DNA of 64,000 bases from Rhizodiscina lignyota (Eukaryota), in the NCBI GenBank assembly GCA_010015805.1, contig ML978124.1, positions 1,364,001 through 1,428,000 of the forward strand, in the 5' to 3' direction. This document shows, piece by piece, positions 1 to 64,000 of this stretch (its first letter is position 1; each line of letters begins with the position of its first letter). Made by a program: the position numbers and the translations under genes. The notes beneath the pieces were generated by a model. The model was not told the origin of the DNA and searched no databases. It saw only the letters and a program-made list of their open reading frames with translations.

Positions 1-286
1 AGTTATAAATAGTTGGAGAGCTAATTTAGTCTTTGATGACATCTCGTTGAGCGCAGGTTATAAGAATTAGTTGGCATATTTCACGAGTCGTCTCAATTGA
101 AAAGCCTATGGAGTAATAAGAGCAAACTGGATTATCACCATAAGGTGATATTGATATCATATGTACGGTATATGTAATACGCCTTTGCGCAATTGATATA
201 AACGCCGAGTTCTTATACATACCAACAACGCCCGCTAATGCTTTATCCAAGCCGTAATCAAACAGTCTACAACCCTAATACCCAAC

Positions 287-3172
287 TCACAACCTAACCT
301 TCGCCCCAATTCCCTTTCCCTTAAACCAAATCCCCTCCTCCCACTGGCCCAACTTGACTCCCACATCCGCCATTGCACTCAAATGAAGCTGTCCCCCAAC
401 AGCCTTCCTTATCGCATCATACCCAACACTCCCCAGACTCCACGCCACCGGCAGCCGCGGCGTCTCACTGAACCCCGGCGGCACAGCAAACATGTCCTCG
501 TTCAAGATGCGCCCCACCACATCGCCCTTGTAGAACGCAGTCGCATTCAGGAACGTGACGTACAGCGTATTGTGCAGCAGCGGGCTGGCCAAGGAGAAAA
601 TGGCGGTCGAGGAGAAGAGGTGCATTGTCGCGGAGCGGATGAATTTGCCAGACGAGGCATCTGGGTCGTCCGGGGTGTTCGGATCGGACGGGGTGTGCAA
701 TCGCGGGGCCGCGAAGATGAGCTTGAGCGCCGAGAGCGCCTTTCCCAGCGCAGGCTGGGAAGGAATCGATTCTTCATGCGCGCGCAGACTGAGGGTGGTG
801 TTGAAGCCTGTGGTGTGGACATGGGTGAGTCATCTTCTCGCTCGAGATGTACCTATATCGGGAGCAAGCACCCACCTGACAGGTATTGGGAGATCATCTC
901 CCTGCCGATCGCCCTACCCTTCTCCCCGCTTGCAGATGTGGGATCGTACGTCGCGATCACGGGAACCTTGCTGTTGTTGCCCGGAACAATTGTCACGTCG
1001 CGGACCGTGCCGTGCCCGAGCACGGTATCATTGACCAAAAGGTTAATGTCGATATACGGGACAGTTGCCGAATAATTCGTCGGGTTCGTGAAGTTGACCT
1101 CTGCCCGGATGGTGAGGGAGGTAGGCGTCGTCTGTAGAATGGAAAGATTCCCGATCTGGGGGGCAAGCGCCCCGAACGGATTGCGGCCGCGACCGGGGTT
1201 GCCATTGCCGCCTCGCATCGCTGATATAAACAGCCTGTAGTTAGCTTCTTGTTCGTCCTTTCTGCAGTAACGAATCCGAAAGAAGCCAAAGCTAGACGTT
1301 GGTAAGAAAGCGGTTCATAACCCACGTTTGACGGGGACCACGCCTTCTGCGGGGATTTGCTGCACGCGAATTGTGCCCAAGTCGGTTTCGAGCTCGACGT
1401 CGACGTCAGCCTTGATGGCCAGGAGAATGCCCTTCCCGCCGAAGAGGAGCTTCTGGATGACTTCCGTGAACAGGTCGCTGTTTGTAATCTTGAGTGGGGC
1501 GTCTTCAACTAGTGATTCCACTTCGAGACCGACGGGCTTGCCGTGGATACTGACGCGCGTAGAATTGGCCTGTTGCCATTTATGGAGATCTAGAACGCCA
1601 AGCTTCTTTTTCTCATAGAAGACGTCTGCATTGGCACGGACACGGCTGACATCGACTGGGAAGTTCATCTCTTCTGGTAGATTGATAAGTGCTTTTATCT
1701 TTGCCGATACCTTGGGCTGCGCATCATCGGAATCTGGCTCTGCGAATGGATCAGGCAGCTTGAAATGTACGTCTGTCAAAGAGAAGTTCCGGATTAGGTG
1801 CTCGAAAGTACGCCCAGCAAGCGAGACTGGGACAGTGATATCGGACAGGATTTCCGCGATCCATCTTGGCGTATCTGGCGAAGGCGAATCCGAGCCGCGA
1901 ACGTAGATGGTCGTATCATCTCCGTGGATATAGTTGCCGAGCAGCGCGTCAAGTGGCGACTTTTTCGAATCCGGGCACGCGTTGGTAAGCTCACTTGGTA
2001 GTCTCCTCACACTTCCAGTGACATTGAGTTGGATGTCCTGTTTAGGTTTGATTTGTAGGCGTTCCGTAAGCGCATCCGCAACCATAATGTGTGGATCCGT
2101 GGGCATGCAGTTGTCGACGAGGATTCCGAATCCAAGCGGCGGAATGCTGAGATCAACTGGATAGTCATTCTCCACCAGCACGGAAACATCAACAGCGAGG
2201 CCTTTATCACCATCCGGCATTTCGAGCTGGTGGACATTTAGTCTGGAAATTTCGTAGTGTGGTAGCTTAGGAACTTGAGAATCTGTTTTTTGTAGTGGGC
2301 AACTGTTAGCATTGGCAAAGGCGTTCGTCTACACCAGGTCATCTCGACATACCGTCAATGAGTATCGTATGCGTTATTGTTTGCTTTGTGAGGTGCAGTA
2401 TGCCAGATTGTAATGAAACCTGGGCCTTTCCTCGTACTCTTAGTTGTCCAAGTCTTCCTCTCATCCATTCGTCTGCAAGTTGTCTAATGCCATCTGGAGG
2501 GCCTGGAACTAGCTCCGCAAGAAAGTCGATGGGTGTAACGTGGCCATCACGAATACTGACTTTAATCGATGGGACTTTGGCGGTTCCAAGCACAACGTTG
2601 CCATACTCTGGCAGATATACCTCCACATCAGTCTCACTGGTCTCCACCTCCCTCGCAATCCAGGTACCGAATCTTCCTAAATCCCGAACAGACTTTCTTG
2701 ACACTCGCGATCCGTCAAGTCTGAATTTCCCTTCTACTCTTGTCTGTACGCCATTCGATGTGAAGTCGGGTATCGATATGCTGGTCGGTTCAAAGACAAC
2801 AGCCTCCTTGACATACTCTTCAATGATCTCGGGCGTCATGAAACCAAGCAGCATTATGAGCACTATCGCAACGCATAGAAGGAGTAAAGCCAGAAGACTC
2901 GGCCACCTCCTGCCTTTGCCACCATCTTTCTTTGGTGCCGTGAGAGTCTGAATGGAGCGGAGGAGTGACGAAGCTGCGCGAGACTGAGGACGACTGCTCT
3001 CTTCATTGTCCGGTCTCGACCTGTCGTTCTCCGGCAGCAGAGGAGTTTCTTCATTTGTCTCGTCATCGTCAGAGCGCCGTGGCCTGCGGTTCGAACTGCG
3101 GGATTTCGTCGACTCTGGGCGGGAAGTAGGCGTGGCGGAGGAGCCCCAGGCTTGAGTGCTGGAATCGGCCAT
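287..3172 (-). CDS. Single-pass membrane protein, Tag1/DUF3712-like (often annotated 'pre-rRNA processing protein' in moulds); multi-exon
   Basis: ATG 3172 (MADSSTQAWG). Disordered N-terminus with ETPLL dileucine-like motif, one TM (RRWPSLLALLLLCVAIVLIMLLGF), then long beta-rich repeats. ORFs 2339-3658, 1315-2220, 853-1218 and 287-700 join via GT-AG introns and end in GIGAKVRL. Confidence 0.75.
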
Positions 3173-3404
3173 GACTATGGTGTGAGTGATGCGATTAACA
3201 GTCGTGAGAACAAAGCATGATAAGAGAGCAAACGAGAGACTTGAGATGCGGTAGTGGTGATTGCGTAGTGTTGTTGAGGAGGATGTCTGGTGCTTGAGAC
3301 GCCTGCCCTGCTGCGGCCTGAGTCGAGAAGCTGCAGGGGCGGGCTGTGACATCGATGGTTGGCTCCCCGCTTTCTGCACCAAAGAAAATCTCCAGGCGCG
3401 CGAA

Positions 3405-3459
3405 TGACTCCAAAATTTTAGTTGCACCGCGCATAAGAGCTCGACTGTGCAATTGACTC
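3405..3459. promoter_or_regulatory. Two TGACTC cores (candidate Gcn4/CpcA elements) upstream of ARG3
   Basis: TGACTC at 3405-3410 and 3454-3459 in the 352-bp divergent promoter. Confidence 0.4.
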
Positions 3460-3524
3460 TTGGACATGTTCCCTCCGTGAGGTGCCATTGCATTGAATCT
3501 ATGATAATTTCAATTGCTGTCAAA

Positions 3525-4769
3525 ATGCCTCCTTTTCGTCCCGTAACTAGCACTTTAAGGAGCTTCTCTAGAGCTTCATCTCGTGCATATTCGTCTCCTG
3601 CAACTCCAGCTACCTCTCCTTTTGCCCCTCGACATCTCCTTTCAATTGCAGACCTCACACCTTCTGAGCTTTCTACCTTGGTCCGGAATGCTGCGAGTCA
3701 TAAGCAATCGATCAAGTCCGGGCAAACGCCCAAAAACATTGCTGGAGCGTTGACCGGCAAGACCGTCGCCATCACATTCAACAAGCGTAGCACGCGGACA
3801 CGAATATCGACAGAGGGTGCGGTAGTAGCGATGGGAGGACATCCAATGTTCCTTGGAAAAGATGATATACAGTTAGGAGTGCGTCATATTCTTCTCCCAT
3901 TGTAGTGAACCTCAATTGCTTCCATTTCTATTCCTATATCCAGGTAGTCTACCAGCTTCAGCTAATAATGCCCCCAAAAGGTCAACGAGTCCCTATACGA
4001 CACAGCAGTCGTACTCTCCTCAATGTCTTCCGCCCTCGTCGCTCGCGTGGGCCCACATTCAGATGTAGCAGATCTCGCGAAGCACTCCACCGTACCAGTC
4101 ATCAACGCCCTATCGGACCTGTACCACCCGCTGCAAACCATCGCAGACTACCTCACCCTCTACGAAGCATCGACCTCGTCCTCATCTTCCTCTTCCTCGT
4201 CTGCAGGCTTGGGTCTCGAAGGCCTGAAGGTCGCGTGGGTCGGCGACGCCAACAACGTGTTGTTTGACTTGGCTATCGGTGCTATGAAGCTGGGTGTCGA
4301 GATTGCTGTTGCCACGCCTAATGGATATGAAATCCCCGGGTCTATGCGCCAGATCATCCAAAGTGCTACTTCTGATTCACCTTCACCGGGCAGGTTATCA
4401 GAGACCCAAGTTCCAGAGGAAGCTGTGAAGGACGCGGATATCATAGTCACAGACACGTGGGTATCAATGGGTCAGGAAGAAGAGGCCAAGAAGCGCATGA
4501 AGGCATTCACGGGCTACCAAGTGACAAACGAGATGGCGAAGAGAGGTGGCGCCAAAGAAGGATGGAAGTTTATGCATTGCTTACCACGACATCCTGAAGA
4601 GGTTAGCGATGAAGTATTTTACGGGCCGCGCAGTCTCGTCTTTCAAGAAGCAGAAAATCGATTGTGGTCTGCCATTGGTAAGCTACACTAGTTCGAATCC
4701 TCGGTCCAAGCTAACATCTCTACAGCGGCGATGGAAGGATTTGTTGTGAATAAAGGCAAGATTGAGTAA
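3525..4769 (+). CDS. ARG3: Ornithine carbamoyltransferase (mitochondrial presequence)
   Basis: Motifs RHLLSIADL, KRSTRTR, HPLQ, DTWVSMG, FMHCLP, QEAENRLW. Introns 3879-3980 and 4678-4725; stop TAA 4767-4769. Confidence 0.96.
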
Positions 4770-4879
4770 CTGCAGAGCAATGGAATCCCAAAGGCGTAAA
4801 AGGACGTAGGTAAAGGTGGTCAATTGCTGACGTGGCGTTGTATCTACAACAGAATACCCCCTATGCAAGTGCTGAGATT

Positions 4880-5984
4880 TCAACCTGGCGGAAGGTGACT
4901 TTGGTCCACAACGTCTTGTGCATCCTTCTCCTCAACCTCATTTGGTCCATGCAGTGGTGAACGTGGCAACGCCATGAGACCTGTAATCCATTAATTGAAA
5001 TCCTATCAACAGTAGCAATTGGCTGTAAAGAGCGTGGAGATTAGACTTACCAGTCCTAGCACTCTCCAATATCCCAAACGGCGAGAGCAGCTTCATAAAG
5101 CTGTCAATCCTCACGCTCTTCGCTGACAACTCCACAATGCAGTTATTTGTGCTAATGTCCAGCACTTTCCCACCGAATTGATGTGTCAGATGTGTGATGG
5201 CCTCTAAATGTTCATGCTTGTGTCGCAATGCCTGACTTGCTGCCAATCTGCTTGGGTGGTAGTCTCTCCGCAAGGACTCCAACGCCTTTATTGCCGCCTC
5301 TTCCTCAATTTGCTGAATGGTCAGTTGCCCTGCTGATGCATCTGCTGACTCGTCCAATGATTCTGCATTTGGCAGTGAACCTGGAGTAGATGCTCCAACC
5401 GTCATCTCGCGGTGATGCGCCAGAAGCTCCTCGAAGTATTCAGGACCCAGGATGGACACCTTCGCTAGCAATAGCTCTCTCTGTACGAGCGGCGCACCAG
5501 TATAGTCCAACACGGCCCAGACGGGTACGAGATCCTCCAGCTGCCGTCTCGCCTGCTCGACCACGCCATCTTGTCCTTGAAGCACGATGGTCATGCGGGA
5601 GAGGTCCTCTACCTCTGTATTGCATACAACGAGTGAGTCGATATTGAATCCTCTCGCCGCAAGAATGCCAGACACGCGGGAAAGCACACCAGGCTCATTT
5701 TGTACGAGACAGTTGAGAATATGTCTCTTCGGAGGAGCTTGCGAAGGTAAGGGAGTCTCGTAAAGAATAGAGGACACAGCAGCAGGAGCAGACCATGAAG
5801 GAGCAGAGTCGTCGTTTGTAGGCAGAGCACCGATACGGCGATGCAGTGCCTTGTAGGCGAGTGCGGAGGTGGAGGAGTTGCTGGAGAGGCGGGTCTGGTG
5901 GAGGAGCGGTATGGAGCGCTGAAGCTTAGTTGGAGAGAAGGAGGAGCGGATTGGCAGAGCGGAGAGCGCTCGCCGGGCCGCCAT
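4880..5984 (-). CDS. ILV6: Acetolactate synthase small (regulatory) subunit
   Basis: ACT domain HILNCLVQNEPGVLSRVSGILAARGFNIDSLVV. Intron 4981-5050; last exon LMALPRSPL...HLPPG*. Confidence 0.96.
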
Positions 5985-6332
5985 AGCTTGATAGGGCCTT
6001 TGGTTAGCTCAATTGATAGATATAAAAGCTATAAAGAAGCCGTTTGAAGACAGAGAGCTGGACGAGCTGATGACTCCGCAATAATTTTGAGCACATGGGG
6101 GAGACGTGCACGGACGGATCCTTGCAGGGATTCTCAAGCTCGGCCGTCGGGGACCCGGATGATCTTCGGCCCGCTGGCACTAACTGGATTGGTTTTTGAA
6201 TCAACTGCCAGCAGCTTCTTCTTCAATCAACAAACACGCCGCCAGGAGCCGCGGCGCCCGACAAGCATCGAGGCTTCGATCATCACCTTTCTGGCTCCTC
6301 TACTTACTTTCAGATCTTGACAAGACTTCAAC

Positions 6333-8273
6333 ATGTCCGAGGAACCGCGCCGCAAGTCGCGCTTCGACCAGCGCGCGCCGCCCGAGCCCGTGCCGCGAGG
6401 AGCTCGATTCGACCGCCGCTCTCGATCTCCTTCCTCTCGACAGAACGAGTCTCGTCGTAGCCGAAGCCCGTGGCCTCGCGATTCCTCAAGCCCTGCGAAC
6501 CCAGATCCGACGGTAGCAGCCGCCGCAGCAGCGGCCAAGATTAACGCGGAACTGCAAAAGAAGAGGGGCATTCAGCATGTAGACGTGCCTCCCATTCGCT
6601 CTGTTAGAAATACCTCACGCACAACAGGAAGTTGAAGTCGCTAACGAGAACGAGAGTGCTACTCCCGGTGCGTCCAAATCCCCGTCTGAGGACCCCGGTA
6701 AGGGCGAGGTTTACACTCAAGACGGCGATTACATGAAGGACATTGAGATCAACGATCTCCGCAACCGCTACATGCTGACCAAAGGCGCAACGCAAAAAAT
6801 GGTAAATACATCTGTCATAGCCCACTGATACTCTCAGGACAAAGCCGCGCGTTTTCAAAGGCTTGACGCCGCTACCTTTTCCTTACCTGTCTCTGTAGTG
6901 TGTGGAGAGTTGAAGCTTACACATAGTGTTTCAGCCGTTCACGGTACACCATTTGCATCAGCTGACCTTACTTGTGTGACATCTAGATCAAAGAACAAAC
7001 TGGCGCCGGTACGCTACTATCCTAACGCAATATACAACGTTTCATAGGGAATATGACCCGCTGATCGCTTGTCAAAGATGTCACTACTCGAGGCTCGTAC
7101 TGGCCGGATAAGTCGATGGCTAATTCAGCTGTACGTGAAGATTTGGATTCACTCTTTGTTATGTTACTAATTCTGGATTAGAATCCCCCGCTCTACCTTC
7201 ACGTCACCAGCACGACCAAGGAAGGTCTCGACAAGGCCATTGCTCAGATCGAGGAGCTCAAGAACCAAGAGCTCCCAAACCTTGTGGATGAACGTCGCTT
7301 CCGCCGTCGTGAGCCGGAACCATTTGAGCGAGACGAGCTTGGCCGAGTAAATTGGTAAAGCCCTGGTGTCATATAAGTTGCTGACCCCTCTATAGCGCAA
7401 GTGGCCGGAGGAGCGTATTCCGATCGACCTTGAGCCAATCCCTGGCTTCAATCTGCGTGCCCAAGTTGTCGGCCATCAGGGAACATACGTCAAGCATATT
7501 CAGCAGGAGACGAAGTGCCGAGTTCAGATCAAGGGACGAGGCTCTGGCTTCATCGAGAACAGCACTCAACGTGAATCTGATGAGCCGATGTACTTGCATG
7601 TTGCGTAGGTTATCCTCCATCCTTTCTACTGCATCATACGTGCAGCACCTGCTTACATTATCACAGTGGACCTGATCCAGACATGGTGGCGGAAGCTAAG
7701 CAGCTGTGCGAGAGCCTTCTCGAATCCGTTCGCGGTCGCTACGAGGAGTTCAAGGAGCGTGGCCCTCAGGAGCGCTACGGCGGTGGAGGCAACCACTACG
7801 GCAACGGCAATCGCGGAGATCGTCAAAGCTATCGTGGCGATCGTGGAGGCTATGGAGGAGACCGTGGAAGTTACAGTGCTGGCGGATATGGAGGTCAAGG
7901 AAGTCCCGACGGCTACGGTACTCAGGGTGATTACGCTCAAGTAAGTCCAACTGGCGCCGTCCATCCCGGACCAGATCCCAGCCAAGGTCAAGCACAAGGA
8001 CAAGAAGATTACGGAGCACAGTGGGCCGCGTACTACGCAGCGAATCCCGGAAGTGACCCGTATGCAATGTACGGCGGCTATCAGAACTACGTGGCGTGGT
8101 ACCAGCAGCAGTACTACCAGCAAGGAGTGCAGGGCGGACAGCAGAGCCCTCCTGCTGCAGGTGGTGTCCCGCCACCACCGCCGAGCGAGGCTCCTCCACC
8201 GCCTCCGCCTCCGCCACCGCCTGGATCTGCGTCTGGCTCATACAACGCTGTGCCGCCGCCACCGGGCATGTAA
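6333..8273 (+). CDS. KH-domain RNA-binding protein, KHDC4/BLOM7-like (splicing-associated); about 7 exons
   Basis: RS-rich N-terminus, DIEINDLRNRYMLTKGATQKM, IKEQTGA-DVTTRGSYWPDKS, NPPLYLHV, FNLRAQVVGHQG...IKGRGSGF...EPMYLHV, Gly/Tyr/Pro-rich tail. Introns include 6603-6654, 6802-6986, 7009-7077, 7131-7181. Confidence 0.85.
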
Positions 8274-8796
8274 GTGACTGCTTCATGAGTCGTAAATGGG
8301 GATTACAGGCATTTTGGCTAGGATGACATTAGCCATCCATTGGGAAATCAGGGTGCCAACAAGACTGTGCTTTTAGTTTGACTTTACTTCACTTTGACGG
8401 CCATAGTGATATCAATAAGTATAATACAATCAGTGGCTCAACTCTCAATCTTCTTATTATTCAAGCAACACGGCCAATTGAGTACGACGTTTGTCATTCT
8501 TGGGGACTCAGGTACAAACCAAGACTGCTTTAGGTTCACTTCTTCAGGGTCGATAGGCCCGTTTGATAAGCTACACAGGCATCGGAAAGGCCACGGCGGT
8601 GCTGTGGTCATGAACACGACAGAAATTGTCATAGCTAGGTGTGCAGAGACGAGTGGGCTCTGTGTATGATGTGATGGATGCTCAGTGATCACGGGACGTG
8701 GGGTGATTAACCACCGCTGTTTGCCTTAGTATAGACGACGCGTCTCGTCGCTTTACTCACACATTTAGTCTAGCAGACGGATAAGTCTAGAATATC

Positions 8797-9016
8797 GCTA
8801 AGTTTCTAGCTCGCTAAGGAGACTCTAGCAATAATCTAATGGGTCTCGATGGTCACGGAGCAAGACGACCTCGTCACGTAACGTTTGCCTTGGCAGTGAA
8901 AACACCTTTCGTCGCTTCTCTTAGAGAGTTGATCTTATAAGCAGAAACGCCCCAGATCTTGCTAAGTTTCTAGCTCAGTAAGGAAACTCTAGCTATAATC
9001 CCACTGATGCTCGATG
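8797..9016. repeat. Imperfect direct repeat, 2 copies of ~55 bp, 164 bp apart
   Basis: Identical GCTAAGTTTCTAGCTC at 8797 and 8961, followed by similar TAAGGA(G/A)ACTCTAGC(A/T)ATAATC. Confidence 0.75.
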
Positions 9017-9235
9017 ACGGCGGAAGGAAGGAAAGAGAGGGTGTAATCAACCCCATGAACCATGCTCCCGCAACAGGAGAGTGAGCGGCTAGAGTTCTTG
9101 GACGGGATGATATTTGACGTTCGAAGATGTGTGAAGGAGGATCACGATACACGCGGTATCAAGCGAGTGTATGTTCGGCGTTACAATCGTTGGAGAGTGA
9201 AGAGATCGGAAACATTTATAGAAGACGATAGAGTA

Positions 9236-11002
9236 TCAATAGCCCAACGCCGCGGTCCCGATGTGTGACTCTGAGGGCCGAAATACCGTAGATCGCTCCA
9301 AAGAAACATTGTCCGAAACTAGAGCTACGCCCCTATTGCCTCCTGGTTCCAATGCAATAGCAGGCCGAGAACCGAAACATTTCTCTCGAACCCGCTCGCC
9401 GGACCGCAACGCTTGATCAGGGCGCACATCTTCGGCGCGACTGTCCTTTGAGGCTTCATAAACCCTCAACAGATTCTCTGCATGAATTTCCATCGACGTA
9501 ACAACAAAGGGACTGCTTGGGCGCCTTATGGCAGAGCTGTGCCAAAACACCCAGCCGAAGCCGGTGCTGGGGTGGCCAGAAATGACCGCAAATCGTCGCT
9601 TAATAGACTAGTTTGAACTTTATCATATCTGTCCGTGTAAAGGATATCGAGAAAGAAAACCATGGCGCGAGTTATCCAAGATGGTATCCTTTCGTCCTGA
9701 GTCCTTGCTTCTCTTCTGAAGACGGACGATAGAACTTCGTACCCTTGGTCAAGCTTCACACACGCGCGTGCGAATTCCCAGTATATGTCATGGGCAGGCT
9801 GAGCATAATTCAGTTGTAGGACAGACCGTTCCTCTGCAATTGCAATCAAAGCGATGATCTGGTCGCGACCATCCGAGCAATTTGCAGTGTGGAACTTATC
9901 AAGGAGCTTCAGGATCGGGTTGGAGCGTCGTCCGAGCTCAAATGTAGAGTACGCTTGATCAATAAGTGCTGCTCTATCTTGGCTCCTCTGGCGGACCAAG
10001 CGCAAGCTGGCTCCGAAGGTAGTCCAGTTCATTTTTAAATGGCCGCAGTGTATCACGGCATCTTGACTGAATGCCACCTCTTGCAACATCTCCTAGTGAA
10101 CCAAGCTACATTAAGGAGACAATCGAGTTCGCCGGCATTTACCTCCTCAAACCTGGATGTCACAGAATTTCGGTATTACCGCTGCAGATTCATACTGGGT
10201 CCCGTGAGTTCTTCAGATTCCGTGAACAATGTTGAAGTATGTTCCGTCTGCTCTCCCAGCCAGATATGGACCCTTTTCGCCCATACAGAGCACTTGCACT
10301 CCTTTCTCCCTCTCATCCCTCAGACATAGCCGACTGAAACCGGGCAAATTGATTCAGGAGGTTGCACTAATGAAATGATATAATATTCCCCAAAAAAAAA
10401 AGAGAGGGAAGAAAAAAAATCGAAGAATTTAATGGTCAGTACGGGGGTCGAACCCGCGGCCTTGGCGTTATTAGCACCACGCTCTAACCAACTGAGCTAA
10501 CCGACCCGTGTGTCGATGGGTGGCTGAAACAGTTTATGTTATATATAGCATGACTACTATCCGCACTAAGATCGGATTATCTCTCCTTGAGCGGTCACGT
10601 GGGTGACGAAATTGATGAGTCAATTCTATTTTGTCAAGCATAACGCTCAAGCTACAACGAATATTAAAATTTACAAAATTGAACAAAAAAATAGTTTAGG
10701 TTCTCCTTATTTCAAATACCTACTTAGAAAATAAAATAAGCGTTGTTTGTAAGGATATATTATCGTGCAAAAAGTGAGCGCATTGGCGGCCTTCTAATTA
10801 GAGAAGTTGGGCTGTCCCAGGCATACGATACGGCTTCGTAGCGCCCACGACGCTGCCTTAAAGCACTTCGTTCCCTGTGTACAATCTTGCATCGTAGAGG
10901 GTCCGAGAAGCCAGCCGCCGGTTCGAGGACGAGCAGTCGTACGGAGTCGTCCATCTCCAAAGGCCGATAATGGTAGAGACGGCTGAGCGATGGATCATCC
11001 AT
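9236..11002 (-). pseudogene. HET (heterokaryon incompatibility, HET-6-like) domain pseudogene, split
   Basis: YHYRPLE..SVRLLVLEP...YEAVSYAW (11002-10810). Resumes near 10330 with LCL-RDEREKGVQVLCMGE, KRVHIWLG, WFTRR, then LQEVAFS and CSDGRDQIIAL. Contains frameshifts, a stop and missing core codons. Confidence 0.8.
10433..10506 (-). tRNA. tRNA-Ile(AAT), intronless
   Basis: Reverse complement GGTCGGTTAGCTCAGTTGGTTAGAGCGTGGTGCTAATAACGCCAAGGCCGCGGGTTCGACCCCCGTACTGACCA folds as a cloverleaf with anticodon AAT. T-run Pol III terminator at about 10412-10419. Confidence 0.96.
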
Positions 11003-11765
11003 GTAGGGAAGTGTGCGTCCAGGCCAGCGCAAAGCATCGCAGCTGTGGCTGAAAACGCTTCAGCAGCGAAGAGTGGCATGTTCAGCCTTGCGTCTGCTTC
11101 CATCTTGTCGTAGGCAGGCGACGAATAGGATAGCTGCTGCACTCCGATGTACTAGCTAGAATGAATCCAGGCACTGCCTCAGCGACATCCCTGAACATGT
11201 CGCCTCTTTGTTTGCTTGTCGTTGAGACACTATGTCTCCATACTTGGAAAAGGCGTCTCTATGCTTGAGAGGCATCAGCATCTGTCTAACATCTGTCGTG
11301 TTGTGCCGACAAGTTTGCGCACAGAGCATGTTCCGCAGAGTGAAACTGCTTCTTTCAAGTTCGCTTTAAAATAAATACGCGAAATTGAATGAAGAAAGTG
11401 GAGTGGATAAGCCAGTAGAACTCGAAGGCTGGTATGAGCTCATGAAAAGAAAGCGGACTGAGTAAATGAGCTTAACGTCCGTGAACGGTGCGAGGGCGGG
11501 AGAGAAGGTAGTACAGCTCTGCAAGCAAGACGAAGGTAATAGAACAAGGATATCTCAATTAAAGGTGCAAAAAATTTAACAGTATGCTTCAGTCATAAAC
11601 ATTCCAAACGAGGTAGAACTAGACCTTCACGCGGTAAGCCCGAACGGATCAAATCATTCGAGGCAGCGCTCAGCCTACCTAGGTAGCGGCTTCGGTGTAT
11701 AGAGTTCAGAATTATCAGGGCAGACAAGTTTTGCAACGGTATGCCATTGCCCTATATGCTCTAAA

Positions 11766-11863
11766 GAACGCAAAACTGAGCTTTCAGAGATAATCTCGCA
11801 TACTTGATATATACTCCAATGAACGCAGAACCAAGCTTTCGGAGATAGTCTCGATAATCTTGA
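11766..11863. repeat. 55-bp tandem repeat, 2 copies (same family as 22225-22375)
   Basis: GAACGCAAAACTGAGCTTTCAGAGATAATCTCG at 11766 and GAACGCAGAACCAAGCTTTCGGAGATAGTCTCG at 11821. Confidence 0.8.
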
Positions 11864-12201
11864 AGAGCAAGAGCTACTCGCCCATAGGCGTTATAGCTCA
11901 TCCGGAGGCCAACTGTTTTGTCAGCCTCGAGCCACAATATCTATCTGACCTACTCCTTGAAAGAATTCCAATACGAAACGCTCAGGCTAAGACATTGCGC
12001 CGTAAAACACCGAGTGGCCGCCCAAGAGAGTTTGCAGAAAACCGCGCTTCGAATGCTGTATCTACAGAAATAGAAGAGGGATATCGCGCATGACTTGACT
12101 GCCGTTAACAAGAGAAGTAAAACCATCATCTAGCTTCATAGATTTCTCTGTCATCGCGTGAACGCTGCCGCCATCACCAAAGTCTATCCTTATCCCTACC
12201 C

Positions 12202-13444
12202 TTACACCTGCGCGTTCTCCGCCTGTAGTATTTCATCGCCCTCATGCTGGAGAGTGTGGATGACTTTCTTCAATGTCTCGAACGTCAGCATGGTCGTCAT
12301 CGCTGCCGGCACAGCGCGAACCATGTTCGTCCCCATGCCATTGTAGAACGCGCGCCACCCTTCTTCTTTCCATATCGTTTGGATTGTACTTATTACGCCT
12401 CTGTATCGAGGACGAAGGTTGATCATGCCGTCGGAACTCGCGGTGCCATGTGCACGCGTGCGGTAGTTCCCGCCAACGCCACCGCGGAACGAGACGTCTT
12501 CCGATGCGTGGGCGGGCCATGTGCGCTGCTGCGTCTGTAGGCGTGTACGCAGGACTTCGTGCGGGTATGTAGCGCTTGTAGCGCAGATTTTGGAGAGGAA
12601 TGTAGCTGCTAATATGCCGACAAAGTGCGTTTTATCGTCAGAGCTGGTAACTTGGCCCATCTCGAGGCCCGTAAACTCCTTTTTGAAGTACTCGTACAGT
12701 GGGAACTGAATGGCCACATGGGTAAGGCCAAGCAAGGCGGGTGCAAGGCCCGAGTAGAAGACACGCAAGCCCTCGGCGCGGTACATTTTCTTAAAAGCGT
12801 CGAGTGTGCTGCGGTAGTGCCAGGGCGTGCGGGCCTCTTTGGAGGCGCGTGAGGAGACTTGCGCCATGAGGCGGGTCTTGATGACCCAGATGGGATTGGT
12901 GGCCATAGTGGAGCAAGCGCCGGCGGTGATGGAGGCGTTGATTCGGGCTATCCATTTGTTTTCTGGGAGTGCGGTGGTTAGCGGGATTACAATGCTCAAA
13001 GTTCTAATCTTGGCGGCAAAGCTCACCCATCTTAGTGTAGTAGTAGTCTTTTGACTTTTCATAAACGGCCATATACACCGCCCATGTCGGAAGATAGCCC
13101 AACAGCATCGGCCCCAGCCCTCTGTACATTCCCCTTACGCCATCCTCTTTCCAGATGACCCTCGCCGTGCCTATCAAGCCATGATATAACTGACCAGACG
13201 TCGGTGGTCTTCTTATAATGTCCGACTGTCTGAATGAACCTTGCGCTTGCAGTCTCGTCTTAATGACGTCGAGGGGGCAAGTGACGATGCCGGAAGCAAC
13301 GCCCGCAACGGCGCCGCTGAAGCTGTTGATGTAGGTGGGAGAGAGCTTTGCGCAGAATACTGCAACATTTTGTCTTGGAGTAGTAACTGATCTGTTTCCT
13401 GTTCTCGTTTGTCGCGTTGTGCCCCCGGAGTCTTCCACGGACAT
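12202..13444 (-). CDS. NDT1: Mitochondrial carrier, NAD+ transporter (Ndt1/Yia6-like)
   Basis: Three SLC25 signatures (CPLDVIKTRLQ, NPIWVIKTRLM, YPHEVLRTRLQ) and GYLPTW/LLGLTHVAIQFPLYE. One intron at about 12963-13026. Start is 13444 or 13453. Confidence 0.85.
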
Positions 13445-14004
13445 TGTAAGCATTGGAGGCAAGGCCTAGAGAACGGTGGTCCCGGGGAGCGCGACCATTG
13501 GTGTTTGAAGAGAGCGAGGTATCGAGGATCTGTATGTGGAATTGATGGCGTGTCTGTCGCGTGCTTGTGTGCTGCTTGTAGCCCACTCCTCCTCTTACCC
13601 TGGCTCTCTGGTCTTCTCGGTGTGCGGAAGCCCCGCAGCACTCGAGCGACGCAATTGCTAACGATCCAGAAGCTCCATTGAGTGGCCGCACCGGCTGGCA
13701 AAGGTGTATGGAGAATGAGGGCTGGTGTGCTGGAAGGTGAGAGGCTGTCCGGGCCGCAAGCGCAGCGGTGATGAAAAAGGAAGATATGATGGCAGGCGGG
13801 GGAGACGGTCTTTGATGCGCACCTTCCTCCGGTCACTCGCTGCCCCGATTCCTGCACCTCCCGCGCTTTTCCCGCTACCGCGCGGAACTTGCCGGCTCGG
13901 GAGCTGCGTGAGAAGAAGCACTTCAGACCATCCCGACCTGTCCACACCCAACTTTACAGCACCGCGGCCACCACTCTCAATCGCTCCTTGAGGCCGCAGC
14001 AATC

Positions 14005-14579
14005 ATGTCCCAGCCGTCCCTCGCAAAGTTCGTGCTCAAGAGGCCGTGGCTGAAGCGGTGGATGCAGCCCATCTCGGACTGGTACCTGGCCAATGCAGGC
14101 TACAGGTCTCTCGGTTTGAGGTAAACAGCTCCTCAATGTTAACCCATTGGATCCTGGAAAACGTTCTTTTTGAACGTCTAGCCGTCGTTTCATGGAGAGC
14201 TGATTTTTCTGTCACGACAGGGCCGATGACCTCATCCCCGAGGAGAACGAAGTCGTTCAGCTTGCCCTCAAGCGTCTCCCCCCGAAAGAAGCTTACGACC
14301 GAGTCTTCCGCATGCGCCGCGCTTTCCAGGTACAAAATACTTGCAATTGAGACCGGACATGTATACTGACAGGAGAAAAGTGCTCGCTTGCCCATCAACT
14401 CCTCCCTAGAGCGGAACACACAATGCCCGAAGATGTAAGGATCCAGCTCTGAATGAGATAGTCGCAGCCGTTGACAAATACCGTAGGATGTTCCGTACCT
14501 CACACCGTTAATTGAAGAGATCGAGGCCGAGATTAAGGAGCGTGAAGACCTGGACAGCATGGTGGTGAAGAAGCGATGA
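14005..14579 (+). CDS. QCR7: Cytochrome b-c1 complex subunit 7; 4 exons (missed by ORF track)
   Basis: [20 protein letters not shown]...AGYRSLGL / [36 protein letters not shown] / CSLAHQLLP / [15 protein letters not shown]...KKR*. Confidence 0.95.
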
Positions 14580-14799
14580 TTCGGCAGCGGGCCGTAACCT
14601 TTGTACAGAAAACATTTCCTTTATCGAGGGCTATCTGCGGACTGCTTGCGCTGTAGAGTGTATCATATCATACAAGAAAGCCTTGTCTCAATTCGAAGTC
14701 TGCAAGTTGTCGTATCGTCGTACTGATGTTCTTACAGTTGTTGCCCTGTAATGAAACTCCGCATCCCCATAATCTCTATGCCAGGAAGATGCACGATTC

Positions 14800-15785
14800 C
14801 CGCTGAACGAGCGTCAATTTGATTAATCCTGGAGTCCCTTTCCAGTGAATTACGACATACGCATTAGGGCTCGCACAGCTTTACCTGTACTCTAATATGT
14901 ATCGCGAGCCACAGCATCCCAACGTGGATAGCAACTTCGGTGCACGGTATTCGACGCCAATTGCATGTACCGCACAAGATACACATATACTTGAAGTCAT
15001 CTGTGTTCAGCCAGACTTCGAGCATCAAACAAGCTTCAGTTCGGTTTACTCTGGAGTCTCTTTGAGCGAATTGCAACATATACGCGAGGACTTGTATAAA
15101 TTTGCTCATGCTCCCGTATAGAGTGGACGCTGGATCATTCAAGCATGGCTACTAAGTCAGATATACCGTATTCGACTCCAACTGCAGGCATGAAAAGGAA
15201 GCCAGATACACGAAGCCCCTGATCATCCAGGCTTCGAGCATCGAACGAGCTTCAATTCGGCCGTATCTAGAGTCCCTTTCAGTGAATTTGACTTGTAGGC
15301 GATCATAATGTCTCACTCATCGTGGTGGGTGCAGAGGGCTCGACAGGAATACGGCCCTTCCTTCGCCCGGTGCTCTTCGCCACTGTCGGATTGCTCTTGC
15401 TCGCTATCAGGTTGGTCGATGACAGGGTGGTCTTGTCGACGTCGGCTTCGCAACGCGTACTGCACGAGATACAGAGATATTGGAAGTAATCTGTGTTCAT
15501 CTGAACTTCTAGCGTCGAACGAGCTTTAATTCAGCTATATCTGGAATCCCTTTCAGTGAATTTGACTTAGCAGCCGAGGCTTCGTATAGATTTGCTTGTA
15601 CTCTATACAAATTGGACGCCCGGAGGTCCTAGCATGTTCACCAAGTCCGGGACACCATATACCATGCCAGTTGCATGCACAGCGAGAAATCAAGAGATAT
15701 TTGAAGCCTTATGTGCTTACACAAACCTTGGGTAACAGTTGAGCTTCGATATGCTTCATTCTGGAGTCCTTTTTGGTGCAGATAA
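14800..15785. repeat. Degenerate tandem array, 5 copies, period about 216-274 bp
   Basis: Core GAACGAGCTT..TTC....TATCTGGAGTCCCTTTCAGTGAATT. CTRGARTC anchors at 14829, 15051, 15267, 15541, 15761. Confidence 0.8.
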
Positions 15786-16077
15786 CTTAGCAACTGAGCC
15801 TTGATATCAAATTCATCGTCTCCCGCATATACCACGTGTACTGGGCGCCATGGTACATACAGCAAATGGGACGGAATGTGGGCGACAGCAATGGGAACGT
15901 AAGCAGAAGTGAGCAAATCTATGTTGGTGTTACTGCTCTTCCAAAGAGCACGATGCATTCAATCTATGTATTCGTTATTGGCTGCGCTGTGCGCCAGCAA
16001 ATCATCAATTGTCATGAACTTTTAGATACATTTGCATCTCCTCCTCCACCCCCCTCCCCACCCCCTTCCCTCACCCC

Positions 16078-17448
16078 TCACTTCTGCGACACCAAGAGTC
16101 CAGTCCTCATGGTGGTCGTGCGGGGGCGAACCCGCTCGTCAAGGCCGCTTCGCGCCCTGCCGAAGCGGTTCCACCAGTTCTTGACGGCCCATTGAGACCG
16201 TGAGATGCCCTCCCGAGCCATCTCCTCCGACACGCCGTACCAGAGGAGGTCGCGTGCACCGTCCCAGTGTGGCGCCAGGCGCCGCATCTGGAAGATGCAC
16301 GCTTTCTGCTCAGCTTCAGACCAATCGGTCTGTCCAGAAGCAGGCGGAGTACCGTAGAAGCTCTGTGAGTCTCCTACAACCGGGTTTGGGTACTTCGACC
16401 TGTCCTGGACAGACTGCTTGGTCTGTCGCTTCGCAACCTCCTCCTTCCGGGTGCGGGTGGTCTCCTTGGGCCCCTCCTCTTTCTTCTCCTTCTTGTCCTT
16501 CTTCTCCTTCTTCTCGTGCTTCACGCGCTTCTGGCGCTTGTTGGAGTCGTCGTCAGAGCCGTCATCGGAGCCGTCATCGGCGTGGTCGTCGTGATCATCG
16601 GGTCTGTTCCTCTTGCGAGAGGGAGGAGGAGGCGGCGGACTGCTGCCGGAGTCGGAGTCGGAGTCGGGATCCGCGCGGGCTACCGGTTTTCGAGAAGGAA
16701 TATGGCCAGCTCGGCGGCATGGCTTGCAGAACCAGTCGCCAGGTGGTACAGTGCGCACTGGCGCACAGGGAAGGTGCCACCAGTGTTCTTCAAAGCCATG
16801 CGAGGCCACATTGTCGCAAGCGATCATCTCGGCCCAGGAATCGTCGTGGGCACAGTGGGCCCGGCACGAATAAGCCACTTCCGTCCTCACCCCCTGCACA
16901 TACCACTTGGCGGTGATAGGCGGAGGCTCATCATCGTCACTGTCTTGACCTTGGTCAATGCTGTCCTGGTCAATGCTGTCCTGGTCAATGCTGTCCTGGT
17001 CAATGCTGTCCTGCTCAAGGCCGTCCTCGTCAAGGCCGTCCTGGTCAATGATGAGTTGCTTAGGGTCGATCGTCGCTTCGTCGTTGACGAGGGCGTAGTT
17101 GACGATCGCCTGGTGTTCATCAACAGTGGCATGGTTGGAGAGTCCTTGCTTGTCGTCTTGAATCTTCTTGAGGGCTGCCGTGCTCTCCCTTTTCGCCGGC
17201 TTGCTATCAAAGAACGAGATGCCGGGGTCATTTTCCAGTGGGGCGACATCGAGAAGATTGTTTGAACCTAAATCGGACAGGTCCAAAGATGATTCGATAG
17301 GGGGTTGGTTCGGGTTGTCATCGACTAGAGAGTGATCAAAGAAGTCGAATTCTGCGTCGATAGGAAAGATTGGATTCGTGACTGGTCCATCCGGAAGACC
17401 AAAAGTCGGGTCGAGAGGGGGTGAGTTGATAGGTGTGACTGAAGCCAT
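16078..17448 (-). CDS. Orphan nuclear protein with ING-like PHD finger and C-terminal Myb/SANT-like domain; intronless
   Basis: YSCRAHC...EMIACDN...HWWHLPC...WFCKPC, basic NLS-like stretches, and WSEAEQ...VKNWWNRFGRARSGLDER. The frame stays open upstream to ATG 17958, so the start is uncertain. Confidence 0.8.
   Translation of the reverse strand: MASVTPINSPPLDPTFGLPDGPVTNPIFPIDAEFDFFDHSLVDDNPNQPPIESSLDLSDLGSNNLLDVAPLENDPGISFFDSKPAKRESTAALKKIQDDKQGLSNHATVDEHQAIVNYALVNDEATIDPKQLIIDQDGLDEDGLEQDSIDQDSIDQDSIDQDSIDQGQDSDDDEPPPITAKWYVQGVRTEVAYSCRAHCAHDDSWAEMIACDNVASHGFEEHWWHLPCAPVRTVPPGDWFCKPCRRAGHIPSRKPVARADPDSDSDSGSSPPPPPPSRKRNRPDDHDDHADDGSDDGSDDDSNKRQKRVKHEKKEKKDKKEKKEEGPKETTRTRKEEVAKRQTKQSVQDRSKYPNPVVGDSQSFYGTPPASGQTDWSEAEQKACIFQMRRLAPHWDGARDLLWYGVSEEMAREGISRSQWAVKNWWNRFGRARSGLDERVRPRTTTMRTGLLVSQK
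16951..17050. repeat. Coding 15-bp minisatellite (DQDSI/DQDGL repeats, about 6.5 copies)
   Basis: (C/T)TGGTCAATGCTGTC x4 plus degenerate copies. Confidence 0.9.
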
Positions 17449-18409
17449 GATGTCGAGAAAGGGGGTAATGTGTAGTAGGAATTCTGAATGGATGAATGCG
17501 GGAAAAGGATAGTGGCCAGCACTGTATGTAGATATTCTGTATGGAGAGTCGAGAGAGAAATACGAAGCACAGAGAAAAAAAGAGAAGGAAGAAGAGTTCG
17601 ATTCGAGAAATAAGGATAAATACTCACAGGCTTTGCAAAGGTCCATTGTCGAAGCCGTCGACAATAGTCGGCTCGAGAGTATGGATGAGAAGCCATTGTC
17701 ATTGAGCAGGAAGGGATGAAACGCTTCCTGCGACGATGTTATTGTGGTGGTCCTGAGGCGACAATGGTATTGTGTCGGGTGGTGTGAAAAATGGGTGGCG
17801 GTGAAACTGTTCTGGGAAGACCGCCCTATTGTCGCGATTGTGAATAACTGTTCCAGCCTCCGTTTTGGTAAAAACTCTCGTACTGGTGCTCGAAGAACCC
17901 AATAAAGTCCAAGTCTGTTCGAGCTGTAGCAGCAGAGTTTGAGACAATAATAATTCATATTTTCGCGTGTCCAATCGATGCGAGTCTGGCAGCTCTGAGT
18001 CCAAATTCATGTTGTGGCTCTTCCACAACTTGAGCGGAAAAGAGCGATGGCAGAAGTTGCGTCTGCGCCTCACCACCTCTTCTACATCATCTCTCTCGAT
18101 TTCTTTGGGCAAACAATTCCTCTGAAGCTTGCCATTCCTTCTACTGCATGTGTCGAGGATGATCTGGCATTGATGGATATGAAGGGACTAATATCCAGTG
18201 AGCGAGTGGTTGGGTGGCGAATCGCGGCGAAACTCCGGTGTTGAGATCGTTCGTTCTGCCGCTAGATACCAGTGCCTTTCATACAGCTCCCGAAGAGATC
18301 GACTGCTTTTCAAGCCACTTGGGCGTGGCGTGCCATACGTACCATTGAGTAGTGCTGGTCGCGATGATTGACAGGTTCAAGTAGAGATGGGAAGAGATAA
18401 AGTCACGAA

Positions 18410-18910
18410 CGACGGTTTTGAAAGTGGAGCTGAGTATTGGTTAGCTGAAATATCTTGAATGGATGGATGTCATTTAATGCGACTTACTGGTGAGCTCCGT
18501 TGGTCGCGATGGTTCGAAGGCTTAAGGAGCCACGGCAAGAGAACTAATGCTCCTATGCAGTGGTTTCAGGAGCGAAGCTGGGTATAGGTTCATTTAATTA
18601 GTTTAAACAGATAATGTTCAGAAGTAGCTGTTCCGAGGAGTACAGATCCGTTTAAATGGTCTGAACAGGTAGTCACAGGCAGAGGATTCGAAAGCGGAAC
18701 TGAGCATGCTTGGAGCTAAGCGCAACCAATCCATTGGGACTGGGTAGTTTGGACGGATGATGGTCACGAGCAGCTGTTCTGAGGAGTATAAATCCCTTGA
18801 AATAGTCACGAGTAGTGGATCCGAAAGCGGAGTTTGACATAGTTGGAGCTAAGCACCATCACGGTATCCATTGAGACATTTTGAACGGATGGTTTTAACA
18901 GAAAGCGGCG
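18410..18910. repeat. Degenerate direct repeats, unit about 130-145 bp
   Basis: AGCTGTTCYGAGGAGTA at 18626 and 18772; GAAAGCGGA at 18690 and 18823; TTGGAGCTAAGC at 18710 and 18843; weaker copy at 18420. Confidence 0.75.
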
Positions 18911-19437
18911 AAGAAATTATCTACATAGGAGAGTGAGTGTAACCTCTGCTGATTCCCAATTTCTCCTCAGAATCGGGATGATCCTTCAAAGCCAGGCGCC
19001 CAGCCATGGGTTATGATTTACTCTACGCTCAGCGCGAAAACAGCTTTACCACTGAGGAGTGCGAAAGCTGCCGACAGTAATGTGATTTCTTGCTGGCGAT
19101 AGACTGAAGAAGAAATTTCGAGGGGCGTGTTGAAGATGAAGTTGAAAGTCTTGGCGCGCTAGGCGGCGCCACGCTCGGCGATTACCGAGCCCACCGCCGC
19201 CCGCACGTCAACATTGAAGCTGCCAGCTTGCAGTGCGCGCAGCAGAAGGCTTTCCATCTGGCCAGCTTACTGCCCTCCAACCTTTTCATCTCGCCAAAAA
19301 CTCGAACATCTCGAGTCGACTTCTCCACGGGCCTGGCTCAGTGATTCCGTTTCTGTTAGGAACTCCGCGCATTTACAATTGCTGAACTCTCACCTTACCG
19401 CATTCCTGCCCACGAGGGCAGACCATAACTGGTCACG

Positions 19438-21947
19438 ATGGATTACGAGAATCTCAAGGAGCAGTGGAGCGAGATCGAAGACAAAGATGGAGTGCGTCTC
19501 AGCTGGAACACATTTCCGAGCTCCCGAATGGTATGAAATGCTTCCGCACTTTGCTGATATACATATTAACGCAGTTTATAGGAAGCTTCGAGGCTTGTTG
19601 TGCCTATCGGCGCTCTCTACACACCCTTGAAGGAGAAGCCAGATCAAGCTCTCCTACAATATGAACCAGTCTCCTGCAAAGCTCCCTGCCGTGCCGTCCT
19701 CAATCCGTTCTGCCAAGTCGACATGCGAGCGCGATTATGGATTTGCCCTTTCTGCCTCCAGCGTAACGCTCTCCCTCCGCACTACAAAGACATCTCGCAC
19801 GACCAGATCCCTCCTGAGCTACATCCCGACAACACGACCATCGAGTACAGACTGGCAAGACCAGCGCCTTCTCCACCGATATTTGTCTTCGTTGTGGACA
19901 CATGCCAGGAAGAGGACAGCCTGAAGGCTTTGAAAGACTCGATTATCATGAGTTTAAGTCTCCTGCCTCCATATGCTCTCGTTGGATTGGTTACATTTGG
20001 GACGATGGCGCAAGTCCATGAAATTGGATATACGGAGTGCGCAAAGTCTTACGTCTTCCGAGGCAGCAAGGACTACACTGCGAAGCAAGTGCAGGAGATG
20101 CTTGGTTTGATGGCCTCCGGACTTCGACCTGGAATGGCCGGCATTCAACCTCAACCTGGCCGCGCTCCTCCACCCATGGGCCCAGCTGCTCGCTTCCTTC
20201 TCCCAGTGCAGCAGTGTGAGTTCCAGCTCACCAACGCGCTCGAGCAGTTGCAAAGGGACCCGTGGCCTGTTGCAAACGACAAACGTGCGCTGAGGTGCAC
20301 AGGAGTCGCCTTGAGCGTAGCTGTAGGATTGTTGGAAACGTCGTTCCAGAACGCTGGAGGCAGGATCATGCTCTTCACTGGTGGACCAGCCACGGAAGGC
20401 CCTGGTATGGTCGTTGGCCCTGAGCTTCGTGAGCCAATCCGATCGCATCACGACATTGACAGGGACAACATCAAATACTACAAGAAAGCCTTGAAATTCT
20501 ACGACAACCTCGCAAAGCGCACTGCACACAACGGTCATATCATCGACATATTCGCTGGCTGCCTCGACCAAGTTGGTCTTCTTGAGATGAAAGGACTTGC
20601 CAACTCCACCGGCGGCCACATGATTCTCACTGACAGTTTCACCTCTTCCATGTACAAGCAATCCTTCGCTCGCGTCTTCGACAAGGATGCTGATGAGAAC
20701 CTCCTCATGGGCTTCAATGCCTCTCTTGAAGTTCTCACAACCAAAGAGCTCAAAGTCACCGGCCTAATTGGCCATGCTGTTTCTATGAACAAGAAGTCAG
20801 CTTCAGTCGGCGAGACAGAATGTGGTATCGGCAACACATGCTCATGGAAGATGTGCGGCATTGATCCCGCCGCAAGCTACGGCATCTACTTCGAGATTGC
20901 TAGCCAAGGTGGTCCGAACCAGATGCAGCAAGGCCCGCAAAAGGGCATGATGCAGTTCCTCACATACTATCAGCACTCTGCTGGCCAATACCATCTTCGC
21001 GTCACGACTGTCGCACGTAACCTGAGCGGCCCGTCTGGCGATCCAGCCATTGCGCAGTCCTTCGATCAGGAGGCTGCTGCTGTGCTCATGTCACGCATCG
21101 CCGTCTTCAAAGCCGAAGTCGACGACGGCCCAGATGTCCTGCGCTGGGTCGACCGCATGCTTATCCGTCTCTGCTCGCGCTTCGCAGAGTACAGAAAAGA
21201 TGACCCCTCGTCGTTCCGCCTCGAGAAGAACTTCACCCTCTACCCGCAGTTCATGTTCCACCTGCGCCGCTCGCAGTTCCTCCAGGTCTTCAACAACTCC
21301 CCTGACGAGACTGCATTCTATCGGCATGTCCTGAATCATGAAGACGTTAGCAACTCACTAGTCATGATTCAGCCTACTCTGGACAGCTATGGCTTTGATC
21401 ATGAGGGCAGCCAGCCTGTGTTGTTGGACAGCACGAGCATACAGCCGGAGACCGTCCTGCTGCTCGACACTTTCTTCCACATCCTCATCTTCCACGGTGA
21501 GACCATCGCCTCGTGGCGCAAGGAGGGTTACCAGGCCCAAGAGGGATACGAATCGTTCGCGACGCTGTTGGAGGCTCCAAAGGAAGATGCGAAGGTGTGT
21601 ACTTTCTCTGGTGCATCTGCAGTATACCTCACTATGTAAATTCTAACGTACCTTCACAGGAACTGATCCAAGACCGCTTCCCTCTCCCCCGCTTCATCGT
21701 CTGCGACGCCGGCGGCTCGCAAGCGCGTTTCCTTCTCTCAAAGCTCAACCCTTCCACCACGCACACAACAGGTAGTTACGGTGGCGTGAGCCAGTCTGCA
21801 CAGACTATCTTCACGGATGATGTGAGCTTGCAGACCTTCATGGAGCATCTGATGAAGTGAGTCCCCAACGCATTGCTAATCCCTGAGAACTTGTGCATCT
21901 GCTAATCAAAGAATCGTTGTAGACTCGCAGTTAGTGGAACAGGCTGA
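19438..21947 (+). CDS. SEC23: COPII coat protein Sec23
   Basis: [15 protein letters not shown], Zn finger CKAPC...[30 protein letters not shown]. Introns 19531-19581, 21595-21659, 21857-21922. Confidence 0.98.
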
Positions 21948-22224
21948 GTATGAGCATAACAGGAGCTTGATTAATCGATTTGCATGGCGTTGAATAGCGT
22001 GCCTTTTACCATCGGACTCATGGCTTCAGGGCCATACGTTATGACGAGCCAGGCTTTTGCGTTTTCGTGTACGACAGGCAGCTAGATACGTCTATGACAC
22101 CCAATAGGAGCAATGAAAAAAGTTGACCACTCAAAACGCCAAATAGTAATAGCGTATAGCCTCTACAGTGAATAAGGCTCACAGTGTACACAAAAGTGTG
22201 CTATTCCCATATACTGTCCAAAGA

Positions 22225-22375
22225 TTATTAAATTAAGCTTTCAAAGATGGTCTCACCGGCCTTGACATACACTCCGAAGCACATGGAACAAAGCTTTCGT
22301 CAATCTATTACGTTCCTTAATATATGCACCAGTTGACGCAGAACTAAGCTTTAGAGATGGTCGTTAGTCTTAACA
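22225..22375. repeat. 55-bp tandem repeat, 3 degenerate copies (same family as 11766-11863)
   Basis: AAGCTT anchors at 22235, 22291, 22346. Third copy is GACGCAGAACTAAGCTTTAGAGATGGTC. Confidence 0.75.
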
Positions 22376-23212
22376 ATACGCTGCTGACAACGCCACATCG
22401 AAGCTGCTAAGGTACGCAAGGTAGTATTGGCCAGGCTGCTGATCTAATCGCATTGATCAGCGCAATTCAGTTAAACACAGCTACTTCGTCTGTAGTAATG
22501 GTGAGATGAAAGAAAAGTTGGGATTGTATTCAGACGCATCTGCCATCCGTGCACAACGGTGGTGAGCTGGGTATCATAGACTCTGATTGCGTATACTCGT
22601 CCCTCACCTCTGACGTGCAGGAATTGCTCTTCCTAAGGTATTCCAGCGTGTCCAACTACGAATTATTTCGTTACTTAGCACGTCCATGCATTGCGAGATC
22701 CTACCTGGGATTCGATTATCAATTTGATTAACTTGCTTGACTAACGCAACTCCTCATTAATCGGAGCCTCGAGATGCTCAAATCCCCCCGTCAACTCGAC
22801 CGAAGATGCTTCTCCCGCATCCATTTCGATACTCCGTCATGTGCAAACACTGACGGCATACAGGTCTCCGAGGCGTGCCCCGAGGCTCCACCGCCTGGGC
22901 AGCAAGGAAGGACTCTGGGAGACTTGGCAGTATATTGATGCTTAGACACCTACATTAATTTGGCTGAATATGCTTCTCGCTAAGGCTTTGCGCTGTTCCG
23001 CTGCGCTCCGCGTGCAAATGTTTATGGAAGAGACCTCTGCGGACTTTGAACTAAAGCCCAGCGGACTATCTTGCAGGAGACGCATGATACTTTGCTTCGC
23101 CTGTGAAACATGGATCTCCGTCATTATTTATGAATTGGGCTTAAGCGCAAGCCTTTCAAGTTTGATAAGCTATCCTACAGCTCTGCTCGTTACCCAAATG
23201 ATTTCTGCCTCT

Positions 23213-25387
23213 CTACTTCCGATGCCTCTTTGGGCTCGCTCCACTCACACCACTAAGCACACTGGCACTCCTCTTGCGACTTCCCCGTGTACTCATCGGC
23301 GTGCGCGAACGATGCGAAGACGGTCTTGCACTGCTGCTGTTCGGACGCGAAGCCAGCGCATCAGGGATCTCGTCATCCTCTACAATTTCATCCTCTTCAC
23401 CCTCGGCATCAGCGTCTACGTCTCCATCAGCATCTTCGTCAAGCTCTGCATCAGGATCTGCGTCGACATCGTCATCCTCTCCCTCTGCATCATCAGCATC
23501 AGCGTCAGCATCAGCATCCACGTCGCCATAGGCATCTGCTTCACCCTCGGCGTCCGCCTCCCCGTTCGCCTGGCTAGTCTCTGTGTCGCCGTTGACTTCA
23601 TCCACCGCCCCATCAACAGACGTCACACCACTCTCCCTTCTTTGCCTCTCCTCCTTAACATTCCTCGCAACCTTAATCTCACCCTCCTCCTTCTCCAACA
23701 CCTTCCTCGCCTCCATTAATTTCGCAATGCGGCCGACCAATCCCTCAAACGCATCCACCACATCCGCCGTGGGCAGGTTGATAAGCTCCGGAATGCGCAA
23801 CTCTGTCAGCGCGGCGTTCAGCTTTGTCGTCTCTGGGCCGCTCTTGCGCTGCCGCAGGCGGTGAATCTTGTCGCTCGGGAACGTCGTGCCCGCCGTGAGC
23901 CGCTCGTGCGTCGAGATGCCGAAGCGCCGCTCGTTCTTTGGTGTCGTCGCGCGAACCGGTGCTCCTGGGATAAGGGGAGCGGAGCCCGCTGGACCCGCAG
24001 AGCCAGGCCCGCCTAGTGAGCTTCTCTTTTGACCACCAATAGAGCCGAATGATTCCCTTGCATGGGCCGATATTGGAGTACCATTTGCATATGCTGGAGA
24101 TGGGAGCATGCCATTGTCGAGGCTGAGTCTGCCACCTGGCGCTGCGCCGCTCTGGCGGTGCCGCTTGTCACGGTTCGAGTTGATGAGGCGCTGGAAGAGC
24201 TCGTTCAGCTCTGCACTACTGGCGAAGCCGCTGGCCAGTGTGCCGGTCTGCGGCGCAGGTTGGAGCGTGGCGCGTAGCTGTTCTCGCTCCGCTTCGAGCT
24301 TTTCGTAGTTTATCATGATACGCTGTAGCTCCGCGATGAGGTGCTCCTCCTCTTTAGTCTCGTCGAGTGAACGCGTCAGCATGGACTCGGCGAGGCGCTT
24401 GCGGGTGCGCTCTTGGTATGGCTTGAATTCTTTGAGAGTGTTGTATAGCTGGAATTCAGCGTCGCTCATGTTTTCGGGAGACGCTGACTTCGTCATGGAT
24501 TCTAGCCAGATCTTGTAATAGCGGGCCTTCAGCTCGTCGATTGATCGAGGCTTGGACACAACCAGTGCATTCGCGCCATTGGCTGCTGAGTCTTGTAAAG
24601 AACCGTTCACATTGGCATTTGCAGAATCGTCTGTTGAATTGGGCACTTCTTGGCTCTTCACTTCTCCGCTCACGCCATTGACCTGCTGCGCCTGATCGTT
24701 TGTCTGAGATTGCGCTGAAGAACTGTCGAGCGCTTGAGACTCAGCGACCTTTGGCACAAATTTCCATCGATCTGCAATGATTATCCAGCGCATAGAATAG
24801 TCCTTCACCATTTCCATCAAGTAGTCTGTCTCCTCTCTGCTCCAGTCATCGTCCTTCAACTTGGCCTCATAAAACTCATCATCGTAGCTCGGCGTCGTGA
24901 TCTGCACATTGTACTTTGCGAAATCGTAGTCCCTCGCCACAGTCTCTTCTGTCGTGCTATTCGCCTCTGGATCCCTATTTTCCAAGTCTTCCATAGTCGC
25001 ATCGCCATTATCTGCGCCTGTGTTCCGCCGGGCAACTGGTTTCGGACGCCAGTGTCGCAGCACTAGGTCATCGTCTCGCGCCGGATTCATAAAAGGTTGG
25101 CTGGTCCATTGCTTAGCCTTACGCTTCGGTCCTTGTTTCGCGCGGTATGTCTTGTTTGGGTCGATTATCGCAACGGGCGCGGCGCGTTCGCCTATGAGAG
25201 CGTGAAGTTCGCGTGCTATGCCAGCTAGAGGTTGTTGTTAGTGTAAAAAAAATCACTTGAAGGGATTAGACATACTTTGCTTGGGATGTGTCGTTTTGAC
25301 TTTCTTCGCGGGCGGCGCAGATTTCGACGCGGTCTCGTTACTGTCAGGGAGACCGAGGACATCGCGAAGATCTTTGCTGGACGCCAT
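23213..25387 (-). CDS. SWC4: SWR1/NuA4 subunit Swc4/Eaf2 (DMAP1 homologue)
   Basis: MASSKDLRDVLGL, GIARELHALIGE, PFMNPARDDDLVLRHW, SANT WSREETDYL...RWIIIADR, RSIDELKARYY. One intron at about 25226-25276. Confidence 0.92.
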
Positions 25388-26484
25388 CCTGGCGCCGCAA
25401 AGCTTTGGAAATGGTGCTTCTGAGCGCGGATGTTAATGAAATATGATGCGGTTTTGATGAACTTCTGCGGTGTTCAACGGGAGTTGTTGCTTGAGAAGCT
25501 GCTCTCTTGCATCGGTAGAAAGTTGTAGGTTACGTCCAGCACCCGGCAAATTCCGCACACATATGAGCGCGCCTACAGTCTAGGTACCTTAGTGCCCAGA
25601 ATTCTGGGAAAGAGCACCGGAGACTTGGGTGCCGAAATTCGGCTCGTCTCGAATTCCAAGTTGCCCAAGTGCAGCACTACATTACGAACGCAACGGATTT
25701 TGGAATTGTGTCTTCTATTCGTCACACCCCGATCCTATACTTTCTAACCAGTTCTCATCCCCTTCAAATTCCTCTACGGAGTCAATCCGTTTCAGGCCGT
25801 CTGCTTCACTATGCCCTCAACGGCTGGAACTCTCGCAACAACAAAACAGACACCTCGCTAATGCTAGAGCCAGAGCTGGAATAAGAAAAAACACAAGGCA
25901 ATGGAAATCGTTCCCCGTTTTTATCGCCCGGAAGGAAAGAGAAGAAAGCCAACACGAAGTACTCCAACGGCAAGCGATTGCTTTATCTGGCACTCATTTT
26001 TGCCGCCATTTTCCGATGCAAGTGTAGAGTCCCGTCGGTAGCTGCCATGGAGCAGCGCACGGAAATAAGATATTAGGTAAGGGTGCTGTGTGTAAAGAGA
26101 TGCAAAGTCGTGTCCGCACAATCGTTACGAAGGCCGTGGAGTCGTTGTTCGACCCAGCGCTGATCCAGGCAGATGATAATTTTTCAGAATCCTTCTCGCG
26201 AATGAGGATCTTGGGATCTCCAGTTCGATGCAGTTATGATTTATCGCGTTGGGGAGTGGCGGTCGAATCTCGTAATTGTCACCATGTGGAAAGACCAAAG
26301 CATATTAAATGGTTGATTTCCAACCAAATTGAGGAATGGTCTAGCGCCAGAGTCGAATCGAATGGGGTAGAAAGAGCCGTGTCCTGCGTCTCTGAAGGAA
26401 GTGAAATTGCCGACCTCAACAAAGAGGTGGTTATGCTGTGTCCCGTTAACAAGCAATGAAGAGAACAAATGAGCCTGAATGCCA

Positions 26485-28217
26485 CTAACCACAACATAAA
26501 GTCTTCATCATCTTCTGGTACCACTTCTCTTCTGGCTGGCCTTCGACTGGCCTGGGCTGCCCGGGTGATTGCGGGTTTTGTATAGCCGGTGCTTGGACAC
26601 CACTGGTTCTTGGCTGACCAGGCAGGTTGGCTTGGCTATGCTGGAACTGTGCGACTGTGCTGCCGCCCTCTGGCGACCTGAAGTCTGCATTGCTCTGTCT
26701 CTTTCCGCCCAAATCTTGGTTATAGCCACGCTCTGGCCTCTGTGGATGCCTTCCAGTCCCTTGCGGGCCAGCTCTTGCTGCTCCGGGTTTAGGTAGATCT
26801 GCGTTCAGACGCTCATGGGTCATTGGGGCTTTCGAGACGCGTTGCTGGCCATGCAGCTCACGCTGAGATGAATTGGGCATACCATGGTTGAGGTGTGCCG
26901 CTGAAGGATGTTGCTTCATCGCTTCCCATCCCTTTCCATTGTTCAACTTCATCCAATCATATTCTCCATCTTCGACTTCGCCTGTGTTCTTGAGAGCTTG
27001 TGTGAAGAGATCACGGAGATAATCATAATCGGGGGTGTCTTCGAATCCAAGGTTGCGGACGTAGCTCAAATACTTGTTGAACTCCTCTGATAAGGGATTA
27101 GCGAGGGAGTACTTCTAGTTGGAATAGACCAAACATACCTGGAAATCCATCACAGAGGTCTTTGATGGGCGTCGTCTGTTTCTTTTCGCCGATCTTCTCG
27201 TACTTCTGTTTGTTCGTGGCTGCCTTGAGCCCTTGCCAGGGCAGCCCACCTCGAAGGAAGTACATGAACACATGACCCAATGCTTCGAGATCGTCTCTCC
27301 GGGACTGTTCTCGGCCCAAGTGCGTGTTGATACTCATGTATCGAGCGGTACCAGACAACGATTTTCGTTCCCGATAAGGTATGTGTTGTTTGGTCTTGGG
27401 GTCTCGGTATTGTTTCGCCATGCCAAAGTCGACAACATGGATGACATTGGCAGATTTAGAGCCTGGTCGGCCGATGAGGAAGTTGTCGGGCTTGATATCT
27501 CGGTAGATGAGGTTCTTTTCGTGTATAGTTTGCACCCGAGACAGCTGTTTCATCTAAGTCACGGTTCCGCGTGTGGGGGCTAATTGTTCATACCATCTGT
27601 TTTGCGACCATGACCACAGTCTTGATGGAGAATCGTCGATGACAATGGTCAAAGAGATCTTCCAGACTCGGTCCGAGTAGGTCGATCACGAGAATGTTGT
27701 GAAGGCCTTCTTGGCCGAAGTAATAAACATTAGGAATACCCGCTAGAGGGCCTTGGTTAGTAAGACTGTTTCCAATGTTTACACAACAGCAGAAAGCAAA
27801 CCCATCCTCTTGACCTTCTGGTCTCGTTGCATCTTGAGCTGCCGAGCGTGGTTCATGGTCCAATTGTTCTCCCCTCGTGGCAGCCCATCGGCAAGACCTC
27901 CCTTGAAAGAAGACGGGCATAAGCTGGTGTGTACAGAAAAGTGTTGACTTACGACATCCTACGAGGATTTTGTATGTGCGGTACTCGTCTCTGAGCTGTG
28001 GTGCATCGCTCTTCCGTGGTTCCTGGGGTTGGGCTGAGCGTCAGCGATGCGGCGATCGGGATGCAATGTCAAGGAGGAGCGGACTTACGAATTTGATGGC
28101 AACCTGCTGGTTGTTGAGCAGATTGGTGCCCTCGAAGATGACACCGAAAGAACCCTCGCCGATTTTCTTGCCGACGCGGTAGTGGACGCCCACGACGTTG
28201 GAGGACGAGGAGGCCAT
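26485..28217 (-). CDS. YCK1: Casein kinase I, membrane-anchored Yck1/2 (CK1-gamma) type
   Basis: [37 protein letters not shown]-terminal CC. Several introns, including the 210-nt intron 27743-27952. Confidence 0.93.
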
Positions 28218-30012
28218 GTTGTTGTTGCTGCGTCGAGGCGCGGAGTCAGGAGAGCGACGGCTGGCGAGGCTGCGACATGCAGAGGCAGAAGATGCAGCTC
28301 GACAGTTCCTCTCGATCGCTTTCGGGTTGCTGGCGGGGTGTCGGGGATGTGTGCTTGGGTGGTTGTGGAGAGAGAGATGGAGTGTGATGTTCAGTCGAGG
28401 GGGGCGGTTTGGCACTTGTGGCACTGCAAAGCTTCGGTGGTGTTCGTCTGCTCCTGCTTGTATTGGCCCGCCCCAATAAAAAGGCTTGGCAGCAGCGGCT
28501 ATTCAGAAAGAGGAGAGTGTCCGACCGCCGTAGCACACGCTGGCGTATAGTGGCGCATAGACGCGAAGAGACTTCCGACCGTGCGCTAACTCTCCGATGC
28601 CTTTCACGCTGAAGGTGCTCTGCTCATCTGCCTGCCATCTCCTGTAACCTGGTTTCGAGAGCCGGTCGCGACACCCCGCGACTCGATCAACGCGGCAGTG
28701 TGAGTGGGAGCGCAGCAGGCACAGCCAGTCTGGCAGGGTCTCAAATCATCCAGAATTCATCAGCCTGTGGCAGCGAATGACACGAGGCGGCGGAGCTAGT
28801 GCACTGCTGCACGGACTGGACGTGGCTCTGAACCTCACAGGGTCACCAAACAAGCACCTTCCAACCGAAGCACAATGAAATTGCAGACAAACACCTGGGA
28901 ATTGCCTTCAGACACTCCACACGATGCTTTCTTCTTTTCACACTTGCTCGAGTCATTTGCTGTTTCATCATACCTCCGACGTGGGACAAAGGATCGAAGG
29001 ATTCTCAGGACCCGCAAGATCTTCAGCTCCAGGGCTAATGCACGCCTGAGGAGCCAGGTCCAAAGTCACAACGACCGCCATACAGCACCACGTTTTGAGC
29101 TACATCTGTCTGTTCTCACGGTTGCCGATTGAGTCCGTCTCTAACTACCAGAATCGCTTCCAAAAGAATGCAAAACTCTCCCGAGCATCCGCCTTTACAT
29201 CACCAGGCAGTGACCTTTACCACCAGGCTGTCCATGATCTCCAACTGGTGAACGTGCCGAGTCAGCATTCGTATCCTGGAGTTTGAATTCGAGGCATTGC
29301 TCACCAGGATAGTGCTCAGCCATTGTGGTTTATGGAGCTCTGACACAGGATGTCTTTCGTATGTTCTTTCGTAGGTAGGCTCCAGGGGCCGTTCTCTTTC
29401 TATCCGCTTTTCCGATAATGTCGTGAAACCATTCACGACGTTTGATTTGCGTACCGATATAATTATAGCTGAGAGGGCCACTGCATGCCATCTCCGATCC
29501 CACAGAGTCGCGTGGGAGGCTTTGATATTGTCTCTTTGTGCATTCCCGTTCGCAATCATGCTTTTCAACTTGGCTCTTCGTCAAATTACATCCAGAATTT
29601 CGGGTCTTTACTGCTGTGAACCAATCACAGCCATGTACAAACACACTTCCCTAACACCTGTGTGACTGCATCGGGGACAATATGACGGGCTTTGACAATA
29701 GACCCACCACCATGGGCGAGCGTTCTTTGTCCAACCCTGCTACAGATCCAGATTACATCACTCTTCACTTGTTCGGCGTTGGACCTTGAAATACAGTCCT
29801 AGCAATCTAGGTGCAGGACGTTGCAACGGTTTCCGAAGGCCAATTAGCAGCTTTTACACTATTTGGATTCATTTCACTTCTGCGAGACCTTTACGGCGCC
29901 TACACTGTCACGGACTCTAGCGCCAACATCTTCGGCCATGCTCAGGAAAACTGCACCATGGCGAAATCATCACCTCCAGTAACTCCACCTCTTTCAACAC
30001 AATAGTCCGTCT

Positions 30013-31697
30013 TCATACTCTCTCGGCGCTTACCCTCGACTCTCCAATATCTTCAATCTCAGTGGCCATACCGCCTTTCTTCTCGGCATGGTGATCGATG
30101 ATCTGGCCACTCTTGACATCGATTTCGCGCTGGTACACCGCAATCTCATCCTCATCGCCGAAGATCGCTGCGATTTCCTCCAGCGGCAAACCTTTCGTAT
30201 CTGGGAAGAAGAACCATACGATGAGCCCGCCAATCGTCCCAGGAATAATGAACACGAGATAGAACTTCCAACCGATGGTAACAAATGCCGTCGGGGCGGC
30301 CTGCAACCACACAATATTCGTCAGCGAGATCATCGCCACACCCAATGAAAGGCCCTTTGCGCGGAGATGCGTCGGGAACAGCTCGCCCAAGTACGAGAAT
30401 TGCGTGCCATCCAGGCAAAAGCCGTATGGGATCTGGAAGATATAGAACATGGCGACTGCCGCTTGGAGCGCGGCCTGGTTGTTTGAAGTGCCGAAGTTGG
30501 CCACGAGCGCGGCTTCGATGATGAGTGTCACCATGCAGCCCAGGATGCCGGTGGCAATGTACTTGTTGCGTGGAAAACGGTCGACAATTAACATGGCCAT
30601 TATATTGATGCCGAGAGTTAGGGTGAGCCAGCCCGCTGGATAAAGGAGTTGTTTCACCGGTGAGAAACCCAAATTCTTATACAGAGTCGGCCCATAATCT
30701 GTAAATAATGTCAAAAACTATAACATCCACTTGAAATAGGGCAAATCATCACGAACTGTTAATGACCAATACACCGCTGCACTGGATGAAGAACGTAGTT
30801 CCCATGGCATAAAGCGCTCGCTTCCTGTACGATGGCTTCTTGAACATGTGGTACCAGGAGCTTGGCAGCTCTCTATCAATAGCGATCTGCTTCTGGATCT
30901 GGTAGAACTCTGCGCGAGCAAACGTGTTATCGGGATCGGAGGGATCGCTGTGGAGCTTGAAAAGAATTTTGTTGGCTTCATCAATGCGATCCTGCATAAC
31001 AAGCCAGCGAGGACTCTCTGGAAGCCATGGAAGCCCCATGAGCAAGAACAGTGGCCATGCACACTGTATCGCCAATGGTGGTCTCCAGGTGTTGCTGCCA
31101 CCAGTCTTCCAGAAGTAGAAGCCGAATCCAACCCAGCCTTGGACTGTATATCCCAGAATCAAGAAGACGGCGTGGATATCGACCAGACCTCCGCGCATAT
31201 CAACAGGTACGACTTCATTCATCCAGATTGGCACAGCGGCCAAACTCATGAACGCGGAAGCACCCGCAATCAGACGGAAGACGATGAATTCTGCAATATT
31301 CGTGGAGCCAGCGAGTACAGCACCTGAGATTATGGCCAGAATGGCGGACACTGCAATGCCCCATTTTCTTCCGTACTTGTCGGAGACCCACGGTAGCATC
31401 AGCGTCCCAATGACACCGCCGGTCTGAAACAGGCCATTGGTTGTAGCAATGAGGTCGGTGCCATTCTTGCGCGTGTCGAGGGCAAAGTATGATATGAAAG
31501 ACGGCTGTCCAAGCGTAGTTCCTATGATGCTAGCCGTATATCCTGCGAAGAGGAAAGATCAGACTCGAATTCAAACCCCGGCGATTCTCGGCACTTCCAT
31601 ACTAACCATAGGTCATAGAACCAAAACCGACAAAGCAGAGAATCAGGACGTTATACGCATTGATGCGCTGGCGCTTGACGCCAGCTACGTGCGGCAT
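30013..31697 (-). CDS. MFS sugar-porter family transporter
   Basis: SDKYGRK, PESPRWL, ELFPTHLRAKG, PDTKGLPLEEI. ATG 31697; two introns. Confidence 0.9.
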
Positions 31698-32306
31698 GAT
31701 GATTGTAGCTCGAGCAAAACAGAGGAAAAGAGGAAGCAAAGGGACGGCCGGACGAAAGGTTCAGCTGCTGTGGAATAGCAACCTACATGAAGCATTTCTC
31801 TGCCCAGGACAGGCCCACCAATCTACCGAGCTTAACATTCGAGACCATCTCGGCTGCGTCCCCAATGAGGAGTTGAAACCAGTATACCAATGCTCTGGTT
31901 CGGGAAATGATTACCTGCTGGCCTTGACGTCCCAGGGCATGCAGCGAGGTACGGTCTACTCGCGCGACTCAGGAGTGACAGTTCACTCACAGAGAGGCGG
32001 CACATCTCCGCACATAGTAAAGGATACTTGGGTGCAGATGCGGGGCCCCGGCTATTCCCCAGGAAGTACCCTAAGGAGTGTCATGCTTGCTGTGCTCGGA
32101 GCATTACATGACTCAATTATTTGAGAAGATGATCTTTTATAGATTATGAAGTCGCGTTGAGGCGAGGATTTGCCGTCCTTTCATCGATGAAGTTGGATGG
32201 AGGATTACTGAATAGGTGATATGAAGCTAGTCCTAACGTAGTGTAGCGTAGAGTATCCGCTCTTTCCAACTCAGGTACTGTATCTATGTATTTATCAACA
32301 TCTTTT

Positions 32307-33541
32307 CTAGAAGACTGCAATTGCATTCGGTGGACTTGCTACTCCACCCTTGATTTTGAGGGGACAACTTGTCAAGAAGAACGACCACCGCTTTTGCCGT
32401 TCACACTCCCTCGCCAACTCCTCCAAGTCCCACATCTCGCCTAATGGCTTGTTGGAGTTAGCCACCAATACTCGAGCAAGCGATGCGGCGCTAATACGAC
32501 TTACCATTCCCCACATCGCTAATAAAGTATCATGTAGGCGATATTTAACGTCTTTGGCTGGCCATGCTTCGAACCCGATTGAGTCTCCAGCGACGGCAGC
32601 AAAATGATTGTTCCAAAGCCACTCTACGCATTCAGGGGAGCTGTCCACTCCGACGTACTCACCGACACTATTGATTCGGAGCCGCTCTTCTCGGCTGGAC
32701 TCCTCATACTTCTTTGTGAAGCCTGTCCGGACTAGGAGAATGTCGCCGGGTCGGAATTTCAGACCCTGTTCCTCAGCTATCGCCTGGACATCTGAAATGG
32801 GTATCCGATGCGTCGTCCATGGATCGTATTTGACTCCTTTTCGCTGAGCCCAGCTGACATAGTCAATGAGTACACCTCGGCCGACTATGCCACCGCGTTC
32901 GCACCAGTCTAGACGAAAATTAGTAAAGAAACGAATGATGATAGAGAATCAGCTCCCGTACGATCGGTTCCGATGTGATCAGTCTTCAGCAACTCATCAT
33001 GATGGATGCCTTGATAATACTGGCCTGTCTCCTGATACGCCCAATGTCCTGCTCTATGTCAGAAGAGCTCAGTTAACCAAACATGATAACTTACGCAGAC
33101 CATCCCATTGACTTCCTGAAATGCTGTTAGTGGCATGCTCACATTTCTTCAGATACTGGAATGGTACCGGACTGGGTATTGATGCTGAGCTCATCATCAT
33201 ATGACCAATTTGAAGAGAATTCTCTCCAATTGACGATCTTGTGTTTGGTCGCTAAACGATTGTATCCCGGCTCTTTGATATACTCGAGGCTCCAGCTCAA
33301 ACATACGCTCTTCCCGGTCTTGATCTCTTTGGCAGCCTCCGCGACGACCTCAGGCGTCAGTAGGTTCAAGGTCCCAATCTCATCCTTTACGTCGTTTTTG
33401 TCGAAGAGACCCCAGGCACAGCCATGACTGTTGGTTGCGAATGTAAGCTTGAGCAAGTAGTACGGAGAGGATATCTGCGACTCACGGCATGCCCTTAACA
33501 GGTGGCATGTCCTTGTACAACGGCAACTTTGACGCATCCAT
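32307..33541 (-). CDS. Putative cyclase / kynurenine-formamidase-like metal-dependent hydrolase; multi-exon
   Basis: HGCAWGLFD...DEIGTLNLLTP, NTQS-GSQWDGL-RHW, RGGIVGRGVLIDY, GDILLVRTG, AVAGDSIGFEAWP, GVASPPNAIAVF. Confidence 0.88.
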
Positions 33542-34199
33542 AATTGCAATTTCAAGTCCAAAAACTAAAATTTTGCCTATGACAGCTGACCAACAAGAGA
33601 AAATATTAATTTGGTCACTTTCAACTTACTCCAGAGAACCGCTTCATATACATCACTCTCAAAGGATGACCAGCACGACTCATTAGGAACGGCTCCGTGA
33701 CTCCGCGAAGTCACGTTGCTATATCCGTATATGTGGCTCTCTAAATTTGTTCGCGTGGCTCTCTACCAAATTGATGAACCTGACAGTACTCCGTACCTGG
33801 GGCTGGAAAACTTTATCCCCGAGGCCCCACACTGCATCTACATACCTTGGTTAACCCCAGTCTTCTCCGCATTCGGCTAACCATACAGGGCAATCATTGG
33901 CTTTTGCACTCTTCGCGATATCTTCGCTGTTTTGATGTCGCCGGAAATTCTATTACTGGCTTCCAGCCGAGCGCCCGATCGGCCCTCGATATTTCGGAAA
34001 CATCCATTGTGCTTGGCGGATTTGAGCAAGATCAATACAGACCTTTCGAGCAATTGATCACAAAGTCTTCGATATTTCTTATTCAAGCTTCTCTAGATTG
34101 TCATTGCTTTCGAGGTCATCTGTGCGAGAACAGTTCTGATAGACCAGCGCGTTCAGTTGTTCCAACTCTTGTACCAATTTCCTATCTAATTTCGGAAAG

Positions 34200-36043
34200 A
34201 TGATCTTCAAGTCGAGGAGTCCTGACATCAACCCCACTCCATGCAATATTCTTGACTTTCTGTTCCCCGAAGGTGCTCCTGTCTCAGAACAACCACTATG
34301 GATCGACGCCTACAATGAAAGCACTTCCGTATCTCCGAAGCAGTTGCTGGTATGGGTCCGCAGATTCGGACTGGGTTTGTCGAGGCTTGGAGTCGGAGTT
34401 GGTGATTCAATCTTAATATACTCTCCAAACCACGTCTTCATACCGGCAGCATACCTTAGCTCCGTCTGTCTAGGAGCAGCATTCAGTGGAGCAAGTCCAG
34501 CTTTCACCGTTCCAGGTAGGGGCCTCATAACATTGTGCACCGTCACGTGCATCTAACAGGAGACAGAACTTGTACATCAGATGAAAGTCCTCGGGCCCAA
34601 AATATTCTATTTACATCCGTCTCTGATCCAAAAAGGGCTTGCAGCAGCAGAGCAATGTGGCTTTCCAAAAGAGAAAATCTTCCTCGCCTCAGACGTCTTC
34701 GTACCTCCGCAAAACGGGCTGAGGGATTGGCGCGCACTCATGGCCACCGAGGAAGAGAGTAAAAACTGGAGATGGAAGCCTTTCACTCCAGAAGAATCAC
34801 GAAATGTAATTGCAACCGTCAATTTCTCGTCAGGGTAAGGCAATTTGCAATTCCTCATTTGAACAAGTGTTGACGTAAACCAGAACAACTGGCTTGCCAA
34901 AGGGTGTCGCAGTCTCCCACTCCAATCTTATCCACAACGTCACTATGGTCATAGAAACCTATAATTACGGCACGCCGCCTGAACGGTGGTTGGGCTTCCT
35001 CCCGTTATATCACGCTTACGGCCAAGCCTACGCCGTGCTCGTCGCCACAAAGGCGAGCGTACCCATCTACATCATGCCGAGCTTCAACTTTGTAGACTAC
35101 CTCAAGTTCATCCAGAAGTACAAGATCACGAGACTCCAGACCGTGCCGCCAATCCTCATTATGCTCGACAAGCGGCCGGAGACGAAGCACTACGATCTCA
35201 GCAGCGTGAGAGAAATCCTGTGCGGCGCAGCGCCATTAAGTAAAGAGCTCCAGCACGCGATCGAGAGGAAGTTAAACGTTCGTGTGACACAGGGCTGGGG
35301 ATTGTCGGAAACGACGTTCGCAGCCACAGGTGTGCCAACGGGTATGCAGCCGCTGACAGGCAGTTCGGGACTGCTGCTTCCAAGCACAGAGTTGCGCTTG
35401 ATTGATGATGATGGTAAGGAAGTAGGCGTTGGTGAGAGGGGAGAGGCGTATGTTCGAGGCCCGCAAATTGCGAAAGGGTATTGGCGGAATGAGAAGGCGA
35501 CTGCGGAGACGTTCGAAGATGGTTGGTTAAAGAGTGGTGATGTCGCGGTGGTGAATGAAGATGGATATATGTGGATTGTAGACCGCAAGAAGGTCTGGCG
35601 CACGTTGGACCGGCAAGATGGCAGATGGCTGACTCAAGAACAGGAACTCATCAAAGTGAACGCACTCCAAGTTAGCCCGGCAGAACTCGAGGCAGTATTG
35701 ATTGAGAATCCGGATATAGATGACGCAGCTGTTGTGGGGATTGAACTGTAAGTGCAGGTAGTAATTCTGAAGGCAGCTTCTTCTGACGCAATGTAGGAGC
35801 CAAGGAGAGCGGCCGAGAGCGTACGTCAAACTGGCTGAAGGAGCAAGGGCTCGATTAAACGAGGCGCAAATACAGGAGTGGATCAAGCCCAGAGTGGCGA
35901 AGCATAAGTGGTTGGAGGGAGGGGTAATGATCGTTCCAGAGATACCAAAGCTAATGAGCGGAAAGATCCAGCGGAAGGTGATGAGGGAATGGGCGAAGAA
36001 AGACGCAGAGAGATTAGGAGCTGCGACGAAAGCTAAGTTGTAG
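34200..36043 (+). CDS. 4-coumarate-CoA-ligase-like acyl-CoA synthetase, peroxisomal (PTS1 AKL)
   Basis: NFSSGTTGLPKG, QGWGLSE, GWLKSGD, DRKKELIKV, IPKLMSGKI. Final exon ends ...GAATKAKL TAG at 36041-36043. Confidence 0.92.
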
Positions 36044-36109
36044 ATATCTGCCAATTCGATCGAGAGCATAGAGCATACAACATTTGCAAGAGACGGCGAT
36101 TGAATAAAG

Positions 36110-37130
36110 CTAAATCTTGCTTGTTGGCTGCCGACTGAATAAAGGCGCATCTCGTCCGCTTCTGAATAGATCGAGCATTTCCTTGCTCATCCATGTCTCT
36201 CGCGTCTTTGCAATACCGCGCTCTAGATCGATAGCGCGGTCTGATTGAACGAGAACACCCTTTCCATTGGCCTCCTTGCCTTGCCTCATCAAGTCCGCGA
36301 CAACAAGAGCTATCGTATCGGCTCTGTTGATTGGCACGCCGACCTTTTCCATCTCGTCGCCCCATTCGGAGGGTGAGATCCCTGAGCGGTTCTGCAACAG
36401 AATAGGCGTGACAGTGATTCCGGGCGCCACGACAGAGATGGCAATGTTTGACTTTGCGACCTCTTGCTTGAGAGCACGCATCAGACCAACGATGCCTGAA
36501 AACACAGTCAGATGTAACAGCAGCGGCATTAGACGTTAGTTAAAGTCTTACCGTGTTTCGCCGCGCTGTAATGAGGTGCTCCTGCAGAGGCAAGGTATCC
36601 GGCCAAGCTTGCAGTCATGACGATGGAGCCACCTTCCTTATTCTTCCGTAGGTAATGTATTGCTAGCTTAACAGAGTCGCACGCAGCATCCATATCGATA
36701 GTCAGACATCGTCGGTCGGGCTCAGCCAATTTACCCTCGCTGTCCAGCTTGTCATCGAAGAATTGGTCGCCAAATTCAGCAATACCTGTTGATATAAGAT
36801 TGTGTTGTCATAACAGAGATACCCCTGCTTACCAGCATTAACGTAGACCGCATCGATCCGGCCGAATTTCTTTGCCGCAGCTTCAAAGCCGGCACGTTGC
36901 TGTTTCCAATTGGTGATATCGCACTGGTGGTAAAGGAATCGGTCTGAGCTTATGCTCATTCTTGGGGCTCGTGGAGAGCGGTCTAGGACTACGATATTGT
37001 TCGACTCTGAAGCTGCAGCGACGACATTTGCCGTGGCGAGACCAATTCCGGACGCTCCTCCCGTGATTAAAACTGTCTTGTTCTTCAAAGTCTTAAGATC
37101 ATTTTGGTCGACTCTGTACACCGACCCCAT
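36110..37130 (-). CDS. Short-chain dehydrogenase/reductase (15-PGDH-like), C-terminal SKI
   Basis: TGGASGIG, NAG, YSAAKHG catalytic motif. Ends PTSKI, a PTS1 variant. Confidence 0.9.
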
Positions 37131-37711
37131 ACTTGTAGCTTTAAGGGTCCAAATGGAGGTGATTCTGGGGGGAAATGAGGGAGTCTGGTGTATGTAATGA
37201 ATTGAGAAGTTGACTGTAACTTTATCCTTAGAAGTCTATGAACAAAACTTAGAGAAAAGGGCACTGGATATTACAGCACCAAAAAATTGTGGGTTTCTCT
37301 AACGAGAAGAGTATTTTGACAGTGCAGGCCATCTTCACTCACATCCCCGCATCCTCTCGGCTGTCAAGCACTTTTGTGCCTCAGATTCGCCGAGGGGAGC
37401 CGCGTAGCTAAAGTTAGCACATACAGAGAGAGTATATCAGGTTGTGACGTTTGTCGAGCTTGTAGACTAAGTGACTGTGCCGTGAAAGGGTTTTGAACAT
37501 CGAAAACTCTTTTACAGAAGAGTAACAAGTACATATGTATTTCCGTTGTCTTCTGTTGGGAACCTTGGATGGAGAGCTGAAGCTGAAAAGGGGAAGCGCA
37601 CGTGACTCATTTTTAGCGCGCGTATCATCCCTGCAACGCCAGCTTAACATTTTGAGGACAGCTTGAGGCTCATCGACTTCTCCAGATCAACTCAGCGCGT
37701 CGCAGATCACG

Positions 37712-38517
37712 ATGGAGCCAAGATTATGTCGCATATCATGGGCATCGCTCGCCCTGGCATGGCTGCTGTATGCCATGTGCGTCTCTCCTGTTGCAGGACT
37801 GCACTTCCACATGCAAAGCGATCACGCGAAGTGTTTCCATGAGGAACTCCCAAAGGATACACTTGTTGTCGGTAGGAAAGATACATCCCACGTTCTCTCT
37901 GTCATGCTAACTTGTTGATTTAGGCCATTTTGACGCGAAGCAATGGGATGACCCGTCGCGAACCTTCACATCGAACCCTAACGTCCGCATCTACATATCG
38001 GTAGAAGAAGTCTTTGACAACTACCACCGTGTCGTTTCGCAAGAAGGTGATGCCAAAGGACGATTCACATTCAGCGCTGCAGATTCGGGTGAGCACAGGA
38101 TATGCTTCACGCCAACAAACGCGGGTGGCCTGGGCGGTTGGCTGCCCAACGGCGACGCGATAGGGAACATCAAATTTGAGCTGGACATGGCCATCGGCGA
38201 AACGAGCCAGATTGAGAGTACAGACAAGGATAAGATCAAGGATATTCAACAGAGGGTCAAAGATTTGAACTCGAGGCTGCAGGATATCAGGAGGGAGCAG
38301 GTCTTTCAGAGGGTAAGACCGCGCAACAGACAGTTACCCATGACTTGATCTAATATTTCGCGATTAGGAACGAGAGGCTGAGTTTAGGGATCAATCTGAG
38401 TCGACGAATGCGAGAGCGGTTCGCTGGTCTCTGATACAGTTGGCGGTTTTGGGTGTCACCTGTGCGTGGCAGTTGTCGCATTTGCGGGCGTTCTTCATTA
38501 AGCAAAAGTTGACTTGA
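37712..38517 (+). CDS. ERP1: p24/emp24/gp25L family cargo receptor (Erp1-like)
   Basis: Signal peptide, [60 protein letters not shown]. Confidence 0.9.
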
Positions 38518-39405
38518 ACAATTGTGATACTATATGGCATTGTGGAGTGGATGGAATGGCATCAAATGGCGTAGAGGCATTCAAAATTGAGCTACATGGA
38601 CACCCCTTGACCGGTCTTCTCGTCGTTTAACTCACCGTTCCTTTACTCTTCGGCGTCCTGCGGGCCTTTTTAACGCCTGACATTTACCATCATAGCTGCT
38701 CCACCGTCAATGCAAGGGCTAGTGCGATTCTGCGGCAAGTTGTTGCTTAAACGCTCTGTCCTCTTCAAACCTTTAAAGGTAGCTACATCCAACCTTTTCT
38801 CTTACCCCCTTCAACATCTTCGTTCCGACGAATATTCGCCTGGCTACCACTCTCCGCACTATTAAAAGCCTCAGCCGTGCGACTCTGCCGGAACGCTCGA
38901 AGACCTACCTACCGTTGATTGAAACACTTTCCTCGATTCAGCTGCTTCGCTGATAGAATAATTTACCTCTACCGACTGAAAGCCTCGTAGCTAATCCGAT
39001 GTAGAATAGGGATATTCTCCAAGTCAGCGCACGGCATATGAGTGGACTCCGCTAATTTTCACATCGATGCTCGGGCAGGACGTGGGAATTGGTGTTAGAG
39101 TTATCTGCCTTTAGCGAATGGAAGCTCGCGCAATAAGGGAGAACCGGTGTTTCATGTGTACTAGCGTTCGAGTCCATAAGCTCTATACTATATGTTGCGC
39201 AAGTGGGTGGTATTATAACAATCAGCTATCTACGCTAACCGCGGTCATCTAGATGATACACAAGAAGTCTACAGAAGCTCCATAAGTCTCGCACAACATG
39301 AGATCGTAAACGCCGCCTACACTCCATGCAAGATCGTAGCGCATGTTCGGATACAGCACAATCAAGTCAAGCTTGCCCTTTTGTTCGACCTCCATAGGTA
39401 AGGGT

Positions 39406-41329
39406 CTAGTGTGCTGCAACACCCTTCAGCTTCTCCACCTCCTTCAACTTGATCTGCAGCGCAACCTGCTGTATTTGAATCTCCAACCTTTGCTTCTCCA
39501 GCTCCAACTTCTGTAGCTCGAGCTTGAGGAGCTCTGGATCCTCGCTACCAGTTGGCGCACCGTTTGGAATCTTCTCAATGCTGCCGTTCGCCGGCTTCTC
39601 CGAGCCCGCAGCCGGTGTGAATGAAGGCATCGCGCCTCCTTCAAGCTTCTTGTCGCCTTGCTTGGCATATAGCTCGTCAATCTCCTCCTTGTACAGTCTG
39701 ACGGAAGGGTTCCGTTGTACTGTGCCCTTGCCCGTTCGCTGGAGAGGTTTGGACTCTTTGGTGAAAAGGATGTGGGTTTTCCTGACAAGAGCGTGCTTCG
39801 GAGCGACCTTGTTCGCCGCTTCGATGGTAGGCCAAATCTGCTCGACGATGTCTTCCTCGTTCAAATTTGATGCGGCTTCTTCGAGTTCGATCAGTGCGGC
39901 GGACTGCTCATGTCCAGTGCCGACAACAAGTGCGTACCGGATAAGTGGGTTCGCCCGCAGCTCCTCTTCAAAGGCAAGTGGGTTGAACTTCGAAATATTC
40001 TTGTACACGATGAGGTCATCCAAACGGCCTTCGTAGAACCACAAGTTCGGCTTCGTGGGATGCTTCCTGAACAGATCCTTGATAGGCCATTCTTGCAGTT
40101 CCGGAAACACCGTCCAAACAAAATGCTTGTCTTCGCTGTCAGGGGTCCGGACGAAGACAAGTTCGTAAATGCCGGGTGTGGTCTCGCGGAACTCCATCCC
40201 AGGCAATTGAGTAAAGTATACGTAATCCCAGTCTTCAGGATCTCCCTCAACCTGCAATCCACAAATGCCGGCTTCCGTAGATCCATAGATGCCCCTAACT
40301 CTAGTCTTCGTAGACAGGAGTTTGCCGAGATTTGTGTCCAAAGGCCCTAAGATATATGTTAGAACAACGTGCACAGGCCCTGATAAGGTACATCGACATA
40401 CCACCACCATACCAACATGCACCCATGCTCGCAAGCATATCAAGCCCACCTTCCTTTGCAATTACGTCTGTGTAGAGCTGCGACGGGAGACCAATCTCAT
40501 CGGCAGCTCCAAAGATGGTACAATCCATCACGTCTTGTGGACTCGGCATCCGGTCTACGGGACCCCAGATAAATATATGATTGGCGAGAATTGCAGCGAT
40601 CGCTCCGACCATTTCGCTTGCGGACGTGTGCCATGGTGGGAACGCGACGTAGCGCCGCATTGGGCCCTCAGCTGCTGTAAGCAATGCAGCGACCGTCTTC
40701 CTGCCGTCGATTGGAGGATGATACATCTGCCAATCTTGTACCGCCGCCCAGGCGTGAGTGTGCATCACTGGCTTTGGCATTCCAGTTGAGCCTGAGGTGT
40801 GGAGAACAAGATATGGATCATTCTTAGCCTCCTCGAACGTCTTGGGAAAGTCGTATTGCTTTGGTTCGCCCACAGCCCAGAGCAGTTCTTCAAGTTCCTC
40901 GACAGGAATCATCTTCAAGTCATGCGTATGGCCGAGCATGGCCTCTACATTGATCTGCTTTGCGTGAAGGATGATCGAACATTCCGTATTTTTGAGCAGG
41001 TGCAGATGCATGGTAACACTGTTTCGCGGTGCCGAGAACAGAGCCTTGAAGCCAAGCTTGTTGACAGCGAGCATGATGATCCAGTATCGCAAGTCCGGTG
41101 GACCGTAATAGGCGATGGTCTCGTTCTTCACACTGCGTCCAACCTGTGGTTCGAGAAATTCGCACATGCGGTTGACTGCCCTGGCGAAGTCCAGGATCGA
41201 GACATCGCGGAAGCAGCCCTTGTACAATTTGGAACCACCTTGGATGATGGAGGAAATAACCTTCGTGGGGTTCGTCTTGGCCTGTCGATCGAGCTCGACG
41301 GCGAGCAGTCGCTTCCCAATTGATGCCAT
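39406..41329 (-). CDS. Stand-alone adenylation domain of the NRPS-like (A-T-R) family, lacking T and R domains
   Basis: LHTSGSTGMPKP, IYGSTE, KDLFRKHP, EGRLDDLI, RTGKGTVQR. Intron 40347-40401. Ends in a coiled-coil tail. Confidence 0.85.
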
Positions 41330-43523
41330 TATTGTGTAAACAAGGTAACGCGTGAGGGAAAACACGAAGAGGAGTAGAACACGACGCGAGAGTCGGAAGG
41401 GGAGGTTTCATCTTATACTTATACAGTTTCACACACGAGATAGGCATTTGCTCGCAGGGCTGACGGGAGACGCGTACATGGTTCGCCGTCTCGCAGCTCA
41501 CGTCCGCTCCAACGGTCCAACGGTCCACTCGCAATACCCGCGCGACCAGGAATGATTCCAAGAGCGTTGCACGGAGAGGTTAGCTTAGCTAATCCCAGAA
41601 TCTTACACGCCACAACCCGGAAGTGCCTAGAATCTGACCACTGGACATAGCGAGTAGGGTCGCCACGGCGATGGCGAAAGGAGTAAGGGATTAGCATGGA
41701 AATAAAAGTTGCTAGGTCAAGCAATTTCGGTATGTAGACACTGTAACATTGTGCTAAATGTGGCATGCCGCTCGGGTGTCGGAGGACCGAGCTGTATATG
41801 AAAGTTTTGCGGTGCTGAATCCTGGACTGGTCGTTAAAGCTGAAGCAAGATCATCATGTGCATGTGCCGTGGGTTAGAGCTGACTCATCTACAAGCCTCC
41901 CACAAAGTGAAGCATCCCGTTCAACGGTCTCCTTAGTCTCAAATCACTGCAATTGTCCGACTTTTTGCCTTCAGCACATCGAATTACAGATACTACGTCA
42001 GTCAAATTCGCCTGATAAAAGTTTTTCTTCTTACAGAATGTCCTAGAAACGCAACTTGGCGCTGAGTACATCCTCTGGACATGCATAAACTTCTCCTGTA
42101 GGCGCTACAGGGAGTGTCGAGCGAAAGCTATGGCCCATGGCTCCTCGTGTTACCACAGGGAGTCTCAGTCCACAAAAGGGCGGCCGTGCCCCTAATACGG
42201 TATTCCGAGAGTACCGTACGGGGTAATACACTTTCCTGCGCCACACCTTGATTATACTTCTCCTTTGATCCTCCGTCTTTCACTTTCTTCCCTTTCTTCA
42301 AATGGAAACAGTCAAATGCTGAACGAGTATCACGAATGACTCCGTCGATTAATATACTTCACCATTGTTTCCATATCTTGAAGGTCGCGAAGGCGGAAGC
42401 GGAATCCGTCTGCCGCGACGGCTTCTGTGAACCATCTTCAGCTAAAGTCGTCGGCTGAATGACATCTCGACTAATACCAAGTAAAGACTTCATACCTCGA
42501 CTCAGGTGTGTGCACATGTGCAGCCAATTGACACTGCTGTATTGCGGTCGGTACGAAAATTCCAGGGAGAATCTATTCCTGAAAGACAGCGGTACTCCCA
42601 TCTTCGCTGTTGAAATCCTGGCCTCCACAACGCCTTCGTGAAGATTGGGAAATAACATGCGCGAATGAGTTGTAATCATAAGGTATTTGACGAAGCTCCA
42701 GCTAGACCCACTTGCGAGATCGCCAAAGTTCCGGCTCTGGTCGTATCATGATCCAAAGAGCACCTGAATGATCCCCGCAAGTCATAGAGCTGGTGTATAC
42801 AGCCGTTACTTGATATCTTGTATGGTCTTATGTGCCGCAACTGATACTGAAAATGCTTGCACAAAGCATTGCGCTCGAAGGAGCATTGACGCATGTTGAA
42901 TAATCTGAAATTTGTTCTTCCGTGAGACTGTGGCTTCGCAAGATAGACGACTGAATCAACGCTCGAGGAAGACAGGCATGCCGCATAGCACTCCAACAGC
43001 ATCGCTTGCGAATATATTATCTCGCCAAGCTCCACGTTGAACCACGTATGAGTAAGATTTCTTCGGGAAGATAACTCGGCTGGAAAGCTGACACGAAATC
43101 ATTCCATGGACTCACTCAGGCTCGAAGTCTTCAAAATATGTCTGTAGCCTCGTTCACATTCACTATTCTTCGTGTCTCTTCCATTCACTTTCGTGACAGA
43201 CAGGTGTAAGGGTTCTTGTAGGATGAGATGAAAATGGCAAGGGTAGGTCGTGATATAGACTAGCCCATGTTTGGCTAGCGTCAGGAACGTCCGCATTCTT
43301 CAGTGCCACCAAACTTTGTTTCAACGATGTTTCTATCAAGCGAGAAACTCGTCGACCAAGTCGCTCCTTGACTTTTTACCTTTCGTTCTATCTCTAAATT
43401 GCCCTTTACAGTCACTCATTTGGTTATTGTCTGGTACACATACTACTCGACGCGTGCGTCCGACGCCTTTCCTGAACGAACGAAACGAACGATAACGAAC
43501 GATACCCACTTGATTTCGTAACA

Positions 43524-44006
43524 ATGCTGTTCTCAAAGACTATCGCCCTTGCAGCAATTGCACTGTTCCAAATTGCGGCCGCGATACCACCAGCGTGCTT
43601 GTTGGGTGCCTTGAATTCGCAGCAAAACCTGGGCGACATCAAAGGAATCTGTAGCAATGGCGCGTCCGACATTCAGAAAGGGATTGCACAGCTCTGCGGG
43701 GACAACAGCGATGCAGCGATGAAATCTTTCGCCGACACTTGCAAGCAGGTCGCTGGCGTCTCTGTCTCAACTGCGGCGTCATCAACCGAGTCGGGATCGA
43801 AGACGGCTTCAGGTTCTCACTCCGCGACTGGAACGTCCAGTGTCGACGTCCTTAATCCTTCGGCCAGCGGTACTGGAAGTGGCAGTGGCAGCGGCAGTGC
43901 GACTGGCTCGGCTGCCGCTACAGGAACTGGTGCAGCTGGTAGGAATACCGCTGGGTCCTTCGCTGCTGTTGCTATGGCTGTCGCAGGTTTCGCTATGGCT
44001 GTATAA
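43524..44006 (+). CDS. Small GPI-anchored Ser/Thr/Gly-rich cell-surface protein with 4-Cys N-terminal domain
   Basis: Signal peptide, PPACLLGA...C...C...C, low-complexity S/T/G stalk, hydrophobic C-terminus. Confidence 0.88.
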   Translation: MLFSKTIALAAIALFQIAAAIPPACLLGALNSQQNLGDIKGICSNGASDIQKGIAQLCGDNSDAAMKSFADTCKQVAGVSVSTAASSTESGSKTASGSHSATGTSSVDVLNPSASGTGSGSGSGSATGSAAATGTGAAGRNTAGSFAAVAMAVAGFAMAV

Positions 44007-44680
44007 GGTGAATCTGGTGTTAGGGGACATGCTTCAAGGAAATCGAAGAGCGTGGAGCGCGATTCGTGGGGCAGGAAGGTTTGCAATGATATTCACTGTT
44101 CAGGAGCAAAATGGTGATCATGAGCATTTGCGGTTTGGCTTTCGTGATACCAGGATTGTTTTCAAGTCTCCTAGTTCATCATGGTAGGATTGACTTCAAT
44201 TTCGATGGTGGGATACTCTGTGCTCTAAATTATAAATGCCCAATATGAAATCGTGATTGCGAAATAACCATACCTCATCCGTTTTGAGTGAGACGTCTCT
44301 TGCAGTAATTGGAGCCCACTGATGCCAGCCTTTCGATCCCATATTAATCGCACGACGCGCCAAGCCTTGACTGCGGACTTAACCACGCGGCATCTTCATT
44401 CACCCCCGGGACTAGACATTTGCGCCTGTCACTCTCTCGCACAACTCCAATCGTTTTCAGGTCGAGTTAATCCCGTTGCAAAGCACCTATGACATGTAAA
44501 TGTCAAATACGATCCCTCTTCTGGCGCGAGAACCTGCGATGCTCAAAGGAGACCCACGGAACCAACGGCCGTCGACAGACATACAATTGTTAGAGGATAC
44601 ATAGGAACAAGAGCGCATACATTCGGCCGGCGGAGAAGAGTTCTAGTCAGTAGGCGCCACTTGGCGTCTGCTCTCCCACA

Positions 44681-46029
44681 ATGTTACTCCCAAATGGCGG
44701 AGAGCACTGGAAATCCGCGAAGGCGCAAATTCCAGCGTCAAAGGCCGTCATACACTACATTTCGAGCATATCACGGACGCGTAGATACTTTCTTTTTGTC
44801 GCTGTAGGGGCTACGATTCTACTATTCTGGCGGTGGCTTTCTGGACATGACGCTCGAAGGTATATTCTCTGGGATAAAGGAATCACGTCTGAAGCTAACC
44901 ATGACGTGGAAACCAGATATGAGTGCTTTGGTCCTCCAAAACCGCCCATGGACATGACGCCTAATGAACGAGACCGCTGGTCCGCAGACAACACGCCCGT
45001 ATTCTTTAACCACCACACGCCCATCGAAGTCAACGACACCACAATCAAGCATATCAACCTCAACCTCGTCAAGTCCACGCCTGATGCGCGCCAGCTCCAA
45101 GAGCGCGTACTACTCCTTTCGCCGCTCCGAGATGCTGCATACTACCTCCCTACCCACTTCGACCTCCTCACTTCACTCACCTACCCCCACCATCTCATCG
45201 ACCTTGCCTTCCTCGTCGGTGATACAAGCGATGACACTATGGCTGTGCTGGCAAAGGAACTGACACGCATCCAGACGCGCGATGATACTGTCCCGTTCCA
45301 CAGCGTCACCATCATCGAGAAGGACTTCAATGTCACGATGTCACAGGATGTTGATGAGCGGCACGGTTTCAAGGCGCAAGGGCCACGGAGGAAATCAATG
45401 GGCCGAGCGAGGAACTACCTTCTCAGTACGGCGCTGAAGCCTGAGCATAGCTGGGTGTACTGGCGAGATGTGGATATTGTCGACAGTCCGCCGAGCATTA
45501 TCGAGGATTTCATCGCTCATGACCGCGATGTGCTGGTGCCGAACATCTGGTTTCACCGCTATGAAGAGCAAGACGGGAAAATGGTAGACATAGAAGGGCG
45601 TTGTAAGGCTAAAAATTAACCCCTCTCCATCTCTCCAGATACTTACTTCCTCTCCCAGTCGATTACAACTCCTGGCAGGAGACAGCGACCTCCCTCAAGA
45701 ACCAGCGCAAATGGAAACTGTCTCGTGACATTATCCTCGCGGAAGGTTACAAGGAGTACAAGACCGGGCGGAACTACATGGCCAAGATGGGTTCCCGGAA
45801 GGCCGATAAGGACGAAGAGATCCCCCTCGACGGTATCGGTGGCGTCAATATTCTCGTCAAGGCCGACGTACACAGGAGCGGGATTAACTTCCCCTGCTAT
45901 CCGTTCGAGAATCAGGCCGAGACAGAGGGCTTTGCGAAGATGGCGAAAAGAGCGGGATATGGAGTCTGGGGACTTCCGAATTACGTCGTTTGGCATATCG
46001 ACACGGAGGAGAAGCCTGGAAATGGGTAG
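44681..46029 (+). CDS. Mannan polymerase subunit, Anp1/Van1/Mnn9 family (GT62)
   Basis: Type II TM, ERVLLLSPLRD, TYPHHLIDLAFLV, WVYWRDVD, DGIGGVNILVKA, ETEGFAKMA. Introns 44860-44916 and about 45603-45658. Confidence 0.9.
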
Positions 46030-46569
46030 AGGCTTGGGTCACGGGTTGCATGGGATGGCGCGGATGTTTCCAAATCGCATCGTTGGACTGTCTTCGTTTT
46101 ATTCGGCGTTTGAGCGGTCTCGCGACATGCAACATTTTCTGTACCACTAACTTTCCTTTGTTCCACATGTTGGTGGACGTCATTGCGAGGGCGTTGTTGG
46201 GTGTATCGTTCATCCTGCATGAAGACATGTATGAAGAGCCAGCTGGGTGAAACAGCAACTGGTATAATTTTAATATAGCAATCGAATTCGATGCAGGGCA
46301 AAAGACTCTTCGGCGCGCGCCTGTAACACTGAGGACATTATCTCTCGGAGGTGCCTGCGGAGCGGCCTTGGCATTTGTTTGTTTGCGACGCGAACTTCGC
46401 CGCAAGCATTAAAGCACACGACGCGATGTGCACTTCCGAGAATTAGCCAGTACAAGACACATGCGAGCACAGTAACGCCTTTTCAGCTTGGATCTCCTTC
46501 CGACATGCTCTGGGAGCTTCAACCTTGCTCAATCTGAGCTTTCAGTACCACGAACATCGAACATCAAAA

Positions 46570-48526
46570 ATGTCAACACCACAGAAACCGAAGGCTAGGC
46601 CTTACCGAGACTTCCTCACACCCTCGCTACACCGAAGATTCACGGGCGCTGCTCTGTGGTCACTGCTATCATGCTATCTTATTGCGATGTGTTGGTCTTC
46701 GTTCCATATTATCTGGACGTGGTTCCCTATAGGGCCAGCAGGCGTACGAACTCTTCTGCTGTTCATATGTCCATTACTCGTGTACATCCTGCGAGTTGGT
46801 AACATCCATGGTATGTATCAATGCCTTATCTTTGTGAAACTTGGACTGACGGACCTTGACAGTCGGTTCATTGACGACGAGCTCCCCATTTGAGACCTTC
46901 TACCTCCTCTCCGTTCGACCAATCGCACTCCAAGTCTTCACATGGTATACCCTCTCGGCCTTGTGCTTCTGTGAAGTGAGCATATGGGCATCATCAGAGT
47001 CTGATAAACTCGGGATGGTTGACCATGGAAAATCATACGAGAGATCGCGTCTTAATGAGAGGCCAATCTACTTGAGAGCGATGTTCTTTTATGCCGCCGT
47101 GATCCAGTCACTGTACCACGTTTATTTTGACTATGACCGTGTGGCGCTTCCAATTACCTCCAGCGGCACACAGAGTGGACCCTTTACTCAACTGCAAGCG
47201 ACCTTTTCGACGCGAAAGCTGATGTCGATGCTGGCACGTTTCGTGTGGTGGTCGGTCTCAGGCGTGCTAGTCTACACCCTCTTCCTTCGCTGGCCGGTTT
47301 TCAACGCTCAATATTTCCTGGTGAGCAAAATCTACCGCCTCCCGAAGGCTACAGCCTCTGCGATTCCTCCCGACTTCTTCAAGCTTTCCATCCGATACCT
47401 CGTCGATTCATTCCTTCTCCTATGCATCTGGGAACTCGCAAATGCTCTGTCCACAATATATTTGAGCAAAGAACCTCTCAAGCGTGGCCAGCCTTTGACG
47501 AATGACTCCAAAGACCCCAATGGTAGCTTGATCTCCGGCTTGAAAGGGAGGAAAGAGTTCTCAAAGGTATGCTCCCCTCCGTTTAGGGTTAGTACGTAGC
47601 TAACTCTCTCACAGAACATGGCATTCTGGGAGCTTTTGCTGATCACGCGCGACTTTGATGCCCGACGCAAGACCATCTTCGAAGAACTGGACCGACAAGG
47701 AAGCACAACTTGGTCACAGATCTCCAACATTTGCATGGCAGAGATCAAGACCGTGACAGACCGTATTGAAGAATTCAATCGGCCTGCAGTACCTCCACAG
47801 GAGCAGCCGGAAATCCAGAGCCTGCCAAGACTTTCGCAACCTTTGAAGGACGAGAATGTCTTCGCGAAACCCAACGGCACTAGAACATCTCTCGACGGAG
47901 CAATAGATGCGTTGGGCAATTTCGCAAAATCTCATGGCAACAGTCCCGGAGCTGACCCAATTTCCCCAAGAGTAAGAAAACTGATTGGGGCGGCTGCTCA
48001 CAAGGACCAGCAACAGACACCACAGGGAAACAAAAATAATTCCACTGCTGCTGGTCTTCTTGGCGACCTTCTTCACTCACCATCTGGCGCTCCCTTTCGC
48101 CAGAGCTTTGCTCGCCGCGCGACAGCCGTTGTTTGCGGCTCGCCGGTAAGCCGAAGTAGCACGATTACGGCTGCTATCAATGTCTTGACACAGCTTGTCA
48201 CCATTAGTCTGAAGGAAGACAAGTACGGCTGTGTGCAGAAAGATGTCTTGTCAATGTTCAGATGCTTCACGACAACGACTCAGAGCATTGAAAAATTCCT
48301 GCAGACGTTACCGCCGCACTGGACTGATGTGGAGTTCAAGGAGCAGAGCCGAGTGGAGGTAGAGGGCGTGAATGAAGTTCTTGAATCTCTCAGAAAGGGC
48401 ATGGAGGGATTGCTCATGGTGTATGGGGAGTACTTGGAGGGATTGGGAGCGACTGGGAAGGAAGTGAAAGAGGCGAAGGACCTGGTTTCCAAGCGCAAGC
48501 CGCTAGAGATGGCCGAGCAAAACTGA
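46570..48526 (+). CDS. NDC1: Transmembrane nucleoporin Ndc1
   Basis: RPYRDFLTPSLHRRF, RLNERPIYL, SKDPNGSLISGL, AFWELLLI, SLKEDKYGCVQKD. 3 exons. Confidence 0.88.
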
Positions 48527-49536
48527 GCATACGGCGCAATAGATACCACGGGGAATAAAATTTTATTCAGCTATGCTAAATGAGACTTGCTTTAACGTTC
48601 ATCAGATACCGTCGTAGTTATATGTCGTCAACGACCGCCTGCCAGCCCAAGTGAATGAGACATGACAGACAAATCTAAGTGCTTGACTCTATTAACGTTT
48701 CATCATCACCTGAACGTACAAGTTTGATTGAGTCTGACTCGTTCGACCGAGCACCGGCGCAGTCACCCATTTGCAACTGCCCTAGCAGACCCGTAGAAAA
48801 AGGTTGAGCTTGTGCCTCGCATCAAGAATAAGCCCCATCGAGTTACTCCCATCCCCAGCCGAAGCCGAAAGTAAGGAGCAATCGCATGACTATCGACCTC
48901 GACGAAAAACCCTCTTCGTACCCTTGAGCCCACTCTTGCCACCCTGCAGTCCACATACCTCCTCAAGCACAACACGCCGAATCAGGAGACTAAGACATGC
49001 ATCAAGGGCAGGACTCATATCTTCATCCAAGAGGCCCTGAGCACCTCAAGTACCCGAAACGGCAGTACACAAGAGTACAAACGGTAGCGCGGAGGAAGAT
49101 GAGAAGAGATGGAGGATGAGACGAAAAGGCAAGCCGCAGTGCTTCTGTGGCGGCGCGGTTACGCCTGCTCCTTGGTCCGAAGACCACGGAGGTGTCCGGG
49201 GACTTTCTCCCAAAGCAGTTTTGTGTTTGATGAGACAGCGCCGAAGCGCTGCTCTGGATGTAAGCTTCGACTGCGATTCTTTGAGCGAGGAGCTGGAGGT
49301 TGAAATTTTCGGGCGAGGTCCAATAAATATTTCTGCCGGGCCGACCGTCGGCAGATATTCGGAGTAAAAACTACGCGCTAGCGGCGCATCGCGTCGAAGC
49401 TTCAAGAGCTTCACTCAAATGACGCCTGTGACGTGCTTGTTGCCTAACACGAGGCGCGAATATTTAAATCCTTACTTTTCTTCTCACACTCTCTTTCACC
49501 TTCCTTTCCCGCAGTCCTCAACATCGCACCGCAACG

Positions 49537-50705
49537 ATGTCTGGGCTCTTCGGTGCCGCAGCAAACCCTACACAGGGCGATCTCTCGAAGGATGTCCCGG
49601 TGAAAGACCTCCCAGAAGACTCGGTGTCGGACATTGCTTTCTCGCCGGCCGCAGAACACCTCGCCGTGGCATCATGGGACAACAAGGTCCGCATCTACGA
49701 GATCGACGGCTCAGGAAACAGCCAAGGAAAGGCGATGATCACTCATGAAGGTCCTGTGCTGAGCTGTGCTTGGTCCAAGGTAGGCTTGCTGCTGCTTCAC
49801 TCAGTATTATGAATACTCTTAACACCTCACAGGATGGCACGAAAGTTGTCGGTGCTGGAGCGGACAAGGCGGTACGCATGCTCGATTTGCCCTCCGGCGG
49901 AACCACCCCGCAGCAAGTCGCTGCACACGATCAACCTATCAAATGCGTCAAGATGTTCCAAGCGGCTGGAAATAACATGTTGGTGACTGGATCGTGGGAC
50001 AAGACTATCAAATACTGGGACTTGCGCCAGCAGAACCCCGTCGGACAGATTCAGTGCCAGGACCGTGTGTACTCGATGGATATCAAGGACCAGTTGCTCG
50101 TCGTGGCGACTGCCGATCGCTACATCAACATTGTCAACCTTAGCGATCCGTTCAAGTTCTACAAGACGCTTCAGAGCCCTCTGAAGTGGCAGACTAGAGT
50201 GGTGAGCTGCTTCACTGATGCGTCTGGATTCGCAGTTGGAAGCATCGAGGGTCGATGTGCAATTCAATACGTCGAGGAGAAGGACTCGAGGTAAGCTAAA
50301 TGTGTTTATTTTCACTCACGTCCAGCTAATGCATCTAATAGCTCAAACTTTTCCTTCAAATGCCACCGCCAGCAAGAGTCCAACGTGCGCGACTCTGCGA
50401 AGGTTTTCCCTGTCAACGCCATTTCCTTCCACCCTCAGCACGGCACTTTCAGCACCGCTGGCAGCGACGGAACCTTCCACTTCTGGGACAAGGACGCCAA
50501 GCATCGTCTCAAGGGCTATCCAGAAGTTGGCGGCGCCATTTCGTCCACCGCATTCAGCCGCAACGGTAACATCTTCGCGTACGCTGTCAGCTACGATTGG
50601 AGCAAGGGCTACGCCTCGAACAACCCGCAGTACCCTGTCAAGATCATGCTTCATCCGGTGCAGGGCGACGAGTGCAAGCCGAGACCTGGCGGCAAGAAGA
50701 GGTGA
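49537..50705 (+). CDS. GLE2: Poly(A)+ RNA export WD40 protein Gle2/Rae1
   Basis: LVTGSWDKTIKYWDLR, SPLKWQTR, GSIEGRCAIQY, FWDKDAKHRLK, YAVSYDWSKG. 3 exons. Confidence 0.96.
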
Positions 50706-50942
50706 TGTGCCTTCCCTGTTTTCGTGACTTCTTATGAGCAGTTGGTTTTATGAGCATCTTGCAGGGAGTCCAGGCGTGCAAAAGAAGACCCAATGGTAGG
50801 AAGTTCCAAATCCGTCTTTCCGGGTTCTTCCAAAAACGATACCACAACTTTGGGTGGACCTTCACAGGGAGGCTTCAAATTTGAGTTGCATCCTAATTCG
50901 GGCCTTGGTCATTTTGCTTGAAGGCTTGTATAGGAACTGGTG

Positions 50943-51085
50943 CGAGACACAGGTGGCATTCAGAGGAGGGGCTGCCTCGAGGCACAGATAACGATCAAAG
51001 GAGGAGCTGCCTCGAGACACAGGTAACAGTCAAACGAGGAATGGCCTCATCGAGGCGTATGTAGCAATCAAACGAGGATTTGCTC
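50943..51085. repeat. 35-bp tandem repeat, 4 degenerate copies
   Basis: CGAGRCACAGRT...TCA...GAGG..CTGCCT units starting at 50943, 50978, 51013, 51051. Confidence 0.85.
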
Positions 51086-51092
51086 CATAACT

Positions 51093-51809
51093 TCAATCAC
51101 CAGATCTCGCCTTGCTGTTGATATTGCCGAAGTCTTCGATATTGCCGTCATTCTGCGTTTCCTCCCTTTTCAGGACCACTTTACGCTTAGGATTCGGAGA
51201 GGAGCCAGACGCCTTTAAAAGACTTTCGTTTCCCTCCTGATCGGCGGTTCCATTGTCTCCGGTAAGATTGGTGATGAGCCTTATTTTAGCTTCCGCACGC
51301 TTGAGCCGATCGTCGAAATCAGCAACCGAGTCTTCGTCATTCTGTGTCGAGAATGTCGCTGGCTCTGTAAGAGCATGGAGCGTCCTGATATGTCGCTCAA
51401 GTCTCTCCCTACTTGGTAGTGGAGATAGCACTTGCGAGGTCCTTGGACTTGAAATTGAATCCCGTGATTCTAATTTAACAGCACTGTCATTCAAAGAAGC
51501 CTCTTCCATGGCTGATGCGAGAGCTGTGTCGGGGACTAGTTCCTGGTCGTCTTTGGATGACTCTGGTCCGCTCTCGCTTGAATATTGGTTCTTGATCTTC
51601 TCTAATCTTTGGGTCCATATCGTAGCTTTCCCATGAAGCTTGCCCATAGCCACAAACTTCTCGAATCCTTTTTCAAGGCCGAAAATCCTGCCTTCAATTC
51701 TACCTGCTCTTGAGCCATCTGCAACACCCTGCTCATAGCCTTCGCTATAATACTGATCTTCTAGGTTGAGGAGACTGTCAAAAGGATCTCCATTCGATTC
51801 CGGAGCCAT
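51093..51809 (-). CDS. LTO1: Yae1_N/DUF1715 protein, Lto1/ORAOV1-like (ABCE1 Fe-S maturation adaptor)
   Basis: DPFDSLLNLEDQYYSEGYEQG...GRIEGRIFGLEKGFEKF deca-GX3 motif. Confidence 0.75.
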   Translation of the reverse strand: MAPESNGDPFDSLLNLEDQYYSEGYEQGVADGSRAGRIEGRIFGLEKGFEKFVAMGKLHGKATIWTQRLEKIKNQYSSESGPESSKDDQELVPDTALASAMEEASLNDSAVKLESRDSISSPRTSQVLSPLPSRERLERHIRTLHALTEPATFSTQNDEDSVADFDDRLKRAEAKIRLITNLTGDNGTADQEGNESLLKASGSSPNPKRKVVLKREETQNDGNIEDFGNINSKARSGD

Positions 51810-52213
51810 GGTAGAATTGTTCTATTTTTGAGTGCAGAATGTTCCATCGCGCACGACATATTTCCATTTTGAGGCTAGCCGTATCGGGAATGGCCGTTTG
51901 TGGAGCCGCACGGTCGAGCTTGCCTGTGAAGCTGGGCTGGGTGTGTGTCACTCTCGAAATCCAATATTTGACTCACGATTTCACGAAACTGCATGCTACT
52001 ACTCTCACGACTAGAACTTTCTCACAAATTTGTAACCGCGCTTCTCCTAGCTCACATTTGTGCATCGCACATTGGCCAAGGCCGAACGTTCGACTCATTT
52101 TCGTCCATTGTGAACTAGCAATCGAGTTTCGTCTGAAAGTTCCAGCACCTCAAAACCTCGATTCTCCTCTCCGAATACAGATTGGATAGATCCTTCAACA
52201 ATCGAACAAGACT

Positions 52214-54178
52214 ATGGGGAGCTTAGAAGAGAAGATTCTTCCCGTCGAGGGAAAGCGCAACATTCTGATTACCAGTGCGCTTCCCTACGTCAACAATGTC
52301 CCCCACTTGGGCAACATCATAGGAAGTGTCCTTTCAGCAGATGTCTTTGCAAGATATTGCAAAGCGCGGGGCCTGCAAACACTCTTTGTTTGCGGAACAG
52401 ACGAATACGGCACTGCGACCGAGACGAAAGCGATCGAGGAGGGCTTGACTCCACAGCAGCTGTGCGACAAGTATCACAAACTACACACTGACGTATATGA
52501 ATGGTTCAACATCGGATTCGACAAGTGGGGCAGGACCCCGACACAGCAGCAAACGGATATTGCGCAAGACATATTTACGAAGCTGTATCAGAACGGCTAC
52601 TTGGAGGAGAAGACTACAACGCAACCGTACTGTGACGCAGAAGATGCTCGGGGAGGCAAGCATGGCTTTCTGGCTGATCGATTCGTGGAGGGCACATGCC
52701 CTCGGTGTGGGTACGAAGACGCGCGAGGAGATCAGTGCGATAAATGTGGGAGCCTTCTGGATCCGCTGGAGTTGATCGGTCCACGATGTAAAATCCACCC
52801 CACTACTACGCCGGTGCCCCGAGAGACGAAGCATGTTTTCATATTGTTGGACAAGCTACAACCCCTGATCGAAGAATGGTCAAGGAAAGCATCAAAAGAA
52901 GGAGAGTGGTCATCCAATGGCAAGAGTATAACGGAGAAGTGGCTAAACGAGGGCTTGAAGCCGCGTGGCATCACTCGCGACTTGAAGTGGGGAACAGCAG
53001 TGCCTCTACCTGGCTACGAAGAGAAGGTGTTGTACGTCTGGTTTGATGCTTGCATCGGTTACGTGTCCATCACTGCGACGTACACGGAAGAGTGGGAGAA
53101 ATGGTGGCGGAATCCGGAACACGTTCAGTTGTATCAGTTCATGGGCAAGGATAACGTGCCGTTCCATACAGTCATCTTCCCTGGATCGCAGATGGGAACG
53201 AAAGATAAGTGGACCATGCTCCACCACCTTTCGACAACTGAGTACCTGAATTATGAGAATGGGAAATTCTCAAAGTCACGAGGCATAGGAGTCTTCGGTA
53301 ACAACGCAAGGGACACCGGAATCCCAAGTGATGTCTGGCGATACTACCTTCTATCGCATCGCCCTGAAGCTGGTGACAGCGAGTTCGAATGGTCTGGATT
53401 TATCACAGCGAACAACAACACACTCGTTAACAATCTGGGTAACTTTATTAATCGCGTTATCAAATTTGCGGACAAGACATACAGCGGAGTGGTTCCAGAC
53501 TACACCAAATACAGTGACGAGTCCCTCCAAAACCACATTCAAGCGACAAACGAAGCTCTGGCGAAATACCTCGAATTCTCCGAGCAAGTCAAGCTAAAGG
53601 CGGCCCTCATGGAAGCACTGAACATCTCCTACCTCGGCAACAAATTCTTGCAGGACCACTCCTTGAGCAACAAGTTCGCAACCGAGCAGCCTGATAGATG
53701 CGCAGCAGTTGTGGGCTTGGCACTTAATCATGCGGCTCTCCTAGCTGGCCTTATTGGGCCCTACCTCCCCACTACCTCAGGTTCGATCGCTACTATGCTC
53801 TCGCTAGACAACAAAGTCCATGTGCCCATCCCGGACACGTTCGTCACGGACCTCCTGAAGCCGGGACACAAACTCGGTGAGCCGAAACTGCTCTTCACAG
53901 TCATCAAGCCCGACATGGAAGCGACATGGCGCGAGATGTTCGGAGGCGATGAGGCGCGGAAGGCACGCGAAGAAGCCGCTGCCGCCGCGAAGGCGAAATC
54001 TGATGCGAAGAAGGCAGAGAAGGAACGGAAGAAGGCCAAGAAGGCCGCCCAGCCGAAACAGGATGAGGGCAAGAGCGTAGAGGCAGCCGAGAAGGATGGC
54101 GCGGAGAAAGCGGATAGCAAGACCGCGATTGAGGAAGTTACTGATGGCGTTAAGCAGGCGACTTTGCAGACTTCGTGA
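52214..54178 (+). CDS. MES1: Cytoplasmic methionyl-tRNA synthetase; intronless
   Basis: TSALPYVNNVPHLGN, GTDEYGT, CPRC...CDKC knuckle, YVWFDA, GKDNVPFH, KFSKS. Confidence 0.97.
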   Translation: MGSLEEKILPVEGKRNILITSALPYVNNVPHLGNIIGSVLSADVFARYCKARGLQTLFVCGTDEYGTATETKAIEEGLTPQQLCDKYHKLHTDVYEWFNIGFDKWGRTPTQQQTDIAQDIFTKLYQNGYLEEKTTTQPYCDAEDARGGKHGFLADRFVEGTCPRCGYEDARGDQCDKCGSLLDPLELIGPRCKIHPTTTPVPRETKHVFILLDKLQPLIEEWSRKASKEGEWSSNGKSITEKWLNEGLKPRGITRDLKWGTAVPLPGYEEKVLYVWFDACIGYVSITATYTEEWEKWWRNPEHVQLYQFMGKDNVPFHTVIFPGSQMGTKDKWTMLHHLSTTEYLNYENGKFSKSRGIGVFGNNARDTGIPSDVWRYYLLSHRPEAGDSEFEWSGFITANNNTLVNNLGNFINRVIKFADKTYSGVVPDYTKYSDESLQNHIQATNEALAKYLEFSEQVKLKAALMEALNISYLGNKFLQDHSLSNKFATEQPDRCAAVVGLALNHAALLAGLIGPYLPTTSGSIATMLSLDNKVHVPIPDTFVTDLLKPGHKLGEPKLLFTVIKPDMEATWREMFGGDEARKAREEAAAAAKAKSDAKKAEKERKKAKKAAQPKQDEGKSVEAAEKDGAEKADSKTAIEEVTDGVKQATLQTS

Positions 54179-54299
54179 TTTGAGAGATTAGGCGGCGCAA
54201 TTATGTGTATTATAGAACGGGCTGTTTATGTGCATGAGCAATATGAGTGGATTCTGCGGCAAGTTCAACAGATGCTGCGCTGATGGTTGAAATTACTTC

Positions 54300-54730
54300 G
54301 AAGAGCAAACATTTGTGTAGTAATTCCTTAGTGCTCTGCAGGCGAAACACCCTCCCATATTCGTGTCAGCCTATTCTATAGAGCTCGTAGAGTAGACGAA
54401 AAACACTAATTTTACTTCTCTCATAATATATATTGTTCGAATCTCACTTTACGGAGTGTTAGGTAGATATACGTATAGGATAATAAGTCAGAGGATCAAA
54501 CATTTTCAATTCTTTAGGATTAACACGTTAGGGTTGATAAACCCTAAGTAACACTCTAACACCAACAATAAATACATGATAGGGTTAGGGTTATAACGAC
54601 CCCTAGCATTCTTAGAGTACTGCCCCAAAAACCCCTCTAAAGCCACGTTATGTAAGACAAATTCTCAAATATATTTGAAAGTACCTTACGCCGAAATCAT
54701 ACATTCGTCTATTTATTATTTCCATCTAAT
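54300..54730. other. AT/TpA-rich segment with telomere-like motifs
   Basis: Visibly AT-rich. TTAGGGTT-GATA-AACCCTAA inverted repeat 54528-54547; TAGGGTTAGGGTT 54580-54592. Confidence 0.55.
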
Positions 54731-55448
54731 CAAGAGCATTCCGAGCTGGGGACAAGTCGTCGTTGTCCTTTCCAATCATGTCGTGCTCCTCAGAGCATAA
54801 CCGGCTTGTAATCCAGAATGAATAATGGAATCGTCTTGAAATTTAGCAGCGAAAAGGAAGACTCCGGGTATTAGAAATTTTGCAATTGAGACGAATTTGA
54901 GTTTTGCTGCGTTGAATCAGTCTTCTACAGTAGTTTAGCATTAGCTAGCTCTACAGAGCATTCGCAAATGTAGCTTGCCCACAGTGTCACCTCACATTCA
55001 ACCAGTGGTTCTGACGGCTATCCAACAATAGCTCGAATCAGAAGCAAGAAATGTACACCCCGATGGGCCTCTCTGGCCTTATGATGAGATTGGGTCTGAT
55101 TGCCAATCCATTCCAGAGTGTAGCAAATGTCGATTCAACTACAGCACTAACTTACGACGGCTAGTTAATTCCCGACGACGAGATTCGGCTCCAACGTGCC
55201 GTTCGACCCATGATTGTCTTTTAAGATAGCCATGTCCGCCACTGGTCAGCTACTTGTAGACGGCGTTGCTCTTTTCTGCTCTTTCCATCGGCTTCTTGCC
55301 GGTCTTCTCCCCATTAGAAAACTACAACATCGGTCCGTTTCCGATATCGCAGACCTTGGATAATATTTGGATCATCATCATTTCCATCCCATCTTCAGCA
55401 TGCATATGATATTTCACATGTAATTTATAACCATTTTCCCTGATAAAC

Positions 55449-56948
55449 ATGGAATCAAAAGATCTCGAAGCTTTAGCATCCTCCGCAGAAGAGAAAGAAC
55501 CGGAGCTTGACCATCTCACCGCATCGGTTTCGGTCTCAGAGCCGCACACGATATTCACCTTTGGCCAAAGATGTTTTATCTGCGGCATGGTCTGCGTAGC
55601 TGCGACCTTCTCTTCGTTTGCAGGAAATGTATATTATCCCGCTATCCCAAGCATTGCGAAGGACCTTTCTGTCACCAGTGAATTAGTCAATCTGACTGTC
55701 ACCGCATACATGATATTCCAAGGAATGTCACCGACTTTTTGGGGCGCTTTGAGCGACACTATGGGGAGAAGAGTCACGTATATAAGCACGTTTGTGGTTT
55801 TTATTTGCGCTTGCATTGGACTGGCAGAAACAAAGCATTATTATCAGCTCGTTATCCTTCGATGTCTTCAGAGCACCGGAAGCGCGAGCACCATAGCCAT
55901 TGGCGCAGGTGTAATTGGCGATCTCACAGTACGTGAGAACCGAGGAGGATGGATGGGCGTGTACCAAGGTTTCTTCCTCATGCCAAATGCGATTGGCCCT
56001 GTCGTGGGCGGTCTCTTCTCGGCGACTCTGGGCTGGAGATGGATCTTTTGGTTCTTGACAATCTTCTCCGGGGCATTCCTTGCCTTACTTATTTTATTCC
56101 TACCAGAGACATTGAGGAATTTGGTCGGCAATGGTTCACTACGAGCCAGAGGGCCCGCACGATCTATCCTCGGGGATTGGCGTCGTCGACAGTACCTGAA
56201 GCAGCATCCAATGCCGCACCTTGAGCGAACAAAATCACCAATGTTCGTCAAGAGGAAGATCGACTTCATGGCACCTCTTCGAATCGTCTTCGGGGGCGAG
56301 GTGACCTGCGCAATCCTCTTCCTATCATGTGCTTACACCCTCTGGCAGATGGTCATGGCGGCAATGTCCACGCTTATTCAACGACAATACGGACTGAACG
56401 ACATCGACACCGGCCTCACCTTCCTATGCAACGGCTTCGGTTGTATGATTGGCACAATCATCACGGGCAAACTCCTCGACATCGACTACCGCAAAACCAA
56501 AGCGAGGTACACTGGCCCGCCAGAAGACTTTCCCATTGAGCAAACACGACTCCGAACCGTCTGGTTCTATACCGGTATGCAAGCCGCATCAGCAGTTGTG
56601 TTCGGCTGGACGCTCGACAAGAAAGTGCACCTGTCCGTCCCGCTCATTGCAGGCTTCTTCTTGGGTTGGGCCGCGACGGCCATTCAATCCGTCGTGACGA
56701 CGCTCCTCGTCGACATATTCAACAAGCAGAGCGCTTCGGCTACGGCCGCGCTGAATCTGGCGCGGTGCTTAGTCGGGGCGGGCGGCACTGCGGCGATTCT
56801 CCCGATTGTGAACGCTATTGGCGCTGGATGGGCGTTCACGCTGTTCGCTATGGTTCTGGTGCTCGCGCTGGGCTTGCTGGTGGTGCAGCTGCGATATGGT
56901 CCCAAGTGGAGGAAGAGGAGACAAGCAAAACAAACGCTTAAAGAATAG
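55449..56948 (+). CDS. MFS drug:H+ antiporter DHA1 (Qdr-like), 12 TM; intronless
   Basis: YYPAIPSIA, LSDTMGRR, GAGVIGD, GWRWIFW, LPETLR, ALNLARC. Confidence 0.92.
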   Translation: MESKDLEALASSAEEKEPELDHLTASVSVSEPHTIFTFGQRCFICGMVCVAATFSSFAGNVYYPAIPSIAKDLSVTSELVNLTVTAYMIFQGMSPTFWGALSDTMGRRVTYISTFVVFICACIGLAETKHYYQLVILRCLQSTGSASTIAIGAGVIGDLTVRENRGGWMGVYQGFFLMPNAIGPVVGGLFSATLGWRWIFWFLTIFSGAFLALLILFLPETLRNLVGNGSLRARGPARSILGDWRRRQYLKQHPMPHLERTKSPMFVKRKIDFMAPLRIVFGGEVTCAILFLSCAYTLWQMVMAAMSTLIQRQYGLNDIDTGLTFLCNGFGCMIGTIITGKLLDIDYRKTKARYTGPPEDFPIEQTRLRTVWFYTGMQAASAVVFGWTLDKKVHLSVPLIAGFFLGWAATAIQSVVTTLLVDIFNKQSASATAALNLARCLVGAGGTAAILPIVNAIGAGWAFTLFAMVLVLALGLLVVQLRYGPKWRKRRQAKQTLKE

Positions 56949-57574
56949 TTGTGGGCATTTTGAGCGACATAGATCATGTAGAAGATGCCGCTGTTTGATT
57001 CTGTTAGAATATACTCCTAGACTTAGGCATTCTCCTGTTGCATATGTAGTTGAGTCTCGGATCAGTTAGAGTGCTTGCAGTAGCACTCCTCGCTCTTTGA
57101 AGGCTCCAGTGGTGAATCTTGGATCGCAACCGAAGCCCGACCGCAACCCTGTATCATCGTTCATAAGTATCTGCCCCTTCCTTCTCTAACCGCTTGGCAG
57201 GGGCAGGTTTCCCAATCTCAGATCTTCTTCTGTGACATCCCCCTTTGCACGATCGATAAATGCAAAATCAAATTAACCGTACGTCTTATCATGAAGGGAA
57301 ACAACATCTATTCCAAGAGGAAGTGGACCAGGAAGTGCCTCACCGTCCATTATGCCGGAACGTTCTCATCTGATTGAGACCCAAGCCAAATGACAGCCCA
57401 GGTGGCTTCCGAAAAGACATCTGGCATACACTTCACTTGGCTGCTACGTTCGTTGAGATCTTTTTGGTTAATGAAAGTAGTAAAATGAGACAAGTAATCA
57501 GCTTTCCTCAGTCGTGCTCATGGCAGATCATCCATTCCCGCCTGTCCCTTCTCAGCCACAAAGAGACATTGTCC

Positions 57575-57815
57575 TGCCAGCCCTTCCTCTGGTTCTTCTG
57601 TGCTATTATTGCCAGCATCACAGTAGGCAAATATGGCTGCAAAGCTGGTATCTACTTTGGTTGCGCAATTTCCAGCGCTGGTGGGACTGTCCAGGGGGCG
57701 ACGTATTTGCTCAGATGTACACCGGACATCTACTTAAGGGTTTGACCGTCGGAAGCACAGCCATGTAAGTGTTCTGTCCGACAATGGCTACTAGCCAGTC
57801 GTCGGACTAACTAGG
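57575..57815 (+). pseudogene. Fragment of a sugar-porter-like MFS gene (TM2-TM4) with frameshift and intron relic
   Basis: FCAIIASITVGKYGCKAGIYFGCAISSAGGTVQGA, frameshift, AQMYTGHLLKGLTVG (decayed D-R-x-G-R-K and GR..G..VG motifs). Followed by GTAAGT...GACTAACTAG. Confidence 0.5.
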
Positions 57816-58168
57816 CCCCGATTATTATCGTGTTTTTTATGCGATTAAATGTTAGGAATCGACTCACATCTTCGCTGCTTGGATTGTCTGCCACCTCCGA
57901 GACTCGGCGGACGAAGAGGATGGCTTGCACCTCCACGGCTTCATAGATGAAAAAGAATACGCCCGAGGCTTGAGCCCGAGAGCCCCTTGATTTATAATAG
58001 GCAATTTTCTTGATCCTCAAATACTCTCAATGTCGAGCCCAAAATGCGCTTTAGAATCAAATCCTGAGATACCTTTCCCGAGTGTCGACAGAACCGCTAC
58101 CATACGGCGTTGCAACCAATTCATTAGGCAAGGCCCTTTTCGACGCAAGGCACCATACCCAGAGTACA

Positions 58169-60006
58169 ATGGCGGATCCCGATTTTGAACTCGAAAAGAC
58201 ACTGCCCGGAGATAATTCCTCGCAAGATTCGAAACCACTGGACGCAGAGAAGCAGCTACAACATACTGGAGATGCAAGAGCAGTCGAGGCTCTAGACGAG
58301 CCCACGGAAGAATATCCACACGGCACACGCCTTACCATCATCGTGGTATCTCTTATGCTCAGTACTTTCTTGATAGCTTTGGACAATGTCAGTGACTACT
58401 CCTCTACAAAAGTATCGTACGCTAATGCTCTCGCAAGACTATTGTTGGCACGGCAATTCCGAAAATCACAGACGAGTTCCATGGTCTAGACAAGGTGTCG
58501 TGGTATGGATCGGCATATTTCATGACCTTTGGTGGATTTCAGTCTCCCTGGGGCAAATTTTTCAAATATTTCCCAATAAAGACGTACTTTATTGCGGCGA
58601 TGGGGATCTTCGAGGTTGGCAGTCTAATATGCGGAGTTGCTCAGGGACCTACAACCTTGATCGTTGGACGAGCCATCGCAGGATTTGGCGGCGCTGGAAT
58701 CTCCACAGGCGCATTCACTATGATCGGCTTCATTGCCGAGCCACAAAAGCGGCCTCAATTGATAGGTTTCACAGGAGCTACGTATGGCATCGCCGCTGTG
58801 CTCGGTCCCCTCGTCGGCGGCGCCTTCTCGGACAAAGTCAGCTGGCGATGGTGCTTCTATATCAATTTGCCAATTGGCGGCTTGGCCGCCTTGATGATTC
58901 TACTCTTTTTTCACACTCCGAGTAGTGCGAAGCCAGTTCCTGCCGGTTGGAAGGAGAAGCTCTTGCAGATGGACCTTGTTGGTGCGTCTCTCGTCATGGG
59001 ATTGATAATCTCATATATCCTGGCGCTCCAGTACGGTGGCCAGACCAAGCCTTGGGATAGCAGCGTTGTAATCGGTCTGCTCGTTGGTTCCTTTGCAATG
59101 GCTGTTGTCTGTGTCGTTTGGGAGATCCTTCAGGGCGAGCGTGCCATGATAGTGCCGCGATTGGTATGTTTCCATGATGTGTCAAGTTCAATCCAGAATC
59201 CCGCTAATTTGCTCTGCTCAATCCAGTTCAAACAACGCACTGTTTGGGTCAGCTGCATCTTCCAATTCTTCTTTGCTGGGTCGTATTTCACCATCCTTTA
59301 CTATTTGCCGATTTATTTTCAAAGCGTCTACAACGTCAGCCCTGTCGGATCAGGCGTGCGCAACTTGCCATTGATCATTATGCTTACGATATCTGCCACT
59401 CTCCAAGGCGTCGCGTTATCTAAAGTTGGCTATGCCGCTCCATTCTTGGTTATTGGTGCTGCACTCGGCGCGATTAGCTCTGGCCTCTTTTACACGCTGG
59501 GCGTCGACACCTCTGCCGGCAAATGGATCGGCTATCAAATTATTTGCGGTCTTGCTGTCGGGGCAACATTCCAGACTTCCATCGCAGTCGTTCAGGTCAA
59601 CGCGAAACCCGAGGATATGTCATCTTCCACCGCCATGATCTTTTGTAAGTGTCCCCTTTTGTGGGTAGTACATTGAATAACAATGTGCTTAGTCTTCCAA
59701 ATGATTGGCGGGTCGTTCTGCCTTTCAGCAGCGCAGTCAGGCTTCAACAACAGAATGCTTTCCGTGCTTGCTTCCACGGCTCCTGGTGTCAAACCCGCGG
59801 CAGTCCTCGCGACCGGCGCTACACAGATTCGCTCGGCGTTCACATCTGCCCAGGTCCCAGGTGTTGTTGCTGCGTACATGGCAGGTCTTCAGGTTGTCTT
59901 TGCGATTACGATCGGCACGTTTGGGTTGGCCTGCCTGACTGGTTTGCTCGGGGGATGGAAGAGGCTTCATGCGGCGGATTTGAAGAATGCTGGTGGTGCT
60001 GCTTAG
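58169..60006 (+). CDS. MFS DHA2 (14 TM) toxin efflux pump, GliA/AflT/ToxA-like
   Basis: FLIALDN-TIVGTAIPKIT, WYGSAY, GRAIAGFGGAG, SWRWCFYINLPIGG, YYLPIYFQ, GKWIGYQI. 3 introns. Confidence 0.92.
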
Positions 60007-60300
60007 GCATTGTCCAGTGCAACTCTTGCGCTTCACATGCCGGCAATTCCAAGAAGAAGCTGGAGAAAATGCAGCACAACTAAGAGCTCGGGATGGACGC
60101 TTTGCTGTTTATTAAGGCTAGAATGTATTTTCTACGACTTGAATTCCGCCTTCGCGGGACCGACCCTTTTCATTTGTTCATTACCATTTCCTTTAATGCA
60201 TAAAATTTCTAATACCGGCCAGCTCTTGCCTCGGAATCCATCTTTGCTATGTCCAAGTCGCTCCAGTCGGCATCCCTCCTCCATCAGAAAACTTATCCCC

Positions 60301-62640
60301 TCATCGAGTCATCAAGCTGTCAAAGAAGGCGGTGTCGACACCCTGGAATGCCCAATCATGCATGCTTGCAGCAACACCGGGGTATAGATCTTGTTGCTGC
60401 ATAAATTCGTCTCCGACAAGTGCACCGGAAAGTTGTGCAGCGTCCAGGGTAGCATATAACTCTCCAATCTGTGGTCTTGCCAAAGGCTGAAGAGATGAAG
60501 GTGAAAGACTATGAACGTAGTTATGACCACCAAGACTTGCCGGGACATCCACGGCTGGCTGGCCCGAATCGCTCGCAAGTATGTGGTTGGCAACGTGGAC
60601 TGACCCTATGCCGCCTATCGTAATGGGCCCTTCGACATCCTGAGCATGAGAAGGTGACGTCACTAATGTTTCCACCCGCTTGATGCCTTCGTGAGAAATG
60701 CTGATATTACCAAAGTAGGGAATGGTAATAAGGAGTGCGTTAACGTCATCCTCATGATTACTTTCATTCCGTCGGACGTTGTGCGTACTCTGATCCTGGC
60801 CTTGGGCGGCGTGTACCTCGACCTGCAGCAGGTGTTGCAGCAAACGAGCGCACCTGGCGGCCAGCATGTCCAAATTGAGCTTGGAACTCACTTCCATCTT
60901 CTCCAGCGCCTTCTCGACAGTGGCACGATCAGCAAGCCGCTGATGTGCCAGAATATTTGCCATGCCCTTATGGCGACGGTGGCTGTCGAGATGCGCGAGA
61001 ATTAGAGTCATACCTGCGACCAGGGCGAGGAAATCGGCCAGCCTGCAGCAGGCCGTGACAGGATTGAAGGTACGGAAGGCAACAAATCGCGTCAGGATCT
61101 CACGGCTGGCGTTTACGCCGGTGACCCTGGAATATTCGGTCTTGTGCTCGCCGCCTGGACAGAGCAAGAATGGTAGATGCAGCTGGTTGAGCAGGGTATA
61201 GTGAAATATCTGATCTTTGATGCGCATACTCTCCCAGTATGCCTCTGGTGAATCCTTCTCCAAACCTGCGAAATTCGGCGGCTCCCAGTACTTGGGCGGC
61301 AGGCTTTCGGCAACCTCAAGTAGCTCCTTGTCAATGTCTCGCGTCAGGTCGATAGCACGCTGCGATTTACCAAGCTGGTTACGTTCGAGAATCCTCGCGG
61401 ATATCACGGCGTGGAGGCGTTCTAGCCGGTCACTCGGCTCGTCGCTCGCCGTTGTTGTATCATCAGATCCCAGGATCACATCGTAGTCACCTTGAGGAAG
61501 ACCGAGCATTACAGAGAGGAAGCGATCCATGTACACAATTTGGAACCACATAAATTGTGGATCAATGTTGGTGCTGGATTCAATCACCGCCACTGGAGGA
61601 CTGCATGGGCGATGGATGCCCATCAACTGTGCTGCCCCCATGGCTCTTCTGAATGCGAGCCAGGCTCGTCGAATGTTACCACAGTCTAGGTGATAGAACC
61701 CCTCAAGTAGGACGCACTCTAGGCTCTCCATCGTACCCAATAGCTCTTCGCTTTTGGTCACCAGGTTGATTGCCGTATCCGCAAGTCTCTCCATGATGAC
61801 GCGATGAGGTTCCGATAGGCCATGGACGTGTTCATGGGGGGAAATGCGCAGCAGATGTGAAGCAAACATGAGCATCCTTTTGGCTAACAGGACCGGATGA
61901 GTGTGAGGACTGGGCATCTCCGCGAGCTTGGCCTCTTCATCGAACCCTTCACGACGCAGTTGGCTCCGCGACTTGACGTTGACCTGGTGACAAAACGTCG
62001 TAGTCCCATTGCCCATCCTGAGTATGATAGCAATGTCTTCCCGGGAAGGATATGCTGCAAGGAGAGCTTGCGAGACTTTTTCATATTTGCCTGCATCAGA
62101 AGTGGAGGTTCTGGCGGGTGTGGGCGTCTGAGAAGCTGGCGTGCGAAATGCCGACGTCGAGTGATGTGCGCCTTCGTTTGCTTGAGGGAAACTTTCCTGG
62201 AGAGATTTTTAGCAACCAGTGACGGAAGTTTGAGTGGTTGTGCCCACCGGCGAGAGCTCATTCAAGGACATGAACGGGGTGTGCTCAGAGTCAACAGGCG
62301 TGGGAGCAGCAGGTCTAGGTCTTCGGCCTTCATCAGACGTTGACTGAGCTCCATCTCTTGCAGCACTATGATCGGCCTTCTCAACCAGCTGGCTTAGCAG
62401 CGCTTCGACGCGTATAATGCGGCCGGCACTATCCTCTACCTGACTGGGCTCTTCAGGCAGCTCCTGACTGATGCACTTTGTACTGCGCCGCTGACAGGTG
62501 ATGCACACTGCATCTGTGGCCGATGCAAACATGCACCGTACCTTTCTTCGCTTGCACTCCCAGCAGCTGTGCGTTCCCTTCCGCACTCTCCTGCGCTTGG
62601 CTTGAGGTTCAAGGCCCTCATGTTGCTCGTCGGAAGCCAT
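60301..62640 (-). CDS. Zn(II)2Cys6 transcription factor with fungal middle homology region
   Basis: RKGTHSCWECKRRKVRC...CITCQRRSTKC. A 51-nt intron at 62197-62247 removes the in-frame stop. Ends WAFQGVDTAFFDSL. Confidence 0.92.
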
Positions 62641-62791
62641 GTGTCCAGCGGATGAAGCTAATCGGGGCTGGGTGATTTCCGTACGCTTAGCTCCGTCCCA
62701 TTGCTCGTCGGAGATGCCTCTGAAGTCATTTATCGAGATGAATCAGTCCGATCAGTTGCGAATGAGGCGAGAACGTTTATTGCTGGATCGT

Positions 62792-62846
62792 CCGCCGACT
62801 CGGCGGTCTTATTTGGTATGCGCCGAGTTTTCGGCCGAGTTTTCGG
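62792..62846. promoter_or_regulatory. Cluster of CGG/CCG half-sites upstream of the Zn2Cys6 gene
   Basis: Inverted repeat CCGCCGA-C-TCGGCGG (62792-62806) and tandem CCGAGTTTTCGG x2 (62823-62846). Confidence 0.55.
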
Positions 62847-63370
62847 GCCAAGTCATGGGCAACCCTTGTCCGCTCAGGGGCTGTCAGGAATGAAAACATT
62901 GCCTCACGGTCGAAGACAGTTGGTTCTCTGACTCGTTGGCTGGTGTGAACGCGCCTTATCTGCCACCTACCTAATCCACGTGGGCCTCCCAGTATCCTAC
63001 GCCATTGAGGCTTTACTTAACATTGCAAGATGCTATTGAGCATCGTGGGTTAAAATATTTCAAGTTGATACTTTGGTTGGACGTGACAAGGAAGCTATCC
63101 TCAAGTGCAAAGTACCAGACTGCTAAGGTGATATGCTCTTCTGTGGGTACGATAAACGCTAAGGCGCAGTTGTCTTGATAGATACTGTCTAGACCGGATT
63201 GAATTGAGCTTTCAAAGATGCTCTCGCCTGCCTCGAATAGTAAGACCTGCACGTCGACAACTGTAACACTTCTTCTCGGATTCAACAATTAGGTTGTTGC
63301 TCTCGAGGTTGACGTAGAGTATCTGTGTCTTACACGACTCAACTCGCTCTGACTAAGCCGTATGCACGAC

Positions 63371-64000
63371 TCAAGCGAAAAGGAGGCTGGGATTTTCAAC
63401 CCAGAACTTCTGCCACGTCGTGTCATCTGTTATCCACTCTCTCAGTTTCTGGATATGGGCCGCATTTGGAACCTCCCGAAAGCCTTCTACAGTCTCTAAG
63501 CGCTGCTTCTCTGTCATCCCCGTGCGCCCTTTCCCGAGCTGCGTGTGTGGCCAATCTGAGCCGAAGATAATCTGCGTCGGCCCTGCTTCAATGATGGCTT
63601 TTGCGAGAGGTGTCAAGGAGTCTATGCCCTCTGGGATGCCATTGTACAATCTCTCAAAGCCTGAGAGCTTGACCCATAGGCGCTTCTCTTTAACCAAGTC
63701 CAGGAACTTGCCGAATTCTTCCAACTTCTCCTCCCCCGGAAACGTGCCCCCAAAATGGTCGGCTACAAACTTGATCTTTGGATACGCACGAACTGTAGGG
63801 GCTAGATCAACCCAAGTCCTGAAGTCGCAGAATACATCCACGATCCACTCATGCCGTGAGTCTTGTGATAGTCGCTTCGCCAGAGCGTCAACCTCCTTGA
63901 TCAGCGGTTCCGAACTAGGCCGGCTCTTTGCCTCCCACGCCATCCTATGCAGGCGTGCACCTCGCACGCCAGCGGCATACAGGTGGTTGAGCTCGTCATC
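63371..64000 (-). CDS. Amidohydrolase_2 / LigI-like lactonase family protein, 5' end outside window
   Basis: GVRGARL, VADHFGG, VKLSG, FGSDWPHT, VENPSLLF*. Confidence 0.85.
   Translation of the reverse strand, partial: DDELNHLYAAGVRGARLHRMAWEAKSRPSSEPLIKEVDALAKRLSQDSRHEWIVDVFCDFRTWVDLAPTVRAYPKIKFVADHFGGTFPGEEKLEEFGKFLDLVKEKRLWVKLSGFERLYNGIPEGIDSLTPLAKAIIEAGPTQIIFGSDWPHTQLGKGRTGMTEKQRLETVEGFREVPNAAHIQKLREWITDDTTWQKFWVENPSLLFA

Follow-up and report, generated by a model that had tools for sequence, protein, structure and literature searches.

The KH gene and its oversized intron

The stretch of DNA analysed here (64,000 nt; hereafter the window) carries a gene of a Rhizodiscina lignyota-like Dothideomycete, and the product of this gene is a KHDC4/BLOM7-like KH protein. 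A deposited protein of 491 aa (P0004, named Rhizodiscina lignyota hypothetical protein) shows 100% identity to one exon of the gene, and Pfam assigns PF22675 (KHDC4/BBP-like KH), PF00013, and PF23469 to the host protein. Homology (PF22675 and PF23469, together with the literature on Blom7alpha) suggests that the gene encodes a splicing regulator. Exon 2 is separated by intron 1 from a microexon, which is followed in turn by intron 2 (Table 1). The exon junction ..TQKM/IKEQTGA is supported by P0004 and 27 aligned orthologues. Several deposited gene models are truncated or mis-spliced at the long intron region.

Table 1. Features of the long intron, its flanking exons, and intron 2 (positions are those of the window)
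Feature	Position	Strand	Description	Basis
Exon 2	6655..6801	+	Ends ..NDLRNRYMLTKGATQKM, where the first KH-like domain begins	Translation, Pfam PF23469, P0004 and orthologues
Intron 1, 185 nt, phase 0	6802..6986	+	Conserved long intron	Orthologue alignment and profile HMM
Weak donor GTAAATAC	6802..6809	+	A instead of G at +5	Identity 0.85
Block a	6821..6838	+	Branch-point and acceptor lookalike near the donor	Identity 0.77
CTTACCTG	6882..6889	+	Chance motif in the unconserved intron middle
Block b, TGAAGCTTAC	6911..6920	+	Branch-point-like, CTTAC 6916-6920, A at 6919	Identity 0.76
Internal 3' splice site CAG (predicted alternative)	6932..6934	+		Aligned YAG and transcript-like contigs of relatives
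52-nt extension (predicted)	6935..6986	+	Retained in the alternative isoform; in-frame TGA 6977-6979
Block c, TTTGCATCAGCTGACC	6952..6967	+	True branch point CTGAC 6962-6966, A at 6965; conserved 5' extension
3' end and productive acceptor GTGACATCTAG	6976..6986	+	TAG 6984-6986	Identity 0.78, alignment
Microexon, 22 nt	6987..7008	+	IKEQTGA and the first base of the next codon	Present in nearly all loci
Intron 2, 69 nt	7009..7077	+	Donor GTACGC, acceptor AAG 7075-7077 (unusual)

Intron 1 is exceptionally long for this gene, the remaining introns of which measure 49 or 52, 69, 51, 49, and 62 nt. The preliminary description had pointed to an oversized intron among short ones; the sequence bears this out, and the orthologous introns are also long. 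In 37 distinct genomic loci from metagenomes, orthologous intron 1 ranges from 102 to 294 nt with a median of 187 nt, and the same layout occurs in ten further loci. Across 22 diverse loci, the median length is 184.5 nt for intron 1 vs 60 nt for intron 2. The excess length is beyond chance and is conserved in the orthologous introns. Named relatives closest to the loci belong to Dothideomycetes, Lecanoromycetes, Eurotiomycetes, Sordariomycetes, and Leotiomycetes, the class being assigned by 55–85% protein identity to named proteins.

Sequence conservation accompanies the conserved length. A profile HMM built from the other 36 orthologous introns matched the window intron end to end (E = 6.7e-23), and this was its sole match in the window. 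Among 22 diverse orthologous introns, mean pairwise identity is 0.76–0.87 in the conserved blocks, compared with 0.49 at exon third codon positions and 0.25 in the intron middle. As controls, introns 4 and 5 were taken from the gene in the same loci: they are 45–72 nt long, have donors that vary freely, and are absent from 3/19 and 10/19 loci, respectively. Intron 2 keeps its GTACGC donor and AAG acceptor in all 22 of the 22 aligned loci; it also contains a TAG/G (7045–7047), with an internal YAGG in most loci, and a second branch-point-like CTGAT (7061–7065).

Conserved splice signals and the internal acceptor of intron 1

The conserved blocks of intron 1 follow a strand-specific splice grammar, in which CTNAY is followed by YAG 11–26 nt later. 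The weak donor GTAAAT is found in 29/37 orthologous introns. In block a, CCCACTGAT, with its branch A at 6828, precedes CAG/G (6835–6837); use of the unit would give a 36-nt intron. CTGAT or CTGAC begins at +22 to +33 in 35/37 introns, and the next AG ends at +29 to +49 in most of them; the block is missing in L076. No transcript using the block a acceptor was seen among the transcript-like contigs and truncated ORFs examined. We rejected provision of an in-frame TGA as the purpose of this block, as the tails of read-through ORFs carry it in varying frames.

Block b serves the internal acceptor as a branch-point-like element. Its variants CTCAC and CTAAT retain CTNAY and lose any U1 likeness; these variants and the freely varying sixth position are consistent with a branch point, and on these grounds the block was rejected as a U1-like element masking the real donor. 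The 102-nt intron of L067 is without block b. Block c is the most conserved part of the intron, with an identity of 0.87 over 16 nt; third codon positions in the exon next to it score 0.49. Elsewhere in the window, it has one further match with one mismatch, a frequency at chance level (41/100 shuffles give at least two matches).

The internal acceptor lies between blocks b and c, and a YAG occupies its aligned column in 32/37 introns. The five exceptions comprise four introns with CCG (L010, L026, L028, and L049) and the short intron of L067. Exon 2 is joined exactly to the aligned internal YAG in three contigs, which retain 51 nt (L005), 53 nt (L006), and 55 nt (L018) of the intron, and in all three the neighbouring intron is already spliced out. 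As they lack introns, such contigs are taken to be transcript-derived. The other transcript-like contigs comprise seven with the canonical junction and one, L080, in which the intron is retained. Truncated reading frames give the same picture: 15 of the 120 listed truncated ORFs (of 862 matches) end in KM followed by translated block c (e.g., ..HLLTSAA), the ORF of L018 itself being one of the 15. P0155, a gene model named Thermothelomyces fergusii, has a tail identical to the extension predicted for L061. The internal acceptor is thus used in relatives, and the isoform spliced at 6934 would be expected in the window's own species by homology.

Every predicted alternative isoform contains a stop. 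The predicted extensions are 45–56 nt long, all 37 carry an in-frame stop, and their lengths fall into all three classes modulo 3 (11, 21, and 5 introns). Since different loci read the blocks in different frames, all three being represented, the constraint is on the nucleic acid and not on a peptide.

A predicted splicing choice and its alternatives

It is likely that intron 1 (6802–6986) is a conserved regulatory intron with an unproductive alternative 3' splice site beside the 22-nt microexon, and not a U1 mimic. The weak GTAAAT donor would face two branch-point/acceptor units in competition. The strong distal CTGAC, if used for branching, would lead to the terminal TAG and a productive mRNA, whereas branching at the upstream CTTAC would lead to the internal CAG and leave 52 nt in the message, where the in-frame TGA would cut off the protein before most KH domains. 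The choice between the acceptors probably sets the amount of functional protein, and the role of the alternative 3' splice site is probably homeostatic. The microexon and intron 2, with its invariant odd donor and weak AAG acceptor, also belong to the setting of this choice. The alternative isoform would presumably be degraded by NMD, and the balance of acceptors may be under regulation, perhaps through binding of the branch-point-like blocks by the BBP-like KH protein that the gene itself encodes. The repeated assembly of the alternative isoform is a poor fit with efficient NMD, or it may mean that the product is stable.

The preliminary description had already proposed this oversized intron of a KH gene as a splicing control point, a view that conservation and the transcript-derived contigs support, with branch-point/acceptor units and an alternative 3' splice site in place of the elements it named. 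Its proposal was that CUUACCUG, displayed by a hairpin or pseudoknot, would either act in cis as a U1 decoy or mask a cryptic exonic donor at 6698. The components of this explanation exist: the motif CTTACCTG lies in the intron, the stem CGCTAC (6870–6875)/GTAGTG (6895–6900) can pair, and ACCTTTTCCTTACC (6874–6887) can form 13 of 14 pairs (11 Watson-Crick and 2 GU) with exonic GGTAAGGGCGAGGT (6697–6710), the duplex of the two 14-mers reaching −17.0 kcal/mol. However, motif, hairpin, and pairing are all at chance level. CTTACCTG has one match on both strands of the window, compared with 1.28 expected, and at least one match arises in 74/100 shuffles. Exon–intron pairing was tested by counting 14-nt registers, and a 13/14 register was reached in 84/200 dinucleotide shuffles of the intron against the upstream pre-mRNA. 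The hairpin region (6859–6918) has an MFE of −14.2 kcal/mol vs −12.6 ± 2.4 kcal/mol, with 122/500 shuffles folding equally well, and the fold of the whole intron has a z-score of +0.72. The columns under CTTACCTG have an identity of 0.24, compared with 0.25 in the variable middle (22 diverse orthologous introns), and just 6/37 introns contain a 7- or 8-mer from the U1-like string, at non-homologous places. RNAalifold on 23 introns gave a consensus of −0.12 kcal/mol with 2 pairs and 0 compensatory changes; the end-to-end stem TGTCATA/TGTGACA, which appears in the single-sequence fold, is absent from this consensus and was discarded. An Rfam scan of 6200–7700 (E ≤ 10) found nothing inside the intron and two unrelated weak matches only, both outside it. 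The supposed masked target fares no better, with GTAAG/GTGAG present within the final 120 nt of exon 2 in just 2/37 loci. A structured U1 mimic acting in cis to mask a cryptic donor is therefore highly improbable.

The conserved blocks may instead serve constitutive splicing only, as redundant branch points or enhancers of a long intron beside a microexon under intron definition, the internal acceptor being tolerated noise. Every block does resemble ordinary splice signals, the microexon is invariant, as are the introns on either side of it, and L033 and L080 (apparently one organism) indicate that either intron can be removed first. Noise, however, accounts neither for the presence at one position of an internal YAG, served by a branch point of its own, in 32/37 introns across five classes, nor for a weak donor and a weak AAG acceptor that stay invariant while other introns of the gene drift or vanish. 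The isoform also recurs in 15 of the 120 listed ORFs; we regard this explanation as unlikely. A DNA-level function, for example as an enhancer within the intron or as binding sites of transcription factors, would suit short conserved blocks ~500 bp downstream of the start codon. It is very unlikely in view of the strand-specific splice grammar and of one block that is demonstrably an acceptor in use. Fungal snoRNAs are often intronic, and CUGA blocks near both intron ends, with a 7-bp end-to-end stem in the single-sequence fold, could recall a small ncRNA such as a box C/D snoRNA with CUGAU...CUGA and a TGTCAT/GTGACA terminal stem. Yet the Rfam scan is empty within the intron, the positions after UGAU vary so that no C box is conserved, the would-be guide region in the middle is unconserved (0.25), the orthologous introns share no consensus structure, and the blocks act as splice signals in transcripts. 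Hosting of such an RNA has almost negligible probability.

Beyond the unproductive 3' splice site itself, the intron may work as a branch-point-decoy sensor, in which BBP/SF1, or the BBP-like KH protein encoded by the gene itself, would bind the three blocks and steer branching between the productive and the poison acceptor. Block a, probably too close to the donor for splicing, would be among the bound sites, and the extended 16-nt block c would be another. We hold this more specific mechanism to be rather doubtful.

Relation to known systems and significance

Splicing decoys, or pseudo splice sites, hold introns in unproductive complexes. Block a may be likened to them, as a branch-point and acceptor lookalike in a 29–49-nt unit that is probably too near the donor to splice, although the likeness is one of resemblance only. 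Stwintrons, described as nested spliceosomal introns of Pezizomycotina, are likewise complex introns with several internal splice-signal-like elements. Intron 1 is not a stwintron: the alignment contains no conserved internal GT donor, and the junction ATG/C of L005, L006, and L018 is not a donor. As removal of the 5' part creates no new donor (ATG/C..), the RNA with the additional 52 nt would be a final product of splicing, not a step on the way to one. A fungal TPP riboswitch intron was also rejected, with no match to the TPP aptamer in the Rfam scan of 6200–7700 (E ≤ 10).

The closest parallels are found in the regulated unproductive splicing (AS-NMD) of splicing-factor genes. They include the poison exons of SR and hnRNP genes and the retained intron of fungal srp2, the SRSF5 orthologue (Lareau & Brenner 2015; PMC4379411). 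That intron is unusually long and an NMD target, and it is described as not notably conserved among Aspergillus species (PMC4379411). The KH gene shares with AS-NMD genes its predicted splicing-regulator product, an intron exceptionally long for a fungus, a premature stop, and wide evolutionary conservation. It differs from poison exons and from srp2 retention in using an alternative 3' splice site, and from the srp2 intron in its strongly conserved sequence blocks; NMD and feedback would apply to the KH gene by analogy. For the protein itself, human KHDC4/Blom7alpha belongs to the same Pfam families (KHDC4/BBP-like KH). Blom7alpha is described as spliceosome-associated, as altering 5' and 3' splice-site selection, and as having several splice variants (Grillari et al. 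2009; PMC2781463). Neither autoregulation nor a conserved intron of KHDC4/Blom7alpha was found in the literature consulted. Among the matches listed, the literature on KHDC4/BLOM7/KIAA0907 contained none on fungi, and the term Pezizomycotina appeared in none of those on unproductive splicing.

For filamentous fungi, few cases are on record of alternative splicing that is conserved and constrained in sequence, and splicing variants there are mostly regarded as noise. In the gene of a spliceosome-associated KH protein, an intron has here preserved its length and weak signals, as well as its alternative acceptor, in five or more classes of Pezizomycotina. The two introns and the microexon together span ~280 nt and offer a compact model for branch-point choice and microexon splicing under intron definition. 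The finding also bears on how gene models should treat the region of the long intron and microexon. If the branch-point-decoy sensor were true, the intron would be a conserved feedback gauge of spliceosome activity in Pezizomycotina, working by branch-site competition and not by exon inclusion. More generally, the unproductive alternative 3' splice site bears on whether the KHDC4/BLOM7-like family is to be counted among the splicing factors with homeostatic unproductive splicing.

Structure of the host gene

The KH-domain protein encoded on the plus strand of the window from 6333 contains the Pfam domains PF22675 (KHDC4/BBP-like KH), PF00013 and PF23469, and the exon at 7396–7605 is 100% identical to the database protein P0004 (491 aa; source name, hypothetical protein of the Dothideomycete Rhizodiscina lignyota). 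The structure around intron 1, derived from the window sequence, P0004 and 27 aligned orthologues, bears out the gene model and oversized intron of the preliminary description, as intron 1 measures 185 nt against 49–69 nt for the other introns (49 or 52, 51, 49 and 62 nt, besides intron 2).

Coordinates of intron 1, its surroundings and its conserved blocks in the window
Feature	Position	Strand	Remarks
Exon 2	6655–6801	+	
Intron 1	6802–6986	+	185 nt, phase 0, between ..TQKM and IKEQTGA
Block a	6821–6838		conserved part of intron 1
Block b	6911–6920		conserved part of intron 1
Predicted internal acceptor CAG	6932–6934	+	by homology
Predicted extension	6935–6986	+	
Block c	6952–6967		conserved part of intron 1
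In-frame stop TGA	6977–6979	+	within predicted extension
Microexon	6987–7008	+	22 nt
Intron 2	7009–7077	+	69 nt

Within the window region 6579–6654, P0004 reads ..GIQH|EVEVANENESATPG, implying a first intron at 6579–6627. Orthologues read GIQHVDVPPIRS.. here, VDVPPIRS is encoded in frame by the window, and an alternative intron at 6603–6654 (branch point GCTAAC, 6640–6645), giving ..VDVPPIRS|SATPGASKSPS, matches the orthologues far better; the first intron of P0004 is either mis-annotated or a second alternative event. Further along the gene, deposited models P0185, P0186, P0190, P0206 and others (source names including Aspergillus niger, A. brasiliensis, Neurospora crassa and A. fumigatus) are shortened to 147–155 aa and end at or just inside intron 1, a region that evidently misleads annotation pipelines. 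The upstream neighbour, in divergent orientation, is an ORF of 356 codons on the minus strand (4938–6008). In two deposited models the KH protein is fused to ACT-domain families (PF01842, PF10369), and the top scores of these models on many loci suggest synteny of the two genes across taxa.

Conservation of intron 1 across fungi

Scanning metagenome contigs by protein alignment yielded 80 loci. In the genomic loci, intron 1 falls between the same two codons and is long (102–294 nt, median 187, among 37 distinct sequences including that of the window), with a median of 184.5 nt in 22 diverse loci versus 60 nt for intron 2; ten further loci with slightly different microexon residues share the layout. 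The nearest named relatives belong to Dothideomycetes, Lecanoromycetes, Eurotiomycetes, Sordariomycetes and Leotiomycetes, five classes in all; one of the Eurotiomycetes loci shares 85% identity with a Penicillium protein. These placements are based on 55–85% protein identity, and some of the scores are inflated because two of the named proteins come from fused gene models. As controls, introns 4 and 5 in these loci are 45–72 nt long, have freely varying donors and are absent from 3 and 10 of 19 loci, respectively.

A MAFFT alignment of the introns separates five conserved stretches from a variable middle. The donor is GTAAAT(A) in 29 of 37 introns; block a, CCCACTGAT, lies ~22–33 nt downstream of it, with a YAG within the next ~10 nt; block b, TGAAGCTTAC (variants CTCAC and CTAAT; pattern CTNAY), has a YAG|C 11–26 nt downstream; the true branch point lies within block c, TTTGCATCTGCTGACC; and the 3′ end reads GTGACATCTAG. 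Mean pairwise identity in the 22 diverse loci is 0.76–0.87 in the blocks, 0.49 at third codon positions of the adjacent exon and 0.25 in the intron middle. A profile HMM built from the 36 other introns matches the window intron end to end (E = 6.7e-23), its sole match in the window. Since the blocks are conserved and RNAalifold found no shared structure in 23 introns (−0.12 kcal/mol, no compensatory pairs), the constraint is on primary sequence. Conservation has exceptions: the YAG is missing at the aligned internal-acceptor column in 5 of 37 introns, and block a or block b is lost in two lineages. Among the near-identical loci L035, L037 and L038, the donor differs at +5: L038 has GTAAGT where the other two have the conserved weak GTAAAT, a natural change that makes the donor stronger. 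Just upstream of block b (6893–6909) lies a semi-conserved U/G-rich, then purine-rich stretch (TTGTGTGG..GGAGAG-like; pairwise identity ~0.6), which might act as an enhancer of splicing to the internal acceptor.

Internal acceptor and U1-like octamer

The best explanation for intron 1 is that it gives this splicing-factor gene a conserved alternative 3′ splice site with an unproductive outcome, predicted for the window by homology. Eleven contigs cover the junction and are taken to be transcript-derived because they lack introns elsewhere. Seven carry the canonical junction and one (L080) retains intron 1; in the other three (L005, +51 nt; L006, +53; L018, +55), exon 2 continues directly after the internal YAG of block b, at precisely the aligned position, so that the last part of intron 1 is kept. 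The nearest relatives of these three lie in Dothideomycetes, Sordariomycetes and Leotiomycetes, and genomic loci of similar affinity have predicted extensions that match these insertions in both length and sequence. L006 has a TGA (~120–130) in place of the orthologues' glycine codon in ..TKG.TQKM, which may be a sequencing error or variant. When the 172-aa shortened ORF of L018 was used as a query, 15 of the 120 matches listed of 862, including L018's own, ended in KM plus a short tail of translated block c (e.g., ..HLLTSAA); another 86 ran on past the donor, being unspliced or genomic, and 10 were spliced at the canonical junction. The 15 include a deposited gene model under the name Thermothelomyces fergusii, and its tail and the extension predicted for locus L061 are identical. 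The repeated assembly of the alternative isoform suggests that it is not rare. The predicted extension (45–56 nt) contains an in-frame stop in all 37 introns. Because its length places the conserved blocks in each of the three reading frames (11, 21 and 5 loci), the constraint on them is not at the peptide level. Block a and the donor would form a 29–49-nt unit (36 nt in the window); its acceptor is used in none of the junction-covering transcript-like contigs or listed ORFs, and block a may, speculatively, be a decoy or protein-binding element.

The preliminary description instead proposed a U1 decoy or mask, in which the octamer CTTACCTG (6882–6889), identical to U1 snRNA nt 4–11, sits in a hairpin or, in a competing pairing, covers a cryptic exonic donor at 6698. 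Every sequence it cited is present where it was placed, and none is statistically unusual. Counting both strands, the 64-kb window has a single copy of the octamer, versus a mean of 1.28 in dinucleotide shuffles (at least once in 74 of 100). Intron 1 folds no better than its own shuffles (z = +0.72), and the hairpin region (6859–6918; −14.2 versus −12.6 ± 2.4 kcal/mol) is equalled in 122 of 500 shuffles. The 13-of-14 exon–intron pairing is not special either, as at least 13 pairs in a 14-nt register with upstream pre-mRNA are reached by 84 of 200 shuffled introns. An Rfam scan of 6200–7700 (E ≤ 10) returned only two weak unrelated matches, both outside intron 1. Across orthologues, the octamer falls in the unconserved middle of the intron (identity of its columns 0.24 in the 22 diverse loci versus 0.25 for the intron middle); the donor to be masked exists in 2 of 37 loci. 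The sole conserved CTTAC in the intron is block b, where the variants and free variation at the next position suit a branch point rather than a U1 lookalike. The U1-decoy model is therefore unsupported.

Splicing context and possible autoregulation

Two near-identical transcript-like contigs, apparently from one organism, are complementary: L080 retains intron 1 and lacks intron 2, and L033 lacks intron 1 and retains intron 2. Splicing around the microexon can therefore begin with either of its two introns. Intron 2 has the donor GTACGC and the non-YAG acceptor AAG in all 22 aligned loci, and in most of them an internal YAGG with its own upstream branch-point-like motif (TAG at 7045–7047 in the window), use of which would add 30 nt and a stop. 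Contig L070, probably an assembly chimera, has two copies, in inverted orientation, of a segment made up of the 3′ portion of intron 1 and the microexon. The weak donor, 22-nt microexon and odd intron 2 signals form an unusual setting that is conserved as a whole. Here, a weak upstream branch point (CTTAC) would compete with a strong downstream one (CTGAC), each directing splicing to the first usable AG beyond it.

Among the openly accessible papers listed on KHDC4/BLOM7/KIAA0907, on unproductive splicing in Pezizomycotina, and on stwintrons and alternative splicing, we found no account of fungal orthologues of this gene or of intron 1. The predicted event resembles the homeostatic unproductive splicing of SR and hnRNP genes, and also fungal srp2, whose retained intron is an NMD target and among the longest in Aspergillus and Neurospora (PMC4379411); for intron 1, NMD is a prediction. 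Human Blom7alpha alters the selection of 5′ as well as 3′ splice sites (PMC2781463). By analogy with these systems, and purely as an inference, the KH protein may plausibly feed back on the branch-point-like blocks of its own intron.
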